From: Syncephalis fuscata S228
Lineage: Eukaryota; Fungi; Zoopagomycota
Assembly (NCBI GenBank): GCA_025786725.1
Contig: JAHLTZ010000013.1
Location: 496,001-560,000, forward strand
Direction: 5' to 3'
DNA: 64,000 nucleotides
Shown: positions 1 to 64,000 of the stretch, in pieces
Position numbering within the stretch: the first letter of the stretch is position 1
Layout of the letters: each line of letters begins with the position of its first letter
Notes under the pieces: generated by a model
Seen by the model: the letters and a program-made list of their open reading frames with translations, nothing else
Databases searched by the model: none
What the model was told of the DNA's origin: nothing
Made by a program: the position numbers and the translations under genes

Positions 1-3000
1 TTTCTACTTCAATGGTCTGTCTAACCGCCCATTGTAAGCAGTCAACCAGCTGTAGAACGTAACTAAGCGATAATCCAACCAGACTCGCCTAGTATAGTAT
101 GGTTAATATTAATAAATATAAAAATATGTACTCATTGCTTGACTATACGTACTTGTTGTGAACTGCGCATAATAATGCTTACAAATGCCATTAGTGCTAA
201 TAGGAAGCCGGAACAAACATCAAGACGGAATCCGACCCATCGAGCACAGCCTAGAAAAGCAAAGAAGGCTCGAGCATTGGCGTTCTGTGCTTCTGAAAAC
301 TGTTTCCAGAATCGGTCTTGAGCATTATAGGCACGGACTGTAACCAGACCATAGAGCGTTTCTAAATAAATACATTATAATCGTAAGCATATAGGGACAC
401 TTGTTAGATTGAATGCGTTGTAGTACCTGATAGCAGTGAGTAGACGGGACTGCGGGTTACACTTTCGATACGTTTTACTTGTCGACTAGCATTCATGTAG
501 AGCCAACGAAGAACCATGAAACTTGCCAAGATAAATGGAATGGCAATCATAATAAATGGATTTACAATGGAAATAACAACCAGTGCACCAAGAATAAGGA
601 ACAAGCATTGAATGGCATCGAATAGTGTCATGGGCAGTAATTCATCCACATTCGATTGATCCTTGGAGAAACGATTAAGAATACGGCCATGTGGATTGAC
701 ATGGAAGAATTGCATCGACGTAGTAAGAATCTATGCATGTAGAGAGAGAGGTTAGTATATGCACAGCTGTATGGGTAATGCGTGTAGCGACTTACTGAGT
801 GAAGCATGGCCCGGAACATCCATCGACTTGCATTAAGTAGAAGCCAAAAGGACACGGTGGTACGGATGACGGCAATGATACAAGCACCAATTACTAGGCC
901 AATGTAGATGTAGGATATATGCCAGTCGGTTTGTTGTGATACTGGTGTATTGGCCCACCGAGCAAGGAACCAATCGGCCGCCACCATCACTGCCTGACCA
1001 CCAGAAAGCGCACAAGCAGCTAGAACGATCACTGGCGCAGATGCACCAAATCGGAAGAATTGCCAGTAAGTTGACAGAGGTGTATTGCCTTCTGCTTGGT
1101 CTTCCATGGGGCGATTATTATTACTGGTAGGTGCGCCTGATTCGTCTATTTCTGGTAGTATATCCATATCATCTAACGATCGATCGATATAGGAAAGGTC
1201 CGAACGCGTTGATAGAATAGTTGCTTGTGAACGGGCCGTGGAAGATTTGTGCAATCGAGTTATAATTGGTTGGAAATCCATTGTCTGGCTACGACAACTT
1301 CCGGCCATGCTATTAAGTGTATTAGAGCGTTGCTTATTATTACTAGTAGCCGTAAGTGCAGATGGCACCGCCAATAATTCATTGTTATCGTTAACGGAGC
1401 TGGCATCGTCACTGCTATCTGATTGGCGCGCATATTCACGCAATTCACTAAGAAATTGGCTTTTAGAATCGGTAGAGTCTATTTCCTGTTCGAGTACTTC
1501 ATAGGGATTGCCAAGGGCGACAATACGGCCCTCATCAAGCACTAAGACGCGGTCACAATGGCGAGTAAATTGCAGCTGGTGAGTGACGAGAAGACGTGGC
1601 CGATCAGATAGCAATTTACGTAATGCATTTTCAAATAAATGGCGTGCTACATGTGGATCTACTGCCGACAATGGATCATCAAGTACGTAGAGATCAGCCC
1701 GCATATAAACAGCTCTGCCAAAGCAATACGCGCCCGTTGTCCACCACTAAAGCGGTAGTAGTAATAATGGTAAGTAAGGGATATGCGAGGTATGGTATTA
1801 AATAGCAGGTCTTACCTTAGAGTGACACCACGCTCACCGATATAAGTGTTATCGCCGGAACTTAGCAGTTCAAAGTCCTTTTCAAGGGCACAGCCTTCCA
1901 CTACTTGTCTGTACCAAGTGGCATCATATTGCTCGCCAAATAGAATGTTGTCACGGACCGTACCCGATAAAATCCATGGATGCTGTGCTAGATAGGCAAT
2001 GCGCATTTTGCCATCCGCATGACGTGGTTTAAGGTGTACTGACATTTGACCTGAAATAGGTAACAGTTCACGAAGTACAGCCATACAAAGTGATGATTTG
2101 CCACTACGTAAAATAGTGTTACGAATAGCGTGTAGTTTATAATTAGTATTTATAATAGCAATAAATTGTGCTTAATTACCTGCCGACGGGTCCTACTACT
2201 ACTAGTAGCTCATCTTTCATTAAATCTAGTGTAATATCTTCTAGAACGAGTTGTTCAGGCAATGTATCGTCGGTGGACACTGACTTCTTTATAGATGGCA
2301 TTTTGCTTACGGCTATGGTTTCTTCTTCAATAAGTGCGTTGACGGGTGGCGCTTTAGTATCGGTAATGGCCAGTGTATCTGTATCTTTCTTTTTCTTATC
2401 GGTTTTAAGTAGAGCGTTCATGGCGGCGGCAGATCTTGTGGCCCAAGTAAAGTTTGCTTGGCCAAAGGATATAATGGCCTGGCTATTGGGAGTATCGTCG
2501 GTATCGGCGGGTGCTGTCTCCGTTTCGTTGATTAATAGGTCGCTGACTTCAGGCAGCTGTAGAAAGGCGACAATACGACGCACAGAGACAGTACACTCGG
2601 CCCATTTCTCAATAGCCATTGGGAAGAAGACGCCCATAGTAGTACGCATGACATTAAACAGTGCCAGCGATGTAAATACCTTGTCTGGAGTAAGTGCATT
2701 GCCTGCTGCATAATAAGCAGTGAATGTGCATAGCGATACCAGTCCTATGAATGATAATAATAAATGTATTTAATAAGTGGCTAATATTTAGCTAATTGGG
2801 TAATTAGTTTTAATGGTTACCTGAAATAACAAAGTGAATACTTTCACTAAAGGCTTTCATCCAAGCAGCACTCATTAAAGAGTTTAATTCTCTATCACGC
2901 TTTTCGTTTACAGTCTTTTCTAATGGATCTTCCCAAGCCGATCTATATTACATTTTATTAGTAATATGGTATTGATGAAAGTTGTGAAGCTATATTAGTA

Positions 3001-4226
3001 ACTTACAGTTTGACCAATTCAATACCGGACAACAAATCACCGACGGTTCTTATTCTGTCATCCTATTTAAAGTACAAATGATAATGTTAATTAAATAAAA
3101 GTTGGACTATGTAAAATAAAGTAAATGGAAGAATACTTACTCGATAGTTTGACGTTTTATGACGAATACGAGAATAGCGACGGGCAAATAGACTATGTAG
3201 TGGCACAAGCATAATAAGAACACCCATGCCTACAAAGGCAGCCCATCCAATACGCAAGTAAAGAGCAACCATGATAAGAATAAGTTCAAGTGGAGCAGCC
3301 CATATAAAATGAGCATGGGCAGAAGCGGTTTCAAAGCACTGGACGTCATTTGACACCAGGTTCACCACCTCACCCGTACTGGTAGCTGCACTGGCTGGTA
3401 AAGCAAGTACTTTACGATATAAAAGTGCTAATTTAACAATGGTTAGTTTTAAATTATTTCATTGTACAAACTACTTACCAATTAGGCCAGATCGTGTTTG
3501 GAAACCAATACGCATGGCCGGGAAAAAGAACTGATGATGCAGAATAATATGGAGACTGACGGCAAGTGTAAGAGCCATGGCCCATAAATATCCCTATTAG
3601 AAATTATAAGAAATAGGTGATTAATCAGTAAGATGGATTAATAAGGTGAACTAGTACTTACTTCTTGATCTTTGGCTTCGGGACGTTGAAAGAAATTAAT
3701 AATTTGTCTAATAAAGTTAAATAAATAAAGAAATAAAGCAATGAATTAATATAGTTATTAATAAAATGTAACTGTTCTTACCCCAGAAATATTGCTTCAG
3801 ATATTTTTACTATGGACTCTGCGCAGCAAATTAGACCGGAGGTAATGACTGTATGGCCAAGTGTCTTGAATAGTACTCGCCATAGATTAGGCGATTTTTT
3901 CTTGTTTTGTTTGACTAGTTCAAGCTCAGTATCCCAGTGCATCTTCATAGTATCGGATAGTAAGCGGCAGTCGTCATCAGGACTAAATATAATATAATGT
4001 AGTGAGTCCTTTTATGTTATCATCATTTTAATCTCACGCTTTTTACTTACCATAGTTCTGGTAAATGATCTTCAGTAATTCGTACACGCCTACCCAGCAT
4101 AACAAATGGGTTCATCCACTGAAAAGTAAGACGTGAAAAAAACCCGGCCTTTATTAATGGTGATACCGATACATCGAGGCCATCAATAGGCGGTCTCTGC
4201 GATGGTGGAACCGTCATTTCTTCCAT
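1..4226 (-). CDS. ABCC/MRP-family ABC transporter (short type without TMD0, ABCC4/YOR1-like); multi-exon; 3' end runs off the window
   Basis: Spliced exons give N-terminal AGFFSRLTFQWMNP, TMD1 (GEVVNLVSNDVQ, HFIWAAPLE), NBD1 Walker A VVGPVGSGKSS, IGERGVTLSGGQR, LYVLDDPLSAVD, and TMD2 (FFHVNPHGRILNRFSKD, SRQVKRIESVTRSPVYS). ATG at 4226-4224. Confidence 0.95.
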
Positions 4227-5169
4227 CTTGATAAACGTTTCACTAGGCTGGCTTGGCTTATACTAAGAAAAATTAAAAAATAAAGTAAAATACTAGGCAC
4301 TATTTTTTAAGTGCCGCTAGTAATTAGACCACACACAAACACACATAAACGTATAGGTGCGATAGAAGGGAGCGCAAAGAAGAGAAATTTCGTTATATTT
4401 GTCGTTTTCGTCCCGGTACAAGTTAGAAATATGACAGCAGCATACGAGTATTGACGGCAGATAGTAAAATTGTATTACACGAGAAGAAGAGAAAAATGGG
4501 ACAACGGATAGCATGTTTTATATATTGATAGTGACTCAGATCGGAGGATAGATTTTCCATTTCTAATTACCGGATTTAGAAGCATGCACATTAAAAGACG
4601 GTCACTACTATCAGTACAACATGGCTTTATTAATAAAACAAAAATAGTGATACAGATGTTTATTTATATAACTAGTGTGGTTGACTCATTATTATGGTAT
4701 TTAATATTACTTGTAAGGGTAATCGCTGATTAATACATGTAATAAATTAGTATGAGCAAATTTAAAATAATACTGCTTGTTAGTTGGTGGTTAGAACAAT
4801 GCTGATTAATACACCACCATACGGCTAAGGGGAGCATTGAAGCAGTGTGCTGTTATTGATTCATGAAAGGAAACGATGGCTGCAATGCAATGCAGTAAAC
4901 ACGCTTGTTTTAGAACTTTCCGTAACTATGATACGACAATGCAATGAGTATCATATTAATATACAACCAATGTTACACTACATATGTGAATGGATACAAT
5001 AAAGAATAGAAGCCACCAAAGAATTTATTGGTTACGCAACCATAGTCACACACAGGCAAATTAAATTTTGATTATTACTGTCATTACTATCATTATTAGT
5101 CGTATTATTGCTAATGTTATGGCCAGAATGGCGCAATAACTGTAGCAAAAATGGCCCATCAACCATCAT

Positions 5170-7081
5170 TTAGTTGGTGGCGGCTTTGTTACACTCGGCA
5201 GGAACAGTGAAGTCTTCGGTGACCTTGCTTTCACCGTCAGTTGATGCCTTCACACCAACACCACGCTTGGCGAAAGCGGTCCAGATTTCACACTTGTGCT
5301 TGCCACCAGTGTTTTGCTGTTCAGCTTGGAGGATGGCGTCACGAGCAGAAACGAAGGTTGGATTGCAAGGCTGTAGCTTCATACCATCGATAACGAGCTT
5401 GGTGGCCAATGTATTACCCTTGGTGAGGTCAGCAGAGTAGAAGTCCTGCTATAGCCAAGCTTGTCAACAAGGTTCCAGTAGACTTCGTAGAGCATGTTGG
5501 CCCAGATCTCGCCAATGGCGTGGACTTCATCCCAGCCAGAAGTGTAGACTTTACCATAAGTTGTTGGATTTGTTGATTTGTTGGTGGAATATGGATAGGT
5601 ACGGATACCCTTGCCGTAGACGTAGTCACCAAGGCTCATGTCCTTTGTGCGCTTATCGTTAGCCTTTAGACGTAGCCAGACACCGAAGAAATCGCCCCAG
5701 CCTTCGCCCATACCGCCAGACTCGTAGTCATCGAGACAGCGGACATTGGATGGACCACCAGTTAGACGATTGGAGATACCGTGTGAGTATTCGTGGACGA
5801 CAATGTCGTTTTCAAAGTCACCGTCGCGCTTTGGATTCGTCTGGGTCCAGACGTACATGCGCATGCGTGGGCGCTGACCATCAGGTGGAGTGTAGAAGTT
5901 GGCGTTGTTGGTACCGCTTGGATCTTGAGCATTGGCTTCGACGTGATCGCCGCCCTTACCGCCCTTGCCATAGTTATCGTTTTGGAAGTTACCAGCAGCT
6001 TCATCAAAACCGTAACGGTAGAAGATGTCGTGCATGATGTTGTTCACGTAGAACAGATTGGTAACAGCCGCATCACGATAGGTAGATGGGTCCTTCTTCA
6101 AATCGACAGGGAAGTCGAATTTAAGATCGTTGGATACAGGCTGGGCCACTGGCTTAGTGCTGCGCCAGCCACCTGGTACGTAGGCCTCGACGTTATTACC
6201 ACGGGTAGTCTTGGTGACACCGCCGGTAAAGTCTTGCCATGTCTTGGGCGAAGCCGTCTTGTCGTGTGGGTCGGTGACGATAGTGCGCTTGTCAGTGCCC
6301 AAATCGTTATCGCCACCTTAATGACGTTGTAGCTGGCATCAGATACCCAGTCGTTAAGTGAGAGGACGGTCTTGCCATCGGCAGATACGTGTACGTTGAA
6401 GTAGTTGGCACCGAGATCAACAAAGAATTCCCAAGCAGCTTCAAGCTTGCCATCCTTAGTTTGGATGTAAGATTGTTGGGCTACAACATCTTCCAAAGTG
6501 TAATCGACACCCTTTAGAACATATTGCTGCTTCTTGGTCTCTGGATCTTGGCGTGGCGATTCGCTAAGCTTAGCGGCATCAACTGGCTTGCCGATATAGT
6601 CGGCAACAGTCTTGAAAGCATCACGTGGGCTGACGAATCGTGGGGCCGATTGACCAGCCCATAAGTTGCGCTTTGAGTTATCGGTGCCATGGTAGAAGTT
6701 ATCACCGAAGGCAATAACATTGCCCTTAGCATCAACGTGGACGGCCAAGTCACCGTTGGTGACCTCAACACCTTGGACGAGCTGCTTCAAGTAAACGTGG
6801 GTAATGCTTGGGCTCTTGGTGGTATACGAGCTCTTGACGGTGTAGTCGCTATCCTTTAGCTTGAGCTGGCCACGGGCAAAAGCCAGTGCAACATCCTTGG
6901 GATTGCCAGCCGGGGCAAAGCTGTTGCCACGTCCCTTAAGATCGGATGAGACGGCGGCCACCTCGAATTTTGGTGATGGGCCTGGTCGCTTGTGTTGGAC
7001 CTTAAGACGTTCACCGGAGATCACACCAGCAGCACTGGCTACAGCCAGCACCATAAGAGCAAATTGAGCTGTCATACGCAT
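5170..7081 (-). CDS. Secreted M36 fungalysin metalloprotease (signal peptide, FTP propeptide, HEXXH); intronless; two single-base frameshifts (~6313, ~5446) probably assembly errors
   Basis: MRMTAQFALMVLAVASAAG signal; THVYLKQLVQGVEVTNGD propeptide; TNLFYVNNIMHD, GFDEAAGNFQNDN, NNANFYTPPDG, HEYSHGISNRLTGG, GMGEGWGD, EVHAIGEIWA, GMKLQPCNPTFVSARDAI spread over three consecutive ORFs, each joined by adding one base. Confidence 0.95.
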
Positions 7082-9342
7082 TTTGAAATTGGTAAAAATA
7101 ATAAGACGTAACAATCAGAACGTTAAATAGGACGTTAGAAATAACAAGTGGTGAAGGTAAGTGCAAATTCAATGAAGGCGCGCGCGTTAGCAAAATAAAA
7201 ACAGTTAGAGTCGTCAATTGATTTGAACAAAAAAAGCGTGTTAACGTTAGAATGATAAGAGAGATGGCGTGAGAGGTTAGAAGAGTTGGTAGAAGCAAAA
7301 GCGAAGGTGGATAGAGAGGTGGATAGAGAGGTGGAGAGTGAGATAGAACAGTTGAATTGAATATTGCTACAGCTAGACGTTTAGCATGTCGTATTAAATA
7401 GCTGCTACTCGAGCAGGCAGCTATCAGCGATGACATATTCTTGCTATTGCTTGTACAAGCAGATCAGCTGCTCATTACAGAGTCCAGCCTAGGTTTGGTT
7501 AACCATATGACGTTGTTCGTGTGTTGCCACGAACATACTTTGCCCACCTAATGTCGTACAATAAGTTGGCTATTCACTACAGTGACGATATAGCCTATAT
7601 CCTTACCATCGTGCGCTCAAACAAACAAAGTCACACTGAGTAACAGGTGTATTGTGTCCGTAACTCCATTGTTTTATTATGTTCAATCGTTAACGCAATA
7701 TCAATAGCAATAACAATAGCAATTATAATCATATTAATTGTGTAAAAGTGTTTTATGAAATGAATTACTCAAAATGGATAATGCAATTAATTGCATTGCC
7801 AAGCTTGTCACTTGACAAAATAATAAATGCATGATAAGCAATTTTTGTCTATTTTCGTGGCTGCCATACAAAGTCTAGTTACACGAGATGATCAGCTGAT
7901 TTTACGACACCATTCCGAGCAATCTTGTTTGTATTTATGAAAATAAGGCCTATAGCGAGCATTTCTATTGAAACAGCAACAACAATAGTAACAGTATTGT
8001 CGTTGTTTGGTTTCCCAACTACTGGGAAGTCGGGTGCACGTAGTTGCCGACGCATATCGTAAAAGTATAGTGTTGAAGCGATGATATGGGAAAGAAAAGG
8101 GAAGACTGGGTACTAAAGAGTGACGAGCAAGTTTTAGCAAACTGGATATTGCCAAGTAAATTCGATATTGCGCCTATCCTTCACCGAACTAGCTGCCTAG
8201 ACGCGTAGTGAATACGGCATTATTCGTTGGCTCAGCAGCTGCAGCTGTGATTTTTTTGACGGCATGCTACTGCCGACGCATCTATAATAGACTATATGAT
8301 GGCTATTCGTATGTATAGAATCGCGCCACTCGCCTATGGTTGCTGTCGCTGTTTTAATGGGCTACACAGGCCCTACAAATTACACGTGCAATTACTGGCT
8401 GGCACTGCAGGAGATAAATTGGCAACTACTAGCTTGCTAGCTATATTGCTTCCATATAAACGCCGTGCCACAGTAAACTACAGGTGCCGTTTTGTTACGG
8501 AGTAAATGACCATTAGCACGTAATGCACAACATTCTATCTCGGTTAATAGCGCTGAGGCATTGTACGCCAGCTATAGACAGGCCTGGCCATTTACTCTGC
8601 TATTTAGTGAATTGTTTGTGTACTACGTGCAAAAGCTGCCGTACAATTATTACTGATATAGCTATTGCTATCTAAACTTCACCATAGTTCAACAGCTATT
8701 GTCCAAAACAGCAGTGTGCGGAAATAATTTAATTCGATACCGGTAGCTGTAAATAGTATGCCAATTATGACCAGAATATAAATGGCTGGCACTGCTATTT
8801 ACCATCAAGCTTACACATGGATTGATTATAACTATTGAGTAACATTGTCGCGATAGGCAATGAGTTGAAATTGTGATAGCGTATTATTTCGATAAGACGG
8901 CGTGTTGTTTTACTCGGAAAATAGTGTATATTTAATTAAAACAGCGCATTTTTATAGACATGTAGGTTGGCAATATAATCTATACATTAAGCAAATACAC
9001 ATGTTGTTAATACAAATACATAGCTATAATGCTGCATTATTACTTTTATTTAATTTAATAAAGTAAATGGATTCAAATAATTGGATGGGTTAATTCAGCT
9101 GTCATAAACAATGTGTCGATAACATACTAGTTAGTTAATAAATCAAATATACATATTTATAATATTGCATTTTTATTTCTATTAATCCGAGTTATTCATG
9201 AATAGCTGTGGTCGATAATAAACTCCCAAAACTATATTGTTATCAATTACAAAATGACTATAAATAGCAAATATTATATATTAAAACTGTGATATGCCAT
9301 AATGGCAAAATAACGACAACATTAGCTTGATTGCAGTTATAA

Positions 9343-9358
9343 CAGATGATAACTATTT
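9343..9358 (+). repeat. Left target-site duplication of the LINE (CAGATGATAACTATTT)
   Basis: Identical 16-mer at 16098-16113; last bases overlap the (ATTTT)n tail. Confidence 0.9.
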
Positions 9359-9380
9359 TATTTTATTTTATTTTATTTTA
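9355..9380 (-). repeat. (TAAAA)5 3' tail of the LINE
   Basis: Five ATTTT units on the + strand, about 85 nt past the ORF stop codon. Confidence 0.85.
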
Positions 9381-12300
9381 TAATTAGCTAGAGTGAGGCA
9401 ACGGTCCGTGGGACCTATCCGCTTTTTGCAGAACTTGCCTGCCACATGACATGTGGTGGCTCCTCAGTTGGCTAATATTTGGGTGGGTGGTAGTGGTTGT
9501 TGCTGTCGCTGTGCTAGTGGCAATCTTAATCCTTGCAGTTTATTTGGCATTGTATATTCTTTTCTGTGTGTCGTCCAATGTTGCATTGTTGTTAGCGTAC
9601 CATAGTATAGCATTGCACTTCTTAGACTTCTCTTCTTGTTGCTCGACACCTCGCATTGGTCGATTGCGCGATTTGTCGTCATATTCATTAGTCCATTTTT
9701 CCCTGATTTGGATCTCCAGGGGGCGGTGATTATAATTTGGTTACTGATCTGCTTGATCCTATCGGGGTCCAGAACTGGTGCTTCTGGCTCTTCTGATTGG
9801 ATAATTTTTTTGACAGTTTTTGTACACTCTTTTTCTATCCTCTCGTATACTTTTTCAACGTCGACGTCATGAGAGCATAGTTTGCACTGTCTTGACAGGT
9901 CACACTCTTTCTCCTCCTCTTCATCTCCAATGCCACTTGGTGCTGATGCGGTATGTACTGCTGTAATGAAACTCCTCCACTTGGACATTACTATACTACT
10001 CCCCTTCACCTTCTTCATCTCTTTGTAGTCCATAATCTGCTGTGTCCACTTTACAGCTTCTGCCTTTCCTTCTTCCCCTCCTTCCGGCCATACGCATATA
10101 TCTTTGAAACGATCGTTTAGCACTTTCGTCGTTTCTTTACTTATACGATCTTTTTCCTTTTTCTTCATGATATATGCTATGCTTTGCAGTGATGTAGCCC
10201 CTTTGTCGACTATTCGGAACCGTAGTTTATTGGCCGCCATTTGGTTTAGCTTCCACGTTGGTCCCTCTCTGGCTGCCGCTACTTTCGCCAGCAGATCTGC
10301 TTTTTCGTTGCCTCGTATGCCGCTGTGTGCTTTCACCTTTTCCAGTGTGATATCGGCCCGGTTCTTTGTCACAGCTTGCAAGTGGTCCCATAGTACGGCG
10401 TTTGTCGTTGTATGCTGTACTGGCTTTTTTCCTTCAACATATCTCTTCCAGCCGTCTATCGTTGCTTGTGAGTCTGTTTTGAGTATCAGCTCCGTCTGCT
10501 TTGGGACTGTGGCTATTACATGTGCCAGCGCCAGTATTTCCGTTGACGTGGATGATAGGTCGCTATGGTGGATCCGCCCGCTAATAGCTAGATCTATAGC
10601 TTCGTTATGTTCGCATACCGCCGCAAATCCGCCTTTTGTTCTGGTCGAGTCAAGCGATCCGTCGGTGTACCAGGTGAGTGTTTTACTGTTTGCTAGTACT
10701 TCTGCATAATCACTGACATTTGTATATATGCTGTTGTACTCGGCTAGTTCACCTGGTGGTGCTGGCTTTGCTAAGTGGTCATCAGTGTTGACGTTACCGG
10801 CTATTTCATTTCCGACTCCTCCTCCGTCGCGCTCTATCGCTGCATACATTTCTCTACGTAGTGTATCGCTCTGTTTAGCCGTTAATTTCCACTCGTCTTT
10901 TATGTCTAGGATGTCATCTTCGTTGTCCATACGAATTACATCTTCCATATAGTACACGGATTGCTTGGCCAGCTTCCTTTTCAGTTCAGCTTTAAATGCT
11001 ATATTAGGTGCAGCTATTCTCAGTGGTGTACCGTTTGGTCTTCTCTCACTGGGCCATATGCCGTTTATCGCCGGTCTTATTGCTATCTGGTACTCTTCCA
11101 GATACTTGGTCGTGTTGGATATCAAATCTATCGATTTATACAGTTGCATTGGCCTTTCCCATGGCATGCATGGCAGATGTTGTCTGTATTTGGCCATCCA
11201 TAGCGCTGCATTCATCAAGTTAGCAGCTCTTCCACCGTTTTCTATTGTTCTGATAGCCGATGTTATCAGTCTGGTGTCACGACGAAGTTTCAGCGAGTCC
11301 AGCCCGATGTATGCGCTGTTATTGACTAGCACTGTTGGCGTATTTCTGCATACATATGCTTTTTTCTTGAGCAGTCCTCTCCATTTCCTCTCCATTATTT
11401 TCAGCTGCTCGTCTGTCATAGGTAGGTGTTGTATTCGGTGTACTATTGCTGGCATTAATACTGAATTAAATACATATACTAATATTTCTGTAGACAGTTT
11501 TTTCGGCGCTAGTATGTATATGAATTTGTTTATCGCCATATTCATTTCTTCTATCGCCTTGTAGCGCGCAGCTGGAGTGTGAGTGACATATGATCCAAGT
11601 ATTTTATGCGGTGCAGCGCTGTTCTGGACGTTGGTAATTGCCGTATTTTCGCCACTGCCTAGATTAATTATTGGGTCGGTTTCAGGCGCCGTTTTTGCAC
11701 TTGTCCATATTTGCGATTTGTGTGCCGCTACTTCTATCTGGTGTATGTCGAAGAATTCTGTGCATATATCTGCCAGCTTTTGCAGTCCTTCATATGTACC
11801 CGATACCAGGTGTAAGTCATCGGCAAACGCACCATATGTTAGTGTTGCTGTTCGTGCTTGTTGCATATACTCCGGCATTGGGTAGTGCTTGTTCACCAAC
11901 TCTCCTGCCTCCATGCCGTAGAAGCTGTTGTCTTCTAGTGCGGTAAGCAAAGGGTCGTAGAATATCTTCCATAGTAGTGGTGCATTGACTTCTCCTTGGT
12001 CTAGTCCTCTTTCTGGCGCAAAAGGATCGGTATTGCCATGTGCTGTGTTCACGCGTGTTGTCCTGCCCCCTGATATGTTCAGTAGCAGTTCAGTGTATTC
12101 ATCGGGTATACATAGTCTTTGTAGTGCCTTCTTTAGTCCACTCATTGGTACCGAGTCGTATGCGCGGCGGATATCTGTTGTGAGTACTAGCATATCTGCC
12201 TTTCCTGGTATTAATCGACTTATGTCCGCTGTTGCTTGGAATACGATTGATAGATCCGCCGTTTGTGCACCTGGCGTGAATCCGTGATTTTTACCACCCA

Positions 12301-15300
12301 GTGTACCTGGTTTTTCTACATGTCTTTGTAGTCTTTTCGTTATAATCGATGAGAATAGCTTCCTAGGTACTTCTAACAGTGTTATCGGGCGTAGTTGATC
12401 CAGGCTTGGGTTGGGACGGTCTACTTTTGGCAGTGGGATTATTAAGCCATTTTTCCATGACTGTGGTATGTCTTTCATCCTTAGACATGCGTTCATTACC
12501 GCTAGTATCAGTTTTTGCCAGTGGTCTGGTAACAGTTGGAGCAGTTCAGCTGATATATTGGATAGACCAGTTGCTTTCCTTTTAGGCAGTTTCTGTAGTT
12601 GTTCGCTGTACTCTTCCCATTTGATTGGGTCCATCAAGCCGTCGTAGCTGTTTCTTAACCACTCTCTTGGTTCGTATATACGTCGCCATGTTGCCGACCA
12701 CTGTCGTTCATCTGTCATTGGCTCAGCAAACCACTCCTTAAAGAATAGCTGTACCTTTTTTCGTACTTCTTCTGGTCTATCTTCAAGTTTGGTTACGCCG
12801 TCCTCTTTTATTGGCACATTTGTTAGACTGAAGCGTTCTTTATATCCATCCAGAGTTGATGTCAGCGTTCTTTTGAGCTTGGTTCTGAATTGTTCCATTC
12901 TACGCTTAGTTGCACTGGCTGCTGTGTTTGCTGATAGTTTAAGCTGTTTTCTTCTCGCCTGATTCAGCCATCTTGTCTTCAGATTGACCCAATATCCAGC
13001 TGGTACATTCCACGGCTCTATGAGTCGTTGCTTTATTTCCTCCCATGTATCGCTATCTATTCTACTTTCCAGACTCAGTATCTTTTTGGTGGCCCGTTTG
13101 ACTCTGTTGGTTATAACGTGGATTTGGCTATCGTTATTTCTTCTGCTGTATTTCACCAGTTCGTTCACCGCTGCACTTGCTTGCAGTTCAGGCCAGCGCG
13201 GAAATGATTCCTTCTTAGTGAATCTTATTATGATACGTGGCAGTTTGGCTTCTGCTGCTTTCATTACACATTTCTCGATATCATTCCATATGTCATCTAC
13301 CAATAACATGTTGTGGATATCGGCACTATCACTATAGCTGGTCAACTGCAGATATTTCCTTATGCGGCCCGTTGCTACTTTATCCAACTCCGCTCTAAAT
13401 TTGGCCACTGTTTCGTCGGTTAGATCGCTTGTTTTTATCTTTGCGTTATTTCGCTCGATAATTTGCCGATTCCTATTTGCCATAAATAGGTCTACAGTTT
13501 GAAATTCTGCGTATACCGCTGCGTGGTCAGTGTTGAAATTCGGTATATGGCCTATTCCTACTCCAACTACTCTCGTTGCCAGTTGTTGTGATGCCATTAT
13601 ATAGTCTAGTCGCGATTTTCTCACTCCAGACTCGAATGTATATACCTGATCGGTTGGGAAATGTACCCGCAGTGTATCTATCATAGTAGCTGCGTCTAGT
13701 AGATGAAATAGACGTGGTGAGTAGTGGCTGTGGTCTGTTTCCGTGCTATGTGTGTCTATTTCTCTATTGGCAACTGTATTAAAGTCACCCATCACTATAG
13801 ACTCAGTATGCTGTCGTCCATCTTTCGCCAGATTTTCCTGCAAGTACTGTTCCATTGCTGCTTGTCTCTCAGCATATTCAGGTACTGCTCTGTTCATTGA
13901 TGGGTAGTGTATTACATATACTGATAAGTTTCTAGTACGGAAAGCAAACCGCGCGTGTATTAGGTGTTTACCCAGCGTGTTGTATGCCTGCATGTTCTTT
14001 GCCCATCTCCTATGGATGTACAGCACTACACCGTTCCCTCTACTGTGGTCTTTTCCTGCATCTGTATGTATGTGCACATATTTTTCACGTACTTCAGCCG
14101 GATACCTCAGTCTTTTCACTCCTCTCTCGTCTAGCCACGTCTCTGTTATTGCAAACATATCAAACATGTGATCATTTATGAAGTGAAACAATGTATTCTG
14201 TTTTATTTCATCTACATACGAATGAGCATTAACATGTCCTATACGCAGCGACCGCACACCGTCTTCCAATGGCTTTGTAAGGAACGTTGATTTTTCGCCA
14301 AGGAAAAGTTCGTCTTCCTGGTCGTTTGTTGTATCCGCGTTATTCGTTGTATTGGAAGTCGCTGCTTGTGGGCCGTCTCCGGCCTTGTTGTACGGTTGTG
14401 GTACCGATAGTGACGTGGCATGTGTATTATTTGTGCGATGAGACTGTGTTGTTAGCGCTGGAGGGGATTTATTATGCGTCGCCTGCGTACCTTGTTCATT
14501 GACCTCACTATTTCTGGTTGGGCTGGACAGGCCACCATTATAGGATAATTGGTCATTTGAGTTGTACGTGGAGGGGTCGGACACACTGTAGCCTAGTTGG
14601 CTTGACTGGTCGTCGTGGTAGGGTAGTTGACCGCGTGTATTGTTCGCGTTACTGTAGATGGACTGGATTGATTCCTCACTGCAATAGGACATTTGATCAT
14701 CCGCGACAATTATTGGGCTGGTTTTTTCTGCAGCCACGTTGCCGACCGTTAGATTTGTTTGTTCAGATCGAATAAATTCGTCTGTCAGTCGTTTCATTGC
14801 TTCTACAGCTGTTCCAAAATGGCTACTCACAGACTGAATGTATTTTAGTCGGTGGTTCATTTGCTGAATTACTTCACTGTTCCTTTGGATCTCGGCTTTA
14901 CTTCCGCTGATTTCTTTTTTGCAGTCGTCAAGTCCGGCACGTGTAGCTTGTTTGATCTCTTGCTGTCCGCGCTCTAGTCTATCTAGTCGACTGCTTATTT
15001 GGTCCAGTGCTTTATATTCAGTTGTAGCATTGTTGGCTACCCGTACTCTTCGTCTTCCTAGTACTTCTTTGCTCTGGCTAGCCCGCCACTTGTAGAAGTT
15101 TGTTATTTCTTCGTCAGATCTGGTCCATCTGCACTCTTCTCGTGTATGGCCACTCAGTCTGCACTTGAAGCATAACACTTCGTAGTAGTAGTGCCAGGAT
15201 ATCACGTGCCGATTTCCAAATAGTTGGACGGTTCCATCCACTGATTTGGCTTCTTCCTCAGTGTTGAAGAATACTTTTGTCTCCGAACGAATTTCTCTGT

Positions 15301-16097
15301 TTCCGCTTATTTTTACAAATTTAAAGCGAGCTGCTCCTTGCCTTTTTAGAAAGTCGTTTACTTCTTCTGGGGCTGCGTCGGCGGGGAAGCCAGCTGCGGT
15401 TCTTCTTCTTTCGTTCGGAGTTGATTCATCGACAAAGATCTGCATGTCGTTTATCATAAAAGTTTTTCTTTCAATTGCTTGATTTCTTGCAGCTACTGAG
15501 TGGTATTCAGCGAAACCGTACGTTGTTGTTGATGCGTTGTATAGGGCAAAAATGCGTACATCCGGTATATCATCTCCTACCTTTAGCGCGTTTGCTACTT
15601 CTTGCTTGGTTGCATTTTTTGGGATCCTCTGCACCATTATTGATCGATCGTGGCAGTATTCGGTCGTTGGACTGGCTGCGTTGATGGTAGTGTCGCATCT
15701 TCTTGGTTTAACGCCAGTGTTTGGTATAGGTGTGGATTCAATACTTTGAGCTTTATTGTTGTCCCAGCTGGTTAGATAGATAACGTCGTTCAGCGTGGCG
15801 ATCAGTACGTTGCAATCTACAGATCTGTACACCCGTTGTACGATCTTTTCTGCTTCTGTTGAGCTGTTGGACATGGGTACCACATCACAGACTTTTAGCA
15901 TGAATTTATGCTTTTTCATATCATCCATTATTCTTGGTATTATCGTTTTCTTCAATAAATTGGTCTTATTTTAAGCTGCAGTTTTACTAGTGTTTATAAC
16001 AGTGTCTTCTCGTTTTACGTGTGCAGTTTTACTTTTGTTTTTCACGCGTGAAAACCAAAAATTTTTGTCCCAAAAATCAAATCAGAAAGAGTCTCCT
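9359..16097 (-). mobile_element. Full-length non-LTR retrotransposon (LINE, APE-RT-RNase H type) with a single fused ORF, (TAAAA)n tail and 16-bp TSD
   Basis: Direct repeat CAGATGATAACTATTT at 9343-9358 and 16098-16113; (ATTTT)5 at 9355-9380; 6.5-kb uninterrupted ORF with LINE domains. Confidence 0.95.
9464..15928 (-). CDS. LINE polyprotein: RRM(s), CCHC zinc knuckle, coiled coil, S/N/T/Q linker, APE endonuclease, reverse transcriptase, RNase H, degenerate C-terminal Cys motif
   Basis: First ATG 15928 (ORF track starts at TTG 15955; in-frame TAA upstream). RRM-like SIMVQRIP...YGFAEY; CFKCRLSGHTREEC (15131-15172); APE motifs AITETWL, MGDFN, SRLDYI, TDHAAV; RT motifs LRPITLL, DIRRAYDSV, GLDQGEVNAPLLW, AFADD (FADD at 11816-11827); RNase H motifs YTDGS, TEILAL, TDSQ, KVKAHSGIRGNEKAD. 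Confidence 0.95.
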   Translation of the reverse strand: MDDMKKHKFMLKVCDVVPMSNSSTEAEKIVQRVYRSVDCNVLIATLNDVIYLTSWDNNKAQSIESTPIPNTGVKPRRCDTTINAASPTTEYCHDRSIMVQRIPKNATKQEVANALKVGDDIPDVRIFALYNASTTTYGFAEYHSVAARNQAIERKTFMINDMQIFVDESTPNERRRTAAGFPADAAPEEVNDFLKRQGAARFKFVKISGNREIRSETKVFFNTEEEAKSVDGTVQLFGNRHVISWHYYYEVLCFKCRLSGHTREECRWTRSDEEITNFYKWRASQSKEVLGRRRVRVANNATTEYKALDQISSRLDRLERGQQEIKQATRAGLDDCKKEISGSKAEIQRNSEVIQQMNHRLKYIQSVSSHFGTAVEAMKRLTDEFIRSEQTNLTVGNVAAEKTSPIIVADDQMSYCSEESIQSIYSNANNTRGQLPYHDDQSSQLGYSVSDPSTYNSNDQLSYNGGLSSPTRNSEVNEQGTQATHNKSPPALTTQSHRTNNTHATSLSVPQPYNKAGDGPQAATSNTTNNADTTNDQEDELFLGEKSTFLTKPLEDGVRSLRIGHVNAHSYVDEIKQNTLFHFINDHMFDMFAITETWLDERGVKRLRYPAEVREKYVHIHTDAGKDHSRGNGVVLYIHRRWAKNMQAYNTLGKHLIHARFAFRTRNLSVYVIHYPSMNRAVPEYAERQAAMEQYLQENLAKDGRQHTESIVMGDFNTVANREIDTHSTETDHSHYSPRLFHLLDAATMIDTLRVHFPTDQVYTFESGVRKSRLDYIMASQQLATRVVGVGIGHIPNFNTDHAAVYAEFQTVDLFMANRNRQIIERNNAKIKTSDLTDETVAKFRAELDKVATGRIRKYLQLTSYSDSADIHNMLLVDDIWNDIEKCVMKAAEAKLPRIIIRFTKKESFPRWPELQASAAVNELVKYSRRNNDSQIHVITNRVKRATKKILSLESRIDSDTWEEIKQRLIEPWNVPAGYWVNLKTRWLNQARRKQLKLSANTAASATKRRMEQFRTKLKRTLTSTLDGYKERFSLTNVPIKEDGVTKLEDRPEEVRKKVQLFFKEWFAEPMTDERQWSATWRRIYEPREWLRNSYDGLMDPIKWEEYSEQLQKLPKRKATGLSNISAELLQLLPDHWQKLILAVMNACLRMKDIPQSWKNGLIIPLPKVDRPNPSLDQLRPITLLEVPRKLFSSIITKRLQRHVEKPGTLGGKNHGFTPGAQTADLSIVFQATADISRLIPGKADMLVLTTDIRRAYDSVPMSGLKKALQRLCIPDEYTELLLNISGGRTTRVNTAHGNTDPFAPERGLDQGEVNAPLLWKIFYDPLLTALEDNSFYGMEAGELVNKHYPMPEYMQQARTATLTYGAFADDLHLVSGTYEGLQKLADICTEFFDIHQIEVAAHKSQIWTSAKTAPETDPIINLGSGENTAITNVQNSAAPHKILGSYVTHTPAARYKAIEEMNMAINKFIYILAPKKLSTEILVYVFNSVLMPAIVHRIQHLPMTDEQLKIMERKWRGLLKKKAYVCRNTPTVLVNNSAYIGLDSLKLRRDTRLITSAIRTIENGGRAANLMNAALWMAKYRQHLPCMPWERPMQLYKSIDLISNTTKYLEEYQIAIRPAINGIWPSERRPNGTPLRIAAPNIAFKAELKRKLAKQSVYYMEDVIRMDNEDDILDIKDEWKLTAKQSDTLRREMYAAIERDGGGVGNEIAGNVNTDDHLAKPAPPGELAEYNSIYTNVSDYAEVLANSKTLTWYTDGSLDSTRTKGGFAAVCEHNEAIDLAISGRIHHSDLSSTSTEILALAHVIATVPKQTELILKTDSQATIDGWKRYVEGKKPVQHTTTNAVLWDHLQAVTKNRADITLEKVKAHSGIRGNEKADLLAKVAAAREGPTWKLNQMAANKLRFRIVDKGATSLQSIAYIMKKKEKDRISKETTKVLNDRFKDICVWPEGGEEGKAEAVKWTQQIMDYKEMKKVKGSSIVMSKWRSFITAVHTASAPSGIGDEEEEKECDLSRQCKLCSHDVDVEKVYERIEKECTKTVKKIIQSEEPEAPVLDPDRIKQISNQIIITAPWRSKSGKNGLMNMTTNRAIDQCEVSSNKKRSLRSAMLYYGTLTTMQHWTTHRKEYTMPNKLQGLRLPLAQRQQQPLPPTQILAN

Positions 16098-16113
16098 CAG
16101 ATGATAACTATTT
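16098..16113 (+). repeat. Right target-site duplication of the LINE
   Basis: Identical to 9343-9358. Confidence 0.9.
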
Positions 16114-16333
16114 ATTCCTTATCAAAGAGTTTCTAAATCTTTTATAATTTGCTGGAACACAGTCCATCGATATTTATTAGAGTTTCTATACTACAACCAC
16201 TTTAAGCTATTTGTTTTTGCTATTACACTTTTATCTTTAATATTCTAAACACCTACAACTATAACTACAACACCTACAACTATAGTAATCACAACAGCAG
16301 CCATAGCATCTTCAACTCAAGCCAAGTGCAAGC

Positions 16334-17509
16334 ATGAGTTCTGACGCTACTGTTTGCATAGACTAGTCAGCGGACAGTATGAAAAAGATCCCTCGACTAA
16401 AGAGCTAGAGTGGAGAAATGTTGCTATAGCTAGCTTATTTGTTCTTATAAACAGTAGGTAGCGTCGAGTAACGTGTAGCCAACTAACCAATGGACCATTA
16501 GTGGCTATTTCTTCGGGATTTGGCCTTGAATTAGAGATTCCTTTGCTAGTGGCTTCGCTACGATGTGTTGTCCAATTGACATTGATGGGCATGGTGCTGG
16601 AAAAGATATTTAGCACAGATAATCCATGGCTTGTTATTGGTATGGGATGTAAGTTTTAATGGCAGTCTATGCAGCAGACACGCAATGGACACGAAGTAAA
16701 TGTTGCTATTAGGTATCCTAGTGCTTCTTGCGTCCATTGAGATTACGTTTCACAAGTGCAAATATCGATTTAACGGGATGGTAAAAGCTAGGCTAACGAT
16801 AAGCCATTGTAACTAACGCATTGTATTAGTTTAAAGTGTTACTATTCGCACTTTTTATTAGCTGTATGCTAGTTAGTATAGTCGGTAAGTAGTTCATGGC
16901 CATGACTAATGCTTGGTATTTTAGTAACTAGCGGTCTATTATCTTTATTTAGGTAATATTCTAGCCATTGAAGCTACACCATTCTGGGATCCGTACAAGT
17001 TCATTCCTACACTGGGCATGCTGGTCGGCAATACTATGTCGGGTGTGGCTATTGCCATCAATAGCTGTATGATGCAATTTAGGTATGGTTTTGATCAACA
17101 ACGACACTCAAAAATAACAAAAAATTAGGGAACACCGAGAACGAATAGAGGTGCAACTAGCATTTGGCGCAACTCGTTGGGAAGCAGCCAAGCCAACTAT
17201 GGTAGAGTCAATACGGCTTGCCATGCTACCTACCATTAATTCTATGAGGTAAGGGCCGTGGTAAAAGTGAAAGAGGTCAAATAGTAGCAGTCGTGCTTAT
17301 AATGTATATAGTGTTATGGGATTGATTACGATACCAGGCATGATGACGGCCAGATTCTAGGCGGGGAAGAACCAATGTCGGCGGTAAAATTTCAACAGAT
17401 TATTATGTTTATGATTACAGCATCTACGGGCATTGGTACTGTTTGCGGTGTGATATGTGCAGTTATGCAGGAAGTCGATGTAAGAAAGAAAGAGCGAAAA
17501 GACAAATAG
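16334..17509 (+). CDS. UPF0014 family (FetB/YbbM, STAR2/ALS3-like) membrane permease; multi-exon; probable 1-nt errors at ~16353 and ~17349
   Basis: Exons translate to LLVASLRCVVQLTLMGMVLEKIF, FIPTLGMLVGNTMSG, IEVQLAFGATRWEA, LAMLPTINSMSVMGLITIPGMMT(G)QILGG, AVKFQQIIMFMI. Start and stop are less certain. Confidence 0.85.
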
Positions 17510-17860
17510 TGATAGACATAGTCATTGTAACTAGTATATAAGTGGCATATTTCTACCGAATATCTAATAAATGCTTTATTGGTCGTACTTTTAGTTTCTA
17601 ATAGTATGGATGAGTCATTCATAATAATGTTACTTGTATTTGAAATGATACCATGTATACTTGAATGAAGTAAAAACAATAGAATGCAATTACTATTTAA
17701 TATAAAATCCTGTGAACTGATAGGCTCTGTCATTGTCATGATTCATCAGTGTGACGCACACATTTGCCCACACAAATGATGAGCCATTAAAAGTGTGCTA
17801 CTTTTTACGCAGTTTACTTCAACAATTGAGTACTTGTTGTTTTTAATAGTCAAATAAACA

Positions 17861-20800
17861 ATGAAACAGCGATTTACCTCTATTGACGTGCGCGCCATTG
17901 TTAATGAGCTGCGAGATCGGTAAGTAGCGTTCAAAGCAGTACTCTGCCAGCATTACAGCTATTAATGTTCTCTATATGGTCAGCGTCGTTAATTTACGCC
18001 TACAAAATGTCTATGATGTTAATTCAAAGACATTTCTATTAAAGTTTGCGCGGGTAAGCTGATTACGGCAATATTGTAGCATAGGATGGTAACAGTTTAT
18101 TAATATTGCTCTTATAGTCGGATAAGAAAGAGCTTATTCTACTTGAATCAGGCATCCGTATTCATTCAACGCAATATACACGCGATAAAGCGAATATGCC
18201 ATCCAACTTTTGTATGAAGGTATGTATTAGTGCGTGTATTTGCGATATACTTATAAATGATGTATCTAGTTAAGAAAACATATTCGTATGCGTCGTTTAA
18301 CCAATGTACGCCAATTGGGAACGGATCGTATTGTTCATTTTGAATTTCTCGGTAATGAAGCTGATGGCGATTTCCACTTATTTGTTGAGTTCTATGCATC
18401 GGTAGGTGGACTACGTAAAATTAAGATAATTGAATTAAGTGTGAATAGGGCAATATTATATTGACCGATCACGCCTTTAATATTATTGCGTTATTGCGAG
18501 TGGTGCAACCAAGTGAATCTGTACGATTTGCAGTGCGTGAACCATATCCACTATCTACTGATACGGCGAGACGCGACTGGCAGTTGCTGCCATCAGATGA
18601 TGATTTAAAGGCGGCTATTCGTAATGCAGTGCAAGGAGCAGCGGCCAAAGACAATTTAAAGCGTACTCTTGGCGGTATAGCTGTCCTATCTGATTTAGGA
18701 CCAGTATTGATTGAACATGCTATCCGAGTGGCAGGATTAGAGCCTCAATTAAAAGTGGCCAGCGACTTTGACGCTGCTGATGGTAAATAGCGCTGCTTTA
18801 TAACCATCGTTGTATATCTATTTATTTATTTGTATGTTTGTATGTAGCATCACCACAAATGACCTCTCTTATGCACGGCTTAAAGGAATCCCGTGACATG
18901 CTAGCTGCGCAAAGTGCATCAGGCCCTCGAAAGGTAAATTAAATCATTTAATTACTAAGCAGTTGTAATTAATAATGTTATAGGGATATATTATTGGAAA
19001 GCCATTGACTAATAAAGCGGCCAATACTGAAACAGACAATGAGTTAATGTAAGTCATTAATATACATGTATCATTTATTAAATAGTGTTTTATAGTTATG
19101 ATGAGTTTCATCCATTTATATGTGCACAGCATCGAGCATTGCCGCACAAAGAATTTGATTCATTTGATGCTTGTGTTGATGAATTTTACACGTTTATTGA
19201 AAGTCAGAAATTGGAGACCAAAACTGTACAACAGGTAATTAGTACTATTAAATATATAATTTATGTTGTTGTTGTTGTTGTTGTTAATCAATGATCATGA
19301 CAATAGGAAGTGGACGCCGATAAGAAGCTGAATAAGATTAAGCGTGATCAATTTTCCCGTGCCAGTTCATTAGCAGTGACGCAGACCGAGAATGAACGCC
19401 GAGCAGAACTCATTTTAAATAATCTGGATTTAGTCGAACGATCCATTAAATATATCCGACAGCATGTAGAAGATGGCACAGATTGGAAGTTACTATGGCG
19501 TATGATCCAGAACCGCCGTAAACAACTAACGCAAACTGATGCTGACCGGGCCCGTGAAGAAGAAGTGGAACGTAAAAAGGCCGAAGAGAAAGAAGCAAAA
19601 CGAGCCCGTGCTGCTAAAGCATTAGGTGTTGAAGTATCCGCACTAAAACCCTCTGAACCGGCCGAGTCTAAGGCAGAAGAAGAAGAAGAAGAAAAAGAAG
19701 GGTCCGAGAAAGTAGTCCGATTTGCCGCCGTAGGCACTAATGGTGTCGTAAGACGAGCACGTGAACCAGACCACGATCCAGTACTTGAAGATGATATTGC
19801 TATGTCATTAGTAGAACTCAAATTGACCCAAAACAAGTTTATTTTAGCACTATGGTAAGTAATAGGATAGGATAGTATATACAGTGCAATAATAGTAATG
19901 TTTATATTTAGTGATACCAATGGTAACGATACGGCAAATAGCGAGGCTGAAGATGATTCATCGTCAATGACCACATCCACCTCAGTGACTCGTAGTTCCA
20001 ATATAACGAATCCTGCTGCTGTCAAGGTTAGCATTGACACTTCTATGACGGCCTACGCCAATGCCCGTTCTTTCTATGATCAAAAACGGCAAAGTGCCGT
20101 AAAACACACCAAAACAATGGCCCAAGCCGAAAAGGTCAGTAGCAATAGATATAAATACAAATACAAATTAAATTAACATTTAATGAATTTATTAGGCCTT
20201 TAAGAGTGCAGAGAAAAAGATTCGTCAAGATTTACACCAAGTCAAAATCACAGCCACAATTAATCGAATGCGTAAACCATTCTGGTTTGAAAAGTTTATG
20301 TGGTTTATTTCTTCCGAAGGCTATTTAGTCATTGCCGGTCGAGATATGCAACAGAACGAACTGATTGTTAAACGCCATCTTCGTAAAGGTAAATATAACA
20401 ATATTGGTAGTAGTATTGGTAGTATTAACGATATAGCTATGCTATAGACGATAAATATGTTCACGCTGATCTACATGGTGCAGCTACAGTGGTAGTAAAG
20501 AATCCACATACATATCCACCACCACCATCAACGATGTTCCAAGCCGGCGTCATGTCAGTGTGTCAATCACGTGCTTGGGAGGCCAAAATGCTTGCATCTG
20601 CTTATTGGGTCAATTCCGATCAAGTGTCTAAAACGGCTCCATCAGGCGAGTATTTATCAACGGTAGTTTTATGATTCGTGGCAAGCGTAACTTTCTACCA
20701 CCCGTCAATCTCGTTTATGGTTTTGGCTATTTGTTTAAGATTGATGAGAGTTGTGTGGCTGCTCATGTATTGCAACAACGAGCAGAAAATCAACTATCAT

Positions 20801-22309
20801 CTACCGAGGAGACTGCTGCATCTGAAGAAGAACGTCGTTGGCGTGAACGACATAGTCATTACGAATATACCGATGAGGCATCATCTAAAGATACGACTAA
20901 TGAAGCAACTGATGATACAACAGGTAAGTGTTGTTAATAAAATAGTTATCTATCTATACGTTTATTTATTATTGGTTAGAACAAGTGGCTAAGCCTGTAA
21001 AGGTGGATGCAACAGATAAATATGCACTAGACAAGTTTGGCGATGAACAAATAATATTCTGACTGAACTACTAGCCACACCTAAACAGACCGCTACTTCA
21101 ACAACAGCAGAATCAACCACTGATAAGGTAACTACGTAGATATAGATATAGATATAGATAGATTAATCGTTTATTTACAGTCTCAATCTAAACCGGCCAA
21201 GAAACATTTATCAGCCAAAGAGCGACGAGACTTAAAGAAAGGCAAACCAGTAGAGACCAGTTACGATACAGAGAGTAAAAGTGATAAGGTTAATAATAAC
21301 AATATTAAAAAGAAACAAGCACCGACCAAGGCTCAACCAGCAGTGCCACAGAATAAAGTGAGTTAACTAATTGACTATTTAGTATTAATTATATTAATAC
21401 AACTTAGTCATCCAATAAAAGGTTAGAGGAAAAGGACGTAAATCAAACAAAAAAGATCACTGGTCCGATTCAGAACCGGAAACAGATGAATTAAAGGTAA
21501 TTAACTAGTTAACCTTAGTATATTGTATTAATACTAGTATCTAGCCTCGTCGTGGAAGAACTGATAGTCAATTGGGCGAACTAGTACATCAATTAACTGA
21601 TCTAAGTAAATCTAAAGAAGTAGATCAGCTGAATGAGGATGAACAGCCATTGAATACAGATATTGTAGATGAAACAGAACCATCTATCAATATTGAAGAA
21701 GAAGAAGACGAAGACGAAGAAGGTAATAGTAATAATGAACAAGATGGCAGTGAAATGGAAGAAGACGAGGAAGAAGACGAGGAAGAAGGAGAAGGAGAAG
21801 AAAAGGAAGAAATTCGCCGTTTAATGGCTGAAGAGAATATTGCCGTGTTAGATAATGAAGATGCAGTAAGTTATTAATATTAGTTAACTAGTCTATTAAT
21901 TCAATCTATTTAAAGGATAATCTGTCATTTATGGATGCATTAGTTGGCACACCACTGCCAGATGATGTTATTCATTTTGCTATACCGATTTGTGCACCGT
22001 ATGCAGCATTACAGCGGTGTAAATACCGTGTGAAACTACAACCAGGCACAATTAAGAAGGGCAAAGGCAAGTATCAAAAATACCAATAATGCTAATATTA
22101 GTATTTTACTGATTTATTGTTTAGCTTGTAAGGTGGCTTTGGACCACTTTTTACGACAGTCCAATATTACACAGCGGGAACGGGAACTGCTTAAAAGTGT
22201 ACCAGAGACTGAACAGATTGCCGCTATGCTCGCCAAAGTACGTGTGGTGACTGGTGATGGTCAGAGTAACAGCGGTCGCTCCTCGTCGAATAATCGACGT
22301 AAGCGATAA
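17861..22309 (+). CDS. RQC2: Ribosome quality-control subunit Rqc2/NEMF (NFACT family); multi-exon
   Basis: [116 protein letters not shown](G)[14 protein letters not shown]-terminal [23 protein letters not shown]. Confidence 0.95.
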
Positions 22310-23825
22310 TGAGCCATTTTGTTATGATTACAATTACTGGTTTTAATAAAGTGGATTGCTGTTACTGCATGGGTGTGCGTGTGTGTGTGTGTGTATTCAT
22401 TTTACTGGTTCAACTATAGAATGTAGCCAGCACTGGTTATAACCAACCATGATAGTGATTACTGCGATGATTTGCTGTACCAATGAGCGAGCACCACGCA
22501 CTCATGATTATTATTATTGCAATATTAATATATCAATAGTAATCATGTTGTTAATACAAATACACATACAATTAATACACATGTAATTAATTATTGACAC
22601 AGTTATCATTATTTATTATCGATCTCGTGTGTCGTTCAAAATATCACATTTACTGTGCGAAATACCTGTTGTGTATATCCCTTCTTTTATTCCATTATTT
22701 TGGTATCGTGGTGACTGCAAACACTCTACCGTGTGTTCTACTATTTGTTTATCCTTGATTTCTCTAGAGAGACCTCATCGGCATTGTTTATTCATAAATA
22801 GTGGATTTTGCTCTCTTATATATCTATATATCCATTGATATCCACATTGTCTCAGCACACAACAAGATTGCTACTGAAGCAGAAGAGCACCAGGTAAGTT
22901 GGATGCGGTGATGCTTAGACAGCTACAGGTCTAGCTATTTGTATAGCTGGTAGTTGCTTGTTAAGTTGTAGATGGTGCACTAGCGGGATGATAGACTATA
23001 ACAGCCGTACTAGCTTGTATTGCACCATGATGCTTGACCAATGTCAATAGTAGCGGAGATTGGTTTGGTTAGCAGTGGTAGTGACTATCTTGTTGTTTGA
23101 TGACAAGTCGTTTATGGTGCTTGAACAACAACAAATAGTGACTAGGACAGAGCGAGAGAAAGCAAATTGGTGCATTTCTTTGTCTTGTAGTTAGTGGCGT
23201 GGTTGTTGATGAGGGGCATAGATAGATGAGTATATGCATATAGCATATAGCATATGGTATATGGTATATAGTATATGGTATATAGAATATAACATATAGA
23301 ATATAGGCGCGGTGTAAACAATAATAATGCTAGCTACTATTTAGACTAGTATTGCAGAAGGCGATATCCATACATAAAATATAGCCACTAACTAATTGGT
23401 TAACGGGCCACAACAATATATGACTATAGCTGTTTTTGTGACATTATTCAGATGATCTAAGTGCAGTGCTTCTAATTGCGCCTACCTTTATTCTTTTCTT
23501 CTATTTGGCATATATATATACACACCAAGTTGATCATCTTTTTATTTGTGACAACGTATCGCAATCTATTAAATACGCTGAATCGTGCTGTCACAGCGTG
23601 TAAAGTCTTGTCCCCAATTAGTTGACTAGCGATTGCTGGTTCACTCTACAGACAGTATGCAAGTACTGATGGGCTCTACTTGCGTGTAGTAGTGCTATTT
23701 AGTAGGCGTGTATGCTAATCTATAGCTTATTGTTAGACTCAAGACGTAGAGGGTTTTAATCAGTATTTTGTTATATTGAACACGGCTGTATTCAGCATAC
23801 GCATACCTAGTCGATATCAACGACC

Positions 23826-25375
23826 ATGGCTACCAGTATTTTATCTGACCGGCAAAAAGAAGAGCTGTTAGTATTGACGTCATAACAGGATAACACGCTA
23901 ATCATTGGCATATATTTATATACGACGTTTAGACAGCGGGCCATTCTTGATTTTTTAAACACAAATGGTTATCGAGAAGCATATGAAGCATTGAAGCTTG
24001 AAAGCAGCAATGAAGATTTTGACCCTGATCCCAAGAGCAAATATAGTGGATTATTGGAGAAAAAATGGACATCAGTAATTCGACTACAGAAGAAGGTAAG
24101 AGCAAGGACGACTAAAGATGGATGTTAAGCGTTAAATGGCTGTAAAGATTATGGATTTAGAAGGTAAACTGGCACAATCACAAGCAGAATTGGCGATAGC
24201 ACCGGTGCGTAAAGCAACGAGCTCAGTTGATTGGATTCCGCGTGGACCAGAGAAGCATTTATTGTCGGGACATCGATCACCAGTGACGCGCGTTTGTTTC
24301 CATCCCGTATTTTCAGTATTGGCAACGGCAAGTGAGGATACGACGATTAAAGTATGGGACTACGAGACGGGAGAGTTTGAACGCACGCTAAAGGGACACA
24401 CCAAAGCAGTTCAAGATATTGGATTTGATTCAAGAGGCAATTTTCTTGGTAAGCTATTCTTTTAGATAAATATACTAGTATTTGTTACTAATTTTTGCTA
24501 TTTAGTCTCGTGCTCGGCTGATTTGACAATCAAGATATGGGATTTACAAAATGATTACAAGTGTATTAAAACGTTATACGGTCATGACCATAGTGTTTCA
24601 GCAGTCATGTTTATGCCAGGTGGTGATAAGATTGTTTCGGCATCGCGTGACAAAACGATTAAGATCTGGGAGGTGGCGTCAGGGTAAATAGCTATTGCGA
24701 CGATGCATTGTTCTGTTATCAGGCATCTAAGTATTTGTTTATTATAGATATTGTGTCCGAACATTGCAAGGCCATTTGGAATGGGTACGCGCCATTAGTA
24801 TGACTGAAGATAGCCGTATGTTGGCCAGTGGATCTAATGATCAGGTGGGTGATTTGATAGATGGATATATGGAATGATTAATGACATGGAATAACTAGAC
24901 GGTGCGTATTTGGGAGCTTTCCACAGGAGAATGCAAGGCAGATTTACGTGGACACGACCACGTTGTTGAATGCGTAGCATTTGCCCCAGTGACCGCTTAC
25001 CCATTTATTCGAGAATTGGTTGGTATTGAAACGGCCAAGAAAGGCAGTAAGGATGAACAGCCCGGCCAGTATTTGGTTTCTGGATCGCGTGATAAAGTGC
25101 TTAAACTATGGGACGCTCAATCGGGCCAGTGCCTCCACACGTTCGTCGGTCATGACAATTGGGTGCGCGGTGTCGTTTTCCACCCATCTGGCAAGTATTT
25201 GCTCAGTGCGAGCGATGATAAGATGTTAAAGATCTGGGATCTTAAGACGGGACGGGCACAAAAGACCATTGAGGCACACCAACACTTTACGACGTGTGTG
25301 GCCTTCAACACGAACAGTCCAACGGTAGCGACGGGGAGTGTAGACCAGAGTGTTAAAATATGGGAATGCCGATAA
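23826..25375 (+). CDS. PAC1: LIS1/NudF/Pac1 dynein regulator (LisH, coiled coil, WD40); multi-exon
   Basis: [98 protein letters not shown]. Confidence 0.97.
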
Positions 25376-25775
25376 TAAATAAAGAGTCTTTTTGTTATCT
25401 TTGAAAAAATAGCTAGATTACTAAAGTAGATTAAATTTTAAATGGCTTATGCTTTTGTTATTATCGAGTGTATAATTGTTACTGTTATTAACACTTATAT
25501 TTGGTAAAGAGTAGTGATGACTACCAGTAGTGGATATTGATAAACATAGTGACTACTAGTCGTTGGTAATGGCACGATTAGATTAATACAGTTGACTGAC
25601 TTATGATGGCATTAGTTTACACAGCAATAAATTAAAATGAATATAAAAGAATTGGCTGTACTACTAAAGCATTTATAAAAGTTTAGCTATTTATAACTGT
25701 TGAGTTTCACTAAACAAGTTAATTATCATCTACCATACTATTTTACGGTATTAATTATAATGTATATATAACTCA

Positions 25776-28452
25776 CCGATGTGCTATGTGGATTGATTTA
25801 ACGGTGTGATAAATGGGTTGGCAGTGAAATTAGAGCATATTTTGGTAATAGTCAAGACATGTACGAGTATATTTAGTATATGGATACAATAGCAATGCTA
25901 TGGCATAAATATTTGATTAATATATTACAGACTATGGTGCATTACGGAAAGACTATTGTGCATGTATATAGCAACTATTTTGGTATAGATTAATATTGAG
26001 TTAATACGGCTATTTAAGGTTTCCAACGATGCTATGACAAAACTAGTAGTTTTGGTACTATTCTAATGCCAATGAACATTATTACAGAAAAGTATATATG
26101 AATATGTATTGGCTATTGGTCTATAATATTTGTTTGCCGACTTATAATTATAACTATGAACGTGTCTGTTAAAGATGTAAATAAGATTTTGTGGTTTTTT
26201 GCAACCATTATTGATATGTCATTTATTGGAGTTATTTTGTACATGTATCTATGAGCAATAAACCTATTTAATTCTGATGTAAACTAAACCTTTATGTATG
26301 TAGTTTGTTTTTTGAAATTACCATAATCATTTGGCTATTGATTTATTTTAGTAAAGCTATTGAGGCATGTGTTCTGTGTGACTGGCAGCATTGCAACAAT
26401 GCTGGTTAGCTAGTAGGCGTAATAGTGTAAACTACCATACAATCAGTCCTAAATATACCCTAGTTATACGTCAACCATGCATAGTGTATATTGGTATTGC
26501 TGATATACTGTTGGCTTATAATAACAACAAGCAATTGTCAAACTGGTTAAACACATGGCATCAATATAACTGGCTAAGTTATAATAGATGTTGCTATTGC
26601 TATACAATTACCGATGGCTAATAATAAATGCAATAATATTACTATCATTAACTAACGCGGTATACATCTACTGGTTGCAGCTAGTGTATGCCATAATACT
26701 TTGGCTGTTTATTTCAATGCGTTAGCATGTTTATTCAGCATTATGACTAATAAACACATTGTATACGGATGTAGTTAGTGTCAATAATGGGCACAATATG
26801 TAAACAGCTGTGTTCTTGATATGTATAATTGTATGGTGTATATAAATATAAATCAACAATTAAACAATTGTCAATGATTAGCAGTGAACACAAAAACATT
26901 AAACTACTGTTGTCATCAACATATAAGCAGACGTATTAGTTGGCAATAACACCATTTTAATATTACTCATGACTGTTATCAAGTCTATAATACTTAATTG
27001 ACAATGCTATACTACTAATAACGATAAAAATAGCAGAAACTCATAGCAAAACTATTATTGACATATGACCAAATAACCATTAGTTATAGCGCTAGTATAT
27101 ATAGCTAGTTAAGTATTAGTATTCCGCACTGATTACTGATGGTTTGATTAGGCAGTATTTACAAATGCTGTTGACTAGTTGTATTAACCGATTGGTTGTA
27201 ATCAATATGCTGCTATGTCAGTGTTTTATTAAGTAAATATGCTAGTAATAGCGGATTAGCACCAACATATCATAATATCTTATAACTCGATAGCCATCAT
27301 TATATTAGCCAGATGTCTATTAATCAAATAAATACAGTATTGATAACAGTTAGTTATACGTTAATGAACATGTAACATCACTATCAGCTAATTATTTGAT
27401 TGTATTTACGCTATCTATTTATTGTGCATCACTAGTCACTAATATACAGTTGATGTTAAATATGCTGCGTAAATCATTGGCATGATATAGCCACTGATAT
27501 TAATAGTCAGCAAGTGCTATCTATACAACTTAATGCCACTATAAAGTAATGATATGTATTGCAGTGTAACAACTAAGAGTTAGAAAAATGCCATTTGTAT
27601 TGACAACGGCAATGGTATAATTTGTTTATAAAATATTTTAACCAAAGCTATTGTTTATACATTATTAGTTACCAACATAAGCATGAATATTACTATTGAT
27701 TGTTGAAAATAGTATGCCAGTTATTACTAAATAGTTAGCAACCGAAATGATGCAGCTATTAGTGGTATTGGCCAATCTGCAACATACCTACAGATAACAT
27801 GAGCACTTGGTGTATACTTACCGCTAGCTATCAATCAGCCTACTGCCGTCATAAATTAGCATAAATGTCTACTTGTTTAGTAAGTGGCAGCATGACATGC
27901 ATTGCTACAACCGATGACTGTTCACGAGATTTGATGTTGTACAACAGCAATGATATGACGTGCGCCCCAATGGTAGTAATATACTAATAGCTGTTATTGG
28001 TATACATTTGGATAGTGGCTATTTAGTGACCAGAAGTAATGTCGCATAATATGGCCTACCAATAATGCTGCTTATGCTTACTTCACATTACCATTGATAC
28101 TAATAAAATAGGCAATATACATGGCTAGCACATTGTTCATAACACGCATAGTCAACGGTTTATCAGTGTAGGCTATTGCGCTATTATATAGACACTGTAA
28201 ATATATACAATACCTACCACTAATATATCTATTAGCAATTAATACACTTTTTTATTAGTATTTGTGTAGGCTTATACTGTAAAATAGCAGAGGGAATTAT
28301 TGTCGCTTTTTTGATTAACCAATTGATTTTCACCGATTTTTAATTCCATCAGTAATTAGCTAGAAATACATAATACCATTCATTATGACCGCATAGACTT
28401 GGCGCATTGACACATATAAGTTATGTATTTTTGAAAATTGTAGAAAATGCTA
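25776..28452 (+). repeat. Left arm of a ~5.4-kb palindrome (long inverted repeat)
   Basis: Reverse complement of 28509-31183 at every point checked, e.g. 25801 ACGGTGTGATAAATGGGT vs 31141 ACCCATTTATCACACCGT, and 28381 CATTATGACCGCATAGACTTGGCGCA vs ~28553 TGCGCCAAGTCTATGCGGTCATAATG. Confidence 0.95.
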
Positions 28453-28508
28453 CATATAGAAACAGCAATATTATTATTAAAATGGCACTTTAAGCATTTT
28501 TTAGTTGT

Positions 28509-31183
28509 TAGCATTTTCATAATTTTCAAAATACATGACTTATATGTGTCGATGCGCCAAGTCTATGCGGTCATAATGAATGGTATTATGTATTTCTAGC
28601 TAATTACTGATGGAATTAAAAATCGGTGAAAATCACTTGATTAATCAAAAAAGCGACAATAATTCCTTTGCTATTTTACAGTACAAGCCTACACAAATAC
28701 TAATAAAAAAGTGTATTAATTGCTAATAGATATATTAGTGGTAGGTATTGTATATATTTACAGTGTCTTATAATAGCGCAATAGCCTACACTGATAAACC
28801 GTTGACTATGCGTGTTATGAACAATGTGCTAGCCATGTATATTGCCTATTTTATTAGCATCAATGGTAATGTGAAGTAAGCATAAGCAGCATTATTGGTA
28901 GGCCATATTATGCGACATTACTTCTGGTCACTAAATAGCCACTATCCAAATGTATACAATAACAGCTATTAGTATATTACTCACCATTGGGGCGCACGTC
29001 ATATCATTGCTGTTGTACAACATCAAATCTCGTGAACAGTCATCGGTTGGTAGCAATGCATGTCATGATGCCACTTACTAAACAAGTAGACATTTATGCT
29101 AATTTATGACGGCAGTAGGCTGATTGATAGCTAGCGGTAAGTATACACCAAGTGCTCATGTTATCTGTAGGTATGTTGCAGATTGGCCAATACCACTAAT
29201 AGCTGCATCATTTCGGTTGCTAACTATTTAGTAATAACTGGCATACTATTTTCAACAATCAATAGTAATATTCATGCTTATGTTGGTAACTAATAATGTA
29301 TAAACAATAGCTTTGGTTAAAATATTTTATTAAACAAATTATACCATTGCCGTTGTCAATACAAATGGCATTTTTCTAACTCTTAGTTGTTACACTGTAA
29401 TACACATCATTACCTTATAGTGGCATTAAGTTGTATAGATAGCACTTGCTGACTATTAATATCAGTGGCTATATCATGCCAATGATTTACGCAGCATATT
29501 TAACACTAACTGTATATTAGTGACTAGTGATGCACAATAAATAGATAGCGTAAATACAATCAAATAATTAGCTGATAGTGATGTTACATGTTCATTAACG
29601 TATAACTAACTGTTATCAATACTGTATTTCATTTGATTAATAGACATCTGGCTAATATAATGATGGCTATCGAGTTATAAGATATTGATGATATGTTGGT
29701 GCTAATCCGCTATTACTAGCATATTTACTTAATAAAACACTGGCATAGCAGCATATTGATTATGACCAATCGGTTAATACAACTAGTCAACAGCATTTGT
29801 AAATACTGCCTAATCAAACCATCAGTAATCAGTGCGGAATACTAATACTTAACTAGCTATATATACTAGCGCTATAACTAATGGTTATTTGGTCATATGT
29901 CAATAATAGTTTTGCTATGAGTTTCTGCTATTTTTATCGTTATTAGTAGTATAGCATTGTCAATTAAGTATTATAGACTTGATAACAGTCATGAGTAATA
30001 TTAAAATGGTGTTATTGCCAACTAATACGTCTGCTTATATGTTGATGACAACAGTAGTTTAATGTTTTGTGTTCACTGCTAATCATTGACAATTGTTTAA
30101 TTGTTGATTTATATTTATATACACCATACAATTATACATATCAAGAACACAGCTGTTTACATATTGTGCCCATTATTGACACTAACTACATCCGTATACA
30201 ATGTGTTTATTAGTCATAATGCCGAATAAACATGCTAACGCATTGAAATAAACAGCCAAAGTATTATGGCATACACTAGCTGCAACCAGTAGATGTATAC
30301 TGCGTTAGTTAATGATAGTAATATTATTGCATTTATTATTAGCCATCGGTAATTGTATAGCAATAGCAACATCTATTATAACTTAGCCAGTTATATTGAT
30401 GCCATGTGTTTAACCAGTTTGACAATTGCTCGTTGTTATTATAAGCCAACGTATATCAGCAATACCAATATACACTATGCATGATTGACGTATAACTAGG
30501 GTATATTTAGGACTGATTGTATGGTAGTTTACACTATTACGCCTACTAGCTAACCAGCATTGTTGCAATGCTGCTAGTCACACAGAACACATGCCTCAAT
30601 AGCTTTACTAAAATAAATCAATAGCCAAATGATTATGGTAATTTCAAAAAACAAACTACATACATAAAGGTTTGTTTATATCAGAATTAAATAGGTTTAT
30701 TGCTTCATAGATACATGTACAAAATAACTCCAATAAATGACATATCAATAATGGTTGCAAAAAACCACAAAATCTTATTTACATCTTTAACAGACACGTT
30801 CATAGTTATAATTTATAAGTCGGCAAACAAATATTATAGACCAATAGCTAATACATATTATATATACTTTTCTGTAATAATGTTCATTGGCATTAGAATA
30901 GTACCAAAACTACTAGTTTTGTCATAGCATCGTTGGAAACCTTAAATAGCCGTATTAACTCAATATTAATCTATACCAAAATAGTTGCTATATACATGCA
31001 CAATAGTCTTTCCGTAATACTCCATAGCCTGTAATATATTAATCAAATATTTATGCCATAGCATTGCTATTGTATCCATATACTAAATATACTCGTACAT
31101 GTCTTGGCTATTACCAAAATATGCTCTAATTTCACTGGCAACCCATTTATCACACCGTTTAATCAATCCACATAACATATCGG
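28509..31183 (-). repeat. Right arm of the ~5.4-kb palindrome
   Basis: See left arm; roughly 95-99% identity by eye; spacer 28453-28508. Confidence 0.95.
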
Positions 31184-32605
31184 CTTTGGTATTAAGGATC
31201 TGTGTCAATTTTATTATTATCTTTAAATATGTTTAATTCAACGGAGCATATTACTTTACTCTGTTTACTTATGAATCAACAGCAGTTCATCGATACTATC
31301 AATTCCCAGTTGTAGGTTGTCAATAAGCAGTGCAAATCTATCAGTTATATTGTCGATAATACATAATTGATTACGTTAAACAAAAGAGTAACATAGTCAA
31401 CTATTTAATAAATACAACGTAATACGGTGTGTACATGTGATGTTAATCAATAATGAAATAAAATGACAAATTCATTCAGCACTACTGCAAATACTGCTGA
31501 TGATGCTAAATAAGTGTCACTCCGTGGATTGGTGTTAAATGAATGGAAATTAAATAAAATAGTAGCTGCAAGGTAGTTAGCATTTTTCGTGTGTATCCTT
31601 GACTGTAATAGTACCAGCCATCAATGAATATATACAAAATATCTAGTATTCAATGTGCTTTAATTCTGATTAGCGGTTTATTCTATATCATTACATTACT
31701 AAATGTACGTATTTCTGTATCAGTAAATATAATGGCATCTACTTGTAATAAATCTATACACAATAGATTGACTGCCTTGTATGTATCCACTAATATTATG
31801 ACTTCATTTTTCTCGAAGGCAATACAATTTTTGATGTTGCCGCCATTATAGATTGTTTTGAATCTAATAATATTGAATGATTAAGAGTAACAATAATAAA
31901 AATATACTTATAATAACATTTAATAAGCAAAATCACTTAATTTAAAGTGGTATATTGTCTAGTTATAAAGTAGTGTAATTAACATAAATCGAAGGCATCG
32001 GTGAGCTTGTTTCTAAACTGTCTATCGCACATAACGCATATACTTGTTATACATTATTTATGATTATCAAACTGTAACAAATATAGCAATAGTCCAACAT
32101 ATACATTTATACATATATATATTGTTAGCCATTGATATTGCAGGTATGTCTGCTGTTATGTTATGTTTACGTATAGTTGTTTAGTTGTTGTTACTGTGTG
32201 TCCTTTGTATATTGTATACCGCTGTGTAGGTAGTCCAACAATGATATAGAGCTGCATAGAAGTATCGAATCGTTTTTCGTAAATTGTCTAATCTACTACA
32301 TTGTTCATGAAATGTATAGCTACTAGTATGTGTATACACATTATTCTACATACAGCTATGCTCTAAATAATACATATCCACCGCAGTTGTTATTGGCTGC
32401 TTGAGTAGTTATAATTGAACAGTTTTTTAGCGTATAGTCGCTTTGCTGCACTTTGCTCTACGTGGAATGCAATTACTGTTTACTTCACAATACGGGCTGG
32501 TAAAAAGAACCGTTTTATTCCATGTACACCACAAAGAGAATAATACAGACTCAACTAGCTAAATGGTGCAGTATATCAGCGTTGCTAAATATTTTGCATT
32601 TTGTG

Positions 32606-32950
32606 TTATTGTGATTCGTGGCCGTAGTAGCCTTCTCGTTCTGCTCGTCGTGCTTGCGCTTGTCGTAATCGTTCACGGTACTGTTCACGTTCTTTCTCTT
32701 TCTCTTCGCGGTATATTTGGTTGTCACGAATAAAGTAGCCGACAAGTCCTACGACAGAAAGTACGCCAAATGTCATGACCCATCGATTAGGCTTAATAAA
32801 CAACTAAGCGCGCACCATTGATTCAGTAAAGTAAGCTCTATAATTCCGCCGTGTTCTTACTTCAGGATTCATAAATCTAAATAGCCGAGTGGCTGCAATC
32901 TTGCCTTCATCGGGCCGTTTAGACGGCAAGGGATCTGTAGATGGCGTCAT
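32606..32950 (-). CDS. SMIM8/DUF4500-like small single-pass membrane protein; one intron (32804-32860)
   Basis: Spliced product ...[36 protein letters not shown]... matches the SMIM8 signature [21 protein letters not shown]; canonical GTAAGA...TAG intron. Confidence 0.8.
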
Positions 32951-34038
32951 GAATGCTAGAAGAAATAGGAAAGAAGCGTATTTTTTAACCAATTTTTTGT
33001 ATTAATATAATAGTGTATATTATTATTTAATTTACTAATCAACTAATATGAGCCAGTTATATGATCTGAGGGTCAAATGGTTATATTCAACAATATCTGC
33101 TCTATTGAACATGGAGCTGAGTAGTGAGTTATATGGATCATCAAAATACTCATTATCATAGATTTATTATCTAGTACGTCTATATACTCCATCAACATGT
33201 ATCAGTATATCATACTGACCACTTTATATTAATAAAATCCACCTATTTATTGCTAACATGTTCTTTATTCAGGTGGATCTATCTCGTTTATTTAGCTGCT
33301 ATATGTACTATGATTTCATTACAATACATCATTTTCTACCCACTCATTATATTCGATACTATCCTATGTTCTATTTATAGAATCTGCCCTTTTCTCCCGT
33401 TAAATGCTTGTATATTTCTACTCAGTTCATCCAAACATATACATACGCATACTGTATCTCTATCATTAATATTTGTATACTTTCTTTGGCTGTTCATTTA
33501 AATCAATATTATTGTATACTCTAACAAAGTAAAAAGATATACGCTTTTAGAGCTCAACCCAAGTCATATTGCCAATATAACTAGTAAATTGTCTTTAAAG
33601 AGTAAAAATACACAATTTATATTAAGCCATATCGCTAGTAGTGGCATATCCTAGTGCAACACAGTTTAACAGATATATAGCTAATGCAACTAATACTTGT
33701 GCCATGTTAAAGCCATGCATAATATAATATTTAGCTACAACTATTGATAGATATCAAAACTACATTATTCTATTTATTTATTTGATTACTATGTCTAGTA
33801 GCCATGTAATAAACGTAATCATATCCATTCCCACTCATAGAATAACACAACTATAAATAGTGGCCATTATCATCATTATTATTATATGCAAACTGCAATA
33901 CCAAGGCGGCTTTGCAATCACAAGGCCAGTGCATACCATGTGGACTGCCTAAACCGTTACGTACTTTCAACACTCAACCCAGCTTTTCGCTTCTTCAACA
34001 ACAACACTGCACATACCACTTACTACTTACAAGCTAAA

Positions 34039-35506
<1,468 letters not shown>

Positions 35507-35673
35507 ACAGAATGTTGTTAAAAGTTGTCGATTCAATTCAATTACATTTCTTATCACTATGATAAATAATAAACTATTTCATTTATTAATATATAAAATA
35601 CGATTGATATTACTTTTATTGTTTAAATATATTGCAACAATTGAATTAAATACGGCCACTGGATATAAATGCT

Positions 35674-40557
<4,884 letters not shown>

Positions 40558-41057
40558 TGTTGTTATGAATGTAGAGTAGTCAATGCAAAATAGTTACAAA
40601 ATAATAAAATAAAACACGCTATTTTTTACATTTTGTGTTATTAATAATAATGATTAGTTTTAGTCTTTTATTTATTACAATTGATAAATTATTACATTTG
40701 TACACTAAAAACTTACCGTTTATATTGACTACTTAATTACCATACAACTGTTGTTAATGCACTCAATCTAATAAAACTATTTGATATAAATACAAACCAG
40801 AATATGATTGTTGTTGTCACAGTGATGGAATGATATGGCTAGCAAGTGCGATAATGAGCAAAGAGAAAAAGCGATTAGTTTTGAGTTTATTGTTTTTTAT
40901 TGTGTGATACAATAGATGGTTATATCATTAAAATCCATCTCATGGTAGTTAAATCGTCTATATACTGTCATATATATATATATATAGCTATTGTAATAAT
41001 GGTTATAGATTGATCGCTTATTAATATGACAAATAATAATAATAAAAAATCCTTTAT

Positions 41058-42227
41058 TTATAGTTCTGATATCAATACAGGTGCAGCCTTTGCAGAAAAA
41101 CGATTTGCAGCCAATGAGGTTACGCCATGGCGGTTAGATAGTGCGAGTTCTCGTTTTGCTTTGTCTTTAAGACAAAAAGGACAGTTGATGCCGGCAAAGT
41201 CGCGTTGGCAGCCTAGACAGCAATGGCGTCGTTTTTTTGGACAATGATCCTCGTCGGCTGTGCAAAGTTGAAGATTGAATCGCTCACAAATACCTTTGGT
41301 GTCCAGTGTAATTCGGCCTGGATGCCGTGCACCCAGCTGATAGTGTATATAGACAAGGGACATGCGCGTGCCCCATTTAAATCCCTCGATGGCCTGGGCC
41401 CGTCGATACATATCATCGTAAGCCAGTAGTGCTGATAGGCTGAAATTGTTGGGGAACGAGTAGATGTGGTCGGTATAGCGTAGATAGCCGGTCGTCACCG
41501 TTGGATCATCCTCCAGTAGCCGAGTAAGAATACGTAGGTTGGCTCGGCTCCAGTCACGTAGCGTTATCGTTTCACCCGACAGCGGTGTCGTTAATGTAGC
41601 CGTACTATCGTTTTTTTTACCGGGTCGACCCGACAGAAAGTCGTTAATGCGATAGTAGTTGGGCGGTGTCATTTCACCCGGCGATAAGCACATAAGTGAG
41701 CTATCACTCAAAAAGTTTGGATCAGCAGGCTTTTCGTTGCATTCATACTCTTCCAGCTCAAGCAGGGTCGCTCCTTCAATCTCTTTTTCATCCTTTGCTA
41801 GCGACCAGTTGCTAGACTCGCTTGAACTTTGCCGACGATGATGCTGATTGTCGTCCCATACCTGTGTAGAGGGCGACAAAATGGATGATTGCGAAGACAT
41901 GGTTTGAATAATGCTAGCGTTAGTGGCTATTCGTTGCAATGCACATTGAATACAGTAGTGTTCCGCGTCTCTAGGTGCAGCAGCAGTGGCAGCAGCTATG
42001 GCCGGCGGATAGAATGGGTGTTGTTTAACGAGGTTTGGTGTGGATGAAAAGTCACAAATGGTAGGGTAGTGGGATGGCAGTGATGGGTTCCTTTTTATTG
42101 CCTTGTGCTTTTGAAGGTCAGGCGAGTCATTGTCGAAACAATGATGAATATGCTTTAATGTTGTGACTTGTTTGTGCGCCATTCCAATTTTAGCATCGAT
42201 GCGCCGTAAACGGGGAAGTGAGGCCAT
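41058..42227 (-). CDS. Intronless 389-aa protein with a C-terminal DIRS/Ngaro gag-like domain and Cys/His zinc-finger cluster; no linked RT or recombinase
   Basis: TLRDWSRANLRIL...YLRYTDHI...LLAYDDMYRRAQA...FKWG followed by ICERFNLQLC...CPKKRRHCCLGCQRDFAGINCP resembles ORF1 of tyrosine-recombinase retrotransposons. The ORF is solid; the family assignment is from recalled motifs. Confidence 0.7.
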   Translation of the reverse strand: MASLPRLRRIDAKIGMAHKQVTTLKHIHHCFDNDSPDLQKHKAIKRNPSLPSHYPTICDFSSTPNLVKQHPFYPPAIAAATAAAPRDAEHYCIQCALQRIATNASIIQTMSSQSSILSPSTQVWDDNQHHRRQSSSESSNWSLAKDEKEIEGATLLELEEYECNEKPADPNFLSDSSLMCLSPGEMTPPNYYRINDFLSGRPGKKNDSTATLTTPLSGETITLRDWSRANLRILTRLLEDDPTVTTGYLRYTDHIYSFPNNFSLSALLAYDDMYRRAQAIEGFKWGTRMSLVYIHYQLGARHPGRITLDTKGICERFNLQLCTADEDHCPKKRRHCCLGCQRDFAGINCPFCLKDKAKRELALSNRHGVTSLAANRFSAKAAPVLISEL

Positions 42228-43398
42228 TTGTTTTTACTACAAGTTTCTTTTGCACCCACGGCCGACAAAGCGGTTTCTTTTACTGTTTTATTAGTGGCAT
42301 CTACACAAATGCAACCGGTTCAGGATGAGCAACCCCTTTTGAACATCATACATGTAACAAAACAATTGTCCATGTAAAGTGCATCTCAACTAATAAGAGG
42401 CACTTCCAAGTTGGCTTGATTATCATTAGAAATCTGAATGAAGAAGCAGCGATAATACAGTTGGTAGTAGTCGATTGCTTTACAAATAGAGAATAAAAAG
42501 CTTTATAGTTGTTTTATGTTTAGTATCTTTAGCTGTTTAGCAATCTCATATTATTGCTTTAATTGCAACATTCCCATACAGTGATGCAAGCCCCTTGATT
42601 CTTTACCCTAATAAAAAAATTCCAAGACTTAATACTCTTTGTAAAGTGGAATACTTTTGTAACACATACAATATTGATGTAATGCGCCTTTGAAACCTTA
42701 TTGCTGCACAGTTAGCACCATTATATGATAAGCACAGTAGATATAATTAGGTAACATACTGACGTTGCAAATAACTTATGATCTTTATTTTTTATTAGTG
42801 TTGATCCAATAAAATAGTACATACAAATGTACGTGGTGATTATAGTTGAATCTGCTGCATGCATACTGTTCTGGTAATAATCAGGGTCGATTAGTCAATA
42901 TTTGGCATGGTTACATCCATTGGCGGTCCTTAGGCTATTAATACTGACGTAACACTGTATTTGATTCATTTGTGACGATTTATATGCAATTCAGCGCATT
43001 ATCTATTAATAGAATGCAATAAATATTGTTGATTGTATTGAGCATTGGCCATATACAATTGTTACCATCTTGTCGACATTATTATGGAAAGATTGCACAA
43101 CTAATATTGTCAAAGTTTCTATGTTTAAATATAATAGTGTAGCTTTAACAATGAAATATTTTTACATCCAGAAAAGCCAAGTGGCCATTGGTTGTAAAGT
43201 AATGTTTATTTAGTTTAATATACTGCTTATATAACAATCATATACTCGTAAATACAGATGTTGAATTGCTGGATAAACGGGCTTGATGGCTGATCATTAC
43301 TAGTTGATCAATGTGTGATGGGAATATTTGTCTGGCAACTAGTTATATGTAATTGTAATAAATTATTTACAAATACTAAGGCATTCGTATATTGTTAG

Positions 43399-43512
43399 TA
43401 TTTTTAGATTAAATGGCACTGGAGAGAATAAAGTGGTATGACGGGGTAATGTTTACTAAAATGTGTGTATTGCTAAGCTATTTTATAGCTGTGATACATG
43501 TTAGTAAATGTA
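43399..43512 (+). repeat. Degenerate inverted repeat upstream of the chitinase (pairs with 45801-45917)
   Basis: Shared blocks ACTGGAGAGAATA, CGGGGTAATGTTTA, TAAGCTATTTTATAGCTGT and TTAGTAAATGTA in reverse complement; about 80% by eye. Confidence 0.8.
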
Positions 43513-44281
43513 TTAACAATGTTAAATGCATGATTTTTATATTAAAAACAGTTTAGGGATTGTCAGGAACCCATCGGCTACATACCAATATTGTTTATAA
43601 AAGTGCAATGAGGATGGTGCAATTAATATTGCTATAACTCTAACAGTATTGCTGTTTCTTAAAGTGCCGTATTTTGACAGTGTATAAATACTTAATATTT
43701 AAACTTTTGTAATATAATAAATTTCAACGTTTTACTAAAGATCAATTAATAACCATAGCAACATAAACAAATTTGTTATTTAATTGGGTATAATTGCCTA
43801 ATAGCATGTTGTATATTTTTAATTTATAAAGTAAAAATAAGCCGTCTAAATCGACTATAATTACTTTACAATAGTACATCTGTCATTACAACCTTTGACT
43901 GGCAACTATTTCATCGTAATAACCAACTGCAAATCTTAATAAGGAATAATAGACACGTGTGTATTTAAATTGTTCGCATTACCAAATTGAGAATTTATAA
44001 TGACGTTCAATCTATTTTTATAACAATCCATAGTGATAGCAGCCCCTTTGTAGTGTGACGTGCAACATATCGGATCATGTGGTATACAGGCACTCGTAGC
44101 TGGCCTGCTACTCCAGCTATAAAAACTGGCCATTTCTCCATTTCATTAATAAAGAATTAACTTAGTTTAACATTCGTTTTATTATATTCTGCTCTGTGTT
44201 ATATCCATCTTGTCTATTGCTAGGGCCCCTTCTATATAGCAGTACGACAGCAGCTTTCCTTCTTCCTTTCAATACTACATT

Positions 44282-45552
44282 ATGAGTAACCAAGTACTGG
44301 CTGCCTACTTTGTGTCGTGGGGGATTTACGCTCGCGATTACCATGTCGCCAGTATACCCGGCGATCAACTAAATCATATACTTTACGCGTTTGCCGATGT
44401 CAATGACCAAGGTGGCGTGACACTGACCGATAAATGGGCAGACATCGAAAAGCACTACGAAGACGATAGCTGGAATGACACAGGCAGCAATCTCTATGGT
44501 AATTTCAAACGACTTGCTTTACTTAAACGACAGCAGCGTACACTAAAAGTGTCGCTGTCCATTGGCGGCTGGACGCTATCTAAAAACTTTCCTGTTGTTG
44601 CCGCTGATCCAGCTAAGCGAGCCGCTTTTACGCAAACTGCTATAAAGCTGCTCGATGATCTTGGCTTGGATGGTATTGATATTGACTGGGTTGGTATTGA
44701 CTAGGCTTGAACAATTAAACTACAATATTTACATGTTGCTATTAGGAATATCCACAAACGCCGGATGATGCACGCAATTACGTACTTTTATTGCAAGATA
44801 TACGTGCTGCATTGACACAGTACCAATACAATAAAGGAGAAGCGCAGCCATATTTGTTAACGTGCGCTGTTCCTTGTGGCGAAGCAAACTATCAAAAGTT
44901 GCTGCTAAACGAAATGGGTCCATTGGTCGACTGGCTCTACTTAATGGCTTATGATTTTGCTGGGTAATGTGGCGATCTACACTAATGTCACATAACTAAC
45001 ATTAAGCTTTTTTGTAGTTCTTGGTCATCGGTTGCCGATCATCAGGCTAATCTTTTTGACGGTGAGCTATCGGTATCAAAGGCCGTCGATTACTACTTGT
45101 CGCAAGGTATACCGCCAAATAAAATTGTTGTTGGTTGTCCACTGTACGGCCGTTGTTTCCAGCAGACCAACGGTATCGGCCACAGCTATCAAGGGATAGG
45201 AGAAGGCAGTTGGGAAAAAGGTGTTTACGACTACAAACAGCTACCACTTCCCAATGCACAGATTCATATTGATGAGCATCGAGGCGCGAGCTACTCGTTT
45301 GATCCGGCCAAGCGAGAACTAATTACCTACGACACCACGGAGATTATTCAACGCAAGGCAACTTGGTGCCGTGAACGTGGCCTACGCGGCATAATGTTCT
45401 GGGAATTAAGCTCTGATCAACGCGATTCAGAGCACTCTCTCGTGAGCACAGCCTGTCGTGCTCTCGGTGGACCTGCTGCACTTGAACAAGCCGAAAATCA
45501 TCTTTTCTTCCCTACTAGCCAATATGAAAATGTACGCAATGGATTTTCATAA
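44282..45552 (+). CDS. GH18 chitinase (group A type, no signal peptide); two introns (44690-44745 and ~44964-45018)
   Basis: YFVSWGIYAR, HILYAFA, LYGNFKRL, KVSLSIGGWT, catalytic LDGIDIDW|EYP, LMAYDFAGSW, GIMFWELS. Confidence 0.96.
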
Positions 45553-45800
45553 GCATTGCGGTTGAATCTTACTTTGTGTCCCTACTTTTCTTTCATATTA
45601 ACTTTCTTCCCCCGCATTTTGTTAGCTTTGTGCCATTATTTAAATGTGATCAATTAATTCTGAATAGAATATTACTATACTATTGCTTGTTCTTAAATTT
45701 AAGCCATTTATTGTGCATGTAATTATTTCAACGTCGCTCCCTATCATGAATCAGTTTTTAGTCCATTCACCACTATTACGTAATATCTCCACTAATGCAG

Positions 45801-45917
45801 TACATTTACTAATGGATATTACAGCTATAAAATAGCTTAATATTACATACATTCTAATAAACATTACCCCGCTTATACCCATTCTATTCTCTCCAGTAAC
45901 ATTTAATTTAAAAAATA
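45801..45917 (-). repeat. Degenerate inverted repeat downstream of the chitinase (pairs with 43399-43512)
   Basis: Reverse-complement match as above. Confidence 0.8.
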
Positions 45918-46565
45918 TGGATTACATTACATTTATTCACATATTACAAGGCCCTGCTCATCAAGCAATTATCTTGTATTGATTTTTTATTTGGACAAAC
46001 ACGCTTCATCTAAGCACGCAATAACATAATCACGCTATGCCTTACCGCGTGGCCAGTCATTATCTATTAGCTATATAACAACCATCTAATAGCACATTTA
46101 ATAAACAATAATCCATTTAGGTCATATTCATTCATCTTTAGTACATCTTAATTTAGTATTTATAAATGATTTGTCAGTGTATATATTTGTAACAAATGGT
46201 TATTTGTTACGTAGAATAACCATAAAAAATAATAATTGTGCAATTATTTTCGCACACTATCTGATTTAATTTTCGAGAAGTCTATATATGTTGCTTAACC
46301 TTTAATAAAAGACGATCTTTATTCAACTATATGTTGCTTTATTGCTGTTATAATATTTTAAATGCTTGTAAACATTGTTATTTATTTATTAAGTTAAATA
46401 AAATGAGTTAATCGTATAGTACGTTGTGTTTCGTTTAACATGATTATTTAATTAGTTTTAATAATAATTATTAACTATTTATTATGATTTGTAGTTAAAA
46501 TGACTAAGTTCAATAATATTTGTTGTATTGAACATGATGATGGATGATGGGTGACATGAAAGCTT

Positions 46566-46925
46566 AAAATGCTCATTATCATAAATTCATTATCCAATAG
46601 TTATATATATATAATATCATTAGTATTACACGCTTGTATTAATATAATTTATTCTATAATATACTAGGTCGCATTCTATTCATTATAGTCCTCAATGCAT
46701 TTTTTATGCATATGTGCAATATGACACAGCACTGTTGATTGTATATCAAGTATACTGTATATTGTTCTAGCACATAATAACACATACTATTTAAAAATTA
46801 TTGTCAATTTGATTCGAAATTTATTAGTAATATATTGTAAGTCATATGATTATCTAATATTAATGATATAAATAAGTAAAGGATATATGAGTATTGGATA
46901 AGCAATCTATAGTAATGAGTGTTTT
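46566..46925. repeat. Short degenerate inverted-repeat pair (MITE-like); arms ~46566-46628 and ~46855-46925; belongs to a motif family also at 33143 and 52392
   Basis: AAAATGCTCATTATCATAAATTCATTATCCAATA vs reverse complement AAAACACTCATTACTATAGATTGCTTATCCAATA; ATATCATTAGTATTA vs ATATCATTAATATTA. Confidence 0.55.
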
Positions 46926-47572
46926 GACGACTGATGCTACTTACCATTCAGTTCTATTAAAGATAGAACAAATGCTAGTTTAATTGTGTAAACATTATGT
47001 TTAGCCATTTGGTTTTCAAACAGCATTAAATGTTAATAAATTGCATAATAACATGAATAAATAAATTACTGATATTGTTTTAAATCAGTTCATGTAAAAA
47101 CATAATATCCAGATTTATTAAATAGATCGGAAACAGCATCAACGTATCTCATAAATAAAACACTGACTTAATGATTTAATTAAATAAGTTTATAATTGAA
47201 AGCTAAATATGAAGAGAAATAATAACATGTTTTTGTTTTTGTTTTTGCATCGTTATATAGAGACTATTAAAGTGTTAATATTTGTGCTTAATAGTAATTA
47301 TTACTGATTATGATAAGCAATTTATTATAAAGAACAGATACGCTAATACAAATATAAAAGTATAGGTTAGCTCATTGTAAACAAGCAGTTGCCGTTCCCA
47401 GTCCCCGTCGAGTTCCACCCTGGAACGACGGAGCCCGGTGTACGGCATTGCCTGCTTGCTTGGTCCCGCCCTTGACACTGTTGCCTAGCATAAAGTTAGC
47501 ATTGCTATAATTAGTTTTATATTAACTTACCATATTATACAAGTTTAATTTTAATTGCGTCATTAAACGCAA

Positions 47573-48077
47573 TTAAGCCATTTTGCCGCCGTGCACATTA
47601 GTGCGACGACGCGGTCTTGGAGTTGCAATTCGGCGAGGCTTTTCGCCCCGCTGAATTGCGCGAGAAGCGCTGTTGGCACTTCTTGCTTCTGTAGGCGTGC
47701 TGTCGGTCGTGACAGCAGCCTCAGCCGCTTGGACCGGTGCCAATTTGAGGGCACCGGTAAACTCCACACCCTCCATAGGGGTGGCGTGACCGAAGGAAGA
47801 GGAGGAGCAGTAGTAGTGACTACTGAAGAGAAGCCCGAAAGGCTTGTAATGTTCGTGTTGATTGCTTTGTTGCTGCTCAAAACCTCTTCGGTTTGAACAG
47901 CAACGCTGCGTGTAGCAGCCTTCGCCTGCATCCCTATGCAGCGGGTAGTTGGTGCCAATAGAGCCTGTGTTGGCCGCGACACAGACTCTAGCACTTTGAC
48001 CTTTTTCAAGGTCAGTTTGTTGGCCACCTCAATGTCTGTTTCAGAAACAGACGTTTCTGGACGGTAGGTGGTGGCAT
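47573..48077 (-). CDS. Hypothetical low-complexity protein in a GC-rich island; probably frameshifted in the C run near 47780
   Basis: Two overlapping minus ORFs (47563-48027 and 47573-47776) join by adding one C (SVTPP-P-MEGVEF). No recognisable domain; start uncertain. Confidence 0.35.
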
Positions 48078-50143
48078 TGTAGCATAAATGATGCTACGCG
48101 TATAAATGAATAGTGTAGTCATCGTTGACTACTTTACACTATAGCAGCGCACAAAAACATACAATTAGCATTGTGTAAATACTATATAGCGCAAGTGCAA
48201 ACGCAACATAACAAACGAACCGCTCAGTTCAAGTAGATGGATAGTTTCAAGCAAACGCCAAGGATGAACTGCGCGGTTGATCAAAACGAACACAGACGCA
48301 ACGCAAAGTGCTACGCGACAAAACAAACTGGCGCAGCAATCATAATTTCATTCACTAACAAACGCAAACGCAGCACTTGCTTACCTTTTTAAAGCGTTTG
48401 TTATGACAAAAAACCACAGTATTGTAGTATAAAGAAAAGATGGAGTGAAAACAAACAAGAGGAAAGCGTTATAGAACACTACAGATTGATCTTGCGCAGG
48501 CTTTTACACAGTAATCGCCACTCATAGCCACTCAACTATTTTTCACACACACACTAATACTTTGTATTATCTTTTATTTCTATTAAAGCGTTGTATATAT
48601 AACTTGTAGCATCTTCCTGTACTCATGCAGCCCAATACGATCTCATCAACCAAAACAGGCCTGCATCGGACATGAATATTAAATGGTCCGTGTACACCTT
48701 GCTAAACCGGTAAGTAGTCCGATAAACTGGATGGCGTGATCACAACACAAATAGACAACACGTGATCTTGTGTTTACTTTTCATAAATACGCCACCACCA
48801 TGATTGTCGCGTATTAATAACGCGTGTACACGACTGAAACAATAACAGACCATTTATACAATACACGTAGCTGTAATAACATATAAGTTTTATTCAAGCC
48901 ACTTGTATATATTCTAATATTCATAATATACGGTTTATTTCTATTTATACGATTGTTTTGTTAATAGGTGCTTTGTTGGTAGGTGTGTTGTAATCACATA
49001 GTCTTGTTACTAATGTAGATACATATCAATTAGCTTATTGTAGCCAACTCACTACTACAACAGTTTGTAATAGCTTTATTGTTTCATAGCATCAGTAGGT
49101 ATTATTTTCTGTTATATGTAAGAACTATAGTGTAAATATGTATATAATATACTCAATAGGTATAGCTGTAGTTTATTGGATGTATATAAAATACTTGTAT
49201 CTGTAGCTATATCCGTTAGTATTAGAAGTATCAGTTGTAGCTGCTTTACGTGCTATGATATATATGACGAACTGATTGTCTATCAATATTATACCAAAAC
49301 AGTGAATATGTTGTAATTCTTCAAATGAATAAGCATATCCAAGATTGATTAATAATGTATTGTATACATCATATACTTATTTTACTGTCGACGCTGTAGC
49401 AATATGTAAAAATGGCAATTGTTTGGTCATTGCCGTGTTGTAGACACTGGCGATGACATCACGCTATGTTCGGCAATACCTATACTACTATTATTGATAC
49501 ACTTATAGTTTGCCGTTATGCTTGAGCAACTATAAAACACTTTATTATTATTTTAATGTTATTCATCGCTCATTACCATGTTCAATAAATTGAATGTTAT
49601 TAAATAAAATCATTTAATTCCCAATTTATAATAAACGGTTAATAAACATAGTATATATAATAATTCAGATGATACACAACAGAACCAGGCACATCGCTAC
49701 TCTTCTAATATCCAGAATAATCAACTGAAGCAATAGCTTTATTTAAAAAACTGCAATTAAATTAAAGCAAAAATAATATATGCTCCATTGATGCACCAAA
49801 CAACTTGATTATATTAGTATTCAAGAAAAGAAAAAAATGAGCTATTGACCATTTAGCCAAGAATTAGACTTGTATGGCTTATTAATTAATCATTTATTTA
49901 TATGTTTGTATCGAAAGCAAGTTTAGTAATAATCTTTGTCATCATTTATCGAATGGTGATACAATTATACGTGTGGCCAGCCAGCACTTTGAACTGCAAC
50001 AATATGATTAATAAGATACACTAATAATGCCATGCAGGTTTCTAATAAACACTATGCTATATTATAAAATAAAACAAATCATTGAAATGTAAAAACTAAA
50101 ATAGTCCGGCTTAACCTTGTTTTTATAGCGCTGTTGGCCATTG

Positions 50144-50827
50144 CTATCGAAAACCAAGCATTTGTCCCAGACCGCAGCAGAGAAGGAATACGCAACATGT
50201 AGCCTCCGCGCCCTCTGTGCCACGGGTACCGCAACAACAGCAACAACAGCTGCTTTTTGCGTCGCGCTTTTCTTGTGCCTCTTCATCGGCAAGTGCACGT
50301 GCAAGTGAATCATTGCCATACGGACTATATCCGTTGGGCCGCCATCCATCGGCAGCTGCACCGCTATTTTTAACTCTTCCATGCGCGCCATCATCTGCCT
50401 CATCACTCGTCGCGAGTCCAATCGCGTTAAGTGCGTCGCGTCGTTGTGAACCTCCCGAGCCACCGCCTAGCGATGCACCAATATGACTTTCTTCGTTAGA
50501 CGATGTTGCCAGCATAGCTGAGTGTGCTGTCGGTTGCTGTACAACAACCATGGGCGGTGGTTGTAAATTGACAGAATTGCGATTTGTTTGATAGGATGTA
50601 CTACCCGTCGTATTGCTGGATGAATTCAATGATATACGGTTAATACTATGCCCAGATGGACTACGTCCATGAGTCTGTGCCTTGGGAGGCACCGGCAAAG
50701 ATCCTGGATGTGCGGCTGAGTATGGATCTATACTGCTGGGAGGCGGTGGTAACGGCGCGGCATACTCCTCCAAATGCCGCGGTGAATGATGTTCATGCAG
50801 CGGTTCATTCCGGCTTTGATAGGACAT
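50144..50827 (-). CDS. Pro/Ser-rich protein with Cys-rich C-terminal tail (CYSTM-like)
   Basis: 227-aa ORF with disordered N-terminus, ending SSCCCCCCG...TCCVFLLCCGLGQMLGFR. Confidence 0.7.
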   Translation of the reverse strand: MSYQSRNEPLHEHHSPRHLEEYAAPLPPPPSSIDPYSAAHPGSLPVPPKAQTHGRSPSGHSINRISLNSSSNTTGSTSYQTNRNSVNLQPPPMVVVQQPTAHSAMLATSSNEESHIGASLGGGSGGSQRRDALNAIGLATSDEADDGAHGRVKNSGAAADGWRPNGYSPYGNDSLARALADEEAQEKRDAKSSCCCCCCGTRGTEGAEATCCVFLLCCGLGQMLGFR

Positions 50828-51346
50828 GTTGTAAAATAATGAATCAAAATAAAGAACTGGGTATTGCGACAGGCATGCAAAACGCTGATAAATATATTTG
50901 CTGATTATTCGAGGCTGATCTACAATTCAGATAAAAATAGAAGTTAAAACGGTTACAATGTGAGTAACACTAGCGTGTAGTATTCCTTTGTGTATGAATG
51001 CCTCAGTGGTATGAAGTAAAAATAGATAGCAAGTTAGGCCTTCTTCGTCAGTATCAGCACTACGATTGAAATATGGAAGGTGTTGGTGAATGATACGGAA
51101 TCGCAAAAAAAACGCTGGTAAAATACAGGAAAGGGAGTGGGAGCCAAGATGATTAAAGCAAGCATAACTGCATATCTCCTCGTTCTTCACGGTCTATAAC
51201 AGGATTTCCCAGACACAATACACGTGAGGCAGTGCTATTTTAAAAACTGCGTCTTGTTATTATCTAAATAAAACGCTTTAACAGCATAAAACATATATGT
51301 ACCCCGTATTATTATAAATATATTTATAGTAATATATACCAGGTGA

Positions 51347-51869
51347 TCAATTGGCTATACAATGGAAACAAGCAATGCCAATAAAACAGCACTCGAAAAT
51401 AGATTCAATGCCATTTACAAAATAAAGCATACATGAATTTGTTTCAATTGCTTCGTCTAAAACCTTTGTACCTTTCGTCTAGGACTTGTATCGGCAATTC
51501 CTAGATTCATAGAAGAAGTAAACTTCAAAGGCGACGATGAAGGCAGCGTGGTACCTTAGTGGTATGTAGTAGCGGTGCTATTAATATATGTGCAACTATT
51601 CCTGTAAAAGTGGTGATATGAGTTGGCGACACTTGAATAACCGTAAGTTTATCTGCAATGAATATTGTTGTATCATTAATACGATTTAATTCAACTGGTT
51701 GATTGTATATTTGGAGGCTTGGATTTATTTGCACAGACAAAGCGTGCCCTGTCGGTAATATATTATTATGCTACTAAAGCTCAAACACTGGTCCTATGCA
51801 TGGATTTACAAATCCTGATACAGCAACCGTCTCCGTATCAGTATCAAGTGGCGGCCTTTGTCTATGCAT
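51347..51869 (-). pseudogene. Pseudogenised tandem duplicate of the 53170-53708 Cys-tail gene
   Basis: SVQINPSLQIYNQPVE...DTTIFIADK aligns with PAQINPPLLVSNQSTE...DTVISIADE; tail IESIFECCFIGIACFHCIAN* aligns with VQAIFGCCLICVTCFQCMGN*; in-frame TAG TAG at 51771-51776 opposite Gln codons, plus frameshifts. Confidence 0.85.
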
Positions 51870-53169
51870 ACCAACAAATTGGCTATGCTAGATGTAAATT
51901 TTAAAATGGCAAGTTGGTTTTATTTAATAATGTGTATAATAAATTCAATATTTATATGAGTGGTATATATATGTCAGTAGACTGTTATTGTATTTTGATA
52001 AAGTGTATTATTATACATTGCTTAAAACGGTTGCTATATAGTTGGCAGTAGCACAGTAGAGCTAAGGCAAGTGTATGCAAAGGTGATGTATCAACATTGA
52101 TGATGAATAGTAAATGTAGATATTGGAATTATTATTATATTTAATTTAAAAACCGTTTATTAATAATTTAATGTAATTTGGGATTAAACGAATAAATGTA
52201 ATAACATTCACGTAATTGAGCTAGACATTGGTTCTATTGAAGATGAGATGGGTAATGGGCTATGTTAATGCTTAAAACATTTAAGCATAATATAATTTGA
52301 TGATTAAATGGCTATATTTAATAATATTTACAATATTGAACTAATCGTTTATTTTATTAAACATAGAACGGGTGGTGGGTAAATTAGATTTAAAATACTC
52401 ATCATCATAGATTTATTATCTAATATGCATATATTCACCATTTACTTATATTATTTCCATTGTACATTTATCCTGCATATATATATATATATGCAATAAT
52501 CATAGTAAAGACAAGCCAGAAATGCACTTACCGTGACAATAAACTGCCAATACCAATGATTGGAGTAATGAAGGTCAGATTACAAAAGAGCAATGCAAGT
52601 ACATAGTGTAGAGGGTGTTTGTACCTAACTAGTAGTCAAATAACTACCAACAATATCTAACTGGTATATATAGAGTGTACAAGTATATGCAATGGATATA
52701 TGCTATCAAGTGTGAAGAAAGAGAAGGAAAGTGTAGCGACATAGATTGTATGTTGTGTTGTTAATATAAATAAACTAAAACAATGATGTCATTTAATAAC
52801 AAACTACTCATTATCATAGAACACATTTTAGTATAATAGCGAATGTATTAAAAAATAAAGCCATTTGACACCAAATAATAAGCTATTATTATAGAACATA
52901 TCACTATTTAAATAGCAAGGGCAGTTAAAATGAATAACTAACAAATAATAAAAGTAATCCACTACAAATTAAATCATTTCATTCTATATACTAATAAAAG
53001 AACAGCAACAGTATATTAAAGTGTATTAGTGGTAGGCATAAAACAATGCATCATGATATACTGAATGATAGATAGAAAAGAATAACAGTGTAGACATGAC
53101 ATATAAAATTGCCTACTATTTATTTGATAAATACTATAAATATGGCTATTATGTTAGTGTATTAAGCAG

Positions 53170-53708
53170 TTAATTGCCCATACATTGAAAACAAGTAACG
53201 CAAATAAGACAGCATCCAAAAATGGCTTGAACACCATCTGCTAGATAAATAAGACACGACTTTGACTCAATTGATTCATCACGAGTCCTTTGGCCCTTTT
53301 GTTTAGAACTTGCACTGGCACTCTCTAAATCCATAGGTGGATGGTTAGACAGCAAAGGCGACGATGAAGGCTGCACTGGTGGTGACACTTTCACAGCATA
53401 TGGTGGTGGTGCTAATACTGTAGATGTAGCTGTCTCTGCAGAAGTAGTGGTATAAGCTGGTGGTGGCTGAGTGGCCGTAGATTCATCTGCAATGGATATC
53501 ACTGTATCAGTAATACAGCTTGATTCAGTTGATTGATTAGACACTAGCAATGGGGGATTGATTTGTGCCGGCAAATTCTGTCTTGTCTGTAATATGCTAT
53601 CATACTGTTGCTGTTCAGGTAAATTTGTAGACTTTGATATAACGAGTACTTCCTCCATATCAGGCCGTGGTTTTTGCTCATGTTATTGGCAATAGTAGCT
53701 TCACTCAT
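53170..53708 (-). CDS. Pro/Ser/Thr-rich protein with PPPY motif and Cys-rich C-terminal tail (CYSTM-like); upstream ATG needs one extra A in the run at ~53671
   Basis: ORF 53170-53658 with PPPAY and APPPYA motifs, ending GCCLICVTCFQCMGN. The paralog reads in frame through the upstream segment. Confidence 0.7.
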
Positions 53709-53932
53709 GCTGGATGCTAATGGATCGGTAGTATGTGTAATAGATATGATGAATCAAAAGTAAAGGTAAACGTAACAAACGGTTGGCTAACTAAATAAAG
53801 TGGCTAAAGGCGCAAATTAAAACAACGAACAAAGGAATGAATTGCTACATAATTATTTATAGCTTTATTACTAAATATAGTTGTAGCACAACCAATTAAT
53901 GCACCGTTATCAATATTACGGACCGGAGTGCA

Positions 53933-55807
53933 TTAATGATATGTATTCTTTCTAACACGACCTTGCTCCATCTCATTTGGTGATCCGGATACATTGCCAT
54001 GGCTACCAGGTACTCCTAATAGCCAGGTAGACTCGGTTGCCTCATTAGCTGGACTACTTACGGCCGGTGGTAAATTGCCTTCACTGTGACGTTTTGGTCG
54101 ATGGCCTTTTCCATCAGTACGTTCGGAGCGACGGGAACTGCGAAGTGCATGAGGATAGCGAATAAATGCCTGTTTAAAGGCACGAGCAACCTTAAGCTTA
54201 GTATGCATATCAACATATACATCGGTTTCATCAACAATCTCTTCTTGAATCAACTCTTCAATAACATCTTCTAGCGTAATAATACCAACAATATTTTGTT
54301 GATCATCTTCTACAACTGACATATGGGCTAGCTCACCGGGTTAGAACAGTAAATCGACTTGTTTGTTACTTACATTTTCCTTCTTGGAAAGCGTTAAGTA
54401 AATCAAATGCTGGTGTTGCTACATTAACCTTGTTTACGATGTTAAACCGTACAGAAGACGTCGGTGTTGCATCATCTGGATCAAGTAAAATCAATGACTA
54501 AATTGGATGCCATATAAGCTATTAATAGATTTTCAAACAAACCAACAATCACTCACCTTAGACAATAGAATACCCACAATATTGTCGCGTTGTCCTTCAA
54601 AAACAGGAATACGACTATGGCCCGTTTCAACAATTTGTGTCAACAGTGCACGATCCAAACAAGAATCAACACTGAGCATAAAAATATCTTCGACCTAAGT
54701 ATGAACCACCAATTATTATGATTAATATTATTAGTAATGGATATCAACACTACTCAACTACTACTTACAGGTGTCATAATATCACCGGCCTGTTTTCCTT
54801 GCATATCCAATGCGCCACGAATAATGGTGACTTCATCGTGTGTTAGATCACCATGTTGTAGATCACTGTGAAACGCTACAAGTTCCTTGAGCTCTAAGTG
54901 TCACTATTAACTTGGGTGTACTTATTGTTATTATTATTCAAACCGGTCTTACCTGCACGACGATAGACGACCTCATGCTCTTCCCCCAGTGTATAGTCTA
55001 GAAGCTTGGAAATAGGAAATGCCACTACATACTATTCAAACAAAAGCTGTGTTAATTATAGGCTGTAAGGCACAGTCCAACCAGCACTTACCATGATCCA
55101 TATCAATATGCGTACGGGCCTACAGCACACATCGTAAATTAGTTGGCAGTTTTGTACACCTTGATATACATGCAGGCACACCCAATCTTACTTACCACGC
55201 AAAGAAGGCACCGATTCTAAGGCCATGTCGAGCGCAAATACTTTGCGGAATAATTTCGCCAAATACGAAAATTAATGCTGTTGAGGCAAAAATGGCCACA
55301 AGCCCACCGCCTATAATCGAGTCCATCACAATCCTGTAGTATATGCATATCAGTATCCAAGGCTTAAGGTCGCTAGGCCTTTTTACTTACGGTAGGGCCT
55401 CGTTAATCAGCGTGTTAGTAAGTAGCAGCGTTACCAATAGCAGATGACCATTAGCGCGAATAGGCTGGATACGCGCGGCCCATTTACGTTGCTGCGGGTC
55501 GCCTCCGTTGGCAAGAACATGCAAGCTTGTAGCATTAAGCGACATTAAACCCAGCGTTAAACCTATTCATAGATAAGTTGATGTTCATAGCGTGACTGTA
55601 TTGCGCAATCTAGCGGACACGTAGCCAGCTAACCAGCCACCCGATCCACTACGCATGGTGGTACTTACCGGCAATTAAACCGCCAAACAGTACAAGAAAG
55701 CCCACTAGAATACAGTGAGTTAAAAAGGACGGATGGTCCGACGGAATAGCCGGCTTATGAACGGCGCCATGTCCTATGATAAATGAAGAGATATAGGAAA
55801 GAATCAT
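53933..55807 (-). CDS. CNNM/DUF21-CBS metal transporter (MAM3-like); multi-exon
   Basis: [118 protein letters not shown]. Confidence 0.94.
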
Positions 55808-57350
55808 TCAAATAGAGAGCAGTAGAGATGAGCAGTCAACTGTATGCAAAAAATCAATAAAAGAGAAGAGTAGTGTGAAAATAGTTGGTTAATGGGTCGT
55901 TATCGAATGATACGAATGGCGACTGAGTGGGTGTTTAATAGTTGCATCAGCGTTAGTGTCTTTACATATAATATAAAAATAGATACGATACTGAATATGG
56001 AAAGTACCCTATCACTGATGTGTATGATATATGAACAGTACCACATTGGTTAGTCTATTTACTGTTGGATACTTGTAACAAAAAGACACCAGTCTACATG
56101 TGATACACAAGCCATGAATTGCAAAAATGTAGGCCTATTCTAGATTAAATCGCAGTAATCGAGTCGATGCATTGTAGATAGCTATTTCTTAGTTACCTAA
56201 TGAGAAAGCGTATATCTATGGTTTATATAGCCATTATTGCTACTATAGATAATGTTATTATAGCCACAATAGCTGGTAAAATTAAGTAGAAAGTATACTG
56301 TTTATTATTGCCATGTCTAGACAGTTATTTGGTAGAACAAGGACAACTGGTTAATATTCATGGAATACGCCTAAATTGTTTCATCAAGCATTAATCCATT
56401 ATTAATGCAGCCTACGTTTGTATCGTCATTATTAATATTGTCATTATTAATATTTGACAATATTATTAGTTAGTTATAATATACGAATCTACATATTATT
56501 TTCAAGTAAATCAATGACTATTCATAATAAATAGTTGTAATTCAGTTATCTAATTATTACACAATAACAATCATTATTACAGTACCAGCAAGGTCTACAA
56601 TAGCCTATCAAAAATAAAAACGTGTTTTTTTGTGTATTTATCGGTTTCCTTGGCGCGTGTGCCATGCGTCTATCTATGACACTACTAGAATCATTATTTG
56701 TATTCTACGATGATGATGATGATGATGACAACAACATCTACTGATGCTGATGCTGCACGCATACACGCAGTGTATAGATAGGTCAATGGACATATTTACC
56801 CCTTTTTTCTATTCATCTACACCTTTTACAACAACACAACCAAATACAATTGGTTCTAGTGTAAATCTAACGGCAGCTTTTATTGTTATTGATCTATTTC
56901 ACTTCTACGCCATATCTAATTCCCCCCTTGTTTTTCTTTCCTGGTATTCCTATTTCGCCACTGCTTCTTTCTTTTTCTCTTTACTTCCCTCCACCCTTTA
57001 CCACCTCGCCTCTCCATTTATCGACTTTGCTTCTCGTCTTTTATAGTACACATTCGGTTCAAACTACGAAAGAGAGAAAGTAGCTTTTGTTTTGATCATT
57101 TCACCTTACACACACACACCCAGACAGACAGACAGACTTTAGCGCTGTTTGTTTGTTTTACACTTCGATTGGAATCTATTGTGTTCCACAACACACACAC
57201 ATACACAACGCCTATTTTTAAGCGTAATAGCATCACAATAACCACCACAACAGTCCGTACAAGTCTACGTCTCGTGTGCGTGTGTTTGTGTGCGTGTTGC
57301 GTGTGTAGGTGCATTGCTCTTTCTTTTGCTTACATTCTATTGCTATAATC

Positions 57351-59562
57351 ATGGCGCTGCGTCCTGATACATCTCGCGACTGCCTCCACGCTGGCGGACT
57401 GGGAGGCTTCATGCCAGATAGGTAAGTGAAGATCCAGTGCCGGAGATCTAGTATATGCACAGTGGTGTGTGAATAAATAGACAGCCAGGCACTTTCTGAC
57501 TAATCTATACATCCACGTCAATATGACCATGAAACGCTTCTCCCACGCTTATATGATGTTTGGGTGTGTGTCACGAGAGGCTTTTTTTCTGTGAAGTCGG
57601 CACATAACAACAACAAGCTTGCTGTTATTGCTATTACTACCGCTGTTAATACAACTCTTTCTTTTTTACCAACTAAATTACTAACTACTACTTACTTGTA
57701 TCCACTTGACTGATGGACACCTTTTATAGTGATATCCACAACAACAGTTTGCTCTTTCTTTCACTTACACAATCTCGACAAGCATGGACTACGGCGCTTT
57801 TTAGACGCTATGCACCTGATGTGTCACAGAGTAGTGTTGATGAGACCAGTACAGCAAATGGCGACGATATAGCACCAAAAGACCCAGAGCTGGTTGGCAG
57901 TTGCACTGTGGTGATAGGGCCGCATATGTTTCCAGATACTCGCTTCTTTCGATTTCCTTATCGATCGGCACAAAGAACGGTAACAAAGCAGGCTGACAAT
58001 GTAAAAGGTGCCAAGAATGATGGGGATGACATTATAATGCACGAGACAATTGAATCAACACATGTCAGCTATCAGTTGGCGTTTGAGTTTCGAGAAAATC
58101 CTACAGATCGCTGGTTATTGCCAGAGGATGCGGTAATAGAGGCACTAAGCATGTCTGCACCATACGAGGTAAGCTATAGAGTCGAGTAGATAGATAGATA
58201 GATAGATAGATAAATTGCAATATTACTATGCTTGTCATTTATAAAGAGCTGATAAACTAACGTATTATAATGGCTTATAGGTTATTGCCACGTTTCGCTT
58301 ACCCAGCCTACATGGCGATGTAGCAACAAAATCAACTGGACAACATATTACTATGCACTTTTCGGAAGTATCAGAAGAGCTATGGCAAGCTATTCGCGCA
58401 GCATCTGGCGATCAAGAACAAGCAATTCAACGTCTAGTTAAAGATATTCAAGTCAATCTTGATGATGCATTTGGACCGATTCGAATGCCATTTGAACAGC
58501 CACTTACGTTAACAGAGGTAAGAAAGTGAAATGGCTAGAATAGTCGCGATGAATGATTGCTAATCAGTCTATACAGATTCTGGGCAAGAGAGTGGAAAGT
58601 GATGACCGTATTTCATTGTATGGCGGCTTAAATGGGAATGGCAGTATTAATCCAGCAAAGATTAATTTAGCACCTAAAAAACGGGCCTCTGATTGCACAG
58701 TAAGTAGATTGCAATTACAAAATATATAGTAGCTTATAAATTTAATTTAAACAGCCACCAGTTCCGGATTCACATCGAAAAACGAAGAAACATCGTGCTA
58801 CGGGTAAGTAGTTATTTAACTATGCGATTATTATTCATTATACTGATGATCATGTCATTATAGGTGCATCACCTAAAAAGGCAAAGAAAGCAGCCGCATC
58901 AGCTCATGGAGGTGAAGCTAGTTTAGCCAATACTGCTACAACCCACGAAGCAAATAGCACAACGACACCAGGTTCCAATGGTACAAAGAAATGCTTGTAT
59001 TGTGGCTGTAAAAGCACGCCCATGTGGCGTCGCGGGCCACAAGGTGCTGGTAAGTTATTAATGATTTATAAATGAATAACTTGATATTTGATTGACTAAT
59101 TATCTCCTTATCTGTTTATTATATTTAGGCACATTGTGCAATGCTTGCGGTGTGAAATGGAAGCATGGCAAGATTTTACAAGGTGTCACGAGCACACCAA
59201 ATGCTTCGGGAAATAATACAGGAAATAACGGCCAACAGGCTGGTACTCGTTCTGCCTCGTCAAGTCCAGCAACAGCTGACGATAGTGATCGTAAAAATAG
59301 TATTTCTAAAACGTCACACACCACTACGGCAGCAACGGCTATGCACACACCAAACGCACATCATGGCACTTCGTTCAGCAATAACGAGACGCGTTCTCCT
59401 CTTGCGCCACTGCAACGGGAGATTAGCAGTAGTAAGTCATCAAGCTCGCCGGAAGGTGAGATGACAAAAAAAGCTGTAACGACATCGGGTGCACATACAA
59501 GTCCCATCTTTGTACCGGCGCCATTAAAGAAGCGCTTTTCGGTACCGGGAAAAGACCGCTAA
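57351..59562 (+). CDS. GATA zinc-finger protein (CX2CX18CX2C) with an N-terminal Swc3-like region; multi-exon; start uncertain
   Basis: KKCLYCGCKSTPMWRRGPQGA|GTLCNACGVKWK; N-terminal LLFLSLTQSRQAW, VGSCTVVIGPHMFP, LAFEFRENPTDRWLLPEDAVIE. Confidence 0.85.
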
Positions 59563-60602
59563 GCAACATTGTCAACAACTTGATAATACACCGTGGCTAT
59601 ACATCAGTCAAATAAGTGGTCGAATTAGGATTAGCCCTATTACGATGACATGACTGCAATACGCGACGTGTAACCATTTGCCAAACGACGGCACTTTAGC
59701 ATATTAACCAACTATTCTAGATTAGAGACATGAATAGGCATGCACACATGACCATTCACTGTCCAGAACAACAGCGATAACCACCTTGATTATTATTTGC
59801 GTTTTTTATGTAACTCTGGTTCGCGTTCAACTTCTTTGCAAAAAAACAATCTCTGCACTTATCTTTTTCCTTCTCTCGCCTGTCAATTGTGTTTACTAAA
59901 AAAACTTGCATTTTCCTTCTTTTTGTTGCACCGCAGCTTATTTTCTATCGCTTTATTGCTCCATCCCTTCACTGCTGTACGTTAACAATAACAACAATAA
60001 CACTACTACACCTTGTCGCTACCTAACTTGTTACTATTATCAAGTATAATATGGACTACCGCTCTTTTGTGACCTATATAATCCGAAAATGACTCTAAAT
60101 ATGATTTAATTAGCAGCAAAAGGCCCGACTGGATACTTTAACGTAACATGGCTAAAACTAGCCACGATTGTGTTACAGCAACATTTTGGCTTATTATGTG
60201 ATTGCGACAATGTCACTTCACTATCATAAATAAATTGATAGTGGCAAATATGCTATTTTATTTGCAATGACTACTTATATAAATAACCGCTTATATTAGA
60301 TATAGTATTAGTGTCACTCTTTTATGCGACAATTATATTTACATGTAGAATCAATGACTGACTGAATTAATGTTGTAATTAATAATGTTGTTACTAGTTT
60401 ATTATTAAGAGTAATAAACAATTAGCATTGGTACACTATAGCCTAGCAATACCAATTTATAATACACATGAAAAGCAGCTTATGAGCAGGCTAACATGCA
60501 GCTAACTATAGCTTTAAAATGGTGTAACACTCTTCATCGACATGCATAACATCCAAGGCCTTTGATTCTTACAAGAACAACAGCAACTCTTTATCTTTCA
60601 TT

Positions 60603-62322
60603 ATGTCGTTACAAAATAATAGCTCTATATCAAAAGTCTGGGCCACTATCGAAATTACCCGACTCATAGCACTATTTAGTGATGATAGGGCAATTATCGC
60701 CTTATCGCTTACTTGTACACAGCTGTACAGAACTATAGTACAAAACAATGATTTATGGTACAATTTGTGTCTACAAAAATACCGTACTATTGCAGAATTA
60801 GAACTCATTTGGACAAAGCGACAAATGCAGCAAATACGTGTTGCGCCGATACTATCTGATAATCTTTCTACGAAAAATAGTGGCTTGTGGAGCAAGTTAT
60901 ACCAGAAATCTATTTCAAAGTCTAGTCGATTTTCAAAGGATTGTGGTCAAGAGGATGTTGCACCAACAGCAATAGTAGACGATGAGCTAAAATCTTGTAC
61001 ATGGATGCATCTCTATAAGCAACGTAAATACATGCTTGCAAATTGGCAAAGCAATCAACCAGCATGGGCATCAGATATAGTACTTGCTAAAGAAAACGTC
61101 CAGTTAAAGCTCGATTTATCTGATTTGTTTTTCACCAGCAGTTGTCCAGGTGGATCTTTTGTCGACATAGTACAACAGCACAGTCTCTTTTGATTGAACT
61201 TCGTATTCGGGAGCCTGCAATAGCTCATCTACTAGACTGGAAAAAAGATGACTCGGATATGATATTTAGTTCAACATTTAACAATGATCACCAAGCGCAA
61301 TATAGCGCCAAAGGATGGAATACCCACAATGAAGAAAGTAATAAACATAATGCGTATTTAATTCTACAAATATCTACGGCAGGAACAAGCATAAAAATTT
61401 GCAAATATGGAACACCGGCAATCGTCAATTAATAAGAACCATTAAAAATGACGGTCTTCAGACTTTTGAAGTATTCGGCTCTTCTGCACTATACCATAAT
61501 GCAATCGATCATACTTCTCAGCATCCACATCCGTATGGATCGATAACTCTTATTACAGATATACTTGCGCCACCTCCTTGTGAGCTACGGTCTGTGATCA
61601 TTTCAAACGAGGTTGAAAATCAACGATATGATATACAAACCACCAATGATAAATATGTAAATTTACTACGCTATAACTATACCAAGACGCCTACTACATA
61701 TGAGATTCTTCATGCTCCAATAGAAGCCATATCAACTGATATAGCCAGCACTAAGTCGAGTGCAAAAACAATCAGCACTGGACACTTTCCTACTCCTGAA
61801 AACATGGTTAACAATGTTTTGAACTTTTATCCTGTGGATCGAAATCGAGTTTTATTTAAAGGATATTATCGTGCCGCCAACGGATCGGCTGCACATCTTA
61901 CGGCAAACGCGCCTGAAGACGGCCTATCACTCATATCAATATCAAACGGAATAGTATGGAATAGAAGCTACGACGGCTATAAGATTTATAATGCGATAGT
62001 AATGGCAGAGCACCATGTGTGTATATTCCAATGCTATGCAAATCAAGCAATAGTCGTTGTCTCACTACTGGATGGCCGTATACAGCTGGAAATCTCCGCC
62101 AAAGATGCTAATAGCGAATTTAAAAGCTTTGAACGAGTTGTTGGCTCATTAATTGCCGGTTACAATTATCAAACTAATCAATACTGTATTATTGACGTAT
62201 TAACCGGTGAGCGAAGCATTTTTTCATTTCCAATACCATCAGTTAGACGTTGTATTTCTGTATTTGGGCACATGTTGATGACCAATGATAAAACAACACA
62301 TGCAGTAAGCTTTGTTTTATAG
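60603..62322 (+). CDS. F-box-like protein with a beta-rich C-terminus; intronless; two -1 frameshifts (~61150-61190 and ~61395)
   Basis: WATIEITRLIALFSDDRAIIALSLTCTQLYRTIVQNNDLWYNLCLQKY is F-box-like; WMHLYKQRKYMLANW; three consecutive ORFs in successive -1 frames. Confidence 0.65.
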
Positions 62323-62810
62323 CTGATGTAATACCAATGATTAGCTTGGTGTTCTATATTAATGATGCACGAGCTACACATATTAGAATATAGTATAAGA
62401 AATCATTAATAAAGTATCCATTGTGTGTATACAGACTTAATACTAGATTTTACACATTATAAATAATTTCACTATACTAATAAATTCAGACTTGAAACAA
62501 ATATTAGTAAATATAATCGTTTGACTCAGACTATAAACATTTACATTCTAAATTTAAATATTATATATACTACATTCATTACAATACTAATCGATCAGTA
62601 ATAATAATAATAATAATAATAAGTTGTTATTGATATAATTAATAGATTTGCTTGTAAATAAGCCAAGAATATCTCTTATGAATTATTAACGCGAAACTAA
62701 AACGTAGCTATTAGCTACTAGATCCGTGCCTATTACAAATATTTATATAGCCATTAGACAAAACCGTTGATAGATTAAATTTGGGTATCATATAAAGAAA
62801 TAGATCAAAA

Positions 62811-63723
62811 TTATCCTCGTAAGAATTGATCACATCGATCTTTACGACGTTCAGAATACTAAACAATAATCAGTTAGTCAACCAGTACCATTACTAGTTC
62901 ACTAAACTTACCTCTTCAAAACCGATAAGCCGATGAAGATCCTCTTCCCGTATCGGATTATCCGCAATGGACACCACAACTACAGGCGTGTCGCGTAGTA
63001 CCTCGCCAGGAAAAGCCTTTAACTTATTGTTATCCAGTCTAAGCACCTTAACTGCTCGCATACGCCGCCAAGCAGTCGGTACTTCTGTTAACTGGTTGCC
63101 CATGCACCGTAACTCTTCCAAGGCCGTAGCATTAGCAAGATCAGGTGGTAGTGATTCAATTTCATTTTCGGATACATCAAGTTCGCGCAATTGTTCGAGT
63201 GCACCAATACGTGCAGGCAAAGTACGCAGCTTATTCCGCTGCAACTTAAGTGTACGTAGCTGCGATAAATCTTCAAATGGAAATGAAGTGACTGAAGTAA
63301 GTCGATTTCCACCAAGATCCAATGTTTCCAAGCGAGTTAATTGTGCCACCACCATAGGTAGTTCTAGCAATCGATTGTCACTCAAGGTCAAGTGACGCAA
63401 GTGATTTGCAAAACTAGCAAATTCATCTGGCCTAAATATAGTAATTACATTAGCCATGTAACAATAACAATAACAACAATAACTTACAGTATTTTAAGTA
63501 AATTTTTGGCCAAATCCAGCGACCGTAATTCAACTGAATAGATATCCGGTAATTCTTTGAGTTTGCCATTGGACAAGGACAGTATACCAGTCTTTTGAGC
63601 ACGCTCAAGCTGTGCATCCAGTGTTGCACTTATCTTGCGGGTTGGCGGTCCCACAATACCACCAGGACCATTGATACGACGAAAAATACGCTCCGCAAAC
63701 GTCTCTTCGCTATTGCGCGTCAT
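62811..63723 (-). CDS. Leucine-rich repeat protein, LRRC57-like; two introns
   Basis: LDAQLERAQKTGILSLSNGKLKELP, regular LxxLxLxxNxL repeats, LRLDNNKL, SIADNPI...LIGFEE|YSERRK. Confidence 0.85.
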
Positions 63724-64000
63724 ACCGTCTTCTTCGTTGGGCCAATAGTAGTTATTGGCTGGTGAGGTTCAAAAGATTCCTGCTACTTGCTTCACAGGCG
63801 ATACAAGCACCGTCAAGGATACTTTTGTGTGGGTATAGAGTTATGGCTATCGTTAATAACCGATAGGTAGAAGGTAGCTATTTGCAACTGCACAAACTAG
63901 CACAAGAAAAAGAGATAGATATAGTAAACCAGTGTAATGCTGGTCGTACTAAAATGAAATTGCGGCAATATTGATAACGACAAAGGGAGCAGAAAGGAGA

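Follow-up and report, generated by a model that had tools for sequence, protein, structure and literature searches.

Long palindromes are normally purged, and the near-perfect one that lies between two convergent genes of Syncephalis fuscata S228 raises the question of how it arose and whether it has a function. In the 64,000-nt stretch of DNA analysed here (the window), self-BLAST returned a single inverted match, 25776–31183, at 97.6% identity. The arms, known from assembled contigs, lie at about 25776–28450 and 28510–31183, are about 98% alike and enclose an asymmetric spacer of about 60 nt (about 28451–28509), in agreement with the two inverted arms of about 2.68 kb and short spacer described in the first-pass annotation. 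Its account of AT-rich arms without a credible open reading frame (ORF) also held, as the GC content is 0.31 and no ORF longer than 76 aa overlaps the palindrome, and so did its report of indels and substitutions rich in transitions. Comparison of the two arms over the 2,463 nt outside the central hairpin gave 24 substitutions, 20 of them transitions, and 14 gap positions; the 204-nt half of the hairpin added 7 substitutions and a further 5 gap positions. The neighbours are as it placed them, with LIS1/PAC1 to the left (3' exons at 24136–25375, plus strand, transcribed and spliced, stop at 25375) and SMIM8/DUF4500 facing in from the right (32606–32950, minus strand, stop at 32606, 1.4 kb from the arm). 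The palindrome has no internal tandem sub-repeats, and its arms hold neither ORFs nor relics of the core gene described below. Rfam gave no match for the left arm and spacer or for the giant related palindromes, which ruled out an rDNA array. Among 58 private changes, 31 were C>T and 22 T>C, with no CpA or CpG context bias, ruling out RIP and CpG decay.

The annotation had listed a foldback element among its options and suggested a BLAST of one arm against its own genome. This search returned 119 matches and identified the arm as a dispersed repeat, with near-full or large copies 96–99% alike on other contigs, several of them at contig ends; most loci of the family are represented by their coordinates only. 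The dispersed nature of the arm, and the family DNA beyond the right arm, had been overlooked in the first reading. At the centre lies a 470-bp MITE-like hairpin, H (28245–28713), with two halves of about 205 bp and ends TA|CAC. AT-rich hairpins of this kind, 470–490 bp long with long inverted halves, occur as full or near-full copies at about 25 places in the genome, with arms of 0.2, 0.45 or 2.7 kb, and some contigs (C24, C319, C320 and C224) each carry several. Together with the giant inverted relatives described below, they bear out the foldback option.

The common family unit, seen at C168, C319b and C320, is inner arm, 470-bp H, outer part; in the window, the inner arm recurs in inverted form in place of the outer part. 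The left arm outside the hairpin (25776–28244, plus strand) is an inverted copy of the family's inner sequence that is cut short at the outer end and is 98% identical to C168 and C328, and the right arm outside the hairpin (28714–31183, minus strand) is its self-BLAST match. Family DNA continues past the right arm to at least 31988 and probably to 32110. This continuation (31184–32110, minus strand) is missing from the left arm; it is 98% identical to C168 up to 31988 and 69% identical to older copies at 31902–32110. At 33019–33200 (plus strand) lies a copy of a second, very abundant motif (571 candidates, often in inverted pairs 0.6–0.9 kb apart), which is also a module of the family's 6-kb arms; the 6-kb relatives carry 22- and 16-bp tandem arrays at their ends. 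Older relatives, 70–80% alike, are 14-kb palindromes around a C2H2-finger gene.

The halves of H group by lineage. They are 4–6% apart within the lineage of the window and C168, 6% apart in C319a, 14% apart in C86/C304, and 10–27% apart between those lineages, while a homologous spacer is common to all and flips in orientation relative to the inner arm. The TA|CAC ends are found in the window, C168, C86, C304 and C319 and are blurred in older copies; they are not crisp because the flanks are AT-rich and partly alike between copies. Left and right arms differ by 38 substitutions, compared with 26–36 between an arm and copies on other contigs, so that an arm resembles its partner no more than it resembles copies elsewhere in the genome, and at about eight sites left-arm alleles match C168, C24 or C319 and not the right arm. 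Both observations count against the repair origin proposed below, in that they fit trans joining or an assembly join as well as they fit cis fold-back with later conversion. The left half of H retains alleles resembling those of the outer-side half in C168.

Both junctions carry an inverted 10-mer, CTCACCGATG at 25772–25781 (plus strand) and its partner at 31996–32005 (minus strand), a putative template-switch signature that accounts for a G at arm position 6 found in the left arm only. The word has only these two matches in the window and 16 in the genome, and among the young copies examined it occurs only beside the right arm of this locus. A locus-specific origin of the right-hand word was weakened, as 31902–32110 is older family DNA. 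The junction between LIS1 and the left arm is repeated on contig C180 at 99.7% identity. In S. plumigaleata, SMIM8 abuts Pet127 and the palindrome is absent; Pet127 of S. fuscata is on contig C311, and the palindrome thus sits at a synteny break.

Is the palindrome real? The centre contains no adapter-like sequence, which ruled out an adapter chimera, and a DNA contig from the raw data, which may derive from another copy, runs across the spacer into the second arm. Together with the predominance of transitions and the junction repeat on C180, this makes an assembly artefact an unlikely source. It is likewise improbable that the assembly wrongly joined two separate copies at the symmetric hairpin. 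Such a join would explain why the arms resemble two different copies and why synteny breaks here, and family copies do end several contigs, but the left-junction 10-mer, the C180 repeat and the C168-like alleles in the left half of H all count against it. We give still less credence to a functional hairpin-RNA/siRNA or heterochromatin-seeding locus, possibly host-directed. In its favour, perfect runs of at least 21 nt cover 92% of the arm bases, so that any arm transcript would be a Dicer substrate, and the family has low RNA traces. However, in the contigs of one RNA run, which bear on the left (LIS1) side, the LIS1 contig (depth about 900) stops at 25386, 390 nt before the palindrome, and arm RNA is confined to 2–4× patches, 200–400 times lower, with letters that differ from the window arm at sites matching other copies; no long transcript over both arms was found in this material. 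The long hairpin fed by read-through, as annotated, is therefore unsupported for long RNA on the LIS1 side. The arms are moreover not homogenised, the site is not conserved, and the arms had no similarity to 12 loci from other fungi (a small sample from outside the host genomes). The argument that persistence implies function is weak, because each arm is as divergent from the other as from copies elsewhere in the genome, and the suggested synteny check found no palindrome next to SMIM8 in S. plumigaleata. An inverted-repeat centromere or replication origin is very improbable. Such centromeres are present in some yeasts, and cumulative GC skew peaks at the palindrome, but the skew flip is accounted for by the convergent neighbouring genes, the flanks are gene-dense on both sides and H is repeated on single contigs.

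We consider it probable that the palindrome derives from the dispersed S. fuscata foldback family, as a gene-less and non-autonomous form made by DNA repair, and is not an RNA gene. Inverted-repeat amplification with template switching is a related known process. We infer that a break or stalled fork arose beside H, and that the 3' end folded back on, or invaded via, the symmetric half of H. About 2.46 kb of inner arm would then have been copied before a jump, by 5-bp microhomology, to the word at 31996–32005; joining to the LIS1 side would have come afterwards, and later exchange with other copies would have mixed the alleles. The 60-nt spacer and 1–2% divergence may damp cruciform formation and so let the palindrome persist. 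In yeast and CHO cells, large palindromes form from breaks beside inverted repeats of 42–229 bp, and frequent fork stalling in eukaryotes is abolished by a spacer of 52 bp (PMC7999016). Some observations sit uneasily with this origin: the palindrome ends have no 8–11-bp direct target duplication, and the SMC5–PhyH–SMIM8 block shows further rearrangements, so that one more breakpoint is not rare.

A gene that may supply a trans-acting partner was found in the 14-kb relatives, whose C2H2-finger gene, be it driver or cargo, is the sole coding candidate found for this role. Its product combines C2H2 fingers, an unannotated domain and a helical tail. In a predicted model (pLDDT 72), the domain resembles alkyladenine DNA glycosylase (AAG) with Z 8.1 (the tool's stated borderline), rmsd 3.6 and 148 aligned residues; scores were 8.1 to 1ewn and 7.5 to 7xfh, and the best non-AAG row (4.4) came from the same superfamily. 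Identity to AAG is about 12%. An E-x-Y...H motif is nearly invariant among aligned members (E in 99/99, Y+2 in 97/99, H+11 in 93/99), with the spacing of AAG Glu125/Tyr127/His136, which are catalytic (PMC12347255, PMC13299579); this spacing makes E58, Y60 and H69 of the model their candidate counterparts. Pfam and PDB sequence searches with the domain gave no match, including none to AAG. Spliced genes entered the searches as single exons. All ESM Atlas features of the protein were below 0.9, Foldseek against PDB and viral sets gave nothing at E<0.001, with AAG chains at the highest probabilities, and an Atlas structure search gave one bacterial cluster (TM 0.50). We predict that the product acts in base excision, guided by its zinc fingers, and is not a known transposase. 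Its family comprises 1,101 representatives at 50% identity, all named ones from Mucoromycota or Syncephalis, and we found no paper on it in the open-licence literature. In other species, the gene lay inside long inverted arms at 5 of 11 loci, most of these with tandem sub-repeats in or near the arms, and without enclosing arms at 6; those arms had no similarity to the S. fuscata arms. Ends of the form TA|CAG or TA|CAC are found in the elements of Mucor mucedo, Benjaminiella and Zychaea, and TA flanks occur only in those of M. mucedo and Benjaminiella.

What moves the family can be read in two ways. It is possible, though doubtful, that a DDE transposase (Tc1/mariner or MULE) moves it as a cut-and-paste foldback/MITE family, with the AAG-like gene as cargo. 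On this reading, two copies would have recombined ectopically through H to give the palindrome. The TA|CAC ends of H, the two Mucorales elements with TA|CAG ends and flanking TA, 15 MULE-domain matches in the genome and arms with alleles of different copies all point this way. Yet H ends are not crisp, the window ends lack the direct duplication, and a profile search, a method that cannot prove absence, matched neither PF13358 (DDE_3), PF03184 (DDE_1) nor PF01498 (HTH_Tnp_Tc3_2) in the S. fuscata genome, with no Tc1/pogo transposase detected; the DDE_1 blank is weak because its control matched nowhere. More tentatively, a glycosylase may drive a selfish element, with the window palindrome as a by-product in trans, a reading that extends the repair origin and does not exclude it. 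The zinc-finger protein would bind the tandem sub-repeats of the arms and excise bases; abasic sites would become breaks, and hairpin-primed repair would copy and spread the arms without a transposase. The AAG-like fold, the catalytic spacing, the gene's position within long inverted repeats with tandem sub-repeats, and the lack of DDE_3, DDE_1 or HTH_Tnp_Tc3_2 matches are consistent with this, and restriction glycosylases offer a precedent for base excision leading to breaks (PMC10273834). Against it stand the borderline model, the lack of a sequence-level AAG match, the loci without enclosing arms, the weak DDE_1 blank, the MULE transposases in the genome and the Mucorales ends that resemble those of Tc1/mariner cargo elements. 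More speculative still, and on present evidence unlikely, is that the palindrome was left behind by fungal selfish elements of a class not yet described. These would need no transposase: a zinc-finger-targeted AAG-like enzyme would let them spread and build palindromes, with base excision leading to breaks and breaks to hairpin-primed copying, and they may have moved between Mucorales hosts and their Syncephalis parasite.

Probably neutral in itself, the palindrome locus reveals a repeat family in which long palindromes are produced again and again, one copy at a synteny break, and leads to a large unannotated protein family of early-diverging fungi with a predicted DNA-glycosylase active site, repeatedly found within inverted arms. 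S. fuscata is a parasite of other fungi, and the core gene enclosed by the family's largest relatives is undescribed. As driver of the element, the enzyme would represent a new mode of eukaryotic DNA movement and would be a glycosylase directed by sequence; as cargo, it would still be an accessory enzyme conserved among foldback elements and comparable to Fanzor.

Among known systems, AAG/MPG shares the predicted fold of the core domain and the spacing of its conserved E, Y and H, whereas the core protein also has C2H2 fingers and a helical tail, lacks a Pfam match and sits in a fungal repeat context. PabI-type restriction glycosylases show base excision at the service of a mobile system that breaks DNA; their HALFPIPE fold differs from the AAG-like one of the core protein. 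H resembles Stowaway-like Tc1/mariner MITEs in length, AT-richness, long inverted halves, TA|CA(C/G) ends (blurred in older copies) and copy number (about 25), and differs in that its halves were repeatedly overwritten and extended to kilobases, with flanks that are often homologous. Foldback transposons (Drosophila FB, Galileo, Tetris; PMC4079207) have long inverted arms, tandem repeats, a short middle, many rearranged non-autonomous forms and an association with rearrangements, as do the 14-kb relatives and the Mucorales elements, whose arms contain tandem sub-repeats. The S. fuscata family likewise has long inverted arms around a short middle and dispersed copies. The window copy, in contrast, is centred on an internal hairpin and is without defined termini, tandem domain or target-site duplication, and the middle of the family encodes a zinc-finger/AAG-fold protein and not a DDE transposase. 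Break-induced palindromes (Butler-type fold-back; PMC7999016) share with the palindrome analysed here the short inverted repeat at the exact centre, variable arm lengths, a microhomology junction and a rearrangement breakpoint; those are accidents or developmental programmes, whereas the S. fuscata case is a recurring, heritable repeat family.

Self-comparison of the window returned a single inverted match at 25776–31183, with 97.6% identity between arms and a spacer of ~60 nt, in agreement with the near-perfect 5.4-kb palindrome with a short spacer described in a first-pass annotation. As also described there, the arms differ by substitutions, many of them transitions (20 of 24 across the outer 2,463 nt; the inner 204-nt half has 7 substitutions), and a scan of the palindrome found no long ORF. 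The left arm plus spacer had no Rfam match. Private changes were transitions in 53 of 58 cases, in both directions, with no CpA or CpG bias among the 58.

The window corresponds to C35:496001–560000 of a 29.4-Mb assembly, which protein hits assign to S. fuscata and to which all genome-wide counts refer. The window arm had 119 matches there, including copies at 98% identity on contigs C168 and C328, 96% on C319 and 99% on C180. Since C180 also carries the LIS1 flank and the left junction of the palindrome, it represents the same locus assembled twice. The right arm extends as family DNA up to 31988 (97% to C168:531–4282) and, more weakly, to 32110. The central 470 bp (28245–28713) form a MITE-like hairpin, H, that terminates in TA|CAC and recurs at about 25 genomic places. 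Most copies have arms of about 0.2 kb; arm length is 0.45 kb in one copy on C319 and 2.7 kb in the window. H halves cluster by lineage: those of the window and C168 are 4–6% diverged from each other, those of C319a 6% and those of C86/C304 14%, against 10–27% between these lineages; the old C34/C334/C279 halves differ by 23%, without homogenisation. Because the asymmetric H spacer is nevertheless homologous across all lineages and present in both orientations, one half appears to have been copied onto its partner more than once.

Other repeats and genes were seen nearby. Individual H copies adjoin a tyrosine-recombinase (DIRS-like) fragment (L028:1–606, on C34), a copia-like element (L030:3–3977, on C279) and a tandem LPMO_10-like secreted gene pair (L018:4722–7569, on C86, and again on C304). 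At three loci (L022, L025 and L029), family repeats are accompanied by small basic ORFs that have no family match; the window ORF at 47563–48027 resembles them by eye only. A 130-bp motif at 33019–33200, 46440–46930 and 52150–52470, with 571 genomic candidates and frequently in inverted pairs 0.6–0.9 kb apart, represents a second MITE-like family.

The usual family unit (C168, C319b and C320) has the order inner arm, H, outer part; in the window, an inverted inner arm takes the place of the outer part. The word CTCACCGATG lies at the left junction (25772–25781) and, inverted, at 31996–32005, its only matches within the window; there are 16 in the genome, a third one being on C180. The junction word explains a private G at left-arm position 6, and the pair would reflect a microhomology template switch during copying of the right side. 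The arms are 38 substitutions apart, as far as they are from C168 (36 and 35) or C328 (31 and 26), and left and right arms share alleles with different family copies. This pattern disfavours a simple cis copy, and later conversion or a trans join must be allowed for. In S. plumigaleata, SMIM8 directly adjoins Pet127, with no palindrome, and Pet127 is on C311 in S. fuscata; the palindrome site is thus a synteny break, and the surrounding block is rearranged in other ways too. Repeat DNA occupies 33000–33900; the corresponding interval of S. plumigaleata, flanked by PhyH and SMIM8, holds an acetyltransferase gene, and SMC5 orientation relative to PhyH is inverted between the species. Large palindromes can be seeded by breaks beside short inverted repeats, and longer spacers stabilise them (PMC7999016).

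The palindrome is probably a defective foldback derivative produced by hairpin-primed repair; of the options initially offered, foldback is the best class, given the dispersed arm family. The same annotation had proposed a hairpin/small-RNA locus fed by read-through; on the LIS1 side there was no sign of long-RNA read-through. In one spliced RNA run, LIS1 reached a depth of ~900, its RNA contig stopped at 25386 (which need not mark where the transcript ends) and the arm had 2–4x patches only, with the letters of other family copies. A small-RNA gene is very improbable in our estimate. A mis-join of separate copies during assembly is a further alternative. One DNA contig runs through the spacer into a second arm, and a second sample yielded H pieces at 90–95% identity. 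DNA contigs covered the arm but left the unique flank bare, the pattern that a multi-copy sequence should give. No record among the read data examined spans the whole palindrome; we rate a mis-join as unlikely.

The interest of the foldback derivative lies in its family. Contigs C99, C26 and C313 carry 14-kb palindromes with 6.1-kb arms (99% identity) around a 2.4-kb core, beyond which come a 22-bp array and another palindrome, this one with arms of 3.4 kb; the window arm is 67–80% similar to the middle of the 6.1-kb arm. C26 (L013–L015), a 23-kb quadripartite unit with two giant palindromes, overlaps itself at 23 kb in the pattern expected of a circle or tandem array, and may be either. Within the window, a short inverted pair around a gene (49582–52219) is akin to the 6-kb-arm modules, and a diverged direct duplication lies at 51349–51772/53172–53606; a GH18 chitinase-like gene lies between ~110-bp inverted repeats of 83% identity (43401–45914).

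Spliced gene models were searched one exon at a time. The product of the core gene has C2H2 fingers and an unannotated domain whose predicted model (pLDDT 72) matched human alkyladenine DNA glycosylase (AAG; Z 8.1, rmsd 3.6, 148 residues), ahead of formyltransferase C-terminal domains (Z 4.4 or less). Across 99 aligned sequences, a Glu is invariant (99/99), with Tyr at +2 (97/99) and His at +11 (93/99), the spacing of AAG Glu125, Tyr127 and His136 (PMC12347255, PMC13299579). As no match to AAG was found at the sequence level, the proposed homology rests on fold and motif. At E ≤ 0.001 this ZnF-AAG family comprises 1,101 representatives, and its named members belong to Mucorales, Umbelopsis, Mortierellales and Syncephalis. 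An intact 529-aa paralog (34% identical) lies about 26 kb before the window (G000:C35:469254–470435), near inverted fragments at C35:465452–465786. In the clusters of proteins P0005, P0027 and P0045, many ZnF-AAG short-read contigs are just 2–2.7 kb, a length that would fit assemblies breaking off at inverted arms on either side of the gene.

We examined 11 loci of other fungi, chosen by protein rank rather than context, with one unrelated locus as control. Long inverted repeats enclosed the gene at 5 of 11: Mucor mucedo (about 1.1 kb), Benjaminiella (897 bp, 99.9%), Zychaea (1,394 bp, 98.6%), Circinella (1.5 kb, next to an empty palindrome whose arms measure 1,317 bp) and Radiomyces (500 bp). 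At least four of these arms take in the 5' end of the gene. Inverted tandem arrays flank it on both sides in Hesseltinella, and another 5 loci had no enclosing arms. No similarity was found between these arms and those of S. fuscata. The M. mucedo and Benjaminiella elements terminate in TA|CAG, which points to Tc1/mariner mobilisation in those fungi; in S. fuscata, MULE domains were found and no Tc1/pogo domain was. In an unrooted 21-row tree, the two S. fuscata proteins branch at separate positions among the Mucorales sequences, compatible with host–parasite transfer.

In the open-licence library searched, we found no description of a zinc-finger gene with an AAG fold that inverted arms repeatedly enclose. 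That the putative enzyme drives the element is a hypothesis of low probability, for which the PabI family is a precedent of breaks via base excision in mobile systems (PMC10273834). The window palindrome differs from a classical foldback transposon in having neither the termini nor the target duplication of an insertion, and so resembles a foldback relic rather than a classical member.
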